Source of the DNA: Eremomyces bilateralis CBS 781.70
Lineage: Eukaryota
NCBI GenBank assembly: GCA_010015585.1
Contig: ML975154.1
Reading direction: 5' to 3' (one strand)
DNA: 64,000 nucleotides
The notes under the pieces were generated by a model. It made no database searches. It was not told where the DNA came from and saw only the letters and a list, made by a program, of their open reading frames with translations. The number at the start of each line of letters is the position of its first letter. Positions within the stretch are counted from its first letter, which is position 1. Shown in pieces: positions 1 to 64,000 of the stretch. A program made the translations under genes and the position numbers.

Positions 1-1758
1 ATTTTCCTGCTTTTTTTTGCTCTGTAGCCTTCTTGAGTGCTTTCTGTATAGTCTCCTCTGGATATTTGATGCGTTTAGGCATGTTTGGTGGTACAGATTT
101 GAAGATGATGGTAAAATTGTACTTTTGGCCTGGGTTGTGCTTTTGGTCTGGGAGCACCCACAACGGTCATGGGGCACGGATACGTACCTATTCCGTACAT
201 CCTGGTCAATTACCAATCCCTGGGGCCTGGAGACCGATAGGGGCCGCCAATTACTTTATATTGTTTAGCCCACCCAACAGAAGAATCCGCGGAGACCGCG
301 CCGTCTGAATTATCACCCTCGAAACAGGTTCTTATTTCGCTGATTTTTCAACATACCAAGCGACATCTGGAGCTTAATTCGGCGGCCAAACGTTGAGCAT
401 GGTGGACTCAGATCCTCAGAGTCTGTGTACCATTGAAATATCCAGTCAGGCAGGAGACTTGTGACCTGTGAGGTTTACTGTTTAATTCCCAAGAGCATGG
501 AACGGGCACCAGACCACATGCACCAGTAGCTCGCCTTGCGGTGTCCTGGATCGGTCAACTTGCATGATGCTGTCTCCACGGTCGATTCCGCAGTAATTGA
601 GTCATGAATGCAGAATGACCTATGAAAGGATCCATGAAATACGATTCGTCATGTCCGTCCGCAATCTCCTTCGTGTTTGCTTTGATATGAATCATAATGA
701 CACATGGTTGCTGATACTCTGAGACTTGACATCTCGTCAAACCTCAAAGGGATCCATGTTGCCGGTATTTTTGCAGAGAATCCAGGGCGCTGGACTGCTC
801 AGGAAAACCTATCTTGTTATGAGTACGACAGTACGGACAACGATATCCTTAAGTGGAAGGCGTAGGGCTTCGAATATCTCCGTGAAAAGTCGTCCGGTGG
901 ATTCGCAACAGCATAGGAGTGCAAGAATCGTATGACAGATCGCGGACGTAGTATTAATAATAAATACCAAGGAGTTGTAACTGGTAATGGTGTAGGAGTG
1001 TGGAGTCATGATGGCGGATAGATAATGTGAACATTCCCGTCTCCATCAGATCTTATGGGGACTTGGGGTCCGGGCTCAGAAAAAATTTCGGTAGGACGGT
1101 AGCCCAGGGTGGCAGCGCACCTTCAACCAATCGGTTCACTGTGATGAGAACGAATTCCTGATTAGAAATCCAGGGCACTCGAAGTTCTGATACAACGCAT
1201 TATTCACGATTTTGCTCGGGACTCGGGTTGCTCTATTGCTCGGAGCAGATATGTGGCCCCATCCGAGTCCGTTTTTGGTTTTCTCATTGTCAAAGATTCG
1301 CTAGTAGGGCAGGTAAGTCGCGGGTGGCTGGAACAGCGACATGGAATAGCGACATGGAACGAGCTAACCTAGGGGAAGGGCGGAAGCTAATTGCTTTGAA
1401 GCCAGCCGGTTGCACTGCATTTACAGGCGGTGTTCCGCATTCGCTATTCCAGTGAGTGATTCCAGGGCTGCAGGCTCAATCTTGACTTGACGCTAGGCAG
1501 CCATTGGGCATGGTTGGGTTTTTTATATGTTCCTACTCCATCGCAGGCGCCTGTGCCGTTTGCTGCTGATGAATCCGTCCCAACTCTCACTCTTTCCTTC
1601 CTTCTACAATTCTTTCTACAATTCAATTCATTTTATTCGATTCATTTTCTATATTCGATTCATTCCACCTCGCCGTGAGCTATCCCCAAGTTCAGGGCTA
1701 GCGTGCTTACTTATTAACTTTTTGTGTACCATTCATTTGCGTTGGTGGTGCAAATTCC

Positions 1759-4700
1759 ATGCCTGAGACCAATATTGAGGGATCTGAGGCTGCAGAGCCG
1801 ACCGCCCTTTCATCGCACCAGTCACCTCCGCCCCAAGTGACTAGTGTAGATGGTGATACTCAGAACCCGGCCGGTCTGTCCCACGATTCGGTCGCAGAGC
1901 CCGAAAATCCCAAAGCGGAAGGGACTTCGAACAGCGCAAAGTATTCACCACGAAGCGTTGAGACAACGGTTGCAGGCGACTCCTCACCCTTAAGCCAGTC
2001 CACAAGACCTTCGAAGGAGTACGGCGACATCCATGTGGGGCCCCGCAGTGGTGGCGTCGATGTAACCCAGGCAGAACACGACTTTGCCGAGCTCTCTAAA
2101 GAGCTGTCTCGAGCTTCTTATGATGCGCGTCGATTGGAGAAACCACAAAGCCGACAATCGGGGAAATTTGTTACCCACGGTAAGACCCATGATGTTTCCA
2201 GGGCCGAACTTCCAGACATCGAGAAGGGACCGACTAGCGACAGCTCGGAAGAGGAAGCATTCGACTTGGAAGAGTATCTAAGGGGTTCCAAAAGCCAAGA
2301 GGAAGAAGCGGGAATCAAGAGCAAAAGGATTGGAGTTATTTGGGATGGTTTGACCGTTGCTGGCGTTGGCGGAGTGAAGAATTTCGTGAAGACATTTCCG
2401 GATGCATTCGTGAGCTTTTTCAACCTCTACGAGACCGCTCAGACCGTTCTGGGACTCGGAAAAAAAGGGCGCGAGGTGGAGATCCTGAACAATTTCAAGG
2501 GCGTCCTTAAGCCTGGAGAAATGTGCCTTGTCCTTGGGAAACCGGGAAGCGGCTGCACGACATTCTTAAAGGTCATTTCAAATCAGCGATTCGGATATAC
2601 CCGAGTGGACGGCGACGTGTTATTCGGCCCATACGACAGCGCCAGCTTCGAAAAAAGATATCGAGGCGAGGCCGTGTACAATGGAGAAGATGACGTCCAC
2701 CTTCCTACGCTCACCGTTGGCCAGACCTTCAACTTTGCTCTGGAAACCAAAATTCCTGGCAAGAGACCGGCTGGCTTGACGAGAAAGGCATTCCAAGAGA
2801 AGGTTGTCGACTTGCTACTGAAAATGTTCAACATCCAGCATACGAAGGATACCATCGTTGGAAATTCATTCATTCGAGGCGTTTCTGGTGGCGAACGGAA
2901 GCGCGTGAGCATCGCCGAGATGATGATCGCCGGCTCCTGCGTCAATTGCTGGGACAACTCAACCAGAGGCCTTGACGCCAGTACCGCGCTCGACTTTACC
3001 AAGAGTTTAAGAATTATGACGAACATCTACAAGACCACCACATTCGTTTCGCTCTATCAGGCCAGCGAGAACATCTACAACCAATTCGACAAAGTCATGG
3101 TCATCGATGAAGGCCGCCAAGTATTTTTCGGGTCTGCTAATCAGGCTCGAGCATATTTCGAAGGCCTTGGATTCCTTGAGAAACCGCGTCAAACGACACC
3201 GGACTATTTGACCGGATGCACCGATCCTTACGAGCGCGAATACAAGGACGGTAGATCGGAGAAAGACGTTCCATCAAGCCCTGCTGCGCTTTCAAAAGCC
3301 TTTAATGAGTCGCAGTTCGCCCAGGACCTGTCGCGGGATATGGAGACGTATCGTGCTTCGATGGACGAAGAGAAACACGTCTACGAAGAGTTCCAGGCAG
3401 CGGTCCATGAATCCAAACGTCATACTAGCAAGAAGTCCGTCTATTCCATCCCTTTCCACCTGCAGGTCTGGGCCATCATGAAGCGGCAGTTCGTGTTGAA
3501 ATGGCAAGATCGATTCTCGCTAGTAATGTCTTGGTTCACCTCGATCGTTATCGCCATCATCGTCGGTACAGTCTGGTTCAAGCTTCCAAAGACATCCGCT
3601 GGTGCCTTCACTCGTGGCGGTGCGCTTTTCATTGCACTCTTGTTCAATGCTTTCCAGGCCTTCTCCGAGCTCGCGTCCACCATGGTCGGCCGTCCTATAA
3701 TCAATAAACATCGTTCGTACACATTCTATCGACCGTCTGCACTCTGGATCGCCCAGATTGTAGTTGATCTAGCCTTTTCGACTGCCCAGATCTTGGTGTT
3801 CAGCATCATCGTTTACTTCATGTGCGGTCTAGTCCTAGAAGCAGGTGCTTTCTTTACCTTCGTCTTGATGATCGTTGCGGGTTACCTGTCCATGACGCTG
3901 TTTTTCCGAACGGTCGGATGTCTCTGCCCGGATTTCGATGTCGCCATTCGGTTAGCGGCAACCATCATCACGTTCTTCGTCTTGACATGCGGGTACCTCA
4001 TCGGCTACCAGGATTCGCAGGTGTGGCTCCGCTGGATCTTCTACGTCAATGCACTCGGCCTCGGATTTTCCTCACTCATGATGAACGAGTTTGGTAAACT
4101 GGAGTTGGAGTGCACTGCGGAGAGTCTCGTGCCTTCGGATCTGACAGGTCAATTGGGGGGGCTATACAACGACATCCTGCACCAATCCTGCACTCTGCAA
4201 GGCAGTCAGCCTGGGAGCAGAATGGTGTCAGGGAAAACCTACATCGAAGCGGCATTCGATTGGACTCCATCGGACCAATGGAGGAACTTTGGCATTATGG
4301 TTGCCCTGATCGTAGGGTTCCTAATGACGAACGCGTTCCTTGGCGAGTATATCAAATGGGGCGCGGGAGGTCGAACCGTGACCTTCTTCGCTAAGGAAAA
4401 CGACGAGCGAAAGAAGCTGAACGAGAAACTTCTAGAAAAGCGCAGCAACAGGCTGAACAGGACAGCCAGCAAAGCAGAAGGCGCAGAGCTAAATATCGCA
4501 AGCAAAGCGATCCTGACTTGGGAGGATATTTGTTACGATGTCCCTGTTTCGGGCGGCCAACTTCGACTCTTGAACAACATCTACGGCTACGTTCGCCCTG
4601 GCCAGCTCACAGCTTTGATGGGAGCATCTGGTGCAGGCAAAACCACGTTGCTGGATGTCCTGGCAGCTCGCAAGAACATCGGCATCATCTATGGAGATAA

Positions 4701-6450
4701 ACTGGTTGACGGAAAGGAACCCGGGCCTGCATTCCAACGTGGTACAAGCTACGCCGAACAACTCGACGTCCATGAACCGTCCCAGACCGTACGCGAAGCT
4801 CTCCGATTCAGTGCCGAACTCCGGCAGCCCGTGTCCGTTCCGCAAGAGGAGAAACATGCGTACTGCGAAGAGGTTATCGGCCTTCTCGAGATGGAGGACA
4901 TTGCCGACGCAATCATTGGCGATCCGGAAAATGGTCTCGCGGTCGAGCAGCGGAAACGTGTCACCATTGGCGTGGAATTGGCCGCGAAGCCCGAGTTGCT
5001 CCTCTTCTTGGACGAGCCAACCTCCGGTCTCGATTCTCAATCTGCATTCAACATCGTCCGTTTCCTACGCAAGCTCGCCGCTGCCGGACAAGCCATCCTG
5101 TGCACGATCCATCAACCGAACTCGGCGCTTTTCGAGAACTTCGACCGACTGCTCCTACTGCAGCGGGGTGGGCAATGCGTCTATTTCGGCGACATCGGCA
5201 AAGACGCCGTCCTGCTCCGCGAGTATTTCAAGAAGCATGGTGCTTTCTGCCCTCCTGATGCCAACCCTGCCGAATGGATGCTCGACGCCATCGGTGCCGG
5301 CCAGACGCCGCGGATCGGTGACCGAGACTGGGCGGATATCTGGAAGGATTCGGAAGAGTTCGCCCACGCTCGGAGCCAGATCGTCGAGATGAGGGAGCAG
5401 CGCATGAAGGAAGTAGGCGAAGCCGCACCGGTTGAACAAAAGGAATACGCCACGCCGCTCTGGCACCAGATCAAGGTCGTTAACAAGCGCATGCAGCTCG
5501 CCTTCTGGCGCTCACCCAACTACGGCTTCACCCGCCTCTTCAACCATCTCGCCATCTCGCTGCTCACTGGCCTCATGTTCCTGAACCTCGACAATTCCCG
5601 CGCCTCGCTCCAGTACCGCGTCTTCGTTATCTTCCAGGTCACCGTTCTGCCCGCCATCATCCTCGCGCAAGTCGAACCCCGCTACGCCATGTGCCGGATG
5701 ATCAGCTTCCGGGAACAGGCCGCCAAAGCGTACAAGACCTTCCCTTTTGCGCTCAGCATGGTGCTCGCGGAGATGCCGTACAACGTGCTGTGCACTATCG
5801 TCTTCTTCCTGCCGATCTACTACATCCCCGGTTTCCAAATGACGACGTCCCGCGCCGGATACCAGTTCCTGATAGTGCTGATCACCGAGATCTTCAGCGT
5901 GACGCTGGGCCAGATGATCGCGGCGCTGACCCCCGATCCCTTCATGGCCTCCCACGCCAACCCCTTCGTCATAATCGTCTTCGCCCTCTTCTGCGGCGTC
6001 ACCATCCCCATGCCGCAGATCCCCGGCTTCTGGCGCGCCTGGCTGTATCAGCTGGACCCGTTCACGCGCCTCATCGGCGGCATGATCGTGACCGAGCTGC
6101 ATGATCGTCCCGTGCAGTGCAAGCCGCAGGAGTTCAATACCTTCACGTCGCCGCCGGGCATGGACTGCGGGGAATACATGGCGCCATACTTCGCGGCCGG
6201 GGGGCCGGGTTATATCGCGCAGAACAACACCCAAGATTGCAGTTATTGTGCGTTCCGCGTGGGCGATGAGTTCTTTAACCCGCTGGGATACGACTTTGCC
6301 AATCGGTGGAGGGATCTCGGTATCTTCACTGCGTTCATTGGCAGCAATTTGATCATTCTATTCATCGCGGTAAGTACTCAGCACCTTTCGGACCCCGATG
6401 CAGAAGCTAATTGCATTCAGGCGAGATTCTTGAATTTCAACAAGCGGTAA
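1759..6450 (+). CDS. Full-size PDR-type (ABCG) ABC transporter, (NBD-TMD)x2
   Basis: NBD1 has the PDR-type Cys Walker A GKPGSGCTT, signature VSGGERKRVSIAE and CWDNSTRGLD. NBD2 has GASGAGKT, AVEQRKRVTIGVEL and LFLDEPTSGLD. Two hydrophobic TMD blocks. Probable 51-nt intron at 6370-6420 (GTAAGT...GCTAAT...CAG). Confidence 0.96.
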   Translation: MPETNIEGSEAAEPTALSSHQSPPPQVTSVDGDTQNPAGLSHDSVAEPENPKAEGTSNSAKYSPRSVETTVAGDSSPLSQSTRPSKEYGDIHVGPRSGGVDVTQAEHDFAELSKELSRASYDARRLEKPQSRQSGKFVTHGKTHDVSRAELPDIEKGPTSDSSEEEAFDLEEYLRGSKSQEEEAGIKSKRIGVIWDGLTVAGVGGVKNFVKTFPDAFVSFFNLYETAQTVLGLGKKGREVEILNNFKGVLKPGEMCLVLGKPGSGCTTFLKVISNQRFGYTRVDGDVLFGPYDSASFEKRYRGEAVYNGEDDVHLPTLTVGQTFNFALETKIPGKRPAGLTRKAFQEKVVDLLLKMFNIQHTKDTIVGNSFIRGVSGGERKRVSIAEMMIAGSCVNCWDNSTRGLDASTALDFTKSLRIMTNIYKTTTFVSLYQASENIYNQFDKVMVIDEGRQVFFGSANQARAYFEGLGFLEKPRQTTPDYLTGCTDPYEREYKDGRSEKDVPSSPAALSKAFNESQFAQDLSRDMETYRASMDEEKHVYEEFQAAVHESKRHTSKKSVYSIPFHLQVWAIMKRQFVLKWQDRFSLVMSWFTSIVIAIIVGTVWFKLPKTSAGAFTRGGALFIALLFNAFQAFSELASTMVGRPIINKHRSYTFYRPSALWIAQIVVDLAFSTAQILVFSIIVYFMCGLVLEAGAFFTFVLMIVAGYLSMTLFFRTVGCLCPDFDVAIRLAATIITFFVLTCGYLIGYQDSQVWLRWIFYVNALGLGFSSLMMNEFGKLELECTAESLVPSDLTGQLGGLYNDILHQSCTLQGSQPGSRMVSGKTYIEAAFDWTPSDQWRNFGIMVALIVGFLMTNAFLGEYIKWGAGGRTVTFFAKENDERKKLNEKLLEKRSNRLNRTASKAEGAELNIASKAILTWEDICYDVPVSGGQLRLLNNIYGYVRPGQLTALMGASGAGKTTLLDVLAARKNIGIIYGDKLVDGKEPGPAFQRGTSYAEQLDVHEPSQTVREALRFSAELRQPVSVPQEEKHAYCEEVIGLLEMEDIADAIIGDPENGLAVEQRKRVTIGVELAAKPELLLFLDEPTSGLDSQSAFNIVRFLRKLAAAGQAILCTIHQPNSALFENFDRLLLLQRGGQCVYFGDIGKDAVLLREYFKKHGAFCPPDANPAEWMLDAIGAGQTPRIGDRDWADIWKDSEEFAHARSQIVEMREQRMKEVGEAAPVEQKEYATPLWHQIKVVNKRMQLAFWRSPNYGFTRLFNHLAISLLTGLMFLNLDNSRASLQYRVFVIFQVTVLPAIILAQVEPRYAMCRMISFREQAAKAYKTFPFALSMVLAEMPYNVLCTIVFFLPIYYIPGFQMTTSRAGYQFLIVLITEIFSVTLGQMIAALTPDPFMASHANPFVIIVFALFCGVTIPMPQIPGFWRAWLYQLDPFTRLIGGMIVTELHDRPVQCKPQEFNTFTSPPGMDCGEYMAPYFAAGGPGYIAQNNTQDCSYCAFRVGDEFFNPLGYDFANRWRDLGIFTAFIGSNLIILFIAVSTQHLSDPDAEANCIQARFLNFNKR

Positions 6451-7105
6451 TTTGTGCCGTTTGATCTTTAAAAGCTGGGTGTTTTCGGTTGTTCGAGACG
6501 CATAGACAGCGGCTTGGAGGGTTTTGATAAAATCTGTTCTCTTGCACAATAGAGCTGCATGGGCAACCCAAGTTGAATCGTCGCACATTAGTTAGTCGGC
6601 GATTGAGGGTACAAATCATAGGAGTCACACCTGTTGAAGGTGTTGAAAAACCAGCGGCCGCATAATCACCGAGATTGAGACACTGAAAATTTTCCTATTT
6701 TTCTTATGAAGAGAAGCTACTGGACCAAAGAATGCCCATAGCAGCCGGCCGTAAAACATTCCGAGTGATGAACCTATGGTGTATTCAACTAAGAGATCGA
6801 CTGCGCAACATCATCGTAACCATTGTCATCATAATCGAAACATCAAAGCCTAGATTGGAAACAGAAAGCGATGTGACATCGCAGTAGAAAGGGAGGGCTT
6901 CCGATAAGAGCTTTCAATGGGAAGTATTCGGTCGTGGCGGAAGTGAGGTGCTATCCATGCGTACAGGCGACGCCAGGAGACACTAGACATGAGACAGTGG
7001 AAAGTAAGGACCGAACGCCAAATGCAGCGGAAAAACGGTCACTCTTGCCAGTGCCATCTCCAAGATGCCGCAGCCGAACAAAATTGTCGAGGTCGTGATA
7101 CAAGC

Positions 7106-10100
7106 TCACAGGTAGAACATCTTATCCTCCACCTTCGGATGAACTTTTCCATCCCAGTTATCGCCACTGGGACCGCTGGTCCCAGATGCCTGCGACGCGG
7201 TATCGGAAAAGCTATCGCCGTTGAAGCGGCTGTACATGTAGTTCCGCGCGCGCTCGCAGGCCAAGTCGGCGCAGAGCGCTGGCGCGACAAGGGAGACGGC
7301 CGTGGTGGAGCGCGGAAGGACATGGGAAAGGTAATAGGTCGCGTAAACGAAGTCCTTCGCCGACATGCCGATCTCGTTCTCGAGGACGCAGTAATGGACG
7401 CCCTTGGCGGTGCCCTGGATTGCGCGATGGCTGACGAGGAAGAAATCGAACAGCCGATCACCACCGCCAGTGATATGGCGATCCACCAAGGTTCCTGGCT
7501 TTGCATTTCCAGTTCTCGGGTCGGCGTCCTGCGCGCCGGGGAGGAATCTCGTGTGGTGGCGCTTCACAGACACCTATGACAATCAGCTCAGCTTGATGTA
7601 AAGCGATGGAGGGGTATTACTTACGGCCAGCAAGATTTTTGGTTTTGGCTTCTCATTGTAGATCTGCTTGACGGCGTCCTTCATGGACTGGAGCTCCTTC
7701 GCCTTCACCTGAAGATATTGGCCTTCGGACACGCCATCACGGTACATGATGATCTTCTTGGGCAAGCGTCCGTTCTTCTGGGACCACTTCCGGATTAGCT
7801 GCACTAACAAGTCACGCGTCTGGTCGACCATCTCTTGACCGCCGCGTTGGATAGAGTACCTAAGAGCGAGGTTAATTCGCCATCGAAAAGGCAGAAGAAT
7901 AGAGCGACTGACACGGCAATATACGTGGCAAAATGTTCGTCAATGGAACTAGTCATCGCCGCAACACTGACATCGTTCTCCGGATCGCGTCCGGCAAATG
8001 CCTGCGTCGGGTGGGTAACATCCATTCCAAGCACCATCGTGTCCTTATCCAGTGCAGGATATGTCGTCTTGTGATTTATCCCCCCAGCTTTCACATTCAC
8101 TTTCAAGGCAATATTCGCGGCGAGCCCGACATCCGTAGGATTCTTGAAGAACTTGGAACTCTGTCGGCACACATTCGCGATACCGTACTTCACATCAAGC
8201 AGGAACTTGATCCTCGAGTACAGCCATGTGTTTGTATTCGGCAGGAAAATGATCACCATCTGCGTCCCTTCTTTCTGAAGCTGTGCGAAGAGAGAATTCA
8301 GAGCCTGCTCGTCCTTGGCACGGTCCGCAGGTTGCGGTCCCAGGGACATGACGCACGAACGCGGCGCCCCTCGAGCTCCGAAGGCGACTCCATATTTGGA
8401 CGACTCGTTCTTGATGTTGTTCATCGCCTGCTCTTGCATGTTTTGAGGCCAAGGATTATGGCCACCAGCCGGCATCAAAAAGACGACGGCCCATTTGCCC
8501 ACGTTCGCGGGGCGGAAGAACTTTTTGTCCCGCCAGTCCCACCGCCCGGTGTCATTGACGAGCACGGTCTTGTTATTCGCAGTGCCCAGCGTGGGCCTTC
8601 GAAGTAGAAGGGCTGGGGCGGAGACGAATTTCGAGGTGTCGACATCGACGCCCCAAGAACCCTTTAGCGATCTTCCATCGGTCCCATTGAGGCCCAACTC
8701 GTCCGTGCCACCCGCCTTGATGGAGGTGAAATTGGCGTTCGGAGTTTTGGCAGCAAATGTGATCATGGTGCTCGTTTGCTCGTCGTTTAGCTTCACTCGG
8801 GTTGCTTGTCCAGGCAGCACCTCGCAGACCGATGCCGGGAGGTACATATGCTTCTTCAAGGTGCCCACATTGACCACAGGCAAGTTTTCGCCCACCAAGT
8901 TCACATGCGGGTACGTTTCCGCAAAGTACTGAAAAACACTCTTGGGGCCATTTGGTGTTTCGAAAGAGGTACCCGCAGGGCCAGAGCGCGTTTTCGAAAG
9001 GCCCATGATAGTGTAAACCTTCTTCACTGGCTTTCCATCGTCCCCGCGTCTATGACTTGCCACCACCGTGACGCCTTGGAGAAAGAGTTCAAGTTTCTTA
9101 AGGAGCTGCGGGTTGACGGTTTTACGCGCCTTAAAACTCTGCATCAGCTCGATGAGTGGCCCAGCCTGGTAGAACGCAGCGTTTGTGACGTTAATATTCA
9201 GCAACAGACGTCCGCTAACAGGCCTGACGGATGAGAAGTAGCCACGGTGGGCCATCAGTCCTTCACCGAGATCGATGAACTCCCCCGTACGTCTGAAGAA
9301 GCGGTTTTGTCCGAGAGCGGCGAGATGATCCTGGTTCATGAGTGGTGAACGAGCAACCATGATGTTGAGACACTGGACGATGGTGTCCAAGAGGGCGAGA
9401 TTGTATGCTACATTCCCTGGAGCCCGGAGAGCAGCTTCCAGTGTCGAGGCCTCGATGCTGTCCGTCTTTGAGATAGAGACTACAAAGCGACGTCGACTGG
9501 CGAACCCGGCATCGTTAAAGGCTTGTTCCCTCGGGGGATCTTCTGAGCTGTGGTAGTATTTGACCGTGTAATCTTTTGGATTTGAGAACTCAGCGATCTC
9601 TTTCGTCGACAAGATCGTATTGGCGTAGTCCGTCCCGAGGATCATCCTACCGAAACGGGATTGCCCAAGCAGCTGTTGAACAACACGCCGTTTTTTTGGC
9701 CGACTGATCGACTTCGCGTTGGCCCCGGTGAATTTGATCGCATACCGGTGAATGGTGAAATTTTCCGGTAGCTTCATCCCAAAGTAATTGGTTATGATGT
9801 TGAAAGGCTTTCCGTCGTTGTTGGTGAGGTAACTTGGCCGCGGAGTAAAGTCCCATGTTGCCTCACGTTTGAGGGCTTGGTCCTCGTACTTGGTGATGGA
9901 TTCCAGGGGGGCGTCCACCTCGTCAGGGTGTAATGGAATCCGTGGACCACCACCGTAGCTGGCACCGCCTCGTCCTCCGCGCTGCCCTCTATAGCCACCG
10001 ACCGAGCCTCCGCCTCGCCCTTGATAGCCACCGCCCGAACCTCCGCCTCGCTCTTGATAGCCACCACCCGAACCTCCGCCTCGCCCTTGATAGCCACCGC

Positions 10101-10323
10101 CCGAACCTCCGCCTCGCCCTTGATAGCCACCGCCGGAACCTCCGCCCCGGGATCGGTCGGTCAGAGTGTCACGGAATTGGTTGTAATCCTGGCCTCCGCC
10201 TCGCGAGGCCCCACCACTATTTTGTCCTCCGCCACCACGTTGTCCTCCGCCGCGACCCTGTCCTCCGCCGCGACCCTGTCCTCCGCCGCGGCCTTGTCCG
10301 CCCCCACGTCCGCGAGTTGACAT
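7106..10323 (-). CDS. Argonaute (QDE-2/SMS-2-like PAZ-PIWI protein), 3 exons
   Basis: Exons 10323-7913, 7859-7625, 7573-7106 (introns GTCAGT..TAG and GTAAGT..TAG). PAZ-like SVFQYF...LPVVNVG...YLPASVC; NIALKVNVKAGGIN; PIWI motifs LGMDVTHP, QEMV, YRDGVSEGQY, KRHHTRF, GTAKGVHY, APALCADLACERAR; C-terminus KMFYL. Confidence 0.96.
9991..10146 (-). repeat. 33-nt coding tandem repeat (about 4.5 units) encoding GGGSGGGYQGR in the Argonaute N-terminus
   Basis: Unit ttgatagccaccgcccgaacctccgcctcgccc repeated with few substitutions. A second 18-nt repeat (GGGQGR x3) lies at about 10241-10295. Confidence 0.92.
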
Positions 10324-12059
10324 GGTCAGGCAATGTGTAAAGATTGTTAGGTGTACTGAGGTGCTTGTTAATCAAGGAAATCAAATGAGGATGGGATGAG
10401 GTCAATAGTTCCAAGGCGAACGGTAGAAGAGGGTGGAAACTAAGTGACAGATGGAAAGCAAGGCAGTTCGCTCGATATATCGCAATTTTCTGGGCACAAG
10501 AGAGCCGGGAAAAAGACAAGCTGGCCTTCTGCTCCTCACAGTTGGATGACACTGATTATTTAAACGACAACGGATGAAATGTGTTCAGTGAGATTCGTGC
10601 CTATCCAAGGATAGCTTCTTAGTTCTTAAACAACAAGAGAGAAGTGAGACAGTTGGAGAAGAGAACGATGGGGAAAAAATAAGGAATCGAGTGGGTCTAA
10701 ACTTTCTCCAGAATTTACAACCAAAACATTTGCCCCAAGCTTCGAGATCAAAGATTCAGATCCTAATAAAGTGAAATGATGATGTTTGCTGGAGGGCGGC
10801 GGTTGATCGATGTTTGATAACTGGATAACCGCCACAACTGCAATCACGGGCGAGGCTGGAAAGGCGCAGCAAGTGAAACCGGCACCGGCAAGCCAAACGG
10901 AAGATACCAGTCTAAAGTCACGATCCAAATGATTTTTCTTGTTCATGAGAGACCCAACCGACAACTCCCCGAAAGTCGGTGTGGAGGTATGACTTGAGCT
11001 CGGTATGTCGGCCGTGGAATGCTGGACAACGCACCGCGTCACGACTTGTCACGCGTTCCCCTGATCCCCATGATGTCTGATTGGCGGAGGCTCAGGATAC
11101 GCGTGCCACGAGTCAGGCCTCAACGCCTCAGGCCCCAACGCCTCAGGCTCAATGCAGACAATTTATACTGAGACAATGCTGCTTGCCGTGTGGCATGCAT
11201 TGATCTGTTCTGTCAATCAGCATGCATCCAGGCTTCCTACAGATCTTATTCAGCCCGGCTTGCATAGAGAACAAGAAGTCAAGAACACACCAGCAGAAAG
11301 GACTAACAACATCAAGTCCCAGAATGTCAAAGAATCAAGATAGAAGAAGTCATGGATGATGGAGCTGAGATGTTGTCTCCAAATCCATCGCAAAGGTAAG
11401 AACTGTGGTGTACGGAGTACGCCGAGCCTGATTGCTTCCTGGCTGATCCGGCTCACCTTTTCCATCACTCCAACACAGCTCTCCTTCACGGTAGGTACCT
11501 GGCAGTGTGCAGGTCCAACCCCGATGAAGACCCGTCCTGGAAAACTCTCCTTTTCATTAAGTCCATGTAGATCTGTATATTTCTTCTCTTCTGCTCGACT
11601 AGAACTGCCATATTGGTATATCAAACTTCATTGCGATCAGGTTAGACCAGCTAGGGAGCTCTCAATAGTCTCGTCATTCGAGATGGAACTTAGAGATGGA
11701 ATTCAGGTGCAGGAGAGGGGGAAGTCGCTCTTTCCTCATATGCATCCTCGTACTTACAGTACAGTACCGACACTGTAATTGACAGGACATCTTCCTCGTG
11801 TTTCTGTCTCGATTTCGTCAACTCCTACATATCCTAACCTCAGCTTTTCTTCTCAATCCTACAGCAACGGGTCTATTCTTAGTCGCAATACTCAATCTAT
11901 CCCGTCGTCGCCCTCCAATCCTAGACCTTTACCAAAGAACCACAGTCTACAACATATATGCAACCCGTGGGGGACAGCGTTTCGTTACCGATCCAGAGTG
12001 TCTGATTTGATTTCGGGTTAGGGACGGTAGATCTGAAAAATAGCCCGTGACTATTTCCT

Positions 12060-14851
12060 ATGGAACCATCATCTCAACAATGTTCGACCCAGAAACCTGC
12101 GGAGACATCGCTTCCAACAATGAGCAGCCTATCGGGGGAGAAGATCGATGTCTTCAGGGCAATGGATGATGTCGCCCCACCTTCGCAGATTGTCAACGTT
12201 GAAGCGAAGAAGTACCCCGTACAACACATCGGCATGGTGAAACGCACCAATCCGCTCCAGGTTCAGGGGAGGCTTCTTTCATTGGAGTCATGCAAAAAGT
12301 GCCCCCCCATTCCAACAAATAAGTTCTGGGCAAACTTCATCCTGGGAGGGCAATCCCAGCCTGTTTGGACACAGCCGTACTCGTTGACTTGGTCGAAGGG
12401 AAGTGGGGATACGAAAAGCTATGGGATGAGTATCACGCATATCGAGAGACAGCAGGTTCTGTTTGGTCCGCTGCAAGACAATGGGGCCCCGGAGTACTAT
12501 TCCAATCCCACTGGTTTGCGGCATACTGTCTAATAGGGAGCCCAGTCAGGCTGATGCCAAACAGGGATCCAGTCTATCATTTTATCCGCCTTGGAGCTCA
12601 AACAGGATACAGTACTTAAGACCGATTCGCATTCCGAATTTAGCTGCAATGCAAATCTAGGACCCACCGGCGGACAAAGTCATGCTCTCACATTCCCAGT
12701 GGTATGTAACCGACCTACCGAACAATATGGGCCAAGAACAGTAACGTGGCGCTAGGTCATGGGGATGGGCTTCATAACGGCCTTGTGCTACTCTTGCACT
12801 CCGTCCATCGAGTCGTCAGTGGGAATCTCCACGTTCGCGGCATGTAACACCATTTCAAACACCATCTCTAAATACCATATGTCCTTGTATGATGGTAAGT
12901 TCACCGGATTTTCCACAGGTTGCATTCCAGTTGACCGGGTTTCATATAGGAACGAATTGGGTGCTGTATGCCACGCCCTCGCCAGATTCTGTTAACAGTC
13001 CTGTTCTGTTCAACTTAGGAACCACTGGCCTAGTTCAAGGACCCGAAGCCTTTACAGGAACAGTGCAGATTGCAAAAATCCCACTCGGTGCCACTGATGA
13101 GATATTCGACAAGAGTGCAGGCACATATGCAATCGGAACAACAATTTCCAGCACCGTGACGGGGAAGACTGGGGAGTACACGTTCAAGTTTGAGAAACGG
13201 GGGGATACCTCAAAGCCACTGTTAATGTGAGATTAATCAATCCAATCTATGCCAGGGAAGTGTTAACGATCATCAGGTACGCTCTTCCACATCTTGTCGA
13301 TTCCTTCGACGAAACAACAGCCAAAGCGAAGACGCCCTTACAGCTCGTCTCCCCGACCAAAGGCAGAGCAACGGGAGTCCTCGCTGATCAATGGACTATG
13401 GTCGAAGACAGCCTCCCAATGGACATTGGCTTGTTTCCGTGGTCTCCCGGGAATCCTGCTCCTAGCCTTTCTCTCGTGGCCATTGATGAAATCAAATCTG
13501 CGGCAGTGATAGAGGTGGAACAGAATCTTCACGAGCAGGCTTACCGTGATAGCATGTACTACTCCGGGAAAGCGTTCGGAAAGTGGGCTATGATGACCTG
13601 CGCCCTTGATCTTGCAGGTCTCACTGAGCTACGAGACAAATGCCTGGCTAAACTGAAGGAAGAGTTCGCGCTGTTTGTTCAGAACAAGCAGGAAAACCCC
13701 TTGGTATATGACCAGATGTTTAAAGGGATTGTCTCCAGCGCGGGATATGTCAACAAAGAGAAGGACTTCGGTGGAACACTTTACAATGACCACCATTTCC
13801 ACTATGGTAAACAGTTCTTTTTGGTAAACCGATCCAGCGCAGCTGACATCTCTCTTCATCGTAGGATATTTCGTCTACACAGCTTCAGTATTGGCCACGT
13901 TCTTCCCGTCCTGGCTTGGCGAAGGAAGAAACAAGGCCTGGGTCGATTCGCTTCTCCGCGACTTTGCAAATCCGATCACTGATAAGCATTATCCCTCTTC
14001 GCGAGCCTTCGATTGGTGGCATGGCCATTCATGGGTGAGTATCTGGCCTTGTTGAATTCTTGACCGACCCCGTTCGGTTCTGATTCGGATGCTCACATGA
14101 ACCAGGCAAAGGGGCTTTTCGAAAGCGGCGATGGCAAGGACCAAGAGAGCACCAGTGAAGATAGCTTCGCATCCTATGCCGTGATGATGTACGGCCGGGC
14201 TTCCAACGACCGAGCTATAGAGAGTCGTGGCGCGCTCATGCTTGCCATCCAGCGCCGGGCATTTCATGCGTACTTCTTGATGAAGGACGATAATCCGAAT
14301 CAACCGGAGCAGTTCATTAAGAATCGTGTGCCGGGGATCTTGTTCGAGAACAAGTGCCACCATACCACTTACTTCGTATGTGGTCTACCAGCCGCGGTGG
14401 TTCTGGCGTCGATAACTGACTTTGTTCCCTAGGGCGCGAATAGTGAGTTCATTCAAGGCATTCACATGCTTCCCGTTAGCGCTGTGTCCGCCTACACTCG
14501 ACAAAGGGACTTCGGTAAGGGAATAAATTAATAACAATACTATTCACTGACAGTCATCCCAGTGGAACAAGAGTGGAAGACTTACTTCGGTAACGGGCGC
14601 GCGGAGAAGGTCGAAGGCGGCTGGCGGGGGATCCTGAAGTTGAACCAATCGATAATCGACCCGGATGGGGTATTCCGTTTCTTCAGTGCTCCAGATTTCA
14701 ACATGGATCTCCTAGATTCTGGGCAGTCCAGGCAGGCGTCGACTCCTCAAGACCTTGAATGAATATGTGCTAACGCCGCATCAGAACTTGGTCCCTGGCG
14801 TACAGTGCCGCTCTCCGCGGAGGACCGGTTAATTATGGTGTGCCGAATTAA
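12060..14851 (+). CDS. GH81 endo-1,3(4)-beta-glucanase (Acf2/Eng2-like, no obvious signal peptide), 9 exons
   Basis: Motifs PIPTNKFW, MGMGFIT, YALPHLV, YNDHHFHYG, FDWWHGHSW-AKG, DGKDQESTSED, GIHMLP. Consecutive short introns join the ORF-track fragments in frame; stop TAA at 14849-14851. Confidence 0.93.
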
Positions 14852-14968
14852 CGGCAGTGTACAAGGTCCTAAGGAACTTAGAAATTGCTTTGGAATATTC
14901 CCTAGTCCGGACGGCTTGGTCCATTATCATTGATATATTGATGTACTTTTCCTAGCAGCCTTAAAATC

Positions 14969-17788
14969 CTACAAAAGAGGCTTCTCCAACGGCGCAATAA
15001 CCTTCCCAGGCTTGACCATAACCCTCGGCTTCGGCTTGTCCATTGACCACTCCCTCCCCATCGGCATTCGAATGCTCCGCTCGTACTCATCCCTGTCGGT
15101 GAACGGAAACGGCAGCGTCGACGCCAGATACGCCGCGTTCTTCTTCACCCGCTTCTCGTTCACAATCACGTTCTTCAGCCGCGCGTCTTTCCGCGCCTCC
15201 GGCCGGATCCCCTCCACCTTCGTCAGGAACCGTCCCTTCCCCTTTGCCTTCTCCCGCTTGCTCACCCCCTCGCCCGCCCAGTTGCCCCACCCCGGAAGCG
15301 TGTTGTCGACCACCTTGTCGTCTTCGTCGGCGATGGTCGTTTGCTTCTCCTTGGAGAAATCTTCTGCGAGGTCCGTGCCGGCGAACGCTTGCTGCACGAG
15401 CGCGTGGTTGCGCTTCATTGCGTCGGTGAGGCCGTCGTCTGAGGAGTCGGATTCGTTCGCATCTTCAGTCAGGCGGATATCGACCGCCTCTTTGGTTCTG
15501 GTAGGTCGCGCGCCGTTTGCTGTCGCTTTGGGTTTGGATCCGTTCGGAGTAGGCAAGAGGACATCGGTGGACGGTCCCATCTTCTCAGCGGAAGACGTTG
15601 ATTTCGATTTCTTGCCCTTGCCCGGAGCCACGGTTGGAGCCCATGGATTGTCCTCCACGACCAGTTCGACGTAGTCATGCTTTTCGGGCTTCTCCTTCGC
15701 CGCGTTTCTGAGTGGCTGAGCACGGCTACCCTTCTTTTGGCGTTTTTCAGTGACGACTACGTCGTCAGTCTGGCCTTGCTCCTTCTCCTGATCCGAAGCG
15801 TCCGGCTCCTCGAACTCGTTGCGTTGACTTTTCAAAATGACCCCAGGAGCGATCTCTGATGCAGGCCCGAACTTCATGCGCCCAGCGGACGGACCAGCTT
15901 CCGCATCGCTGTCCGAGCTGCCGGAATCCCCGTCCAACTCTTTGCGAAGCTCCGCGATCGCCGCGTCGTTCTCGGCCTTCTTTGCCGCCTCGGCTCTTTG
16001 CATAAACTTTAGCGAGCCGAGTGTCGAGCCCGAGCCAGCGTCCCGATCAGCGTCCTGTAGTCTAGATAGCGTTGAATTGATCTTCTTCCTCGCGGTTTCG
16101 TCATCATCGCTGTCATCGTCCTCGTCATCATCAAACTCGGACCCGATGTCGCTCGCCTCATCATGGATTGTCTTGCCCTCGATCCTTCTCCGTAGTTCTT
16201 CATTGCGACGGGCCATCTCCACGATGCCTCCCCTTGCGTCCTCATCCCAAACCGACCGACCACTCTCCTTCATCGCCTTCGCCCACTTGCTCTCCCGGTG
16301 CTTCGCACCCATCCGCTCCTCTGCCCGCCGGCGATCATTCTTGTCCCGATCCTCGTCCGAGTCATACAAGCCCGCAGCGGCCAGCGCATCCTTCTCCTGC
16401 TGCGCAGCCCGCTCGCGGTCTTTTCGATGAACGCGGCGGAAGGATTTGCTCTTGATCTTCTTGAGGCGTTTCGCTTTGATCTCCTCGCGGAACAGCAAAT
16501 CGCGTTGCCTTCGTAGATCCGCGCGCGCCGCGAGGACCTCGTCCACGGACATTTTCTTCTCCTGCAGCTCTTCGAAGTGCTTGATTGCTTCTTCGTCCGC
16601 CTTCCCATCCGCTGAGACTAGCCCGCTCTCGCGGAGAATGTTCTGCACGGTACTTTCTAGATCGTTGAGAGGCGTGGTGGCGTCCGCAGGGAGCAGCTTG
16701 GTCTTTCCAAATGGCTCAGAGGCGTTGGGGTCGCGCAGGGGGAACTGGAGGTGTTCGGCACGACGGTTCTGTTTGACGGTTTCAACCCATCGGTCCAGCG
16801 TCTCTTTTGCCTTCTCGTTTGCAGCGACTCGATCCATATGGTCCTGCTTGCGCTTTGGAAGGGGGGCCTCGAGCTTTCCTAATGCACCTTTCGCAGGTTT
16901 GTCTTTTGCCATGCTCTTCAGCGACTTCCTCATGGCGGGGTCGGCAATTGTTGGTAGCAAATCATCGATAGTCAGCTTCTTGTTCGCGGTGATGCCGAAC
17001 GCCGACATGGGTTGATGTTCGTATCGATCCACACCACGGGATTGCTTTGATTTGGACATCTCTTGAGGCTGCATCGACGAGATGAGATCGTGTAGTTGAG
17101 TGATTTTCTCTTTATCTTGGTCCTCGTCTTCTTCCGCATCCGAATCTTCGTCTTCGCTAGAAGCGTCGTCCGATCCTTCTGACTCCTCGTCCCCTGAACC
17201 GGCAGATTCGTCGTCCTCACTGTCGGAACCCTCTTTGTAGTTGTCAAGCATAGTCGCAAGGTCGACAGCATCTTCGCCCAGGCTCGAGTCGTCGCTATCG
17301 GAACCCATCTGCTCGTCGTCTTCGTCCAGGTTTATGTCCTTCTCGTCTCTCGCCTTCTTTTGCGGTCGCTTGCGGTTCTTTGAGCTGGCTCGAAAAGTAA
17401 AATCGGCGAATCGCTCTTCATCGCTTTCGCCAAAGGCTTCGTCGCTGTCGATTTCGCTATCATCATCGGCGCTAACATATCCCATCTTCCAGGTATTGCC
17501 CTCGCTATCCTCGCCCTCAGAAATGGAACCATAGCGCTCCCTGCGTGCTTGCTCTTTCTCAGACTCATCGTCCTCTTCCTCGTCCTCAATACGTCTTCGC
17601 TTAGGGTGCCGGGCCTCATCATCTTCAAGCTGGCCTAGTCGATGTGCGGGAATTCGTACGTCTTCCGCCTCCTCGGCTCCGGCAAGCGAGAAGGCATTCA
17701 AACTTCGCTTTTGTGCAGCGCTGGTCCTTTTTTGCTTTGGAGCTTTCGGCTGTGTAGTACCAGATGGTCTAGAGATCCGCCGTGCCAT
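14969..17788 (-). CDS. UTP14: U3 snoRNA-associated protein 14 (SSU processome)
   Basis: 939-aa acidic ORF with KAKRLKKIKSKSFR, RAEERMGAKHRESKWAK, TLPGWGNWAG and YERSIRMPMGREW. Confidence 0.93.
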   Translation of the reverse strand: MARRISRPSGTTQPKAPKQKRTSAAQKRSLNAFSLAGAEEAEDVRIPAHRLGQLEDDEARHPKRRRIEDEEEDDESEKEQARRERYGSISEGEDSEGNTWKMGYVSADDDSEIDSDEAFGESDEERFADFTFRASSKNRKRPQKKARDEKDINLDEDDEQMGSDSDDSSLGEDAVDLATMLDNYKEGSDSEDDESAGSGDEESEGSDDASSEDEDSDAEEDEDQDKEKITQLHDLISSMQPQEMSKSKQSRGVDRYEHQPMSAFGITANKKLTIDDLLPTIADPAMRKSLKSMAKDKPAKGALGKLEAPLPKRKQDHMDRVAANEKAKETLDRWVETVKQNRRAEHLQFPLRDPNASEPFGKTKLLPADATTPLNDLESTVQNILRESGLVSADGKADEEAIKHFEELQEKKMSVDEVLAARADLRRQRDLLFREEIKAKRLKKIKSKSFRRVHRKDRERAAQQEKDALAAAGLYDSDEDRDKNDRRRAEERMGAKHRESKWAKAMKESGRSVWDEDARGGIVEMARRNEELRRRIEGKTIHDEASDIGSEFDDDEDDDSDDDETARKKINSTLSRLQDADRDAGSGSTLGSLKFMQRAEAAKKAENDAAIAELRKELDGDSGSSDSDAEAGPSAGRMKFGPASEIAPGVILKSQRNEFEEPDASDQEKEQGQTDDVVVTEKRQKKGSRAQPLRNAAKEKPEKHDYVELVVEDNPWAPTVAPGKGKKSKSTSSAEKMGPSTDVLLPTPNGSKPKATANGARPTRTKEAVDIRLTEDANESDSSDDGLTDAMKRNHALVQQAFAGTDLAEDFSKEKQTTIADEDDKVVDNTLPGWGNWAGEGVSKREKAKGKGRFLTKVEGIRPEARKDARLKNVIVNEKRVKKNAAYLASTLPFPFTDRDEYERSIRMPMGREWSMDKPKPRVMVKPGKVIAPLEKPLL

Positions 17789-17933
17789 TTTGAGGTAAAA
17801 TTCGAAAGAGAGTGCTGATAATGATGGGTACCGCTGTTCGAAAACGGGATCAAGGGAATTTTAAGTCGAAATTCCAACTCCTTTGCCAAGATTTCGAGGG
17901 AAAGAATTGAACCCTGAAAGCTAATCCCTGTAG

Positions 17934-17953
17934 GTCACGTGCACGGTCACGTG
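17934..17953. promoter_or_regulatory. Two GTCACGTG E-boxes (Cbf1-type) in the divergent UTP14/mL41 promoter
   Basis: GTCACGTG at 17934-17941 and 17946-17953 in the 300-bp gap between the two start codons. Confidence 0.55.
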
Positions 17954-18088
17954 AAACCCGCTATTCTTCAAATTCTAGATATCAGGTTCCCTTGAGATAT
18001 CAGGATTCAGGTTAACGTATCGGCTGTCAGTCAACCGTTCAATTGTCGTCCTGCGGTCCACCCGCCGACGCTCTCTCATCCCTCCATA

Positions 18089-18536
18089 ATGTTCACACCG
18101 ACTATGCCGCTGTCGCGGGCTCTTCGCCGCCTCGCCCTGACCACGAAGAGGGCCAGGAAAGGCTTCTACAAAGGCACAGGAACCGGATCGATGGGCCATT
18201 TCAATCAACACGCGGACGGTCGGCCAAGATTCCCTTTCGCGATTTACCGAGTGGATTACTCGAAGGTGCGGACATATGTGCGTCCGATGTACCTCGATGA
18301 TTGCATGGTGAGTCCGCCGGGTTGAACGATGCCAGAATCCGTCGCTAAACCAGGTTATCCTTCAGCTCACGCCCTTCGTTGCAAGAGGACATGGAATCGC
18401 CTCTACTTCGAATCCAGACAAGCCGCGCACGCTGAGGAACCCGTATTACTATGACGAGAAATATCCCTACATGAAAGATAGGTGGAGTGGGAGGTTTTAC
18501 CTTCATCGGTGGAAGAAGGAGTTAGGCGAGGAGTGA
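18089..18536 (+). CDS. MRPL27: Mitochondrial ribosomal protein mL41 (MRPL27 family), 2 exons
   Basis: LTTKRARKGFYKGTGTGSMG, KVRTYV; intron 18308-18365 (GTGAGT..CAG) then LTPFV...; stop TGA at 18534-18536. Confidence 0.88.
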
Positions 18537-18903
18537 GGAACAGGAAGGCTGGACGAATTGAGAGCGAAGAGGCGCGAATTATTGGCATTAAACCGGGCAA
18601 GGGGATAACTTGCATATGGGACGGCGTTTTGAATCCAGTGTAAAATTATGTTAGAGTTGTTGGAGGGGCTACGGAATCCAGCGTTTGGACGGCATATCCA
18701 TGGCACCAGGGCTTGGTACTGTATATTTATGTCGTGATAGAACTCGCCCAGAACACAATGCTGGAACATTTTTTGAACTCACCCACCACAACATGGCTCG
18801 CCTTTGAGCAACTATAATAGTCCCTATGCCCAACGTATAATCGAAATGTTTTCCCCTCCATAACCTGGCCGTTTCCTTTCACATCAACCTCGAGATTCCT
18901 CCG

Positions 18904-19782
18904 ATGGCGTCCAAGACTCGTCTGACGCCGATCCTCCGAGCAGTGCTTCTCCGCCCTCGAGCGTTCTACATTGGAAGATACCCATCCACCCGACATTTCC
19001 ACTCGGGTACCCCGAGAAACAATGCTAGCAATATCCCCACCTCCGTCGACCATACCGAAATAAGCCATTTCAATGCGCTGGCCTCCAGCTGGTGGGACGC
19101 CCATGGCCCATCTCGACTTCTCCACCTCATGAACCCTCTCCGCCACGACTTCATTACCCGATGCCGGGCATCCTCCGAAGCTCGTCCACACAAAAAACTG
19201 CGATACCTAGATATAGGGTGCGGCGGCGGAATCTTCGCCGAGAGCGCGGCGCGACAGTCGCACACCGCCAGCGTGACCGCCATCGACCCATCGGAGTCGG
19301 TCATCCAGGTCGCCAAAGATCACGCGAGGCGCGATCCGCTGCTGATGGAGCCGGGGCGGCTGACCTACATAAACACGGCGATTGAGAAGCTGCCGGTCCC
19401 TACAAGCGAGGCGGAGCAATACGACATCGTCACGGTCTTCGAGGTCATCGAGCACGTGCCGTATCCGTCGTCCTTCTTACTGAAGGTCATGCCGCTAGTC
19501 AAACCGGGTGGATGGATCATCATGAGCACGATCTCGCGGACGTGGATGAGCTGGTTGACTACGAACCTCATCGCGGAGGATATCGTGGGGATCGTGCCGA
19601 AAGGCACCCACGATTGGAATAAATATATCAATGATAGCGAGCTGCGGGGTTGGTTCGCCCAGCAAGATGGATGGTCGAATTCGAGAACCATGGGGGTCGT
19701 CTACGTCCCGGGGTTGGGATGGAAGGAAGTTCCAGGAAGTGAGAGCGTGGGAAACTACTTCTTCGGCATTCAAAAGATATAG
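18904..19782 (+). CDS. COQ3: Ubiquinone biosynthesis O-methyltransferase, mitochondrial
   Basis: Arg-rich presequence; WWDAHGPSRLLHLMNPLRHDFI; SAM motif LDIGCGGGIFAES; EVIEHV; VPKGTHDW. Confidence 0.95.
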   Translation: MASKTRLTPILRAVLLRPRAFYIGRYPSTRHFHSGTPRNNASNIPTSVDHTEISHFNALASSWWDAHGPSRLLHLMNPLRHDFITRCRASSEARPHKKLRYLDIGCGGGIFAESAARQSHTASVTAIDPSESVIQVAKDHARRDPLLMEPGRLTYINTAIEKLPVPTSEAEQYDIVTVFEVIEHVPYPSSFLLKVMPLVKPGGWIIMSTISRTWMSWLTTNLIAEDIVGIVPKGTHDWNKYINDSELRGWFAQQDGWSNSRTMGVVYVPGLGWKEVPGSESVGNYFFGIQKI

Positions 19783-19871
19783 ATGGTTCATGGTGGTTGT
19801 CTCGACCAAAATCTGGGATCGGAATTATACAGATCTATATGTACACTACTGTAGGAAAATCAAGAGCGGAA

Positions 19872-22691
19872 TCATTCTATCGGCTCCTCCTCTAATAATA
19901 TCTTGAAACTGAACGGCTGGAAGGGAATCTGGTCATGGTCAGCGATTGCACGGCAATATTCAAGAGAGTACTCACCCCATCCCCAATAAAATGCTTGCTC
20001 ATGGCCTCAACCCAGTGGAGACGCAAACTATGCAACATAGCGCTCGTGCCTTCCATGATACACAAGACGAACACTGTGAGTGTGAACCAGAGGTAGAACA
20101 GGCAGACAGTAGCAAAGACTCCCTTGGCACCGGTCATGCTAAATGCAGTATTGAGGGTCATGTCCCAGAGCACGATGGAAAGCTGCTGATGAGCAAGTGA
20201 AAGGGCCCAAAGACGGAGGTAAGACGCAGTATGAGAAACGCAATTGAGGCAGAATTCTGTGGTCAGAGTTAGCAGGAAATTGCAGAAGAGCCGGATATGA
20301 CATACCAATGGTGTGGATGACTTGGTGGATCATAGCCTCGGAGAACTCGAACTCCTCATGCTCGCCTTGATCGATATCCTGAGTGATCATAGCCACACCC
20401 TCGTCATCATCTCCATAGCTGTCCCGGCCACCGTTAAGCGTTTGGCCTTCTTCATCGTCGTCATCGTCCAAGGCGCTGACTCGCGTGCTCTCTCCGATGC
20501 CGCGATATCCCAAAGCACGTGCGCGGTTGTGCTCCCATCGCTCATAGAATGGCTTCAGGAAGAGCATAATAGGAACGCATATGACAGCAAGGAGGATGAG
20601 AATGACTTGAACAGTCCCTTGGCCGCGATAAAGAGGCGCTTCGATCGTGCCGGGAGATAAGAACATGTAGATCAACATGTTCAGGAGTCCGGGCGGGGCT
20701 TGGCCAATCGCGTACCAATCAATGGTCCATTTGTAGACTATGGCGAAGACCAAGTAACCGAAGATCGACTGGAAGAAGATCATGCCAGGGACGAAGTTGG
20801 CCCAGATATCGATTGGCTTCTTAAAGTGCCGTGCGTTTACGAAGGAGAGGACCAAAGAACATGTCATCTAGACTGGTTAGCGTTGGATCAAAAACAAACG
20901 AGGGGAATCTTACGTGGGCCCATCCGAGGAGAATACTGAGCTTCATCTTGTAGCTGTTGGAGAACAAGAGATCGTTCTCCGTGTCATGCCAGCCCCAATC
21001 CAGGCCAAATGGATAGGTATAGCCCTCTACACGCGTTGCCTGAACACTGTCGCCCACTTCAAAATCTGTTGGCCACTTCCACATGGAAGGGAAGATGGCC
21101 AGTTCTTTGGAGAATGCGTCACAATAAATGAGACCGGTGTAGATCGAGAAAATTCCCATCATGAGCATGATGTATCGGCCATAGAATGCCATCGAGAACA
21201 GCTCGTCCAATTTGCTTCGGAGAAGCTTCCTTTCAAAAAATATCATCGCACAGGCAGCGAGGGTCATGATGAGGCCATGTCCAAAGTCGCCGAACATAAC
21301 GGCGAACAGGAATGGGAAGGTGACGATTGTAGGAAGACCAGGATTGACTTCGGTGTACTTGGCGGTGCCATAAGCATCGATGATGGTTTGGAACGCCAGA
21401 GTGAACCTGTTCGTCTTGACGTATGTGGGCGGTGTCTTGGTTGTGCGGACCTGGTTGACGATGGTAGGAACCGAAAGCCCAGCGCGATCGTTCACATCCT
21501 GCAGAGTCGACTTGATCAATCCCAGACCGCTTGTAGGACACCAGGCTTCAGCGATGAGCGTCTTCCTAGCATGATCGTACGACAGCTTGTTCATGGTCTC
21601 GTAAACCGCCTTCTCTTTCTTAACGATCACCATCCAGGCAGCAAGGCTTCGACCGATTGCAGTGAGCTCAGCGTCAAGAGTCGTCTTTGTATTCCGCAAG
21701 ACAGATTCCAGGTCACTAAGGCGAGAGTTGACCTCATGTATTTGGTCACGACGTAGCTCGCTGTTTTCATCAACGTTGTACAAGTCGGCACCGAGAGACT
21801 CGGAGATCTTGCGAATCTTGGCAATGATTTCCTTTCCATGAGCGAAGATGACGAACACATTCTTGCTGATTTCTTCGTTGGTCTCGGGGTTGATGATAGG
21901 CTCTGGAATCTCGGATTGGTTCATGTAGAGATTCCCACGAAGCGTTCGCCAGAGGATACGTTCGAAGGATGGCATACGCTCTCGAGGAATCACGCCAGCC
22001 ACGAACCCAATATTCATTACCGAAAATGATGCCTCCCCTTGGGCATCACCGGACAACGTAGGCTGTTCGACGTCGCGAAGAAGAGGAGCATCGTCGTCAT
22101 CGACAGAATGGCGGATTTCGTCGGTCTGTCCTCGAGCTCGGTCAAAGAAGCCCCCAGCTTCACGAAGCACCCAACGCCACTCCGTCAAGTCTACTTCACG
22201 CTTCTTCAGAGTCTCGTAACTCTCGTTTAAGGATGCAATACGGTTTTCCAAGCTTCCGGCCCTTTCGCTCAGCTCGTCGATTTCGGAGGCGGTGGGAGCA
22301 GCGAAGGTATTGTTGAATTCATAGATGGATCTCATCGGAATAGCCGCTTTGTCCATCTGGGCATGGAAATATCCTGAGCAGCATTAGCAAAATTATTGAG
22401 GGCAGAGATGGTAGACCTCCATACGCAGCTGGCGTTCTACGTTGTCAAGTCGGCGGATCTCTTGGGTAAACGTTCGCTGAAAGGCAGTTGTTTCCGAGTT
22501 CAGCTGTGGGATTCCCGTTAGCTCACTATACACACCCAATAACTTGCACTCCATCTACATACATCTCGGAAGTCCATGACACCGAGCTCTCCAAGGGCGC
22601 TGACGACTTCACGCCCTATCTCGTTGGCGATGTAGAGCTGGGTCAAGGACATCTCCGCCGAGCGGAAGAACGTATCCTTGTGAGGAGCCAT
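19872..22691 (-). CDS. VPH1: V-ATPase V0 subunit a, multi-exon
   Basis: [12 protein letters not shown] start; [43 protein letters not shown] (essential Arg); [10 protein letters not shown]; last exon IPFQPFSF...EPIE*. VPH1 versus STV1 cannot be separated by eye. Confidence 0.95.
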
Positions 22692-22861
22692 CTTGATTCG
22701 TAGCCTCGTAGGCAAAGGACCAAGATAATGCTTTGCTCCTCTCGATTTCGGGATAACACGGCGGTTAACGATGAGAACGGAGGTCTTGTATGTTGAATCA
22801 CTCACCAGAATGCATCTGCCTAAGACAGTTGGACTGAAGCTTGGGAGCTGCCGTCATGAAT

Positions 22862-22917
22862 GTCACGTGCATTAATATACGCTAACCCTCATTCGATAAG
22901 GAGTCGAGTGTCACGTG
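22862..22917. promoter_or_regulatory. Two GTCACGTG E-boxes upstream of V-ATPase subunit a
   Basis: TGTCACGTGC occurs twice; the GTCACGTG cores are at 22862-22869 and 22910-22917, about 170-225 bp upstream of the ATG. Confidence 0.5.
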
Positions 22918-23298
22918 CCTTGAATCTCCGAAACTCCGATCAATTTCCGACGTCAGCGAAATGAAGTCAACAACGTCAACGTCAACAACGATATCAATAA
23001 GAGCAACAACGTTGTGTAATGGATGTTGGTAAATCACACCTGCACGTAGATAAATCTGCTTACACTATTCTGCGTTCCCTAAAATTTGGCTTTGTGGTAG
23101 CTGCCTCTAGTAAATTCTTGCAAATGAAGTGTTACGGTTTCTTAGAATTTTTCCTAAGTCTTTCTCATCAGCGATTTCCGATCGGTACAATACACGAACT
23201 CCTAATGCCGACTTCGCATACCGCGAGCATGACCGGAACGCCTCACAATGCCACCTGGATAATCTCAGAATCTCCCTCTCCACCATGATGAGTCAATT

Positions 23299-25389
23299 TC
23301 ACCCCTTCCTCCCAAATTTCCCGAAGCTTAGAAATCCAGCCGGTGGCTCTAACCGCCTGGTCAAGCTTTCCCTCCGACTTTCGCGTCTTCCTTCACGCTT
23401 CTCATCCATTTTCCCCAGACGGGTGTCGAGTTCTTGCTTTTCCACCGGGATGAGGTCGCCATGCATCGCAGGAGGAGCAGCCATCCGCCTTCCCATATCA
23501 CTCACACTCCTTTTCCTATCACCCCCAACGGTCTTCCCGCAGCCTCTCGGGTTGTTCAAGCTCATCCCCATCGACGATCCGGGCCACTCCGGATATCGTC
23601 TTAGCCCCTGATTCCCTATATCTACGTCCACCTCGGTCCCCGCGTCCGTCGCTGCATCGGTCCGCGCATCGCCCTCGCTATACCTGCCCAGACTCTTGAC
23701 ACTTAGCGCGCCGGCGAGCCCGGCAACGTCATCCTCTGGTACAAGTGTCGTATCGCCTTCTTCGAAGTCGTCGTCAGTGTCCCCAAACTTGAGGCCCGGG
23801 GGAGGATGAGATGGGCGGGACCTGACGGGGTCGGCGGGCGAGCAGGAGAGCATGGGTGGGTGCGAGGAGTTGGGATTCTGCTGGGAAAGGGAGGGTGGGG
23901 GTCGAGAAACGCCATCAGGGGGATGGGTGAGGTAGACGGCACGGAGGGCGGGGTGTGGATGTGGGTACGTGTTCAATCCTGCTGAGTATGGCTGCGCGGT
24001 TGAACTTTGTGTTGGCGTTGCGGCATTGTTTTCATGACCGCTGGCGTTGAAACCACCGATGCTCTCGTTCAGCAAGGATGACGGGAGCAGGCCAGCAATC
24101 TTCTGGCGTTCGGCAAAGGATGCAACTACCCCGCTTGCTCTTACTGGCGAGCTGGTTCGTACGGTTCGCGTAAGTGGCCGTGGGTGCTGCGTGCCGTACT
24201 GAAAAACGAGGTCACGAGCATGCGGTGCGCCACGGGGGTTTTCTCGCCCATCCGAGCTGCTGCTGCGGATGGATTCTCGGGAGCCAGTAATGTCAGTGGC
24301 ATGGCGATTGACGCCACCAGCTTTCGCGGGGTAGGGATATCGTCCTTGTGAGATTCCACCTGTCCGAGGCAGTGACCTCGGGGTGTTCGGCTCCGTACGT
24401 GGCGAGGAAGCGCTGGCGCTGAAGTAGTCGGAGTCATAATAGGATGTTGGTGGGCGGATGTCTTTGGGAAGGTCGAGATCGTCTCGAGATCGGACATGTA
24501 CAGGGACTTTGGGGTTGTGTATAGAGAGCTGGTGATTGATGGAGGGTTCGGCGCTGGCGTACGCGGAGTCGTGAGCTTCGACGGCGGTAGTGGTAGACCT
24601 ATTAAGGGTCTCGTATGCGGTGTCTAGCTCGGTCAGGCGGTGTTGGAGATCATGGATGATCTCGGCGGCTTCGTCGAGTGCCACACCGCGCTCTTCCAGC
24701 ACTTTTAGTGCGTTTTCGTAGACCGCCAAATTCCCGTCATTCACCTTCCTCAGCTCTTCGTTCTCGGCTTGCAATGCCTCCATCTGTTGTTGCGATTCCG
24801 TCTTTTCTTGTTTTAACGTCGCCACCTCTTCTCGGAGACCTCGCGACTCCTCGACGATCTCTCGCGTCTCTTCAAGCTCCTTCCCAAGCTTTTTCATCTT
24901 CTCTTCCTGCAAACAGATACGCAACTTCAAATCAAAGTTCTCCTTCGACTGCTTATCCAGCAACGTATCCATATCTTTCATAGACAAGCCCCTTTGGATT
25001 CCCGGGGCAATCTTCCCTTCATTTGCTGCGGTATTTACGGAGCTGGCCCTCCTCGTCCGTGGGCGTACAGGTCGTATAGGGTTATTGGGGTGGTCATCTT
25101 CAATCGCCGCAACCCAACTATCGATGTAGGAAGCCGTACTATTTGGCCCTGATTGGGAATCCGGCCGCCTGGGTGTAGACCGGGCGCGGTCATGTCGGGC
25201 GGACTTGTCGCGAAGAATGTCTCGAAGGTATTCGGATTTGGGCTCGACGGCGAGGGAGGTTGGTCGGGATGTTGGACTGGAGGGGAGAGTCCGAGGGCCT
25301 CGTCGCCGTGATCGGGTGTCCGATGGGCTAGAAGACATAGTGCGCTCGAGGTGAGTTTGAGATGAGCTGAATGGGGAGCGGTTCGACAT
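23299..25389 (-). CDS. Centrosomin motif 1 (CM1/Cnn_1N) coiled-coil protein
   Basis: LSMKDMDTLLDKQSKENFDLKLRICLQEE followed by heptad coiled coil, then a Ser/Pro-rich disordered tail; 696-aa ORF. Confidence 0.75.
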   Translation of the reverse strand: MSNRSPFSSSQTHLERTMSSSPSDTRSRRRGPRTLPSSPTSRPTSLAVEPKSEYLRDILRDKSARHDRARSTPRRPDSQSGPNSTASYIDSWVAAIEDDHPNNPIRPVRPRTRRASSVNTAANEGKIAPGIQRGLSMKDMDTLLDKQSKENFDLKLRICLQEEKMKKLGKELEETREIVEESRGLREEVATLKQEKTESQQQMEALQAENEELRKVNDGNLAVYENALKVLEERGVALDEAAEIIHDLQHRLTELDTAYETLNRSTTTAVEAHDSAYASAEPSINHQLSIHNPKVPVHVRSRDDLDLPKDIRPPTSYYDSDYFSASASSPRTEPNTPRSLPRTGGISQGRYPYPAKAGGVNRHATDITGSRESIRSSSSDGRENPRGAPHARDLVFQYGTQHPRPLTRTVRTSSPVRASGVVASFAERQKIAGLLPSSLLNESIGGFNASGHENNAATPTQSSTAQPYSAGLNTYPHPHPALRAVYLTHPPDGVSRPPPSLSQQNPNSSHPPMLSCSPADPVRSRPSHPPPGLKFGDTDDDFEEGDTTLVPEDDVAGLAGALSVKSLGRYSEGDARTDAATDAGTEVDVDIGNQGLRRYPEWPGSSMGMSLNNPRGCGKTVGGDRKRSVSDMGRRMAAPPAMHGDLIPVEKQELDTRLGKMDEKREGRRESRRESLTRRLEPPAGFLSFGKFGRKG

Positions 25390-27884
25390 GGTGGCGTGAA
25401 TTATAGTGGCAAAGTAGGTGGAGAATCAGGCCTTAGTGATGCTCGTAGGACAAAGAGACTGTATCATGATAAAATTAGAGCACGACTTTTGAGGCTTGGA
25501 GCGAATGAACCACATACCCCTGCTACTCTATACAGGAATATAACAATGAAGTGCTCGTACACCATCAAGGGATCGTGATGTTCGGGGTCGATGCTGGAGG
25601 AGATCGGGGGAGGGTCGAAGGAGATGTGATATCAGCGTTGTTGCGGTTCAACGTTTACACTGCTCTCCCTAAGACAACAAAGTCTTCGGTTGAGATATGC
25701 TGGCTGAGGTTGTCGTTTTGTCTTGTCCTGTGACTTCAAGTGCCCTTGAAGCCATTGATTGTAGTGGGCAACAGGCACATGAGGCAATTGAATGCGTCAC
25801 CATTGCTTTACAATTCTTTGTCGAATCTGTAAACCTTCCACTAAGGTATCCATCATCCTCAGTCTCTAGCGATCATGCAAGTCATTTGAGCGGCACAACG
25901 ATGACAATATCAAGTGACAAGTCAAAAAGAGAAGGAACTCCAGGAAGAAAAATCGTCTTCGATCCAAAAGCAAAGATACCTGCAGAACATCCGCGGACAG
26001 TCACGCTCAGCATCAAGCAAACCGCATCACCAAGTCCGAAGTCCGAAGTGGTCGAATCATGCACGGATATCCGAATGGGATAACCTAAAAATCAGCCCAC
26101 AGGGGCGTTCCTGGCCCTCTGCAAAGGGGGTGACTTCGTGCCGATTCATGCACATTTGTCGCTTTTTGCGTCCTCCAGTTATCGTCCTTAGCGGCCCTCC
26201 TCTGCGATGGACTCCCCAATCGTTCGCGTGATGGCCGGCAGGGCCACAGGACGACAAGGGAACCCTGGAGACACGCTAAGAGTTCCCTTTCCGTTCTTCA
26301 ATGTGCAACGGCTCTCTTCTCGAGTTCGTCTGGCAATAGTACTCCGTTATGCGTGACAGTTGACACTATTGAGTCGTCCTCGACTATGTACGTCCTCCCC
26401 TTGGAGGGTTATGGACTTCTAATTAAGTGTAAAGATTGAACCCCAAGGATCGGACAGCTGGAGCTCCATACAAAACCCCGCCAGTGCCTGAGAACAGTGG
26501 ATACATCACAACTTGGCTCCTTGCTTGACCGCCCGATTGGAATCAGCTAGCCAGTCTGTCGGGCGCTGGTACGGAAGGGTGCCCTGAGGTTCCATTACCC
26601 ATGCCATGTGCAAACTGCACAGTACGTAGTATATTGCCCCGAGCCATCTAGTATCAACACCAAGTCATCAACATGACAGGCGGACGTTCTGGTTGACTGT
26701 GCGAAGGCCTAATGGAGAACTGCGCATCTGCTTCGGGAATACACGCTGGGATCTTAAACCCTGTTGAGATGCGGGGACCGCATTGCCGTGTCTCCTTGCT
26801 CACTGGCTCGCGTCCTCAACCTCCAGTGCTTCTTCGGCTGCGGAACGATTGGACTCCTGGCATATCACGCCCATCGTCACAACCGCCCTCGTGTATCTCC
26901 TTCCGTTAAAGCGATAGCGTTCTCTTCGGTCAATATCGTAGTCGAAGAAGTTCAAATCTCGACCTGAATGTCCAAGGCGATTGCGCGACCTTCAAAGGAT
27001 CCAGGGGCCAGGAGAGAGGTCAGTTTCAACGGTTTTACTAGCCATTCAACGCCCAAGAGTCAGGAGCCCACCACTGTCCCGAACCCACGGCGCGTCCAGG
27101 GGTCCATCGGTGAGAAGTGGGAACCGTGCAGCGCATTCGATTTCTTGAAACAAGCGACGCAAGGCGGACCGGCGTCCCTAGTCTCGTCCACGACAGAAAG
27201 GTGATAAAAATGCTGATTGGACTGATTCAAAATATTCCGTGACATTTTCGCATCAGCGGCGACATTCCGGGAAAGGGCATGATGGAGCATGATTTGTGAG
27301 GTCTCAAGGGAGCTTTGATTCGGATGTGGTAGAAATGGTTCACTGCAACTGGTTGGCAAGCAGCTAGCCGCTAAGAAAATATTGAAAATACCATATTACT
27401 TACTCTGTACCTTCTGGTACTCCGTCCTCAATGCTGGTTGGTGTCTTGGACTTTACTTGATCGCAGCAGGAGATTGGCATGCAAGGCTCAAAGGCCAATC
27501 ATGGCACGAGGACACCTGACTTCCACCAATATCCAAAAGGTCTCACTATGCGCGGTCGATCATCGATTTCTTGCATGAGAGCAAACATCGCCGCAAAGCA
27601 TTCATGGTTCATCTTAAGCTACCAGAATTGCGTATCGGAAAAGGGCCTTACCAAATGTGAGTGGGGGAGGCGGCTCCTTCGTGTGGAAACTGGAAGGGTG
27701 CTCTGTACGCAGAGGGGATTATTATAAGTGTTCTATTCTGTATGTAGTATGTATTCATATGCCACAAACATGGGAACCGTTTTCAAGCCGGCTCAACATT
27801 TCATTACATTAGCATGCATAGACTCGGTAGGACAAGCATGCAAGCACCCAACCGACACGCCGATATGCATCCGACTCCCGTCCC

Positions 27885-29497
27885 TTATTTCCCCTCCCCA
27901 TCCAGCTTCCTCTTCCACTCCTTCTCAATCCTCCCCTCCCAATCCTCCCTCAACCCCTCCATCTCCCTCCACGCCTCAATCGCCCTCGTCTCAAACCCTT
28001 CCTTCTCCTCCCTCCCCACCACCCTCGCCACCGTCACCGGCCCCGCCTGCTCCCTCCTCATCTCCCAATCCTCCGGATCCGTGCCAATCTTCCCGCCTAG
28101 CCCCCACCCCTCTACCTCCGTCCGCGACACCATCTCAGACCCAATCCGATTCGTGCCAGACCCCCACTTCGACTTGCCCAGGCCCCGCGTCCGCTCGTTC
28201 ACGTCGAGCTGCGTCTGCGGGACGAGCGCGAGGTAGACCGGCGCGGCGGCCCCAATGTACGCACTAACGGTGTGCCATGGGGAGCCGAGGATGCGGGCGA
28301 GATAGAACACGACGATCATGGCGTAGTGAAGGACGAAGGGCATCGCGGCGATGCCCGTGGCGCAGATGCCGGGGTGGGTGAGGTAGATGGAGGGCGTTCC
28401 GGAGCTGGATTCAGACTTTTTCTCGCCAGCTGCCTCGTCGGCCCCGTCGGTGACGCTCTCCATCTGCTTGTCGATTGGGGAACTCCCGAGGTACTTCGAC
28501 GCCCACGGAGCGGTGGACTTGAGCTCGGAGGAGAGGGCGAGGAGGTCCGTGAGGCGTTTGGAGCTCTCATACGGCTCCTCGGCTTCCAGGCCTTGGATGT
28601 CGTCGAGGTTCAATGCATAATCATAGGCTTCCAAGCTGGAAATCCAGATGATTCGTCCTCGAGCTTCCTGGACCGTCGGCACCTTGGACAGCAAAGGGGT
28701 GAGGTAATGCCCCAAGAGATAATGACCGAAGAGGTTGGAGCAGAAAATATGCCCCAATGCTGGATGCTCGGAGACCTTTTCCTGCGTGTCGGTCTTGCTT
28801 TCGGAATCCCTGCCCGCACTCGTTCGTTGGAACTGAGGTTCGGCAGCCGTGCCGACGACGCTTCTTTTGAATCGCGGCCAAGTGACAGCTTGAACCATAT
28901 TTGTGAGAACATCTTTAACAGCCTGCGGCCACTTCATCCCATCCCATCCACCAACCCCGGCGTTACATATTAGCACGTCCAGATGGCCAATCTTGCTAGT
29001 CAACTTGTCCCCAATTGGCGGACCGCTGGAATTGTGCTTGTTTCGACCGTTTACTAGCCTATCTGCCAATTCTCGCACTGACATCAGGTCACACAGGTCG
29101 ACGATTTCACCGCTCATCGCGACTCGGACGAATGGGTCTGCCTGGCTCTCCTTCAGGATGAGGTCCTGGATCAAACGGCCGTTTCCTTGGGCGATCTGCT
29201 TGTTCTTCCATTGCTTCATATGACTTCGAAGCGATCGGATGGTTTTCTCGCATTTTGCTTCGGACCGCGTCGCCACGATGAGGTGGAGGTGTTCGTGGAG
29301 GTCGCGGACATCCAGAAACGTCTCGATGAGGCGGGTGCATATGGCATACCCAAGGCCGCTGTTTACTGTCGTCAGCTATGTGTAGTCTCTTCAGGATCCG
29401 ACTGGACCTACGTATTTGCGCCCGTGACTAGCACACGATATGTCACGATTTCCTTCTTTTCTCCAAGGCCATGGTCTCTGTTAAATGAAGATGCCAT
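27885..29497 (-). CDS. ERG27: 3-ketosteroid reductase (SDR family), 2 exons
   Basis: VLVTGAN-intron-GLGYAIC, LICNAGVGGWDG, NLFGHY, IIWISSLEA, YESSKRLTD, HPGICAT, RILGSPWH; ATG at 29497. Confidence 0.92.
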
Positions 29498-32400
29498 ATC
29501 AAACTAGCAAAACGATACAGGGGAGAGCTCTCCTACAGATTTAGCAATAGAGCAATGGCCTAGACTTCAGACGGGGGGATTCGCTGTCAGGCCGTTTCGC
29601 GGGTGAGAGGACATGCCGACTAACTCTGCCACGTCACGATTCTTCCATGTGTCGCATCGCAATTCTATTCAACAAACTGGTGTGGTGGTGCACCGGCCAC
29701 AGTGTTTGGCGGTCGTTCCCGTGATGGCATCATGAATTTTTCCAGCCAATCAGGTCCGTCCAACTGCGCATGCGGTTGAGATGAAAACCTCCCTAGGCGC
29801 CAAGGCATCAAGCCTCAAGGTAACATGAAGGCACTGTGCTTTGCTGACATAATGATTGTCAAGATCCAGTCTCCAGTCCAGACCAGCCCAGGCATCGCAA
29901 CCACATCATTCCGTTCTGCAGAACTGAACATCCTCAATTCATCTACTTCCTTGCTTGTGCTCCATATCGGTGTAATTTCTCTCTTGCGAGTCACTCAATT
30001 TGACTCCATAACGCTCCATGGGATATTTTACTGGTTCATATGGATCTCCCCATTATTCGAGAACGGAGCATTTCTCAAGTATCGAGTTGAATGATCGACA
30101 CATGTATCCACAAGCGAGGTCCCGAAAGCATGCATATCATGGACAGACATCTGGTTCCTTGTCCCGAGGACCAGAGGATGTGACCTGGTCACCTGGTTGT
30201 CTCGTGGCCTTGTGGGAGGAATTTCCACCGGCACTCGTGGTGACAAGGACCAAGGTGTCCTAATCTATCGGATATCTTGACAGCCCCTGTATCCCTGCAG
30301 AACGCGCAATCTGACAAGCTTCTGGAAGTCTTGGGCTAATTACGGATTCTGGAACAGTTTCAGGTTTTGAAGCATCGGTTTTGTGGTTCGATATGATTTG
30401 TAGGGAGAGGAGGGTTGTTGCATGATGTTCGGCTCTCATCGTCGGTAGAATATGGAATTGCTTGTGATAGCCCGGTCCGAACCATTAACTATGAAGAGCC
30501 GAGTAAAATGGTCAACAACAAGGCTTCGTTTCGATCCTAGGCATCACAGCCCAAGCCGTCCCGATAACGGCCTTGGTTTCCAATGCTCTCCTGTCTCCAT
30601 TTCATCCATCCAGTCCTACTCGAGCCTCGACCTTCGGACCCCACTCTAAAATATTCCTGCGCCGAGGCTGAAAGGCTAATATCAGTATCTCCTACCATAT
30701 AGCATCATTGCGCCACAGCTTAGACAATCCGAAGCAGGGCACGATGCATATGTTCAAGTCATTCGTTGACTTGGAGTTAGACGGCCTCATAGGAACTGCA
30801 ACAACTCCGTCCGTCTCAGTGCTCAAGAGCCGAATCCTTCGAAGGAGAATCATGAGATGCGGATTATGTGGGCCAGATCAGATGGAAACCACGTCGTCGG
30901 GAACCCATGAGGACGGTTGTGGGAGGGACGGCTCCTACCTCGTTGTGGCTTCATCCAGGATCCCATCCTCCAGGAATTTCCAGGCGAGCATCACGCTCCC
31001 AAGCACGATCTCAAGTCCCAAACACGACTTGCCGATTGCCAATCCCAACCGTCGTCCATCTCGTTGTTTCTGTTTGCTCCCGATTACAGGGCTCATCCCT
31101 CCCCCGAATGAATATCTTGGTGCATCTCTCAAAACTGTTGGATTGGCACGGCTCCTCGGAGAGCTTGCTGAGCAATTAATCTTCTGGCATGGGATGAATT
31201 GGAATTCTTCGCTCTATCGTTCTTGCCAAGACAGACGGTTTCCCTACACGACTATGTCGACAAGACCTTCCCATGTCTGCAATATCATGGAGTTGATTTG
31301 ATGATGAACGATGAAAAAAAACGTGCCACGGGCCGCTTTGCCGCGAAATGGTTGAGACATCTCCTCAAACTGTTGGTTGAGAAATGGGTGCAGCGAATCC
31401 GTGAGCTCACGGTGATTGGAAGGAACTTCGTGATCTGGTTTACGTATCGTGCATCATGCACACCAAACCACTGTTCCAGGCCTAGTTGTTCGTCAAATCG
31501 AAACCAAGAGTGGAAATTGACTCCAACATTCCTTTATCTGTTGAGAGCTCATCGATATTGATGGGTGTTTCATCCTCAAACTGACGTCAAACTGCAGGAC
31601 CATGTATGCGAACGTGGCGGCTCCCAGGTTGAGAAATGGTGCGTGGATATATATGAGTCCAGACCGTTGGGACATTTATAAGGGGGGATGTAACATCGTA
31701 TATTGATGTCAATGTGATAGAGCGGATTACTTGCATGCTTGTATGCGCTGTAAATGACGGGAAAACAGAGACAATAGAAGACTTTAAGTATTGTTTCAGT
31801 ATATATTGTTCAGTTGGCCCAAGTTGTAGAGCGATTAATGATATTAACCGTACGACCGTAGGAGCGCATATGGACTAGAAAGACAGTGGTAGGAGCTCCT
31901 GAGCTCATCTATTGTTTTTCGTCTATTGAAATATCTATCAAAAATACGAAAATTTACTTCAGTCAGATTAATCGCACCACAAGGAAGGACGAAATAATCT
32001 TATGTTCAGACCAAATCGATGTGACTTGTAGCTCATGCCCACATATCGAACACTGCAGGGACCAGCCTTTGGTCCTCCCTGTGACAGGCAGAACAAATGC
32101 ATAGAGCTCCCGACGCTAAAGAACGAGGAGAACTTTCTGAATGTAATGGGGTCCTGAAGGTCGCTGAAAGAGTGTCTGTCATATGCCCATCATATGCGAG
32201 TGTTCAAGCCCGGTCTCTTTACGCAGCAAGTGAGCACCGAAAGTTGCAGGGGTAAGCATGTATCACCATGCATTCATGCATGTTACATATGATTGCAAAA
32301 GACGACTTCGCTCCCGATGTTGTGCACAATCTCAAAATATCCAAACCATGAAACACGGATGTGATCCGGACCTCCATGCAATCCACCCCGGAGGTCTAGA

Positions 32401-33274
32401 ATGCGAAATTGCGTGAGTTGGAATGGGTTCCTGTTTCCTTGCTTCCTTCATGTGCGTCTCTGCTTGTGACAATGAAACTAATGCCAATTTCGCCCGAAAA
32501 GATTCCCTGCCCCTGGACGTTGGGATGCATTCTCAGTAAGCATTTTCCCTTTGGCGTTGTTGATAGAAATTCCTCAGACAGGAGGAGCGTGAAACGACAG
32601 GTGAGAACATTGATAGAACCGGTTGAACTTGGCGGACGAGGTCATGGCGCCTCCCGTGTTCCCCCCAAGAACAGATATGGAAGTTGTTTCCCTAGAATGG
32701 GGAAAGGCGGTCCTCTAAACATCGTCTAGATCAGGAGTGAACTGAAAAGGCGCTTGGCTCTAAACGAGGTTGCAAATCCTACTGATTGCTCGACCGGGCG
32801 CAAGTCCGGTGTCCGAAATCGCAGAGCCTCAAGGTGACGACGACGTGACCAAAAGCGTCGAGCGACCGGGAACCCGCATCCTGATACTCGAGATTTCTGC
32901 GGAAATCCGGAAAGTGGATGGGCGACTGCAGCGCTGTTTCTCAGATGACCCGCATACTGGAGGCTCGGCTATTCCGCGACGAACAGTTTGCGGTACACAG
33001 GGATCGCAAGATCTGGCGTGACAGAGTACAAGGTCTCCGGAAAAGTCGGTAATACCCGTCACTTGACGTGGGAGGAAACGGGTCTCGCGACGCGCGTGGT
33101 GTGATTCCGTCTCTGGTGCATGTCAACTATCTGTGCAAGGGGGGTTGGATTCCGTCGATACGCACGGGAAGCTGCAGACTGCAGAGAACCGTCGATAATT
33201 CGGCAAAAGTTTTTGTTGCGATGGCTAGTACCGCCGCATGCGATGCCTAAGAAATTTGGTTAACGATAGGCTCG

Positions 33275-33589
33275 TCAAGAGGACGACGATGATGCTGACA
33301 CGCTGCGTGGCCCCTTTGCCGATGAAGTATCGCGACAATCTCCTGATTGATTATTAGGAATTGCTCTTTCAAAGTTGACTTGCGGGGTGGCTTACCGCAC
33401 TTCTCATTCAAACGGTATTCACTGCGCATCGTATGAGTTCCTGTTGGCAGCTCGAAATGTGAGAAAGACTCACATAGCAACAACATTTGCTGGACAACGA
33501 CGATGTGTTTCTTGATACTTTACACACCAGGCCTTCACTGTATAGCGAAGGTGACCACATGCGTACTCGACTTGGGTGTAATCACACAT
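33275..33589 (-). CDS. 69-aa Cys/His-rich microprotein of unknown function, 3 exons
   Basis: Exons 33589-33474, 33421-33396, 33342-33275 with GTGAGT..CAG and GTAAGC..CAG introns sum to 210 nt. Product MCDYTQVEYACGHLRYTVKAWCVKYQETHRRCPANVVAIEYRLNEKCGDCRDTSSAKGPRSVSASSSSS. Confidence 0.8.
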
Positions 33590-36500
33590 CTTGAGAATGT
33601 AAAAGGAAAAGTATGGCAATGGCAGAAGTGGGTGAAGCACGGCAACGACGCGTGGAGTGGAAAGAAAATGGATCAACTATCTCTTACGGATAGACTAGTC
33701 TCCCGAGGGAGGGCCAAACCTTTAAATATTATCATTCTCCTTGAAGTGTGAACAGCACGGAATCGGTTCGGGACGAATCGTAAGTCGGTACTCCCACTGG
33801 TGCAGCAGGGCCCGTCTTGTCTATCAGAGTCATGTAACCCGGTGCCCAAAGTTATGAAATACATGGGATAGATGAAAATATCAGGTCAGAGGACCAGGTA
33901 TATCCTGACGTACTCAAAGGGTAACCACAGTCAGCAACGCGAGAGGCGGAAGCGGCTTGCTGTTCCCGATGACTGCTGGAAGCCTTGACCCGGGCAGACT
34001 AGGTGGACACTGTGCGCTGTGCAACATGGATGACGTGCCCTAGAGCCGGCTAGAGCTCTTCTAGAAGCATGTTCACGACGAGCTGTAACGCTAGCGGATG
34101 GCTAGCATGGCACGCAATCATGATCCCATCCAGCCCTGACCACGCTTATCTATGTTTTCAGAAGATGAGAAGATGTGAACCTGCGTAAGTTCAGAGCCGT
34201 CCAGCATCACCCTGGTATGGGAGTCGGCTCCGATGTGGCGTGTTGAAGACTGAGACATCTGGACGGCATCAGAGTGCACAAAGCGAGACATAGCGAATAC
34301 CATCTGCAATCAAATTTTACGTGGATGGGCGTGATACTCTTGAGATCTGATACCAGTCAGGTGTTTCGACTCGTTAGGATTAACTAACCTACGGGCCGGC
34401 TCCGCGTATATTGGATTTGACTGTGTGACGGATGAGGTGCCATCGCGCGACGATGGTCCGTTGGTATCTTATTGAGCCATAGGCAGATGGTAACATGAAG
34501 TCTTGTCCCCAAACCACTATCTTTTTGGTTTGTATCTTGACAGTTGATGTATTACGGGATAACGGACCGATCCCGCTTGGGGGTCGCCCACCAGATCTTT
34601 TATGCAGAAAGGAAAATCCTGCGTGAGATTCATGCGGCGTTGCGCACTGTGGATCCAACGGCCAGGTTCCGTATCCCATTCGGTGTTTGGATACCGTACA
34701 GCACGGATCGGCGTACCCGCATATCCTACACATGTAGGAACCTGAGGGACGAGGAAGCCTGGAAGCGACTTGGATGGCTGCTAGGTGACGGCGTGACCAG
34801 CGTGTCAACTGGGAATCTGGGGCCATAGGATGGTCTGTCTGTCTGCTGTAGCGTCATGATATTCGGGATTCCGTACCCAGAACGGAAATACCTCAAAGTT
34901 AGATTCGCTATGGTACAGATACAACTGGTGGCCTGGTACGTCCACTATTTTTATTCCTGCATTCTCAGGAGAGCCGATCGTTATGCTCCTTACTCGTAGC
35001 TATCAAGCCCTGGATTTTCTAAGACAAGAATCTCGCTAACCACTCCCATTTTCTGACCGATAGAGAGCAATTGAGCATGATGAACTTTACAGATGTGAAC
35101 TCCTTGTGAAGGTGCCGAGGTGCCGAAAAGCCCCTACAAGTTGGATCTCAAACCGTTGCTGGACCCTTCATTCTTGGGAAATGGGTGATGCCGCGGCGGA
35201 GACTGGGGATACTTTATTGTGGATGAACAGGATGATGGATGTTTCCTGATCCGCACGGTAGTACCAAGTGTGAAGTATCGTCGGGTGCCGGCGTTCGGGG
35301 CAATCAGGCGAAGTTTCGAGCCGTGAAATTCGTGGCTCCCATCCTCCAATTAATCGCAACTCGCATGCAAGGTACGGAATATCCTGGTGCGTAAGAGCAG
35401 AACAGCCGGACTCAACTGAATTCTGAAAGCCGAATGGAATGATAGATAGGGACCGTTCCTCCCTCGTTTTTCGGGGAGCGTAACGGCCAGTCCGGCCGAA
35501 TCGGTCGCAAGGCCAACCAACGGTAATTAGAAGATATGCACGTAATCGCATCATTAGTTAGCGGAACAATTTAAGTTTCGTGTCGCGTGGATTTCCCATT
35601 TTCCCCTCTTCCCAAGTCCCAACTCTCCCGCAGCCATGTCCCGACGAAGTGGAACAAAAGCACGTGGAAGCAGATGAAAGTGTGAGCGTGGCCAGCCTGG
35701 CGTTTCATCCTTGGGGAAGGATCGCAGACTTGCAGGAGGGGGATGCAACTATTTCCCAACGGTGAAAACGTGGCGTCCCCTGGTAACGGAGAAATGGGAA
35801 ATGTGAAGATTATTAACTTGCATAGTATTGAGCGCCGGTAAACAAGTACGGTCCTTAGTACCGTGAAGCGGTCAGGTACCTACTTTGCAGACCCAATATC
35901 TCGAACCAAAACCGCATCTTGGACCTCCTTGCGACCCCTTATTGCGTCTAGCTGATTTCCCACCAACCAAAAACTTGGGCAACAGTGTCTTAGAGACGTA
36001 CCTGGATGTTCCTGTCAGGCCCGAAGCAAAACCCGTCGGTAATCCGTTCGCCGAAGAAATTCATCTTTGTAATTAACTACACCAACTCCAATCTACCGGT
36101 ATGCTAGAGGCGCATGGCGGCGACTGGGAGTCTCAAGTCTGCGGGCTTCGGGCTGCATCCTGGTTATTCCTGGACGCTGGAAGAGGCTACGCAATATGAC
36201 TAGCCTTGAAAATCGAAGCCAGGCGCTCGACGGTTCTGGTTTCTATGCATGTCAACATCGGATCTACGGGATCAATGCGGTTCCGTGCGTGGTGTTGTGC
36301 AGGGTGAAGGAATAGAGCATCCACAACGAGAAGTTTGACAGTCGTAAAAAGTAGCGAGTACTATGTTACGATTGGAGAACTCATCACTCTTGACCCTTGG
36401 GACGGCTCTTCGATCGGGTTGATACTGCCAGCGCCCCAACGGGGCCCAGCTCTGGCGATTCCCAATTCTTAGGATGCCCATGATCTCCTACCCTGCAATC

Positions 36501-36886
36501 CTGCAGGCTCCATGACTCGGCATCTCATATGGTAGGCCCGCCGGGAAGGTTACAGATAGGATAAGCACACTTACCGCGATGTTTCGGCCATCTGCTGAAA
36601 CGTGTCCGCAGACCGGTTCGAGCTAACGAGGTATATTTGCGTCGTAAGGATCGGAATGATTTGGAAGCATCGTCGCTCGCTCGATATACGTACATTATAC
36701 TAAAGAATAGGTCTATACGATTGTAAGCAACGCAGGGCTCATAGCTGGCTTGCAAGTTGCGATCAAGAGACATGCGAACGAAACGCCGCGCAATACTGGT
36801 TAATTAACAGCGCAATGAATTTGAAAAAACGCGAGCAAAAAATCATCATGCTCCAGTGAGGAGCGGCCCTGGGTTCCGTGCGGAGG

Positions 36887-38577
36887 TCATTGTTGCTCCG
36901 TGGTATCCAGCCAACCCCGACACATCTCCACCGCCCGCTCCCAGCGCGTGAACATCTTCGCGCTCGCCTCCTTCGACAGCACCGGCTCGAAATGTGTTCG
37001 ATCCCGGCGACTCATCGCCATCAGTTCGTCGAGATTTTGCCAGAGGCCCACGCCGAACCCCGCGGCGATGGCAGCGCCGAGACTGGTCGTTTCTCGCATC
37101 GCGGGTCGGTCGACGGGGATTCCAATCAGGTCGGCTTGGGTCTAGAAAATGGTTGGCTGGTGTTCCTGGGCGTTGCAGGTGTCAAAAACCACCGGGGCGG
37201 ATCACTTACCTGCATGCAGATTTCGGAATTGCTCATCCCGCCGTCCACTGCCAGCTTGGCGAGCGACTGGCCGCTGTCCTTCTCCATGGCGTCCAGGATT
37301 GCCTTCGTCTGGAAGCAGGCGGCCTCGAACGTGGCGCGCACGATGTGGCCCTTCTGTGTATGCTGGGTGATGCCGAAGATGGTACCTTTGGCATCGTCGA
37401 TCCAGTAGGGCGCGAAGAGGCCGCTAAACGCGGTGACGAAGACGCACCCGCCGTTGTCGTCGACGGATTCCGCCAGCGCATTGATGTCGTCGGATTGCGT
37501 GGCGAAGCCGAGGTTTTGCATTAGGAAGGTGATGCCGCTGCCGGCCACCGCGACGCTGCCCTCGAGCGCGTACACTGGCTTCAGTGGGCGTCCGAAGTCG
37601 TAGGCAACGGTTGCTAGGAGACCGTGCTTGGAGATCACCGGCTCGTTGCCGACGTTGTAGAGCAGGAAACATCCGGTTCCGTACGTGTTCTTCGCCGATC
37701 CGGGCGAGAAGCCCAATTGGCCGACCAACGCAGCAGATTGGTCTCCCAGACATCCGGTGATCGGAGTCCCCTTCAATCGACTGACGCCCAACTTCCCGTA
37801 GTCCGTCGCGGAAGACGACGGCACAATGGACGGAAGGTGGATCTTGGACCGATCCAGACCGAAGAACTGGAGGTGCTTCTCCTCGTACTGCAGGGTCTTC
37901 AGGTTCATGAACATCGTCCGTGACGCGTTCGTGGCGTCGGTCACGAACACGCCGCCGTCCTTTCCGCCGGTGAGTCGGTACAGCAGCCACGTATCGACCG
38001 TCCCGAACATCAGGCGTCCGGCATCGTAGGCATTTCGAACCGCCTCCACGTTTCGAAGCAGCCACAGCAGCTTCAGGGATGACGGATATGTCGACAGTGG
38101 CAATCCGCACACGGACCGGAGGTCGTCCGCGCCGTCTTTCGCCTTTAGTTCGCGGACGATCGAGGTGGTTCGAGTATCGGGCCATGCGATCGCATTATGC
38201 AACGCCTCGCCGGTCTCCCGGTCCCAGACCAGCATCGTCTCACGCTGGTTGGTAAGACCGACGCATTTGATGTCCGACACGTCGTGGCCTTGCTGGGCGA
38301 ACTTCTCGACGGCCTTGTCAATGCAGTCGACGACGGACGAGATAAGAACGTCGGGGTCGTGCTCATGCCATCTATGTTGTCGTCAGCTGCAATGGTTCTG
38401 AATCGCAAGCCTCCACGGCCGAAATCCGACGGTTTCCACATACCCTGACTTGGGATGGATTTGCTTGAACTCTTGCTGATGTCTCGCAACCGGATGGCCT
38501 AGTAGATCGAAGACGATAAACCTCGTGCTGGAGGTGCCGTGATCTATGGCACCGATAAACGTCTTCTCGGATGTCAT
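36887..38577 (-). CDS. GUT1: Glycerol kinase, 3 exons
   Basis: GAIDHGTSSTRF, GLTNQRET, TDATNASRT, GDQSAALVG, KNTYGTGCF, FSGLFAPYW, VDGGM, RETTSLGAA; exons 38577-38444, 38371-37210, 37141-36887. Confidence 0.95.
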
Positions 38578-39580
38578 ATTAAGATGCTGATCATGGAGTC
38601 CGAATTGTGGAATTCCAACAGCGGTGTTGCTGCCGGTGTGTAGATGCCGTCGATTGGGATAGATGGGGCGTGAGAATCTCAACGGCGTGGAGTTCCTATT
38701 CCAGAAGTTTGATCTATAACGCACCATCAGTTTCTATTATACGCAACAATTCCCTTGTGGGACAGATGTAAACAAAGGCGCTTTGATGGACAGTACCTGG
38801 ATAGACGGTGTTTGGTGTGAACAGTTCCTTACAGCGCAATCGTCAGAAAAGACTTCTAGCAGTAGGCTTGGCGACAGCGCAAGGTAATCATACCATTTAA
38901 CGTACTCTGATTCCTCCAAACGACTTGTTCGTTCTTACGCTCCCTCCATTGCGGCGACGGCGATTTAAGAAGATCCTTTCTGCCAACTTGCGTGTGACAC
39001 TGCGAGACGAGGGGTAATTCGGAGCTTTTCCTCAGGCTCCCCCTCCAAACTCGCGGCATCCTTTCCCGAAACGCGAATCTCCCGTCACCTGTGCCGACAA
39101 ACCATGCACATCGATGCCTTGTAGCCTGACACGCGAGACCCGACGCGACCGACGGCAATATCGGATGAACGAACCGACGACGACAACACGAGATGGATGT
39201 CAATCTGCACGCGGCAAACGCGAAGGAATTGATGGGGAGGAATTTTTCCGGATCACGATGGAACGTCTCGATTGCAAGCTCTGGTTGAGCCGTTGGTCCT
39301 TGGTCCGATTCTGTTCAGCTGCGAAGAGAGTACCTGAGAAGTTGCGGAGAAAATCAGGAACATCGGGGTCCCGGGGGTGAATGGACTAGGTCCACAGTTA
39401 CTGGCGCCGGGAAAAGTCGCAGATGATGATTATTAGACACGCTAAGGATGCTCTGGAAGCTCTGGGGCTTGGGGCACTGGAACTCCTCCGATAAGCGGAA
39501 ATGTTCGTCGATTTAATTCATCCTTTGCTCCATCTCCGGCTCAATGCCCTTGGGCCACAGGAGAACCCTCAATCCATCCC

Positions 39581-40778
39581 TCACCCCCCCTCCTCTGCCT
39601 GGATCTTCTCCCCCTTATTCTTCTCAATCCTCAACTCGTCCGTGAAGTTTCGAAACCGACTCATCGGCCCCCGATGCACCACCACCTTATCCTTCACCAT
39701 CGACCTCGCAATCAACGACACGCAGATCGCCGCGCCCACCACGAACGTCAGCACGAACCGGTAGGTCGAATACCACGGCGGCGCCCAACCGCGCACCGTC
39801 GCCGCCGTGTCCGCGTAATATAGCAGTACGAACGCCGCGAACTGGGAGATGAGCGCCGTCTCTGCCTCTAGTAGAATCGTGGGCCACGCGAACGCCGTCG
39901 CGAACACGCCGATCGCGTAGCGCTTGTAGCTGTGGTGGCCGCCGTAGCCGGCCCATTCCATGCCCCAGTGGACGGCGCCGAGGAAGGAAAGGATCTGGTT
40001 GTTCAGCAGCGTCCTGTAAACGACGATGTGCGTGGAGGACTTACCACCGCCCCATAGCCAACCTGAAGAGGTTCCAGGATTTGGAGAAACATCTCGGCGC
40101 CTTTCGCGGTGAACAGGTAGCCGGTGGCCGTCGTGTCGGCGGTGATGATCTCGCTCGCGCAGAGGAACGTCCCTGCAGAAGTAACAAAGTACGGCACGAC
40201 GCCCGCGAGACCAATGATCATCGCGTCTCTAGGCACCGCTTTCAGCGAGAACGTGTCCTGAATGGTGTTCTGTGAAGGGATCTATTAGGTTTGTTCGTCA
40301 CTGTCGTGCTTGCAGGTCATACTATGTCAGATCGGACTGCCGCCAACATATCAATGTCGGGTTCCTCTATGCCAGAAGGAGGCGCCAGTGGCTGTTGACC
40401 CCCTGTCGAGCTGAGGATCGATTGCGTCGACGACGTGGTCGACACCGTCTCCGGGGTCGGTATCAACGTCGTCTTCTGCATCTTGGCTTCCGCTTCGACG
40501 TCGCGCTTGTCGTATGGCCCGCTTCCACCCGCCGATGGACCGATCGTCTTGGTGTTGACGGTCTTGGTATTGACTTGGCGGATGACATGGCGGAATTGAG
40601 CGTTGGATATCGCTTTCACAGCCGGTGATGGGTGTCGGAGGGAGGAGATGTAGAGACTGGAGCGGAATTGGGTCGTCGTTCGGAGGATGTGCTGGGGAAT
40701 GGCGCGTGGTCGAGCTCGCGTTGCGGCGAGGGTACTAGCAAGGAGGCAGCGAGTGGAGGCAGAGCGAAGGGCTGCCAT
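39581..40778 (-). CDS. DUF3429 mitochondrial membrane protein, 3 exons
   Basis: Mitochondrial presequence-like N-terminus; GLAGVVPY; QVGYGAV-intron-ILSFLGAVHWGMEWAGYGG; GWAPPWYSTYRFVLT. The 3' end is slightly uncertain. Confidence 0.82.
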
Positions 40779-41514
40779 GATGTAGTTCTGGACACTTTCC
40801 GCTGGGCAGCTATTTTATTTGCTCTCCAATGGATTATTCAAGACACTTTGAGTACAAATTGAGACCAGATCAATGAAGGACATTGAATACCTATACGGGA
40901 ATCCAAGATAGTGAGCTGAAGTGCGGAGACGAGTTTCTTTTGGTATGCAGGGCCACTGCATGCTGCGTAACCCCGCCAATATATCACCACCCTACGTCAT
41001 TGGTTGCCAAACGTCTCAACAGCAATTTGTACCAGTAATATAATTTGACAGGAACGAAGTATTTACAGGATTAATTTTTTTGGACATTGAACAGGTGGGA
41101 TGGGCATTGTGCTTCCACGTCCTGAATTGTGGTTCTTAGTTGAATTGGCCGACTAGCCGCTTCAATGGTGCCTAGTTCAATCCATCCACTGACCCAGGAA
41201 TTCCTTTACGCCAATGAATTATATCTCGGAGCAACTCACCATATGTATCTACGTGATTAAAGGTGCCGAGACTCTATACTCGACAAATAGATATGCAATG
41301 GTACAGGTTGCGACTACCTCACGCCTAGCCCTCAGGTCATGCAACAGATGTTCCGAGCATTCCTAAATCTAGGGAATCAGATCAGCGACATCGGGTGTAT
41401 CGATACACCTCATATTGTTTGCCAGCTATTACGATCAATCATGCATAAACCTTAAATGGCATAACATAGTATACCGAAGAAAAGGCATGCCGACATACCC
41501 CTTAACTCCCCAAC

Positions 41515-42354
41515 TCAAGGTTCCTGAACTCGCTTCTCTCTATCCCCCTTCGTCCGTTTCCTCCAACTCCACACCCCATTGTCCACCTCCTCCCTCGTCA
41601 CCCCGTCCCGCACCAAATACATGATGGCGCCCAGCGTTTCCACGTCCCGATTCCTCATCTCGTCGTCGAAGAACAGCATCTCGTCGTAGGGGATGCCCGT
41701 CCGCTCGTGGATTTTCTGGAAATGCGTGGTCTTGCTGGCGGAGTAGATTTGCAGGTCGTCAAAGAAGTCGATGGATTTCTCGGACGGGAGGCCGTCAGGC
41801 GAGATGCGGAGCAGTCTTAGCATTTCTCGTGCCAGTTCGGGGGCTTGAGACCGTGAGGCCGCGGCAATTTTGATGCCGCTTTGTCGGAGCTGTGTCAACA
41901 GTTAGTGCTAGGTACTTTGGCTGTTCTTGAACTATAACAAAGAGCAATGGAAGATCTGGTCAGAATTGCAGGCGTACACGTGGTTATGCAATATCAAAGG
42001 GTCCAACCGCATAACAGTAGTTGGCGAGAAGAGTCTTAAACGACAATTGTTTTAATGAGATAGAGATGAAGAACAATAACTTACTCCGACCAGAATATCT
42101 GACACTTGATCATAAAACGCGAATTGCTCTCCCAACCTATCCTTCGCTTTCGTTCCGTCCTCCACAGCTTTCAGAGGCGGCGTCACATGCGTATCGACCC
42201 AGAACGGCCATAAAGTATAATCGAGATCGAATACAAATAGCGTGGGTAGTGTCAGGCCATCTGTGAAGGTCGATGGCAACTCCTCAGGGGCTGATGGGGC
42301 CGATGAAGATGTCTCCTTGGACGAGCCAATTCTCGATGTCCATCGTCGTGGCAT
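41515..42354 (-). CDS. Magnesium-dependent phosphatase 1 (HAD family), 2 exons
   Basis: VFDLDYTLWPFWVDTH, AASRS, KTTHF, MLFFDDEMRN; intron about 42084-41890. Confidence 0.9.
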
Positions 42355-43913
42355 GGTTTGGGTCGACGATGAGATAAGTTTGTGCCTATGATAATGCCGA
42401 GACCGGATGAAGGGCTTAGCAAATCTCGAACCCGCTCAGTGGCTGGATATACAATAAAATTGAATCCCCTTCGTATTAATATCGCTCGGGAAGATAGAGC
42501 GGCTCGCTTGGTTGGGTTTCGGTCGTCTCGGGCGCCTGAGTCCACACAAAGCTTGGTCTTCTCTCGGTCTGTCTATTGTCTATACAAAAAATTCCGTTCT
42601 CGATAGTCTAACTCGCTGAATTTAGGTATCATGGCTGGCGGACGTCCTCAATTTTCTGTATTCATAATCAAAGGGCCCTTTGGGTTTGATACTCCATTAC
42701 CGGGGTAACCATACTAGCAGCCCACACACAGCTTGACGTCATCTCCATCAGGGGTTAAATCTCCGCTTCAACCTCCTCTACATTCGCTCGAGTTTGAGCA
42801 ATATTCATTGGGGGTTGAAATTTGAATAGCATGTTCAACGATGCCGTGTAGGAAGCTCCAATCTAATTATCTTCCAGCCGTAAAAAAACACCTGGTTCTA
42901 ACTACCAAGCCCTCCGCGATGCTCTCTCTCAATGCGGAGAAGCACTAAATACCTAACCCCTGAAGTTACATCGCAGCAACCCAATACCCACCACAACCTC
43001 CAGTATCCTGGCTGAATCTCCCCACAACACTTCCACGATTCTGGGAGCTTGTCCGCGACCGACCGACCTTTCCAGTTTCCACATCATTCCTCAGAAATTA
43101 CGAAAGGATCACCTTCCTCTCCAGGTTTCTTACTCCGCTTCCCCGAAAATTGATCGTCGGTCAGCTTGCAGGATCCCGCTGGGGTATGCATCAATCCTAT
43201 TGCTCGCAGGACGGAGCCCTACGAGAGCGACATGGACGACAGACTTGGACCATGAACTATATCGGTTCCCGGCCGCCGTTCTGAGTAATCGGTCCTATTC
43301 CCTAGCAATACTATCCTTATGGTTAACCCGATGTCACTTCATAACCGTTGGGCAACGCCGCGCGATGGTGACCGGTTGCGGTTGGCTTTAATGCCTGTTC
43401 CGGACTGAATTGCGCATGATGTGGTAACTTTTAGTATTGCACTAAGTCATCAGCAAATGAAAAGGCTAACGAAACCCCTCGCAGCCCAATTGAAAGGCGC
43501 AAAGGGTCTCGGGGACGGGCACTAATGGCCCCCGAAGGCACCGGGACCGTGGTGCCGTGGTCCTTCAATCTGGGCTGTGAACGGGCTTACCGTTGGCCTT
43601 TTATTTTCTGATGACTGAGCGTAATACTAAAATCATCACGACTGTTCGCAATTTACCATGGAGTTTGGTCTGGGCCCGTTTTAAATCCTTGGTAACTATC
43701 CCCAGGCCGTGATTGCCGTTTGCGGGGTGGGATGGAGGATCATGAAAATCAATCCCCAGTTCGGAAGGCAGCATCGGATTATTGGGAACCTGCACGATCC
43801 TAATGGACCCTCGTTCCCAGCATATAAGGATTGGGGATGATCTCTAATTCTATAAATCCCAATTGAAGCAAATCTGCAAAGGAGAGGGCAGACTGCAAAG
43901 GAGCAAAATTGGC

Positions 43914-46722
43914 ATGATGCGCACTTGGATCGTCCATTTGATATTGGCGTCAGCCACAGCCGCCGCAAGCGTCGATTCATGCCCTGGATATGCAGCCTCA
44001 AACGTCAAGAAGGGGCACGGTGGCTTAACTGCGGATTTGACCCTTGCTGGGACGGCCTGCGATGCATATGGTTACGACATCAAGAATTTGAAGCTGGAAG
44101 TGGAATATCAGTCTGGTAGGCATCTGAACTCGGACTGGAATTTTTACACTGATCCACTCTAGCATCTCGACTGCATGTTAAGATTTACGATGCCGAGGAG
44201 AATGTGTACCAGGTGCCCGAAAGCGTACTGCCACTGCCGTCACCGGCCAATGTCCAAGGCGCGGGATCAGATTTGGTTTTTGACTATGAGGAAAAGCCTT
44301 TCTCATTTTCCGTATCTCGAAAAGGTTCGAAAGAGAAGCTGTTCGATACGAAAGGGTCAAACATTATTTTCGAGTCGCAGTACCTTCGATTGAGGACCAG
44401 CTTACCGGAATCACCGAATCTTTATGGGCTGGGGGAAACTACGGATCCTTTCCAGTTGAACACTTCGGACTATACGACGACGATGTGGGCTCGAGATGCA
44501 TACGGTGTCCCTACCGGGACAAATCTGTACGGTGTCCATCCGGTGTACTACGAACACAGAGCGGAATCTGGGACCCATGCAGTGTTCCTGCGCAATTCCA
44601 ATGGTATGGATATCAAGATCAACTCAACCTCGGAGTTGGGACAGTATTTGGAGTACAATACTCTAGGGGGAGTGTTCGACTTCTACTTCCTTGCAGGTCC
44701 ATCTCCCGTCGAGGCGTCTCAGCAATACGCCGACCTCGTCGGACATGCGGCCATGATGCCATACTTTGGGCTTGGTTTCCACCAGTGCCGATATGGTTAC
44801 CGAGACATCTATGAAGTTGCCGAAGTCGTCTCGAATTACTCCCAGGCTGGGATCCCCCTCGAAGTGATGTGTACGTTTCTCTAATTTTTTGTTTCCGGAT
44901 ATGAACTTCGTTGATCCAATGATAGGGACTGATATTGATTACATGGAACTACGCAAGTCCTTCACTCTAGATCCTGAGCGATTCTCCCTTCCGCTCATGC
45001 GGGAACTAATAAGCTATCTGCATGATCATCAACAATCCTACATCGTCATGGTGGATCCTGCGATTGCATATGAAGACTATGAGGCCTTCAACAAGGGTGT
45101 TGAGCTAGACGTGTTCATGAAGATTGAAGATGCCAGCATATTCCAAGGAGTTGTATGGCCAGGAGTCACCGCGTTTCCAGACTGGTTTGCACCCAATGCA
45201 GGGAAATACTGGAACGACGAATTCGCTTCCTTCTTCAATGCAGAAACTGGTGTGGACATTGATGCCTTATGGTGAGTTTTATTCTCAGCATGCTCATAAT
45301 ATCCATTGGGCTTACATTGTTAGGATCGATATGAACGAGCCCGCCAACTTTTGCAACTACCCCTGCGAAGACCCTGAAGCGTTCGCGGAAGAGAACGATA
45401 ACCCTCCTGACCCGCCACCGATCCGTGGAGATGATCGTCCGACAATTCCTGGATTTCCAGGAAACTTCCAACCTGGATCCTCCAATAGTCGCATTCGCGG
45501 GAGGCGACAGTCAGGGAATAAGATGGGCCTGCCAGGGCGGAACCTTATCGATCCGCCCTACATGATTGATAATGAAGCCGGCTCACTCAGTAATAAGACG
45601 GTGAATTCCAACCTCATCCATGCAAACGGACTGACTGAGTATGACACTCACAATTTATACGGTACGATGATGTCTGAGGCATCCCGAGAAGCGATGATTT
45701 CTCGCCGTCCTGGCCGCCGCCCGCTCATCATCACAAGAAGCACATTTGCGGGCGCCGGTCGTCAAGTTGGGCACTGGTGCGGTGACAATCTTAGCACCTG
45801 GGATCAGTACAGGTTCTCCATCCAACAGCTTCTCGACTTCGCCGCGCTCTTCCAAGTTCCCATGGTCGGTTCCGACGTGTGTGGCTTTGGCGACAATACC
45901 ACCGAGACGCTCTGTGCTCGCTGGGCGACCTTGGGGGCGTTCTATACATTCTATCGCAACCACAACAACCTGGGCGGTATTGGGCAGGAATTTTACCGCT
46001 GGCCACTGGTCACCGAGGCAGCGAAGACGGCGATCGATGCACGGTACCGGCTCCTCGATTATATCTACACGGCGATGTACCAGCAGACTCGCACCGGTGC
46101 CCCGGCGATCAACCCCCTGTTTTACTTGTATCCGAACGATGCGAACACGTTTCCAATCGCGCTACAATTCTTCTTCGGGCCGTCGATCCTCGTCAGCCCC
46201 GTCCACGAGGAGAATGCAACCTCCGTGGACATCTATCTACCTGACGACATCTTCTACGACTTCTGGACCTTGAAGCCGGTGCGCGGATCGGGCGACTGGA
46301 TACATCTGGACGACGTGCCGTTCACCACCATCCCACTCCACTACAAGGGTGGCTCCATCGTCCCGCTGCGAGCGAACAGCGCCAACACGACTACGGAGCT
46401 GCGGAAGGAGAACTTCCATCTAGTCATCGCGCCGGGGCTAGATGGCAAAGCAAGCGGATCGCTCTATCTCGATGATGGCGATAGCTTAGAGCAATCGGGC
46501 ATCTCGGATATAGGGTTTGAGTATAACGGGAAGAAGCTGAGGGTTAAGGGACGGTTTGATTATCCGACGGACTTGGTGATTGAGGCGGTTACGGTGCTGG
46601 GGAAGGAGATTCCATTGGGGGGCGCTGGAAAGTTGAAGAGGGCGTTCAATGCGGAAGCGCGGATCGAGACACTTTCCACGAGGATATCCCTTAATGAGGA
46701 GACGGAGATTGATGTATCCTAG
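43914..46722 (+). CDS. Secreted GH31 alpha-glucosidase, 4 exons
   Basis: Signal peptide then [33 protein letters not shown]; nucleophile motif WIDMNEP across an intron; acid/base GHWCGDN; YLDDGDS. Confidence 0.95.
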
Positions 46723-47367
46723 CTCGATTCCGTTGCGGATATTGTCTAATTCGGAGCACAGCTTTCGAGCATTCTTGGATTCGAGGTTGTTTGGATCAAC
46801 CGTCAGGGAAAAATCCCAGAAGTATATCGTTAATGTTCTATTTGTGCCAAAAGCTAGTCGAGTGGTTGCAGCTATTAAGATACGGGAGATGCTTCATGTA
46901 CATCCCGCTTCCCCCGCATACATCTCATCAGAATCCTGCGTTTTGGTTAGTCCATTCAAAGAAAATGCACTGACCGCGAAGACGTCCCACTCGCCACTTG
47001 AGCACCGTGAGATCCCTATCCACGACATTGACCCTCATTGGCATTATTCTCGAGAGCCTGTGTACGGACCGATCGCCTTACTGTACGAACATATTCAAGA
47101 TCCGCAAGTAAAACGGCGACGCGGGTGACCTGCATCCTAGACGACCTCCTCTCAACCCGTCACCCAACGAGCACCTTCCACAGACCCCGGGGCACAACAA
47201 GGAGCACGGCAAGGGGAGAACGGAGCGGGACATAAGCACAGGCACAGGAGGTCGGAGCCCCCAGGACCCACAGTCGGAGGGACTCGAGTAGCTACTAGCT
47301 AGCGAGCCCTCAAGACCCCCCACTTGGGGCGATAGAGACGATCCGGGCGAGATGTGTCACGCAAAAG

Positions 47368-47450
47368 TGTCGCAAGATGCCCCTGTTGGTTTCTACTGCC
47401 ACCTAACATTCCTTTCACTGCCCTCTACCCCTGGGCTAGGCCTAATCAGG
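47368..47450 (+). repeat. Degenerate direct repeat, copy A (starts TGT, LTR-end-like)
   Basis: tgtcgcaagatgcccctgttggtttctactgcca matches 50341-50373 at 29 of 34 aligned positions, with patchy similarity beyond. Confidence 0.55.
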
Positions 47451-47491
47451 ACTCTTCAGTCTTCTCCTATGTATTTAAGTTATCTTCATCT

Positions 47492-48050
47492 ACGCGATAC
47501 AATTTGGCCAGACGGCCAGCCTACAGACCTTCGGATCCTCCTAGGAACCGCCGCAGGCGCCCCAAAAGCAACAAAACTATTGCTCCAAACAGGCCTTCTA
47601 AGCCAATTCAGGCAACTGAAGACCGCGATCCAACTCACCTAGCCTACCACCGATGTTGCATCTCTGATCAACATTAACAGTAAGTCTCCACCGACACCGT
47701 GTGAAGACGGATAGTACCAACGTCCCGAAACAAACAAAGCCTAATGATAAAGCATCCCAGGCGGGAGTTATACTGCTTTAACCTTTCTCCTTGTAGAACC
47801 CCTACCATTGTCTATGGTCTTTCCGAGGGTTTTTTCCTAATTGTTTGATGCTATCCAGTTCGGGAGTCTTAGCACTCCCTTGGGTATAGATGAGGCGGGG
47901 GCCGATGGCCCCCGCACTGTTCGCCCTGCCCATATCTAGTTCTAGCCCACCGGAGACGGTGAGGCTGCCCGCCTGTAAAAATAGAAATACCCAGCATAGC
48001 GGCTCTTAAAGCCAGCTGAAATGGAGTAGGATTTTTAAAAAAAAAAAAAA
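47492..48050 (+). mobile_element. 5'-truncated non-LTR retrotransposon (LINE, probably Tad-like) with poly(A) tail and target-site duplication
   Basis: AAGTTATCTTCATCT occurs at 47477-47491 and 48051-48065. The A-run at 48037-48052 overlaps the start of the second copy. The insert begins with an ORF2 C-terminus-like peptide RDTIWPDGQPTDLRILLG...LLLQTGLLSQFR* followed by a 3' UTR. Confidence 0.85.
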
Positions 48051-48052
48051 AA

Positions 48053-48184
48053 GTTATCTTCATCTGGCTTACTAGCTAGATCTCCTTTTCTAGAGAATGG
48101 GAATCGTTAATATCAATTTGCGTTAGTTAACGATTCCCATTATCTAGGAAAGGAGATCTAGCTAGTAAGCCAGATGAAGTTAAC
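48053..48184. repeat. Inverted repeat / hairpin with 58-bp arms (3 mismatches) and a 16-nt loop
   Basis: 48053-48110 is the reverse complement of 48127-48184 except at three positions; loop tatcaatttgcgttag. Confidence 0.95.
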
Positions 48185-48295
48185 AATGGTTTGGGGTGAT
48201 AAATCCTGCCATGGGATATACTATCGAAGTAAGCGGAACCATGGTAATGGATTCTTTCATCTTCTACACTATCTATCCGGTGCTAAACTAGCCGA

Positions 48296-49489
48296 TTACA
48301 ACGGGGGCGCGCCTGGGTCCTCCATACACTGATCGACCCTCATTATCTGTTTACCAGTCGCCTTGGCAATCTGGATAAACTGCCTTATATACGACACGGT
48401 GCTCGGGTACAGATAATGCATAACGACTAAGTTCCCGCCCTTGCTAATGTCCCGCTGGAACGCCTCGAGCTGCTTCTCCGGCGTCGGTCCCTCTGCCCAC
48501 AGCCAGTCCTCGATATCGATACTCCAGTTAATAATGGACGGGTCGTCCGTTCCCGTGGCGGCGGCGAGTCGCTGGCGCATACGAGCGCCCTCGTTTCCGT
48601 AGGGTGGGCGAAAGTACGAGGTACGTAGGCCGTTCAGTTGCTCAGCGACGGCGGCGATATCCTCGTTGTACTCGTAGTCGATGGCCTCGTAGTCGGGTAG
48701 TCCCTCCATCTTCGGGTGGGTATAGGAATGAAGGGCGACCTGGTGCCCTTGGGATAGCATCTCGTTATAGACGTTGCTGAGGTTGGTAGAAGGATCCCGG
48801 AGTGGGGCACCGACGGTAAAGAAGGTCACCTTAATATCCTCTTCCTTAATAATCTGCATAACCTCCTGGGCGAAGACCGGGTCTCCATCATCGATGCCAA
48901 AGGCAAACGAGTTAGGGCGCTTGCAAGCGAAGTAGAGACTTCCTGATGGCTCCTTAACGGGGATAGGAAAGCCGTCAGGCACGGAGGGGACGATCTCGAC
49001 CTTCGAGAAAGTAGTAGGCTCTGTAGTATACCATGCCTTTAATGCAACTCCGAGAACGCGGGTCTTGTCGATATTGAAGTGTGATATAGGCATATAGATG
49101 TCGTTATTCTGCGCATACCGAGCCGCTTCGAGAGAGTCCCATGTTTCGGGGTAGGGAGCAATCGCTTCGTTACATTCGGAGTTATGCTGCTGAAGCGAAA
49201 CGGTGAACTTGGTGCTACCGCTGTATTGGATATGAAGGTAGGAGCCGTTGTCCTCAGTCAAGTCTTCACACGTAGCGGAAACTTGGGTATAAAAAGAGTA
49301 GTCCGAATCTGGCGAAGAGACCTCTAGCTGCTGGTTGCCCCAGTTCAAGGTCATCCCCTCGTCCGCACCATGCCAGAATCCAAGATCGTTAGATGCAGAG
49401 TTACTAAAAGTGTCGATAACCAGGGCTGTGGCTTCCTGGCTCTGCGCCAACAAAGCCACCAGAGCGGTGGCGAGATGGCCGGGCAGCAT
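48296..49489 (-). CDS. Secreted CE4 (NodB) polysaccharide deacetylase with an extra N-terminal domain, intronless
   Basis: Signal peptide; motifs FGIDDG, HSYTHP, RPPYG, DIEDW, VMHY; about 170-aa N-terminal region before the NodB domain. Confidence 0.9.
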   Translation of the reverse strand: MLPGHLATALVALLAQSQEATALVIDTFSNSASNDLGFWHGADEGMTLNWGNQQLEVSSPDSDYSFYTQVSATCEDLTEDNGSYLHIQYSGSTKFTVSLQQHNSECNEAIAPYPETWDSLEAARYAQNNDIYMPISHFNIDKTRVLGVALKAWYTTEPTTFSKVEIVPSVPDGFPIPVKEPSGSLYFACKRPNSFAFGIDDGDPVFAQEVMQIIKEEDIKVTFFTVGAPLRDPSTNLSNVYNEMLSQGHQVALHSYTHPKMEGLPDYEAIDYEYNEDIAAVAEQLNGLRTSYFRPPYGNEGARMRQRLAAATGTDDPSIINWSIDIEDWLWAEGPTPEKQLEAFQRDISKGGNLVVMHYLYPSTVSYIRQFIQIAKATGKQIMRVDQCMEDPGAPPL

Positions 49490-50340
49490 CTTAGAAACAG
49501 CTCCAAAGGCGAATAAACGAGCGCGAAAAACTCAAGATCAATCAAGGGAAAGCGAGTGACTCTTGCACGAAACCGTATAGAAGGACGGACTCAGTAATAA
49601 TTAAAGAACAGACGGAACCTGGACTTCAAAAAGAAGAATCCGACAGGATAAATACGAGATTTTACACATGTTGAGGGTACTCAAGCCGTAAACATGACAG
49701 GGAGCATGGATTTCTAACCGGATCCTGAAATGTATCATGCAGAAATTTATTGCAGAGATGCCCACAATATTACGTCAAGTGGATCGGTACGACCCACTAA
49801 AAGGATCAAAAGAAGCAGCCCAGCGTTGATCATGCTGGGCTCTCCACAGTCGACGGTGCTTGGCAGGGCTGAAGCTCCAATAATGGGAGCCCATTTCGGC
49901 CGGGTGTGATAGTTAGTCCGTCCCACCCCACAAACTTAGGTTCAACCCTCAGCGTTCTGTCCCGCCAGCTCCAGGATCGATACGATAATTAGATGCAGAT
50001 GGGATCAATAGGGAACATACCCAGCAAGTTGTTCTCAGGGGTTAAACCCTCTCACCAACCAAACTCAATTCCCTTTGCGCAGTACTACGATTTGCCGCTA
50101 GATAGGAATAGAAGAATAATAAAAAGCATATCCATTTCTCGAGGTATTCCGTATATATAAGAGGCAAGAACTTATGGTCGGGTCAAACTGGCCGTCGCCC
50201 CAAACAGCCTTTCACCTAAATGGGCTCCTCATCCCATGCTGACCGAGCCCAATCAGGCTCCTTAACCCAAATACCCTTTTACGTATCACAGTCCAGTACC
50301 GTACTAGCCTCACGAAACAGACCCGGGCACCCGGGCAACT

Positions 50341-50445
50341 TGTTGCAAGATGTCCCTGTTGATTTCAATGCCAATGAAACAATCCTATCGGCCACCACAA
50401 CAGGTATCCTTTCTACGTAGCCCCTGCCTAGTGCCTACACACAGG
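50341..50445 (+). repeat. Degenerate direct repeat, copy B
   Basis: tgttgcaagatgtccctgttgatttcaatgcca; differences from copy A include C>T, C>T and G>A. Confidence 0.55.
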
Positions 50446-50928
50446 ACAACCGACAAATCATGTTTTGAGCGCAGTGACCATGACGCTGCAGTTAGCAGTT
50501 TTGATGGAGGTTAGCTCTCCGAACCCATCGGCACAGTGAACACAATGCTTCATCGTGTCTAGATAGAGGCTCGGGAAGCGGCCTGCTATTACCCAGGGGG
50601 AATATTGTCATCTTTAGGCCATTCTCCGGCACAAATAAATCTGTAGGGAAAATGTCCAGGAATTTCGCAGGTCTTTTGAAGGGGTTTTGTAGGTTATTTT
50701 CCCTCAACTGGGACCTATGTGACCGGGAACCTCACACTTTTTGAAGCCTCAAGCTTCAATTTGAACTGTCATTTCGAGCTCTTGCAATTACTACTTGAAG
50801 TTTTCACCTGCCACCTGCTATCCTCATGTGACGTCTACATCTTAAGCGCCTATCATGTCGTCGTCCCCGAAAACGTCTGCGACGCCCTCCAGAACCCCGA
50901 TCCTCTGAATCCGCCGCAAAGTTATATA

Positions 50929-51822
50929 ATGCCTCCACGCAATCGGTCACTAGGTCGCGACGTCCATATCTACGATGTCAATGACCGCACTACTGTTCTC
51001 GGTGGTCTAATCCTTACAAATGGCGTCACGAATGCCAACTTCTACTCGATGGTGGAGATTATCGTCTTGTTTAGAACTGCTTTCGAACTACAAAACGAAT
51101 AAAGATTATAAAGTACTAAGATCCAAAAGACTAACGACCCGCTTCGGCCAGGGAATTACTACATTCACGCCGCTGATAAATGTACAGCCATCTTATCATA
51201 CCCAGGCTAATCTTTGCTCCGAATATAGGTTCTTTCTCGGTTAACAACGAGTCGTGGCTAGTCCGTATAATATTTCATGCTAGTGGAACTCGTACTCAGT
51301 CTTTCCGCGATACCGTCCGCTCACGGGATCGTCGATGCGTTGTATTTGGGGAGGTTGCAGTTGACGCACAATTCGACTACTGGGATGGCTTTGAGGCCGC
51401 ACACATCTTTCCAATAGCCTACGAAGACCATTGGGAGGCTTACAGCTACAATCCCTGGATTACAATTCTACCGGACAAAGGAGGAACCATCAACTCAGTG
51501 CAGAACGGCATGTTACTTTGAAGCGATATACACCAGTTATTTGATAGCTATAGCTTCTCGATCAACCCTGACGTATGAATACCTCGATTCAAGGAAGATT
51601 TAGCCTGCTAATAATATTTTAGGATAATTACAAGGTTGTATTCTTCCGCCATGATGGGAAAGGCCTTGCTGGAAAGCATCTTGACCGAAAGCTTCTTGAT
51701 AATCCTCAACGGCCCGTTGATCAACTGCTGCGATGGCACTTCGGACAGGCCGTCTTAGCCAATATGAGAGGTGCTGGCGAGCCAGTCTTCGAGCACGACT
51801 TCCTTCCTGGCTCCGACATAGC
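50929..51822 (+). pseudogene. Fungal HNH endonuclease (HNH_2-type) pseudogene
   Basis: FRDTVRSRDRRCVV, FEAAHIFP, INSVQNGMLL*SDIHQLFD, LLRWHFGQAVLANMRGAGEPVFEHDF. In-frame stops at 51100 and 51519; first intron has no valid donor at the expected place; C-terminus appears truncated. Confidence 0.85.
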
Positions 51823-52481
51823 GGTAATACGTGGGATAGCGTGATGAAAAAAGGAAAACACTGCTTCTACAGTAGTTGTGTTGGCACCGTGTACTCAAGG
51901 ACCGGTGGGATGGTGCAAAAGCGATCGTGGCGCAGAGGATGGCGCAGCACTCGAAGCAGACAAAGAGAGAGTCCCAGCCCTGCTGCAATGCACTAATACG
52001 ATGTAGGATATTCTCTTGTCAGGAGGACTGTGCGCCAAGAAGAAATCGAAGCTAGAAGCGTGAAACCAGAAACCGATACTGCTTGTCACTGTAACTGATA
52101 CATAGCTGGTTTATAGAACCAACAAGATCTGTTCCTGCGAGAAAGTGGCCCAAAACGAGGTCTTCGCGATGAGTACTTTTTTTAATAGATCAATCAGAAC
52201 ACAGGATTCCTAGGTTACATGAATGGGATGTATATGAAGCATTTCCCTTATGATAATATGATGACAGATGCGAGCCATTTATATCGAACTCGGTCGTGAA
52301 TTGTGAATCGATGTGACGCTAAACCCAATCGGTAACCCTTGTATCCGTACATCGCATCTCAATCTTCATCATTCCATTCTCTAGCTTTGGATTCTGCGAC
52401 AGTACAGGTATTCTTTCCACGCCTCTCACTAATATCCAACGGAAAGCTGCCAGCAGCATACAGATTACCTTCACCTCAATA

Positions 52482-53459
52482 ATGGCGACCCCAACGACCG
52501 ACCCAAAGCTCATGTCCTCGCGACTCATGAACATGAAGGTACGCCCTCCACTCCCGCTCTTCTACTGAACACCCTCTCCCTCCCCAGCGCAACAACTAAC
52601 GAACTCACCAGTTCATGCAACGCGCCACCGGCACCCCCCCTTCCACCCCCGCCGAACCCCCCAGCAAACGCCAACGCCTATCCACCTGCCCCACTCCATC
52701 CACGCCCTCCTCCACCTACGCCCTTCCTCCCTCCGCCTCCCGCGACCAGTTCCTCGAGCACCAAGCACAGTTCTCGGGCGAGACGCAGTGGGTGCTGAGC
52801 GTGGCGCCGCGAGAGGGCGGGGAGAGCGGAGGAGAAGGGGGGATGAAGGTAAGGAAGGTGGGGTTTGCAGCGATTGATGGGGAGGATGGGGGGGAGGGGA
52901 GGGAGGAGGATGAGGAGGGGGAAGAGGGTGAAGTGGGTGAGGGGGAAGGGGTACGGACGGGGAGGAAGAAAGTGGCGGTGGGAAGGAGGACGTATGGGAA
53001 TTTTCAGCGGAAGAAGGAGGAAAAGGTATGTGGACACCCTATTCTTCGTTGAAGGTCATATGACGATGGATCTTCCATACGACCTTGGCACGTTTCCCTT
53101 CTCCCAACATCCGATCTTACTAATTTCCCCCGCAGCCAAAACCAGAATACCACGCCCCCGACGACGACCTATCCTCCGACACCGACTCCACCTCCTCCTC
53201 CGGCGAAGAGGAAGACGACCGGGAACCGCGCCACTCTCGCTCCAACGCCCCACCCTCCCGCCCCCGCCCCGAAGAACCGTCACTCCACCGCGTCAAATCC
53301 ATCTCCTCCGGCGGCGCCGCGAAGCGCTCGGGCGGGTTCGGGTCCGGAAGGGGAGCGGGCTCGGGCCACTCGAATTCGCCTGGGCAGGGGAGCGCGAGTG
53401 GAGGATGTTTTAAATGTGGGAGGAAGGGGCATGTTAAGGCGCGGTGTCCGGAGCGGTAG
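52482..53459 (+). CDS. Mpp6-like protein with a C-terminal CCHC zinc knuckle, 3 exons
   Basis: MSSRLMNMK-intron-FMQRA, GRRTYGNF, second intron GTATGT..CAG, ends GCFKCGRKGHVKARCPER*. Confidence 0.72.
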
Positions 53460-53976
53460 TGGTGGCGTTGTGAGGCGGGGATGGGATGGACGATTCTGAT
53501 GGTGTGTGTCGCTTGTGTCAATCGTATAGGGGACCCTGGCGCGTAGGGGGATAGGAAGGGTTGGGATATGGAGCTCATACAAAGGTCTTCGATTCATATA
53601 GAATGGGGCTACTAGCCAGAGCGGAGCAGCTGACGGTATCTGACATGGAAACCGCTTATAGCACCTAAGAGTAGCGTCACAACGACGTATGTATAAACTT
53701 CAAGCTTGCTCCTTGAGCTAAATTCTATTTCGTGTCCGTCGCCCACGCATACATCCCCACGACCCTAACTAAGGTACATAAGAATCAGATGGTATCTATA
53801 CCCCTCAGTCTTCAGCCGGGCATCCGTTCCCAATCACCGCATACCTAGTTCATCGCAATTCCAACCAATGCAGACGCGACGCGACGGATGTTCGCGTCGA
53901 ACGAAGGCAAATACAGATATAACCCCGGGACTCCGTTCATCACTTTTCATATCGCGAGTTTCACCCGACTCCTATA

Positions 53977-56055
53977 CTACCCCCCATTCTCCTTCATCAT
54001 TACCTCCACCTCCTTCACCTCCACCTCAATCCCCTTCCTTTCCCTCCCCACCGTCCCCGCCCTCGCACTCCCCTCCCCCCTCGTTCCCCGCCCAATACTC
54101 CCCAACCACGCCTCCGCACTCCTCACTGTCCCCTCCACCACCAACGCCACCTGACTCAACATCTCTAGCGCCTCCCGCCCAAACGCCAACACCCGCGTCG
54201 CATGCCGCACCGCCCCCTCGTCCCCCGCGCCCTGCCGCGGCGTCGCGCGCTCCCCATCCTGTGCGCCCGCTGTCGTCCCCGTTTCTTCGCCCGCCATCTG
54301 CCACCGGCCGGGGAGGGAGAGCAGCTGTCTCCGCACCAGCGCGCCGGCGTTCTCCGGCAACGCGCCGCCGGCGTATCGCGATACGGCGTGGGTGACGTGG
54401 CGGAGGGTCGCGAACAAGTCGTCGGTGAGGGAGTGGAGGCGCGCGGCGAGCTGGGTAGCGTCGGCGGCGACACGATCGTGTGCGGAGTGGGAGGAGTAGG
54501 ATCGGGAGTGGTTTGTTGGTGGTTGTTGTTGTTGTTGTGAAGAGGAAGAGGAGGGGTCGAATTTGCCGACGAGGAGAGCGAGGGCGCTCATGACGCTAGC
54601 GATGCGCTCAGTGGCGGTGGCGAGGAGGTCGAGGCAGTAACGGAGGCTGGTGAGGCTGGAATCGGAAAGGGCGACGCCGAGGCCACTGGTGGTCATCATG
54701 AGTTGCGTGCTCCAGGTCTGCGGGTGTCGCGGTTGTCGGTCCCGCTCGGATTGGCCGGGTGGGGCTAACATCTGCTTTTCGGACGGGTGTTCGGGGTGGG
54801 GGTCGAGAGTCTCATAGTTCGGGCTGCGGTGCTCCTCATCGTAGGGAGGGAGCGATTCGCGGTCGTGGTCGCTGCGGCTTGCGAGGCTGGCTTGGCTGCT
54901 GTTGCGGATTTGCGGTATGTTGAACTCCGCGGTCGCGGGCGTGGCGGGCGTGCTGAGAGCTTTTTCGATGTCGACGAGAGATTCCGCCTGCGCCACGTCG
55001 GACGCGCTGCTTTCGAGGGACATCACGCGTCTCCGTTTGCCATCCGGACCGTTGGCTCGTACGTCCGCGTCACCGTCCTTCCGCCGCGCTTTGGCCGTGT
55101 CTTTCAAGTACTTCCGGACGGCACCCTCGACACCGGTGCGGCGGGATACGGAGCCGACGGTCTGTACCACCGGGCTGCCGACGGAATTGACGGCGCGTTC
55201 GACGCGTTCGACTTGCGAGCGGATGAAGGACGGGGAGTAGTGTTTGCTCGTGGCATATGCGGTGATCGAACCGGTGATGGCGGAGGAAAGGAGGGGGTGG
55301 GAAGACGTCAACAGGGTGAGCAGCGGCTCCGAGGCCTCGTCGACATCCACCGTGGCGTTCGACGACGCGTTCGGAGAATATACCGCCGGCGGCGAATGCT
55401 GCGGGACGCTGGCTGGCGTCATTGGGAGCGGTTGTGATGCCCCGGCGGAGGACATGCTCGCGCGGGCCACATGCGGACTCCCGGTCCTCCCCCTAAAGAA
55501 ATCCGGATTCCCCAGCCCACTGAGCGCCTCCGCCGCCATCCGCACATCCGGATCGTCCATCGACAGGTTGGAGATGGTGTTTAGCGTATTGTTCACGCTG
55601 CCGGTGGTGCTGGTGCTCGTCTGCCTCCGCATGCCGGCGCCTTGCGCCGCGTGGCTGTGCGTATGCGCCGGGTCGTCGTAGCTCAGCACGCTCTCCCGCG
55701 GACTTGTCATCGCGCTCTGCGATCCGGGGACGGTCGCTGGTACCCGTGGGAAGTGGCCCGGATGCATCATCGATGGGTTCGTCCAGGCGGAGTGCGGCAG
55801 CGCGGAGCCATACGCTCCGCCATTGAAGCCGCTACCCGATAGCCGCTCGTCGCGCTTCGAGGGCGGGAGGCCCAAGGATTTTAGATCGGGCAGGTTGAGC
55901 GATGTCGACGGCTTGTGGCGTGGCACGGCGGGGAAGTCGAGGGTCGAACGATCTGTCTGCGTCGGTTGTGGAGGGGAGGTTGACGCAAATGGCTGGCGTG
56001 GTGATTGCGATTGCGAGTAGGACGGAGGACGACTCCGTGGTTGTTGTAGCTCCAT
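53977..56055 (-). CDS. OPI1: Opi1-family transcriptional repressor (Yas3/ccg-8-like)
   Basis: DDPDVRMAAEALSGL (Sin3-interaction-like), WSTQLMMTTSGLGVALS...SLRYCL, VSRYAGGALPENA...VRRQLLSLPGRW. Confidence 0.85.
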   Translation of the reverse strand: MELQQPRSRPPSYSQSQSPRQPFASTSPPQPTQTDRSTLDFPAVPRHKPSTSLNLPDLKSLGLPPSKRDERLSGSGFNGGAYGSALPHSAWTNPSMMHPGHFPRVPATVPGSQSAMTSPRESVLSYDDPAHTHSHAAQGAGMRRQTSTSTTGSVNNTLNTISNLSMDDPDVRMAAEALSGLGNPDFFRGRTGSPHVARASMSSAGASQPLPMTPASVPQHSPPAVYSPNASSNATVDVDEASEPLLTLLTSSHPLLSSAITGSITAYATSKHYSPSFIRSQVERVERAVNSVGSPVVQTVGSVSRRTGVEGAVRKYLKDTAKARRKDGDADVRANGPDGKRRRVMSLESSASDVAQAESLVDIEKALSTPATPATAEFNIPQIRNSSQASLASRSDHDRESLPPYDEEHRSPNYETLDPHPEHPSEKQMLAPPGQSERDRQPRHPQTWSTQLMMTTSGLGVALSDSSLTSLRYCLDLLATATERIASVMSALALLVGKFDPSSSSSQQQQQPPTNHSRSYSSHSAHDRVAADATQLAARLHSLTDDLFATLRHVTHAVSRYAGGALPENAGALVRRQLLSLPGRWQMAGEETGTTAGAQDGERATPRQGAGDEGAVRHATRVLAFGREALEMLSQVALVVEGTVRSAEAWLGSIGRGTRGEGSARAGTVGRERKGIEVEVKEVEVMMKENGG

Positions 56056-56975
56056 CGTTGCGGTTTAGATATGTCAACCGCACCGCTTTGCAGAAGGATG
56101 TGGCTCTGCGGGCTCGGTGTCGCCCATACACGGCCTCGCTTCTGGATGTTCCAGTACTGAGCAACTGATGTCTTCCTCGTCCAGTATTTTGACCCGGTGG
56201 AAATTCGTGGTGATGAGCGAAACCGGCGTCAGATTCACCCAGGCCGTGTTGGATGTCTTGGCGGCTCGTGATAGTTCAATCCTCCAGTTTCAATAACGAC
56301 GACCGACTAGGTTTGCATGTGCAAGAGGGTCCGTTCCAGCGGGTTCGTCAGCGCGGATGGCTCTGCTCGATCGCGGATGGATTTTGAGGCCTGCAAACGG
56401 AACGGATGTAGGTAGGATGGATGGCCGGTGGGAGGTCGAAAGAAATATCGGACCGGATGGTGTAAGGATAGATCGTAGGAGAGATAGGGTAGGGTAGGAA
56501 AAGACAGGATGAGACGGAAGGTAATCCAGGGCGGATGATGGACTATGGTTGGTTGGATAGCATCTAGCTTTCGTTCTTTGCATGTGAGAATTCCACTATA
56601 GACGGTTTTAATAGTATGTATTGCCGGTAAGAAGGAGGGAGGGATTCGATCTAACTGTGAGTGAGAGAGGAGCAGCATGTGATACAGCCATATTCCTTCG
56701 GATCCCCCACGACGACCCTCTCCCATTCTCCCCCATTTCCCCCCACCACCCTTGGTGCTGAACATAATTAGAGTAGAAACAGGGAGGGGCACGTGAAAGG
56801 GACATGGAAGCTCCTACTGATGCTTATGGTGGGGGAAGCGCCAGTCAGATTGGCTGGATTAACCCTTATACATCGTTACAACTTACAATAGGTGAACAGA
56901 TTAATTGCCATTCACATTTCGCTTCCAAAGCTAAAACAAGTGTAGTAACCTATAGACATCATATCATAACCACCG

Positions 56976-58701
56976 CTAGAAATGTTCCTTCCAAAACTTA
57001 AACTTCACCTCCCGACAATCCGCCTCCTGACACGCCCGCTTGATATCCCTCGCCGCCACGCTCGGCCCGCAGAAATACACCCCCACCTCTGTCCTTAACG
57101 TCGCCTCGAGCCCCCTCCCCCCCAAATCCCGCATATAACTCCCCTCCACAATCCCATCCCTTAGCCCCGTCAACAAGCGCGGAAAGTCCGGCCGCCCAAA
57201 GTTCGTCCGACTCCGCAGCTCCGTCAGCGGATCTTTCGCCTGCCCCACGCTGTTCAGCACGATATTCTGCGCCGCGTCCACGTCCAGCCGCTGCGTCAGG
57301 TACGTATGGATGCGCAGGAAGTCGTCCTGCCCGTCGCCCGCGGCGCCCATGCTCTGCGCCTCGAGGCTGGAGAGCAGCGCCTGGAACCACTCGAAGGACG
57401 CGGTGTCCTTGCACACCCAGATGAACTCGACGCGGCGGAGGCGGCGCGGCGGGTTGGGGCCCTGGCGGAGGTGGTAGATGTTCTTGAGGATTGACGCCCA
57501 TGGGGTGACGCCGATGCCGGTGCCGATGAGCACGGCGATCTCGTTGGAGAACACGTCCTCGGCGGGCGCGCCGTACGGGCCGTCGATGCGGATCTGCGGC
57601 ATCGTCTGCCCGGCTTGGAGGGCCACTTCATACATGCCGGAGGGGTCGACGGGGCAGCTGGTGATGGTGAAGGGGTGCCATTGGTAGTAGGAGATGGAAG
57701 GGCAGTTGAGGAAGAGCCATTGGCCGGGTTTGTAGTGCATCGAGGGTTTGCGGAATTGGATCTCGACGGCGTCTGGGGCGGTTAGTGGATTCCGCTGAGT
57801 AGGGAAGGTAGGTCTTACCGTATGGATGCTTGACGACCTTAACGATCTCCGTCGCTTGCCGGGCGCGGATTTCACGGTAGATCCGCTCGAGCAGGTATAA
57901 ACCGCCCCCGACTAACTCCCATCGCCAGCCCTCGTATCCAATGCAATGATTCCAGAAATTGGCACCAGCAAACGGGCTATAAGGATCCGTCGTGTCACGC
58001 ACGAAGCATCCGGTCGCATGCGTATACATGCCCAGGAGGAACGGGATGAAGAGGTGATGCGCATACCAAAACGTCTCATACGACTGCTGTCGTACCCGGT
58101 GATGAGCGGTAGTGTACATCAAGAGCATGCACAGCAGCATGATATGCCCGGTAATCCCACCCGCCTGGGTATAATGAATCTGCAGCGCCAGTTCCGGGCG
58201 GAGCTGCGCCTTCTCTACGTTGATGAAGCTGAATCACACGTTAGTATTGACCTGGCAGCACAGCACTCGTTACCTACTTGACGTAATGACTGGCGACATG
58301 AACCATCGTCCACCACAGCAGCTGATAGGCCACCTGCCGATGGAACCATTGCGATTCATCTAGCGGAAGCCATCGAATTTTCGGTCGAACGTATCGGAGG
58401 ATCGTCCGACACATGGGTAACAGAATGATCATCGTATCGACCGACAGAACCAACCCGGCTCCTCGCGAGAACCACACCGAGTACGTGAGCGTGTTCAACC
58501 CCGCGAGACGGGCATCACTTTGCTGCTTCCACCTGGACATAGCAGTTAGTATCGGATCGCGTCATCTGGTCGGGTTGCGCTCTGGGACACTCACCATCCA
58601 ACGGCAAAAAGCGCCCAATGAAGTCCATGGAAAGCGAGGTAGAAAATCAACTTCCGCGCCGTGAAATGCTTCTGCCAGAACGTCCGCTCCGTTTGACCCA
58701 T
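56976..58701 (-). CDS. noxA: NADPH oxidase catalytic subunit NoxA/Nox1 (gp91phox-like), 4 exons, with an apparent internal in-frame deletion
   Basis: SRGAGLVL, WFHRQVAY, HVASHY, FWYAHHLF, WHPFTITSCP, DGPYG, GTGIGVTPW, FGRPDF, YFCGP, WKEHF*; no N-terminal extension or EF-hands. Confidence 0.93.
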
Positions 58702-61182
58702 TTTGCAACGATAGGTCTCCCTTTATCCAAAGTAAACCAGCGGGATGACTTCTGAGGTGCTAGAGGTACTGAGGCGAAGCAAGGAAGCTATCGTCCGATT
58801 CCTTCGAATACGCAATCAAACCCCGAGAAGAAAGAGATGTCGTCCGTGAGGGGTATATACAACCAACCCCGTGATTCGTAACGAGTAGCTAACAAAATGC
58901 AAAGTCGTTTCCAAGAGATTATCGTACGGAAGGGAACGCCGACAGGTGTACCCAGCGCAAAAAAAGAGCGACAATTAGACCTGCAGATGGTAAAAAGGAA
59001 AGGTCACCGGCCAGCCAGATCTAGGAATGAAAGTAGAGATGAGGGAGAAACCTGCGAATGCCCTAGAGTGGACGAGCGGTAGGTATGTGCGGTGGATGAG
59101 TTATGAGGAAATTGTAAATTTGGATCAGTCGCGGATCGCCTGCGCTGCGTATTGGACTGCTTTGTGAAGAGAGGAATGCAATTCCTTTTTCAGATGTAAT
59201 TGTTTGAGGCAGCTCGGGACCAGAGCTGCGAGATCCCGGTGGCCGACGACTTCTGTAGTTCGCCTTCACCTAGTCCTCGGTCTGAAACTGCCGACACTCG
59301 TTAACAGCAGTGTGAATTCTCTCGAGTAATGGGTCCCGGGGGTTGGGTTTGACGTGTTGCTTTCCCATGTACTAGTTGAGAAGTTCAACCATGCAGGTAG
59401 GGCGGTCTGATCGAGGTTGTCTCAGATGTGTATCGGACTGGGACAGAGTCTGAGGGGTCAGGGAGATGTGGTGCGGGATTATCGTGATACAATGCTTCGG
59501 TGGAGTATTCGGAAATGTATGAAGGAAGTCCGTCTGATTTTAACTCGACGGTGGAAATGCGATTTGGATCTAAGGCGCGGAATCCGATATTCCCAGATGA
59601 GTTTCGAATGAAGTAACAGGACACGGTTCCTGATAAAGGTATTTCTCCCGTTCCAGCTCCTAATCCCAGCGTCAATCGTCCGCCAACCTCTTCCAGCAAT
59701 CCTTTAATTCTTTCAAAGTGTGCGGCGCAAATCGCGCTGTGCGGCGATCCAGGGCGAAGGGGGGGCGTTGGTATGGGATGTCGGATCTGAGACGTACAGC
59801 CGTCAGAAGTCCGCCTGACTGAAACGCTGGTGGGCTGTCAGCGGAAGGCGGGGCGCAGAGGTGCTTTCGGCGGTGTGGATAGGTAGCCCGGGGATGGCAG
59901 TGCGCGGCGAGCTCATTGCGGGCGATTGAGGCACATCGTGAGGCGGAAGGAATGGAAGGGAAGATACAGTGTGGAAGGATACGGTAGTGATGCAGAAATG
60001 TTGGCGATGGGCGTTCGCATGTCCAAGTGTGGACTATGGAGAAGCGAGGGACCACCCGATGTACCGACTGGGATCTTCCCGTGAAATCCACCACACTAAT
60101 CGGGATCCTCAAAACCTAAAGCGAGTCAGGAGTAGCGAGGAGGGGTATCAAAGACCAAGGCGAATAGTACGGAATATGCAAGTCAGGATATCACCGACTG
60201 ACATTTCCAGAATAACCAATTCGTTGAGATATCGAATCGGAGACCATTGTTCTCAGTCGATTCTCCCAGAGTTTCCGTGTCTCGTCCAGTCTCCAGGAAG
60301 ATAGAGGAGCTATTTTTGCTCGCACATGGTTCTGCAGCGACAAGGACTGGTCACCAACGGATTGGTGACGTGCGACCCGGAGCATGCAAGGTCCAACCAA
60401 TCTGCATGGTGCTGCAACCGCCCGAAAACAGACTACCCAACGCCCCGGCTTGTCAGTCCTGGAAGGTTGTGGATGGTCACACTTGGTATTCAGCTCTCGT
60501 AATGCCCTTGCATTGTGCTGGTTCGGAACCTGTTGTACTTCGAGGGACTTTTCCAATGAGCCGACATGAAGCGACTCGGCGCTCTGGGTGGGTACGACGG
60601 AAAGTAAAATCGGGTTCACTGACATCCTCCACAGCCCAAACATCACTCTCGACGGGCGTGTTGCCAAATTACCAAAATCTAATTGACAAATGTTACGATC
60701 GAAGTCAACGCCGAGGACACGCCAAAGATCAAGTAAGATTTGAACTAAGAAATTCAGACTTCGCTTCGAAGGATATTGCTAAACTCATCACGCCAAGAGC
60801 GACAACCCCGCTCGACTTGCGGTCGATCTGACATGCGGAAAACTGGTGGCTGGGGATTGGTGACGCATTTAGGGCTCACTCAAGGAATTCAATGTAGCAC
60901 GAATACGGAGTATCCGAGTCGCAATCAGCAAAGCAGCCGGGATAAAAGGTGATCCATATGTGATAATCAAGACCGTATCAGTGGGTTGAAGAAGAGGGCA
61001 TCCACGGCGCCGGGATATCCATTCTGGTTGGAGATCTAGATGGGAGATGGAAAGATGGTGGGAGGGTGGGATGGTGAGTTGGTGATGGTGTGTAGCTGTG
61101 GGAGGGAGGAAGCGAAGCCGAAGGTGACGGTCCGAATCGAGGGGCGGCCTTGGGCGGTCAGGCCCCCTGCAAGCTCCATTTG

Positions 61183-61228
61183 GTTCACAATTCACATTTA
61201 CATTTCACATTTCACATTTCACACTTCA
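61183..61228. repeat. Short TTCACAT heptamer array in the noxA-noxD intergenic region
   Basis: ttcacaattcacatttacatttcacatttcacatttcacacttca. Confidence 0.7.
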
Positions 61229-63184
61229 TGCGCATTACGAACTCTCGGTGTACAGGATTTGATAATTGGATTCGCACTAATATCTATCCTCCATATTCCA
61301 TGTCATTGAAGCGAGCGGGAATATCTGTCCACTGTCCATATACTGCTCCAGAAGATCCTCAAACACTTCCTGGAGCCGCAACTGGTTGACTGATGCCACG
61401 GCGGTAATCTGGTACGGCTAAGCGCCACCCCTCCATTTCCTGCCAGTCAATTCCAACGTGCGCGCCTCGTGGCCGACCCAATTGCTGGTTCCGAACCATC
61501 CGATTGCCGCATGATAAACTCCTATTGATGTCCTGGATACCATTGTAATATCCGGACAATCCAACCGACCACGGGGCACAACAAGTTGAGCCAGCAAGTG
61601 CCCAACGATAGAATGATAAATGAGAATATGAGGCAATGGATGAGACAAACACCAATCATCTCGTGTATCACCTTGCGCCTTCCCTGGCGCTTCCACCCTG
61701 GCACGGTTCACCTCCCTTTAGCTCTTTTGGGTAGGCATGTCCCTGCGATACCCTTATAACGACCCCGGCCCTTGGCTCTTCCCGGAGCTAATACCCCGGT
61801 CGATCGATGAGAATCACGGATCCTCGGGCTGGGATTGGCTGGAGGGCCGTGCCTGTAGCCGCCCACCATGCATGGACTCCACATGCACCCAGATTCCCCT
61901 CCCCAACCCCATGTCTTGCACTGATTGACTGATTTCACAGTGAGCTTCTCGTCCACACCATGAACCCGGTGGGAGGAGGGCGGCAGACTCTGGTGATGTC
62001 TCTTGCTCGAATGTCAGTGGAACCACTTATCACATCACCCAAGAGGTTCCTTTCGAGCTATCGTCAACTAACTTCATGCTTCTATCCGACTTGGTCCGCT
62101 TCGATATCCTGCTATCGTAAAGATTGATACGAGTCTCCCCCGCTCGTCCACTTCCCACTGGTAGAGAATCGCATGAAATACCTCCTCCTACCCGCCACTC
62201 CCTCACACCACAATCCGCGACACCTCGAGTTGCAGATTCGTATTTCTGCCTCTTTCACTGCCTCACCTCTGAACCTCCTGTCAGCGAACATTCCCCACCG
62301 AGAAGACATCGCCTCCATTGAATCCATCCCGCAATTAGCCATCGACTCGCCACGATGTCCGCCGCATAACCGCCGCTTGACTGCTAATTTCGGAGCGAAG
62401 TAAGAGAAGGAAATCGAAGTCAAGCGACCTCAAACGCGACCTCAAACGGCGTCGACCAATTTCTCCTCGCCTATTACTCACGTCGCTACTACCATTCCTC
62501 CCCGTGGACGCCTTGATACTTCCGCCTCCTCGTCGATCCTTCGCCTCTCTTAAAATTAGTCTTCGATCCCATTCCAGATCCCTATATACGGCAAGGAAGC
62601 GACAGAAACCACGCTTTGACAGCGCCCCTTAGACCGACCATTTCTTCGTTCCCATCTCCACCCGTAACGCACTTCCGACACCCACCGCCGCTAACCACCT
62701 CGCCCACGAACCCATCCAATTTTCCTCGAACACGCCGTATCCCCACCCGGCACAGATCGCTCCCCACGGCAAGGTTCGATCACGCCCACAAATCCTGAAC
62801 TCGGCACCCCGCACCGTTCCAGCGCGGACGGCGATGGAGTCTGGGTGCTAGTGCCCAGGCTGGACGATGCAATTCGGGGTTTACATATACCAGGCTCTAC
62901 CCGTGTGCGCTTGTGCTTAGTTCTCCGCTCTTCGTACTTTCGTTGAGCGTTGACCGTGCAGCGTGGAACTGCCCTGGTGGAGTGAAGCCCTTCTTTCTTG
63001 CATCTCGCTTTTCGCTGTTGCGGCCGGGTCCGATCTTTGGGTGATATCTTGCTCTCCTGCTCATCATCGGTTGGCTGCGTCACTCGTTGGAGGAAGCTAG
63101 CATCTCGAGATATATCACACCCGAACCAACCTCTCCCAATCGGCATACGAGCCTACCTAATCATCAACTGATATTCAAACCATC

Positions 63185-63729
63185 ATGGGTCGCCTAATAA
63201 AGAATCACTGGGCCCGCCTCATCGTCCTCACAGCCGCAGCCTGTAAGCTCCCCCATCCCCCTCCAATCCACCCACTAACCCCCCAGACCAACTCGCCGCC
63301 GCCCTCGAAGCCTTCTTCTGGCCCAAAATCTTCTGGGACTTCCTCTCCCACAACCTTGACCGCGCCGTCACCCCGATCCCCTTCCTGCAGGTCATCAACC
63401 TCATCTTCGCCGTCTCCGCCCTCGCCCTCGAGTGGCCGCTGAAGTACATCGCCGGGACGTCGCTCCATCGGAGCATCGAGCTGAGGTTGATTATAATCCC
63501 GCTGTATGCCTTGGCGTCGATCTTGTTGTACCAGGGGACAAATCCCGCGATCTACTATATCATCGCTGAGGGTATCTATTTCTGGGGTTTCTCGGAAGGA
63601 GAGGTGAGTCGCCGTCGACTGGTTTAGCTTTCGAGAACTCGGCTGATTCGATGATAGACTATTTGCGAACGACCGTGGACATTACCAGTCCGCGTGCGAC
63701 GATCGGAACTAGGCGGTTCAAAGGTATAA
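63185..63729 (+). CDS. noxD: NoxD/Pro41/HAM-6 (fungal p22phox-like membrane subunit), 3 exons
   Basis: MGRLIKNHWARLIVLTAA, FFWPKIFWDF, LEWPL, LLYQGTNPAIYY, SEGE-intron-TICERPWTLP; introns 63243-63286 and 63604-63657. Confidence 0.92.
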
Positions 63730-64000
63730 CCCTTGCGGTTACCTTTCCAGTTTCTGTTTCTGTGCATATCCGTCCAACCGTCCGTAAATACTCTCTGGAC
63801 GACGGTGACGATGATGGCGCGTGGGTTGTGAAAGGTCGGGGAACTTTGCATAGCGTGGCGCATGGCCTTTGGGGGCCTTTTTACACCATGCCTCTCAAGC
63901 GTCGGGCAATATATTGTGTTATTTCGGACTGCGAGCGAATATCTTGTTGATGGAAGTTTGTTGTAGAGTAATGACGGCTCGAGCCCATGTGGCTCGATAT

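Follow-up and report, generated by a model that had tools for sequence, protein, structure and literature searches.

The noxA gene of Eremomyces bilateralis CBS 781.70 has lost 105 bases from the coding sequence of its FAD-binding domain, and this loss is genuine and not an assembly error. A preliminary description of this DNA had proposed that about 35 residues were missing; alignment, motif spacing and Pfam coverage now place the loss at exactly 35 codons, at 57649-57643 of the window, by which we mean the whole stretch of 64,000 nucleotides that was analysed. We regard the gene as a real, well-defined and apparently young allele of a known gene, very likely one of lost function, which is fairly ordinary and does not represent a new kind of enzyme.

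A 105-base deletion in the FAD-binding domain of noxA

The noxA gene runs on the minus strand from 58701 to 56976 and comprises four exons that encode 522 residues, with no internal stop in the spliced frame. Its translation is identical, letter for letter, to the database protein P0003, which carries the source label Eremomyces bilateralis CBS 781.70 and forms a single-member cluster. The three introns are absent from the contigs of a sequencing run (X3) that is presumably RNA, although none of the runs found to contain the locus is recorded as such. The parts of the gene are as follows.

58595..58701, minus strand: noxA exon 1, with the ATG at 58701; the spliced coding sequence corresponds to P0003
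58533..58594, minus strand: noxA intron 1, 62 nt, GT-AG, spliced out in the X3 contig
58278..58532, minus strand: noxA exon 2, transmembrane part with heme ligands H100 and H114
58229..58277, minus strand: noxA intron 2, 49 nt, GT-AG, spliced out in X3
57819..58228, minus strand: noxA exon 3, with heme ligands H178 and H191 and the beginning of the FAD subdomain
57773..57818, minus strand: noxA intron 3, 46 nt, GT-AG, spliced out in X3
56976..57772, minus strand: noxA exon 4, truncated FAD subdomain and full NADPH subdomain; stop TAG at 56978-56976
57666..57677, minus strand: first FAD motif H-P-F-T, kept, equivalent to NOX2 H338-T341
57643..57649, minus strand: deletion junction, one copy of a putative 7-nt microhomology left; 105 nt (35 codons, including H-x-R-x-x-G-D-F-T) gone
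57570..57584, minus strand: D-G-P-Y-G motif, kept, end of the FAD subdomain by sequence and alignment
57501..57524, minus strand: NADPH-binding G-T-G-I-G-V-T-P motif, kept, by sequence

By descent the gene is a NoxA orthologue, best filed as a broken noxA allele. The ferric-reductase-like transmembrane domain (PF01794) is present, and its four histidines H100, H114, H178 and H191 are 100% conserved in homologues, with a spacing that matches NOX2 H101/H115/H209/H222. Also present are the first FAD motif H-P-F-T and the NADPH subdomain (PF08030) with its G-x-G-x-T-P and C-G motifs; the one defining trait of a working NOX that the protein fails is the second FAD motif and complete FAD barrel, both of which are absent. 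Assignment to NoxA over NoxB, NoxC and DUOX draws on the matches, the top ones of which include proteins named NADPH oxidase A or NoxA, on a separate NoxB-like gene in the genome, on the domains and on synteny with noxD, and not on a tree. The public name of P0003, 'dual oxidase 1 precursor', is a misannotation, as the Pfam matches are confined to three NoxA-type domains and include neither an EF-hand nor a peroxidase domain. Compared with P0004 and P0006, the protein also carries a 5-residue insertion near its C-terminus (window about 57140-57105, exon 4), which recurs in P0123 and may be a family marker common to P0003 and P0123. RIP indices across noxA are unremarkable (TpA/ApT 0.58).

Exon 4 reads W-H-P-F-T-I-T-S-C-P-V-D-P-S-G-M-Y-E in a single frame, with the junction codons CCC (57653-51), GTC (57650-48), GAC (57647-45) and CCC (57644-42). 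Aligned with 118 homologues, NoxA shows one clean 35-residue gap after S-C-P. The span from HPFT to DGP is 31 residues in this protein, compared with 66 in 286 of 295 homologues, 65-74 in five and 51 in one sponge NOX, while three of the 295 are regular-expression artefacts for this span and have a normal inner span. The H-x-R-x-x-G-D-F-T-type motif, which the earlier reading had assigned to the missing segment, is indeed found in all 295 homologues and is absent here. Consistently, the Pfam FAD_binding_8 match covers profile positions 5-61 of 109 in P0003 and 5-109 in the intact P0004.

The same loss was seen in no other fungus, neither among the 295 homologues nor among the best 120 of 985 matches in a homologue search focused on the junction, of which none exceeded 52% identity over the 50 residues. 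It was likewise absent from 78 of 80 metagenome loci, with L066 and L086 left out because they did not parse in one frame. The best 150 of 1851 HMMER matches added 148 new proteins, in which the span was measurable in 111 (37 were off-pattern). A rust-fungus NADPH oxidase gene model, P0355, does lack the second FAD motif, together with many other internal gaps; it looks like a faulty gene prediction, probably with missed exons, and was not counted as a parallel case. Neither the missing segment nor a second noxA copy was found elsewhere in the genome, where the only matches were NoxB and ferric-reductase-like genes. The preliminary description had also seen no intron-sized gap at the junction, and this holds, given that the three GT-AG introns sit elsewhere. 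A cryptic intron or mis-splicing was rejected, as the DNA itself is without the bases and the X3 contig is colinear across this region.

The junction was examined in four (X1-X4) of five listed sequencing runs, as assembled contigs only, and contigs drop rare variants. The X1 contig covers 56500-59500 with 0 differences from the window, of which this run may be the source data. Run X2, which is DNA from the same sample as X1, has a contig over 56868-58301 with 0 differences and 0 gaps. Run X3 comes from a second sample and study, and its spliced contig at 57160-57772 crosses the junction with 0 differences; it has no cover at 56564-57159, to which we attach no weight. Because X3 skips the introns and crosses the junction unchanged, the short form of noxA is transcribed and spliced. 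However, X3 is identical to the window and probably from the same strain, and thus is not independent evidence on the origin of the deletion. No loose ends, joints or extra pieces were among the pieces listed at 57643-57649 in X1-X3, where word depths are 138-318.

These runs bear on the concern, raised by the preliminary description, that the gene is complete in the genome and that 105 bases lying between two repeats were lost in assembly. Such a collapse would gain some footing if X1 were the window's own source data. Three separately assembled runs, two of DNA and one presumed RNA run of a second sample, nonetheless give one junction, and the 7-nt repeat is far below the 31-letter words of the run index, with no 31-mer across the junction repeated in the window. 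We therefore give assembly collapse next to no credence.

Deletion mechanism and predicted effect on the enzyme

The fourth run, X4, represents a syntenic relative whose noxA exons are 79-89% identical to the window and which retains the missing bases. On its contig, window positions 56977-57649 correspond to record positions 55989-56661 and 57643-57775 to 56760-56892, so that X4 has 98 unaligned plus 7 shared nucleotides, or 105 extra nucleotides (35 codons), at the junction. Seven nucleotides fit either side against X4, and the breakpoint could lie anywhere within 57649-57643. The species label of X4 (record 17 on window 56977-59018) is that of X1, yet the two runs have almost no 31-mers in common; X4 is either mislabelled or a deeply divergent relative and, at 79-89% exon identity, is too divergent to serve as a conspecific isolate. 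The closest protein, P0123, also keeps the segment and is 92% identical over the downstream part. It reads S-C-P-V-D upstream and L-D-P-S-G downstream of the segment, and by this comparison the V at the junction may derive from the upstream repeat copy.

Intact fungal noxA loci carry two D-P codon pairs 105 nt apart. At this position, 32 of 54 distinct intact loci contain an exact repeat, 5 nt or longer, at offset 105, compared with 47 of 810 background windows, an enrichment that is partly built in by the conserved D-P codons and, as the loci are related, does not amount to statistical proof. What it does show is that the D-P repeats of noxA are always at hand for slippage or for repair by microhomology. 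At the junction itself, a short direct repeat is found at both ends relative to X4 and one copy is left. We infer that the deletion was microhomology-mediated, as the preliminary description had suggested: two short repeats that code for D-P, spaced 105 nt apart, would have recombined or slipped during replication to give the in-frame 105-bp deletion. Because the repeats are in phase, the preserved reading frame is explained without invoking selection.

Mapping the loss onto structure provides a rationale for a severe effect on catalysis. Across 76 non-redundant homologues, 11 of the 35 deleted columns never vary, and the arginine of the motif is 99% conserved. By alignment counting, the lost motif is equivalent to human NOX2 H354-T362, with the arginine corresponding to R356. 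The flavin ring pocket of NOX2 is formed by P339, F340, T341 and R356 (PMC9711523), and one change in that pocket, T341K, abolishes FAD incorporation (PMC13296129). AlphaFold models, which were built on near-identical alignments and have medium confidence, with mean pLDDT values of 65.8 and 68.6, place six strands in the FAD subdomain of the intact P0004 (pLDDT 76-84 over residues 241-320) and five in that of P0003, in which the strand at 300-306 and two helices are missing and pLDDT is 37-76. Against the CsNOX5 dehydrogenase structure 5o0x, Foldseek gives a TM score of 0.58 and an rmsd of 8.0 for P0003, compared with 0.79 and 4.9 for P0004. The FAD subdomain of P0003 is thus predicted to be destabilised.

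The 522-residue product keeps its transmembrane, heme and NADPH parts, and lacks one of the six FAD-barrel strands, the H-x-R-x-x-G-D-F-T motif and the helix that follows it. Such a protein should be unable to hold FAD or to move electrons from NADPH to heme, and would be null for superoxide production. From sequence and models, oxidase activity is very likely lost, and the earlier suggestion of a probably inactive enzyme is well supported by this structural mapping. A shortened NoxA that still binds FAD and works as an oxidase with a compact FAD domain would find a parallel in distant NOX-family proteins with HPFT-to-DGP spans of just 41-44, in which the later loop is dispensable. However, those short proteins retain this strand as well as the start of the helix, G-x-[FW]-T, and shed the variable loop alone, whereas this NoxA, with a span of 31, is without both strand and motif, and we find a compact active form extremely hard to credit.

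Partner genes and the age of the lesion

The gene divergent from noxA, 4.5 kb upstream, is noxD-like.

63185..63729, plus strand: noxD/pro41/ham-6-like gene, exons 63185-63242, 63287-63603 and 63658-63729; 148 aa, no internal stop; Pfam DUF7727

With its three exons and uninterrupted 148-residue frame, this gene is intact, in agreement with the preliminary description. The name noxD is presumed from that description and from the synteny with noxA. A noxD homologue lies upstream of noxA, in divergent orientation, in 40 of 80 fungal loci (L011-L090), 58-69% identical in most, and many of the remaining 40 loci have short flanks. The genome further holds a putative NoxR-like gene with TPR and PB1 domains that looks intact, and a putative Cdc24-like gene. 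A NoxB-like gene on contig C35 (34-38% identity to P0004) keeps its FAD motif, and a HAM-2/Far11 domain gene looks intact.

Both mating-type genes were found. MAT1-1-1 (alpha box) is at L097:4887-6068 (G000 C9), among unrelated genes, and a MAT1-2-1-like HMG gene is at L098:4492-5697 (G000 C15), adjoining an APN2-like gene. Their presence on different contigs suggests homothallism, or self-fertility, with unlinked mating-type loci. Nearer to noxA, an Opi1-family transcription factor frame lies directly downstream (53977-56064, minus strand) and finds no counterpart in the flanks of any of the 80 loci. A secreted-looking polysaccharide deacetylase (PF01522) is at 48296-49531 on the minus strand, and several short frames at 50680-51866 on the plus strand may resemble pieces of a fungal HNH-endonuclease-domain gene.

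The rest of NoxA shows no excess of changes at conserved sites. All 184 invariant columns are unaltered. Among the 276 columns with 95% conservation, 4 are changed (mean of the others 2.6, with 4 or more in 19 of 76), and among the 319 with 90% conservation, 8 (mean of the others 5.9; corresponding count 22 of 76). If the gene has been neutral since the deletion, later divergence is bounded at about 0.007-0.01 substitutions per site. Over the 86 codons to which the 40 listed difference rows extend, the window and X4 differ synonymously at 28 and non-synonymously at 4, and these mostly silent differences indicate that purifying selection acted on noxA for nearly all of the time since the split. 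An old pseudogene was rejected, given the absence of an internal stop and the unchanged invariant columns. Since the remainder of NoxA is undecayed and noxD, noxR, noxB and the mating-type genes look intact, the lesion looks very young.

Origin of the allele and comparison with known systems

By the convention of the culture collection, the strain number presumably implies a deposit around 1970. The deletion would have arisen in the only noxA gene of the strain during vegetative maintenance in the collection, where a gene for fusion and fruiting could be dispensable, such that a null that is costly in the wild would be nearly free on agar. E. bilateralis is a dung saprobe that forms cleistothecia and has no described asexual morph (PMC4150071), and CBS 781.70 is its ex-type culture (PMC4150071, PMC7082219). 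In model fungi, deletion of noxA in A. nidulans stops cleistothecia at the primordium stage with hyphal growth unaffected (PMC3749384), and nox-1 in Neurospora is required for perithecia and fusion (PMC6702951, PMC6455062). Because NoxA loss blocks fruiting in such models and this species is cleistothecial with no asexual stage, mutation in long-term culture is the likeliest origin, and we consider it probable. If the deletion did arise in culture, the living strain is predicted to be sterile.

Experimental evolution in Neurospora offers a related setting. One report describes fusion-gene nulls in 8 of 8 serially transferred lines and an advantage at low frequency for a noxD/ham-6 deletion, names no nox mutant among those eight evolved cheater lines, and places the cheater advantage in asexual spores (PMC7862218). 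A so deletion is also common to several knockout-collection strains (PMC10580951). This species is described as having no asexual spores, the route by which the cheater advantage works, and relaxed rather than positive selection may therefore have fixed the allele. Targeted searches, which covered few subscription papers and no supplements, found no published report of this noxA lesion.

A recent null could instead have arisen in the wild and be fixed or segregating there, with fruiting proceeding in the absence of NoxA activity, for example through NoxB or another source of ROS. The short allele is fixed in all three runs with the locus (X1-X3), and NoxB and NoxR are present, which fits such a history. 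We judge it unlikely, since the rest of the gene is undecayed, the species relies on cleistothecia and model ascomycetes need NoxA for fruiting; in Botrytis, moreover, NoxA and NoxB fail to substitute for one another (PMC5611593). A mixed culture, in which deleted nuclei dominate and a minority of intact nuclei in a heterokaryon supplies NoxA, is a distinctly poor prospect. Rare variants could have been dropped from the contigs, and 60-nt bubble contigs that differ by one letter occur at 58272-58362, in exon 2, in both X2 (DNA) and X3 (presumed RNA); with depths below those of the main contig (over 58303-58362, for example, 31 against 143 and 37 against 284), they are either a minority variant or systematic sequencing error. 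Against intact nuclei, the pieces listed for X1-X3 include none that is extra at the junction and show no joint or loose end there at depths of 138-318, and a search of the assembly found no second noxA match.

The preliminary description had also raised a non-catalytic role. In one form of it, selection would keep an FAD-blind NoxA that serves, together with NoxD and NoxR, as a scaffold in the membrane for the signalling behind fusion or fruiting. The in-frame deletion, the correct transcription and splicing, the fully conserved remainder of NoxA and the intact noxD fit this role, and according to a review it is not clear if fusion depends on ROS as such or on the NOX-1 complex acting as a platform (PMC6455062). 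Residues specific to NADPH and FAD would be superfluous in a scaffold, but every one of the 184 invariant columns is unchanged. In addition, the 295 homologues and 78 parsed loci include no second lineage with the deletion, the in-phase D-P repeats account for the in-frame length, and the models predict a destabilised FAD subdomain. The proposal has no positive support, a very young lesion better accounts for the lack of decay, and we hold selection for a scaffold to be very improbable. Somewhat less remote, though still quite unlikely, is that the deletion is common to wild E. bilateralis and that the FAD-blind NoxA serves as a non-catalytic NoxD/NoxR platform or NoxB supplies the ROS.

Loss in culture, our preferred reading, carries a practical consequence. 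The identical protein is public, and comparative studies let the genome it comes from stand for an entire order; a lesion of one strain can there be misread as lineage biology. If the culture origin is true, noxA joins the fusion and fruiting genes that are lost on long propagation. The transcribed, in-frame and putatively FAD-blind NoxA is also a ready tool for telling apart what the NoxA-NoxD complex does by catalysis and what it does as a scaffold. The allele would be surprising only if wild isolates carry it and still fruit. In that case, nature would have supplied a separation-of-function allele for ROS versus the complex in fusion and fruiting, in a fungus that is self-fertile and has no asexual stage.

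Among known systems, the gene is most like fungal NoxA/Nox1 (NOX2/gp91phox-like; A. nidulans NoxA and N. crassa NOX-1), with which it shares three Pfam domains, four heme histidines, the HPFT, DGPYG and GIGVTP motifs and a divergent noxD neighbour. It has about 76% mean identity to the 76 non-redundant homologues, and the closest records are Dothideomycete NoxA proteins such as P0004. Unlike these, it is missing 35 FAD-subdomain residues, including the second FAD motif, and is 522 rather than about 550-556 residues long. In the predicted loss of FAD binding, with the equivalent of R356 hit, it resembles the human NOX2 FAD-pocket mutants of chronic granulomatous disease (for example T341K, X91+). 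However, those are point mutations, whereas the 35-residue deletion removes a strand of the barrel, and the protein may also be unstable. In its putative history it is like spontaneous fusion-defective Neurospora cultures (so/ham-1, ham-5, ham-8), in which a long-propagated laboratory strain lost the function of a fusion or fruiting gene. It differs from them in the gene affected and in that their gain runs via asexual spores, while the culture origin of the Eremomyces allele is itself the probable rather than the observed course of events.
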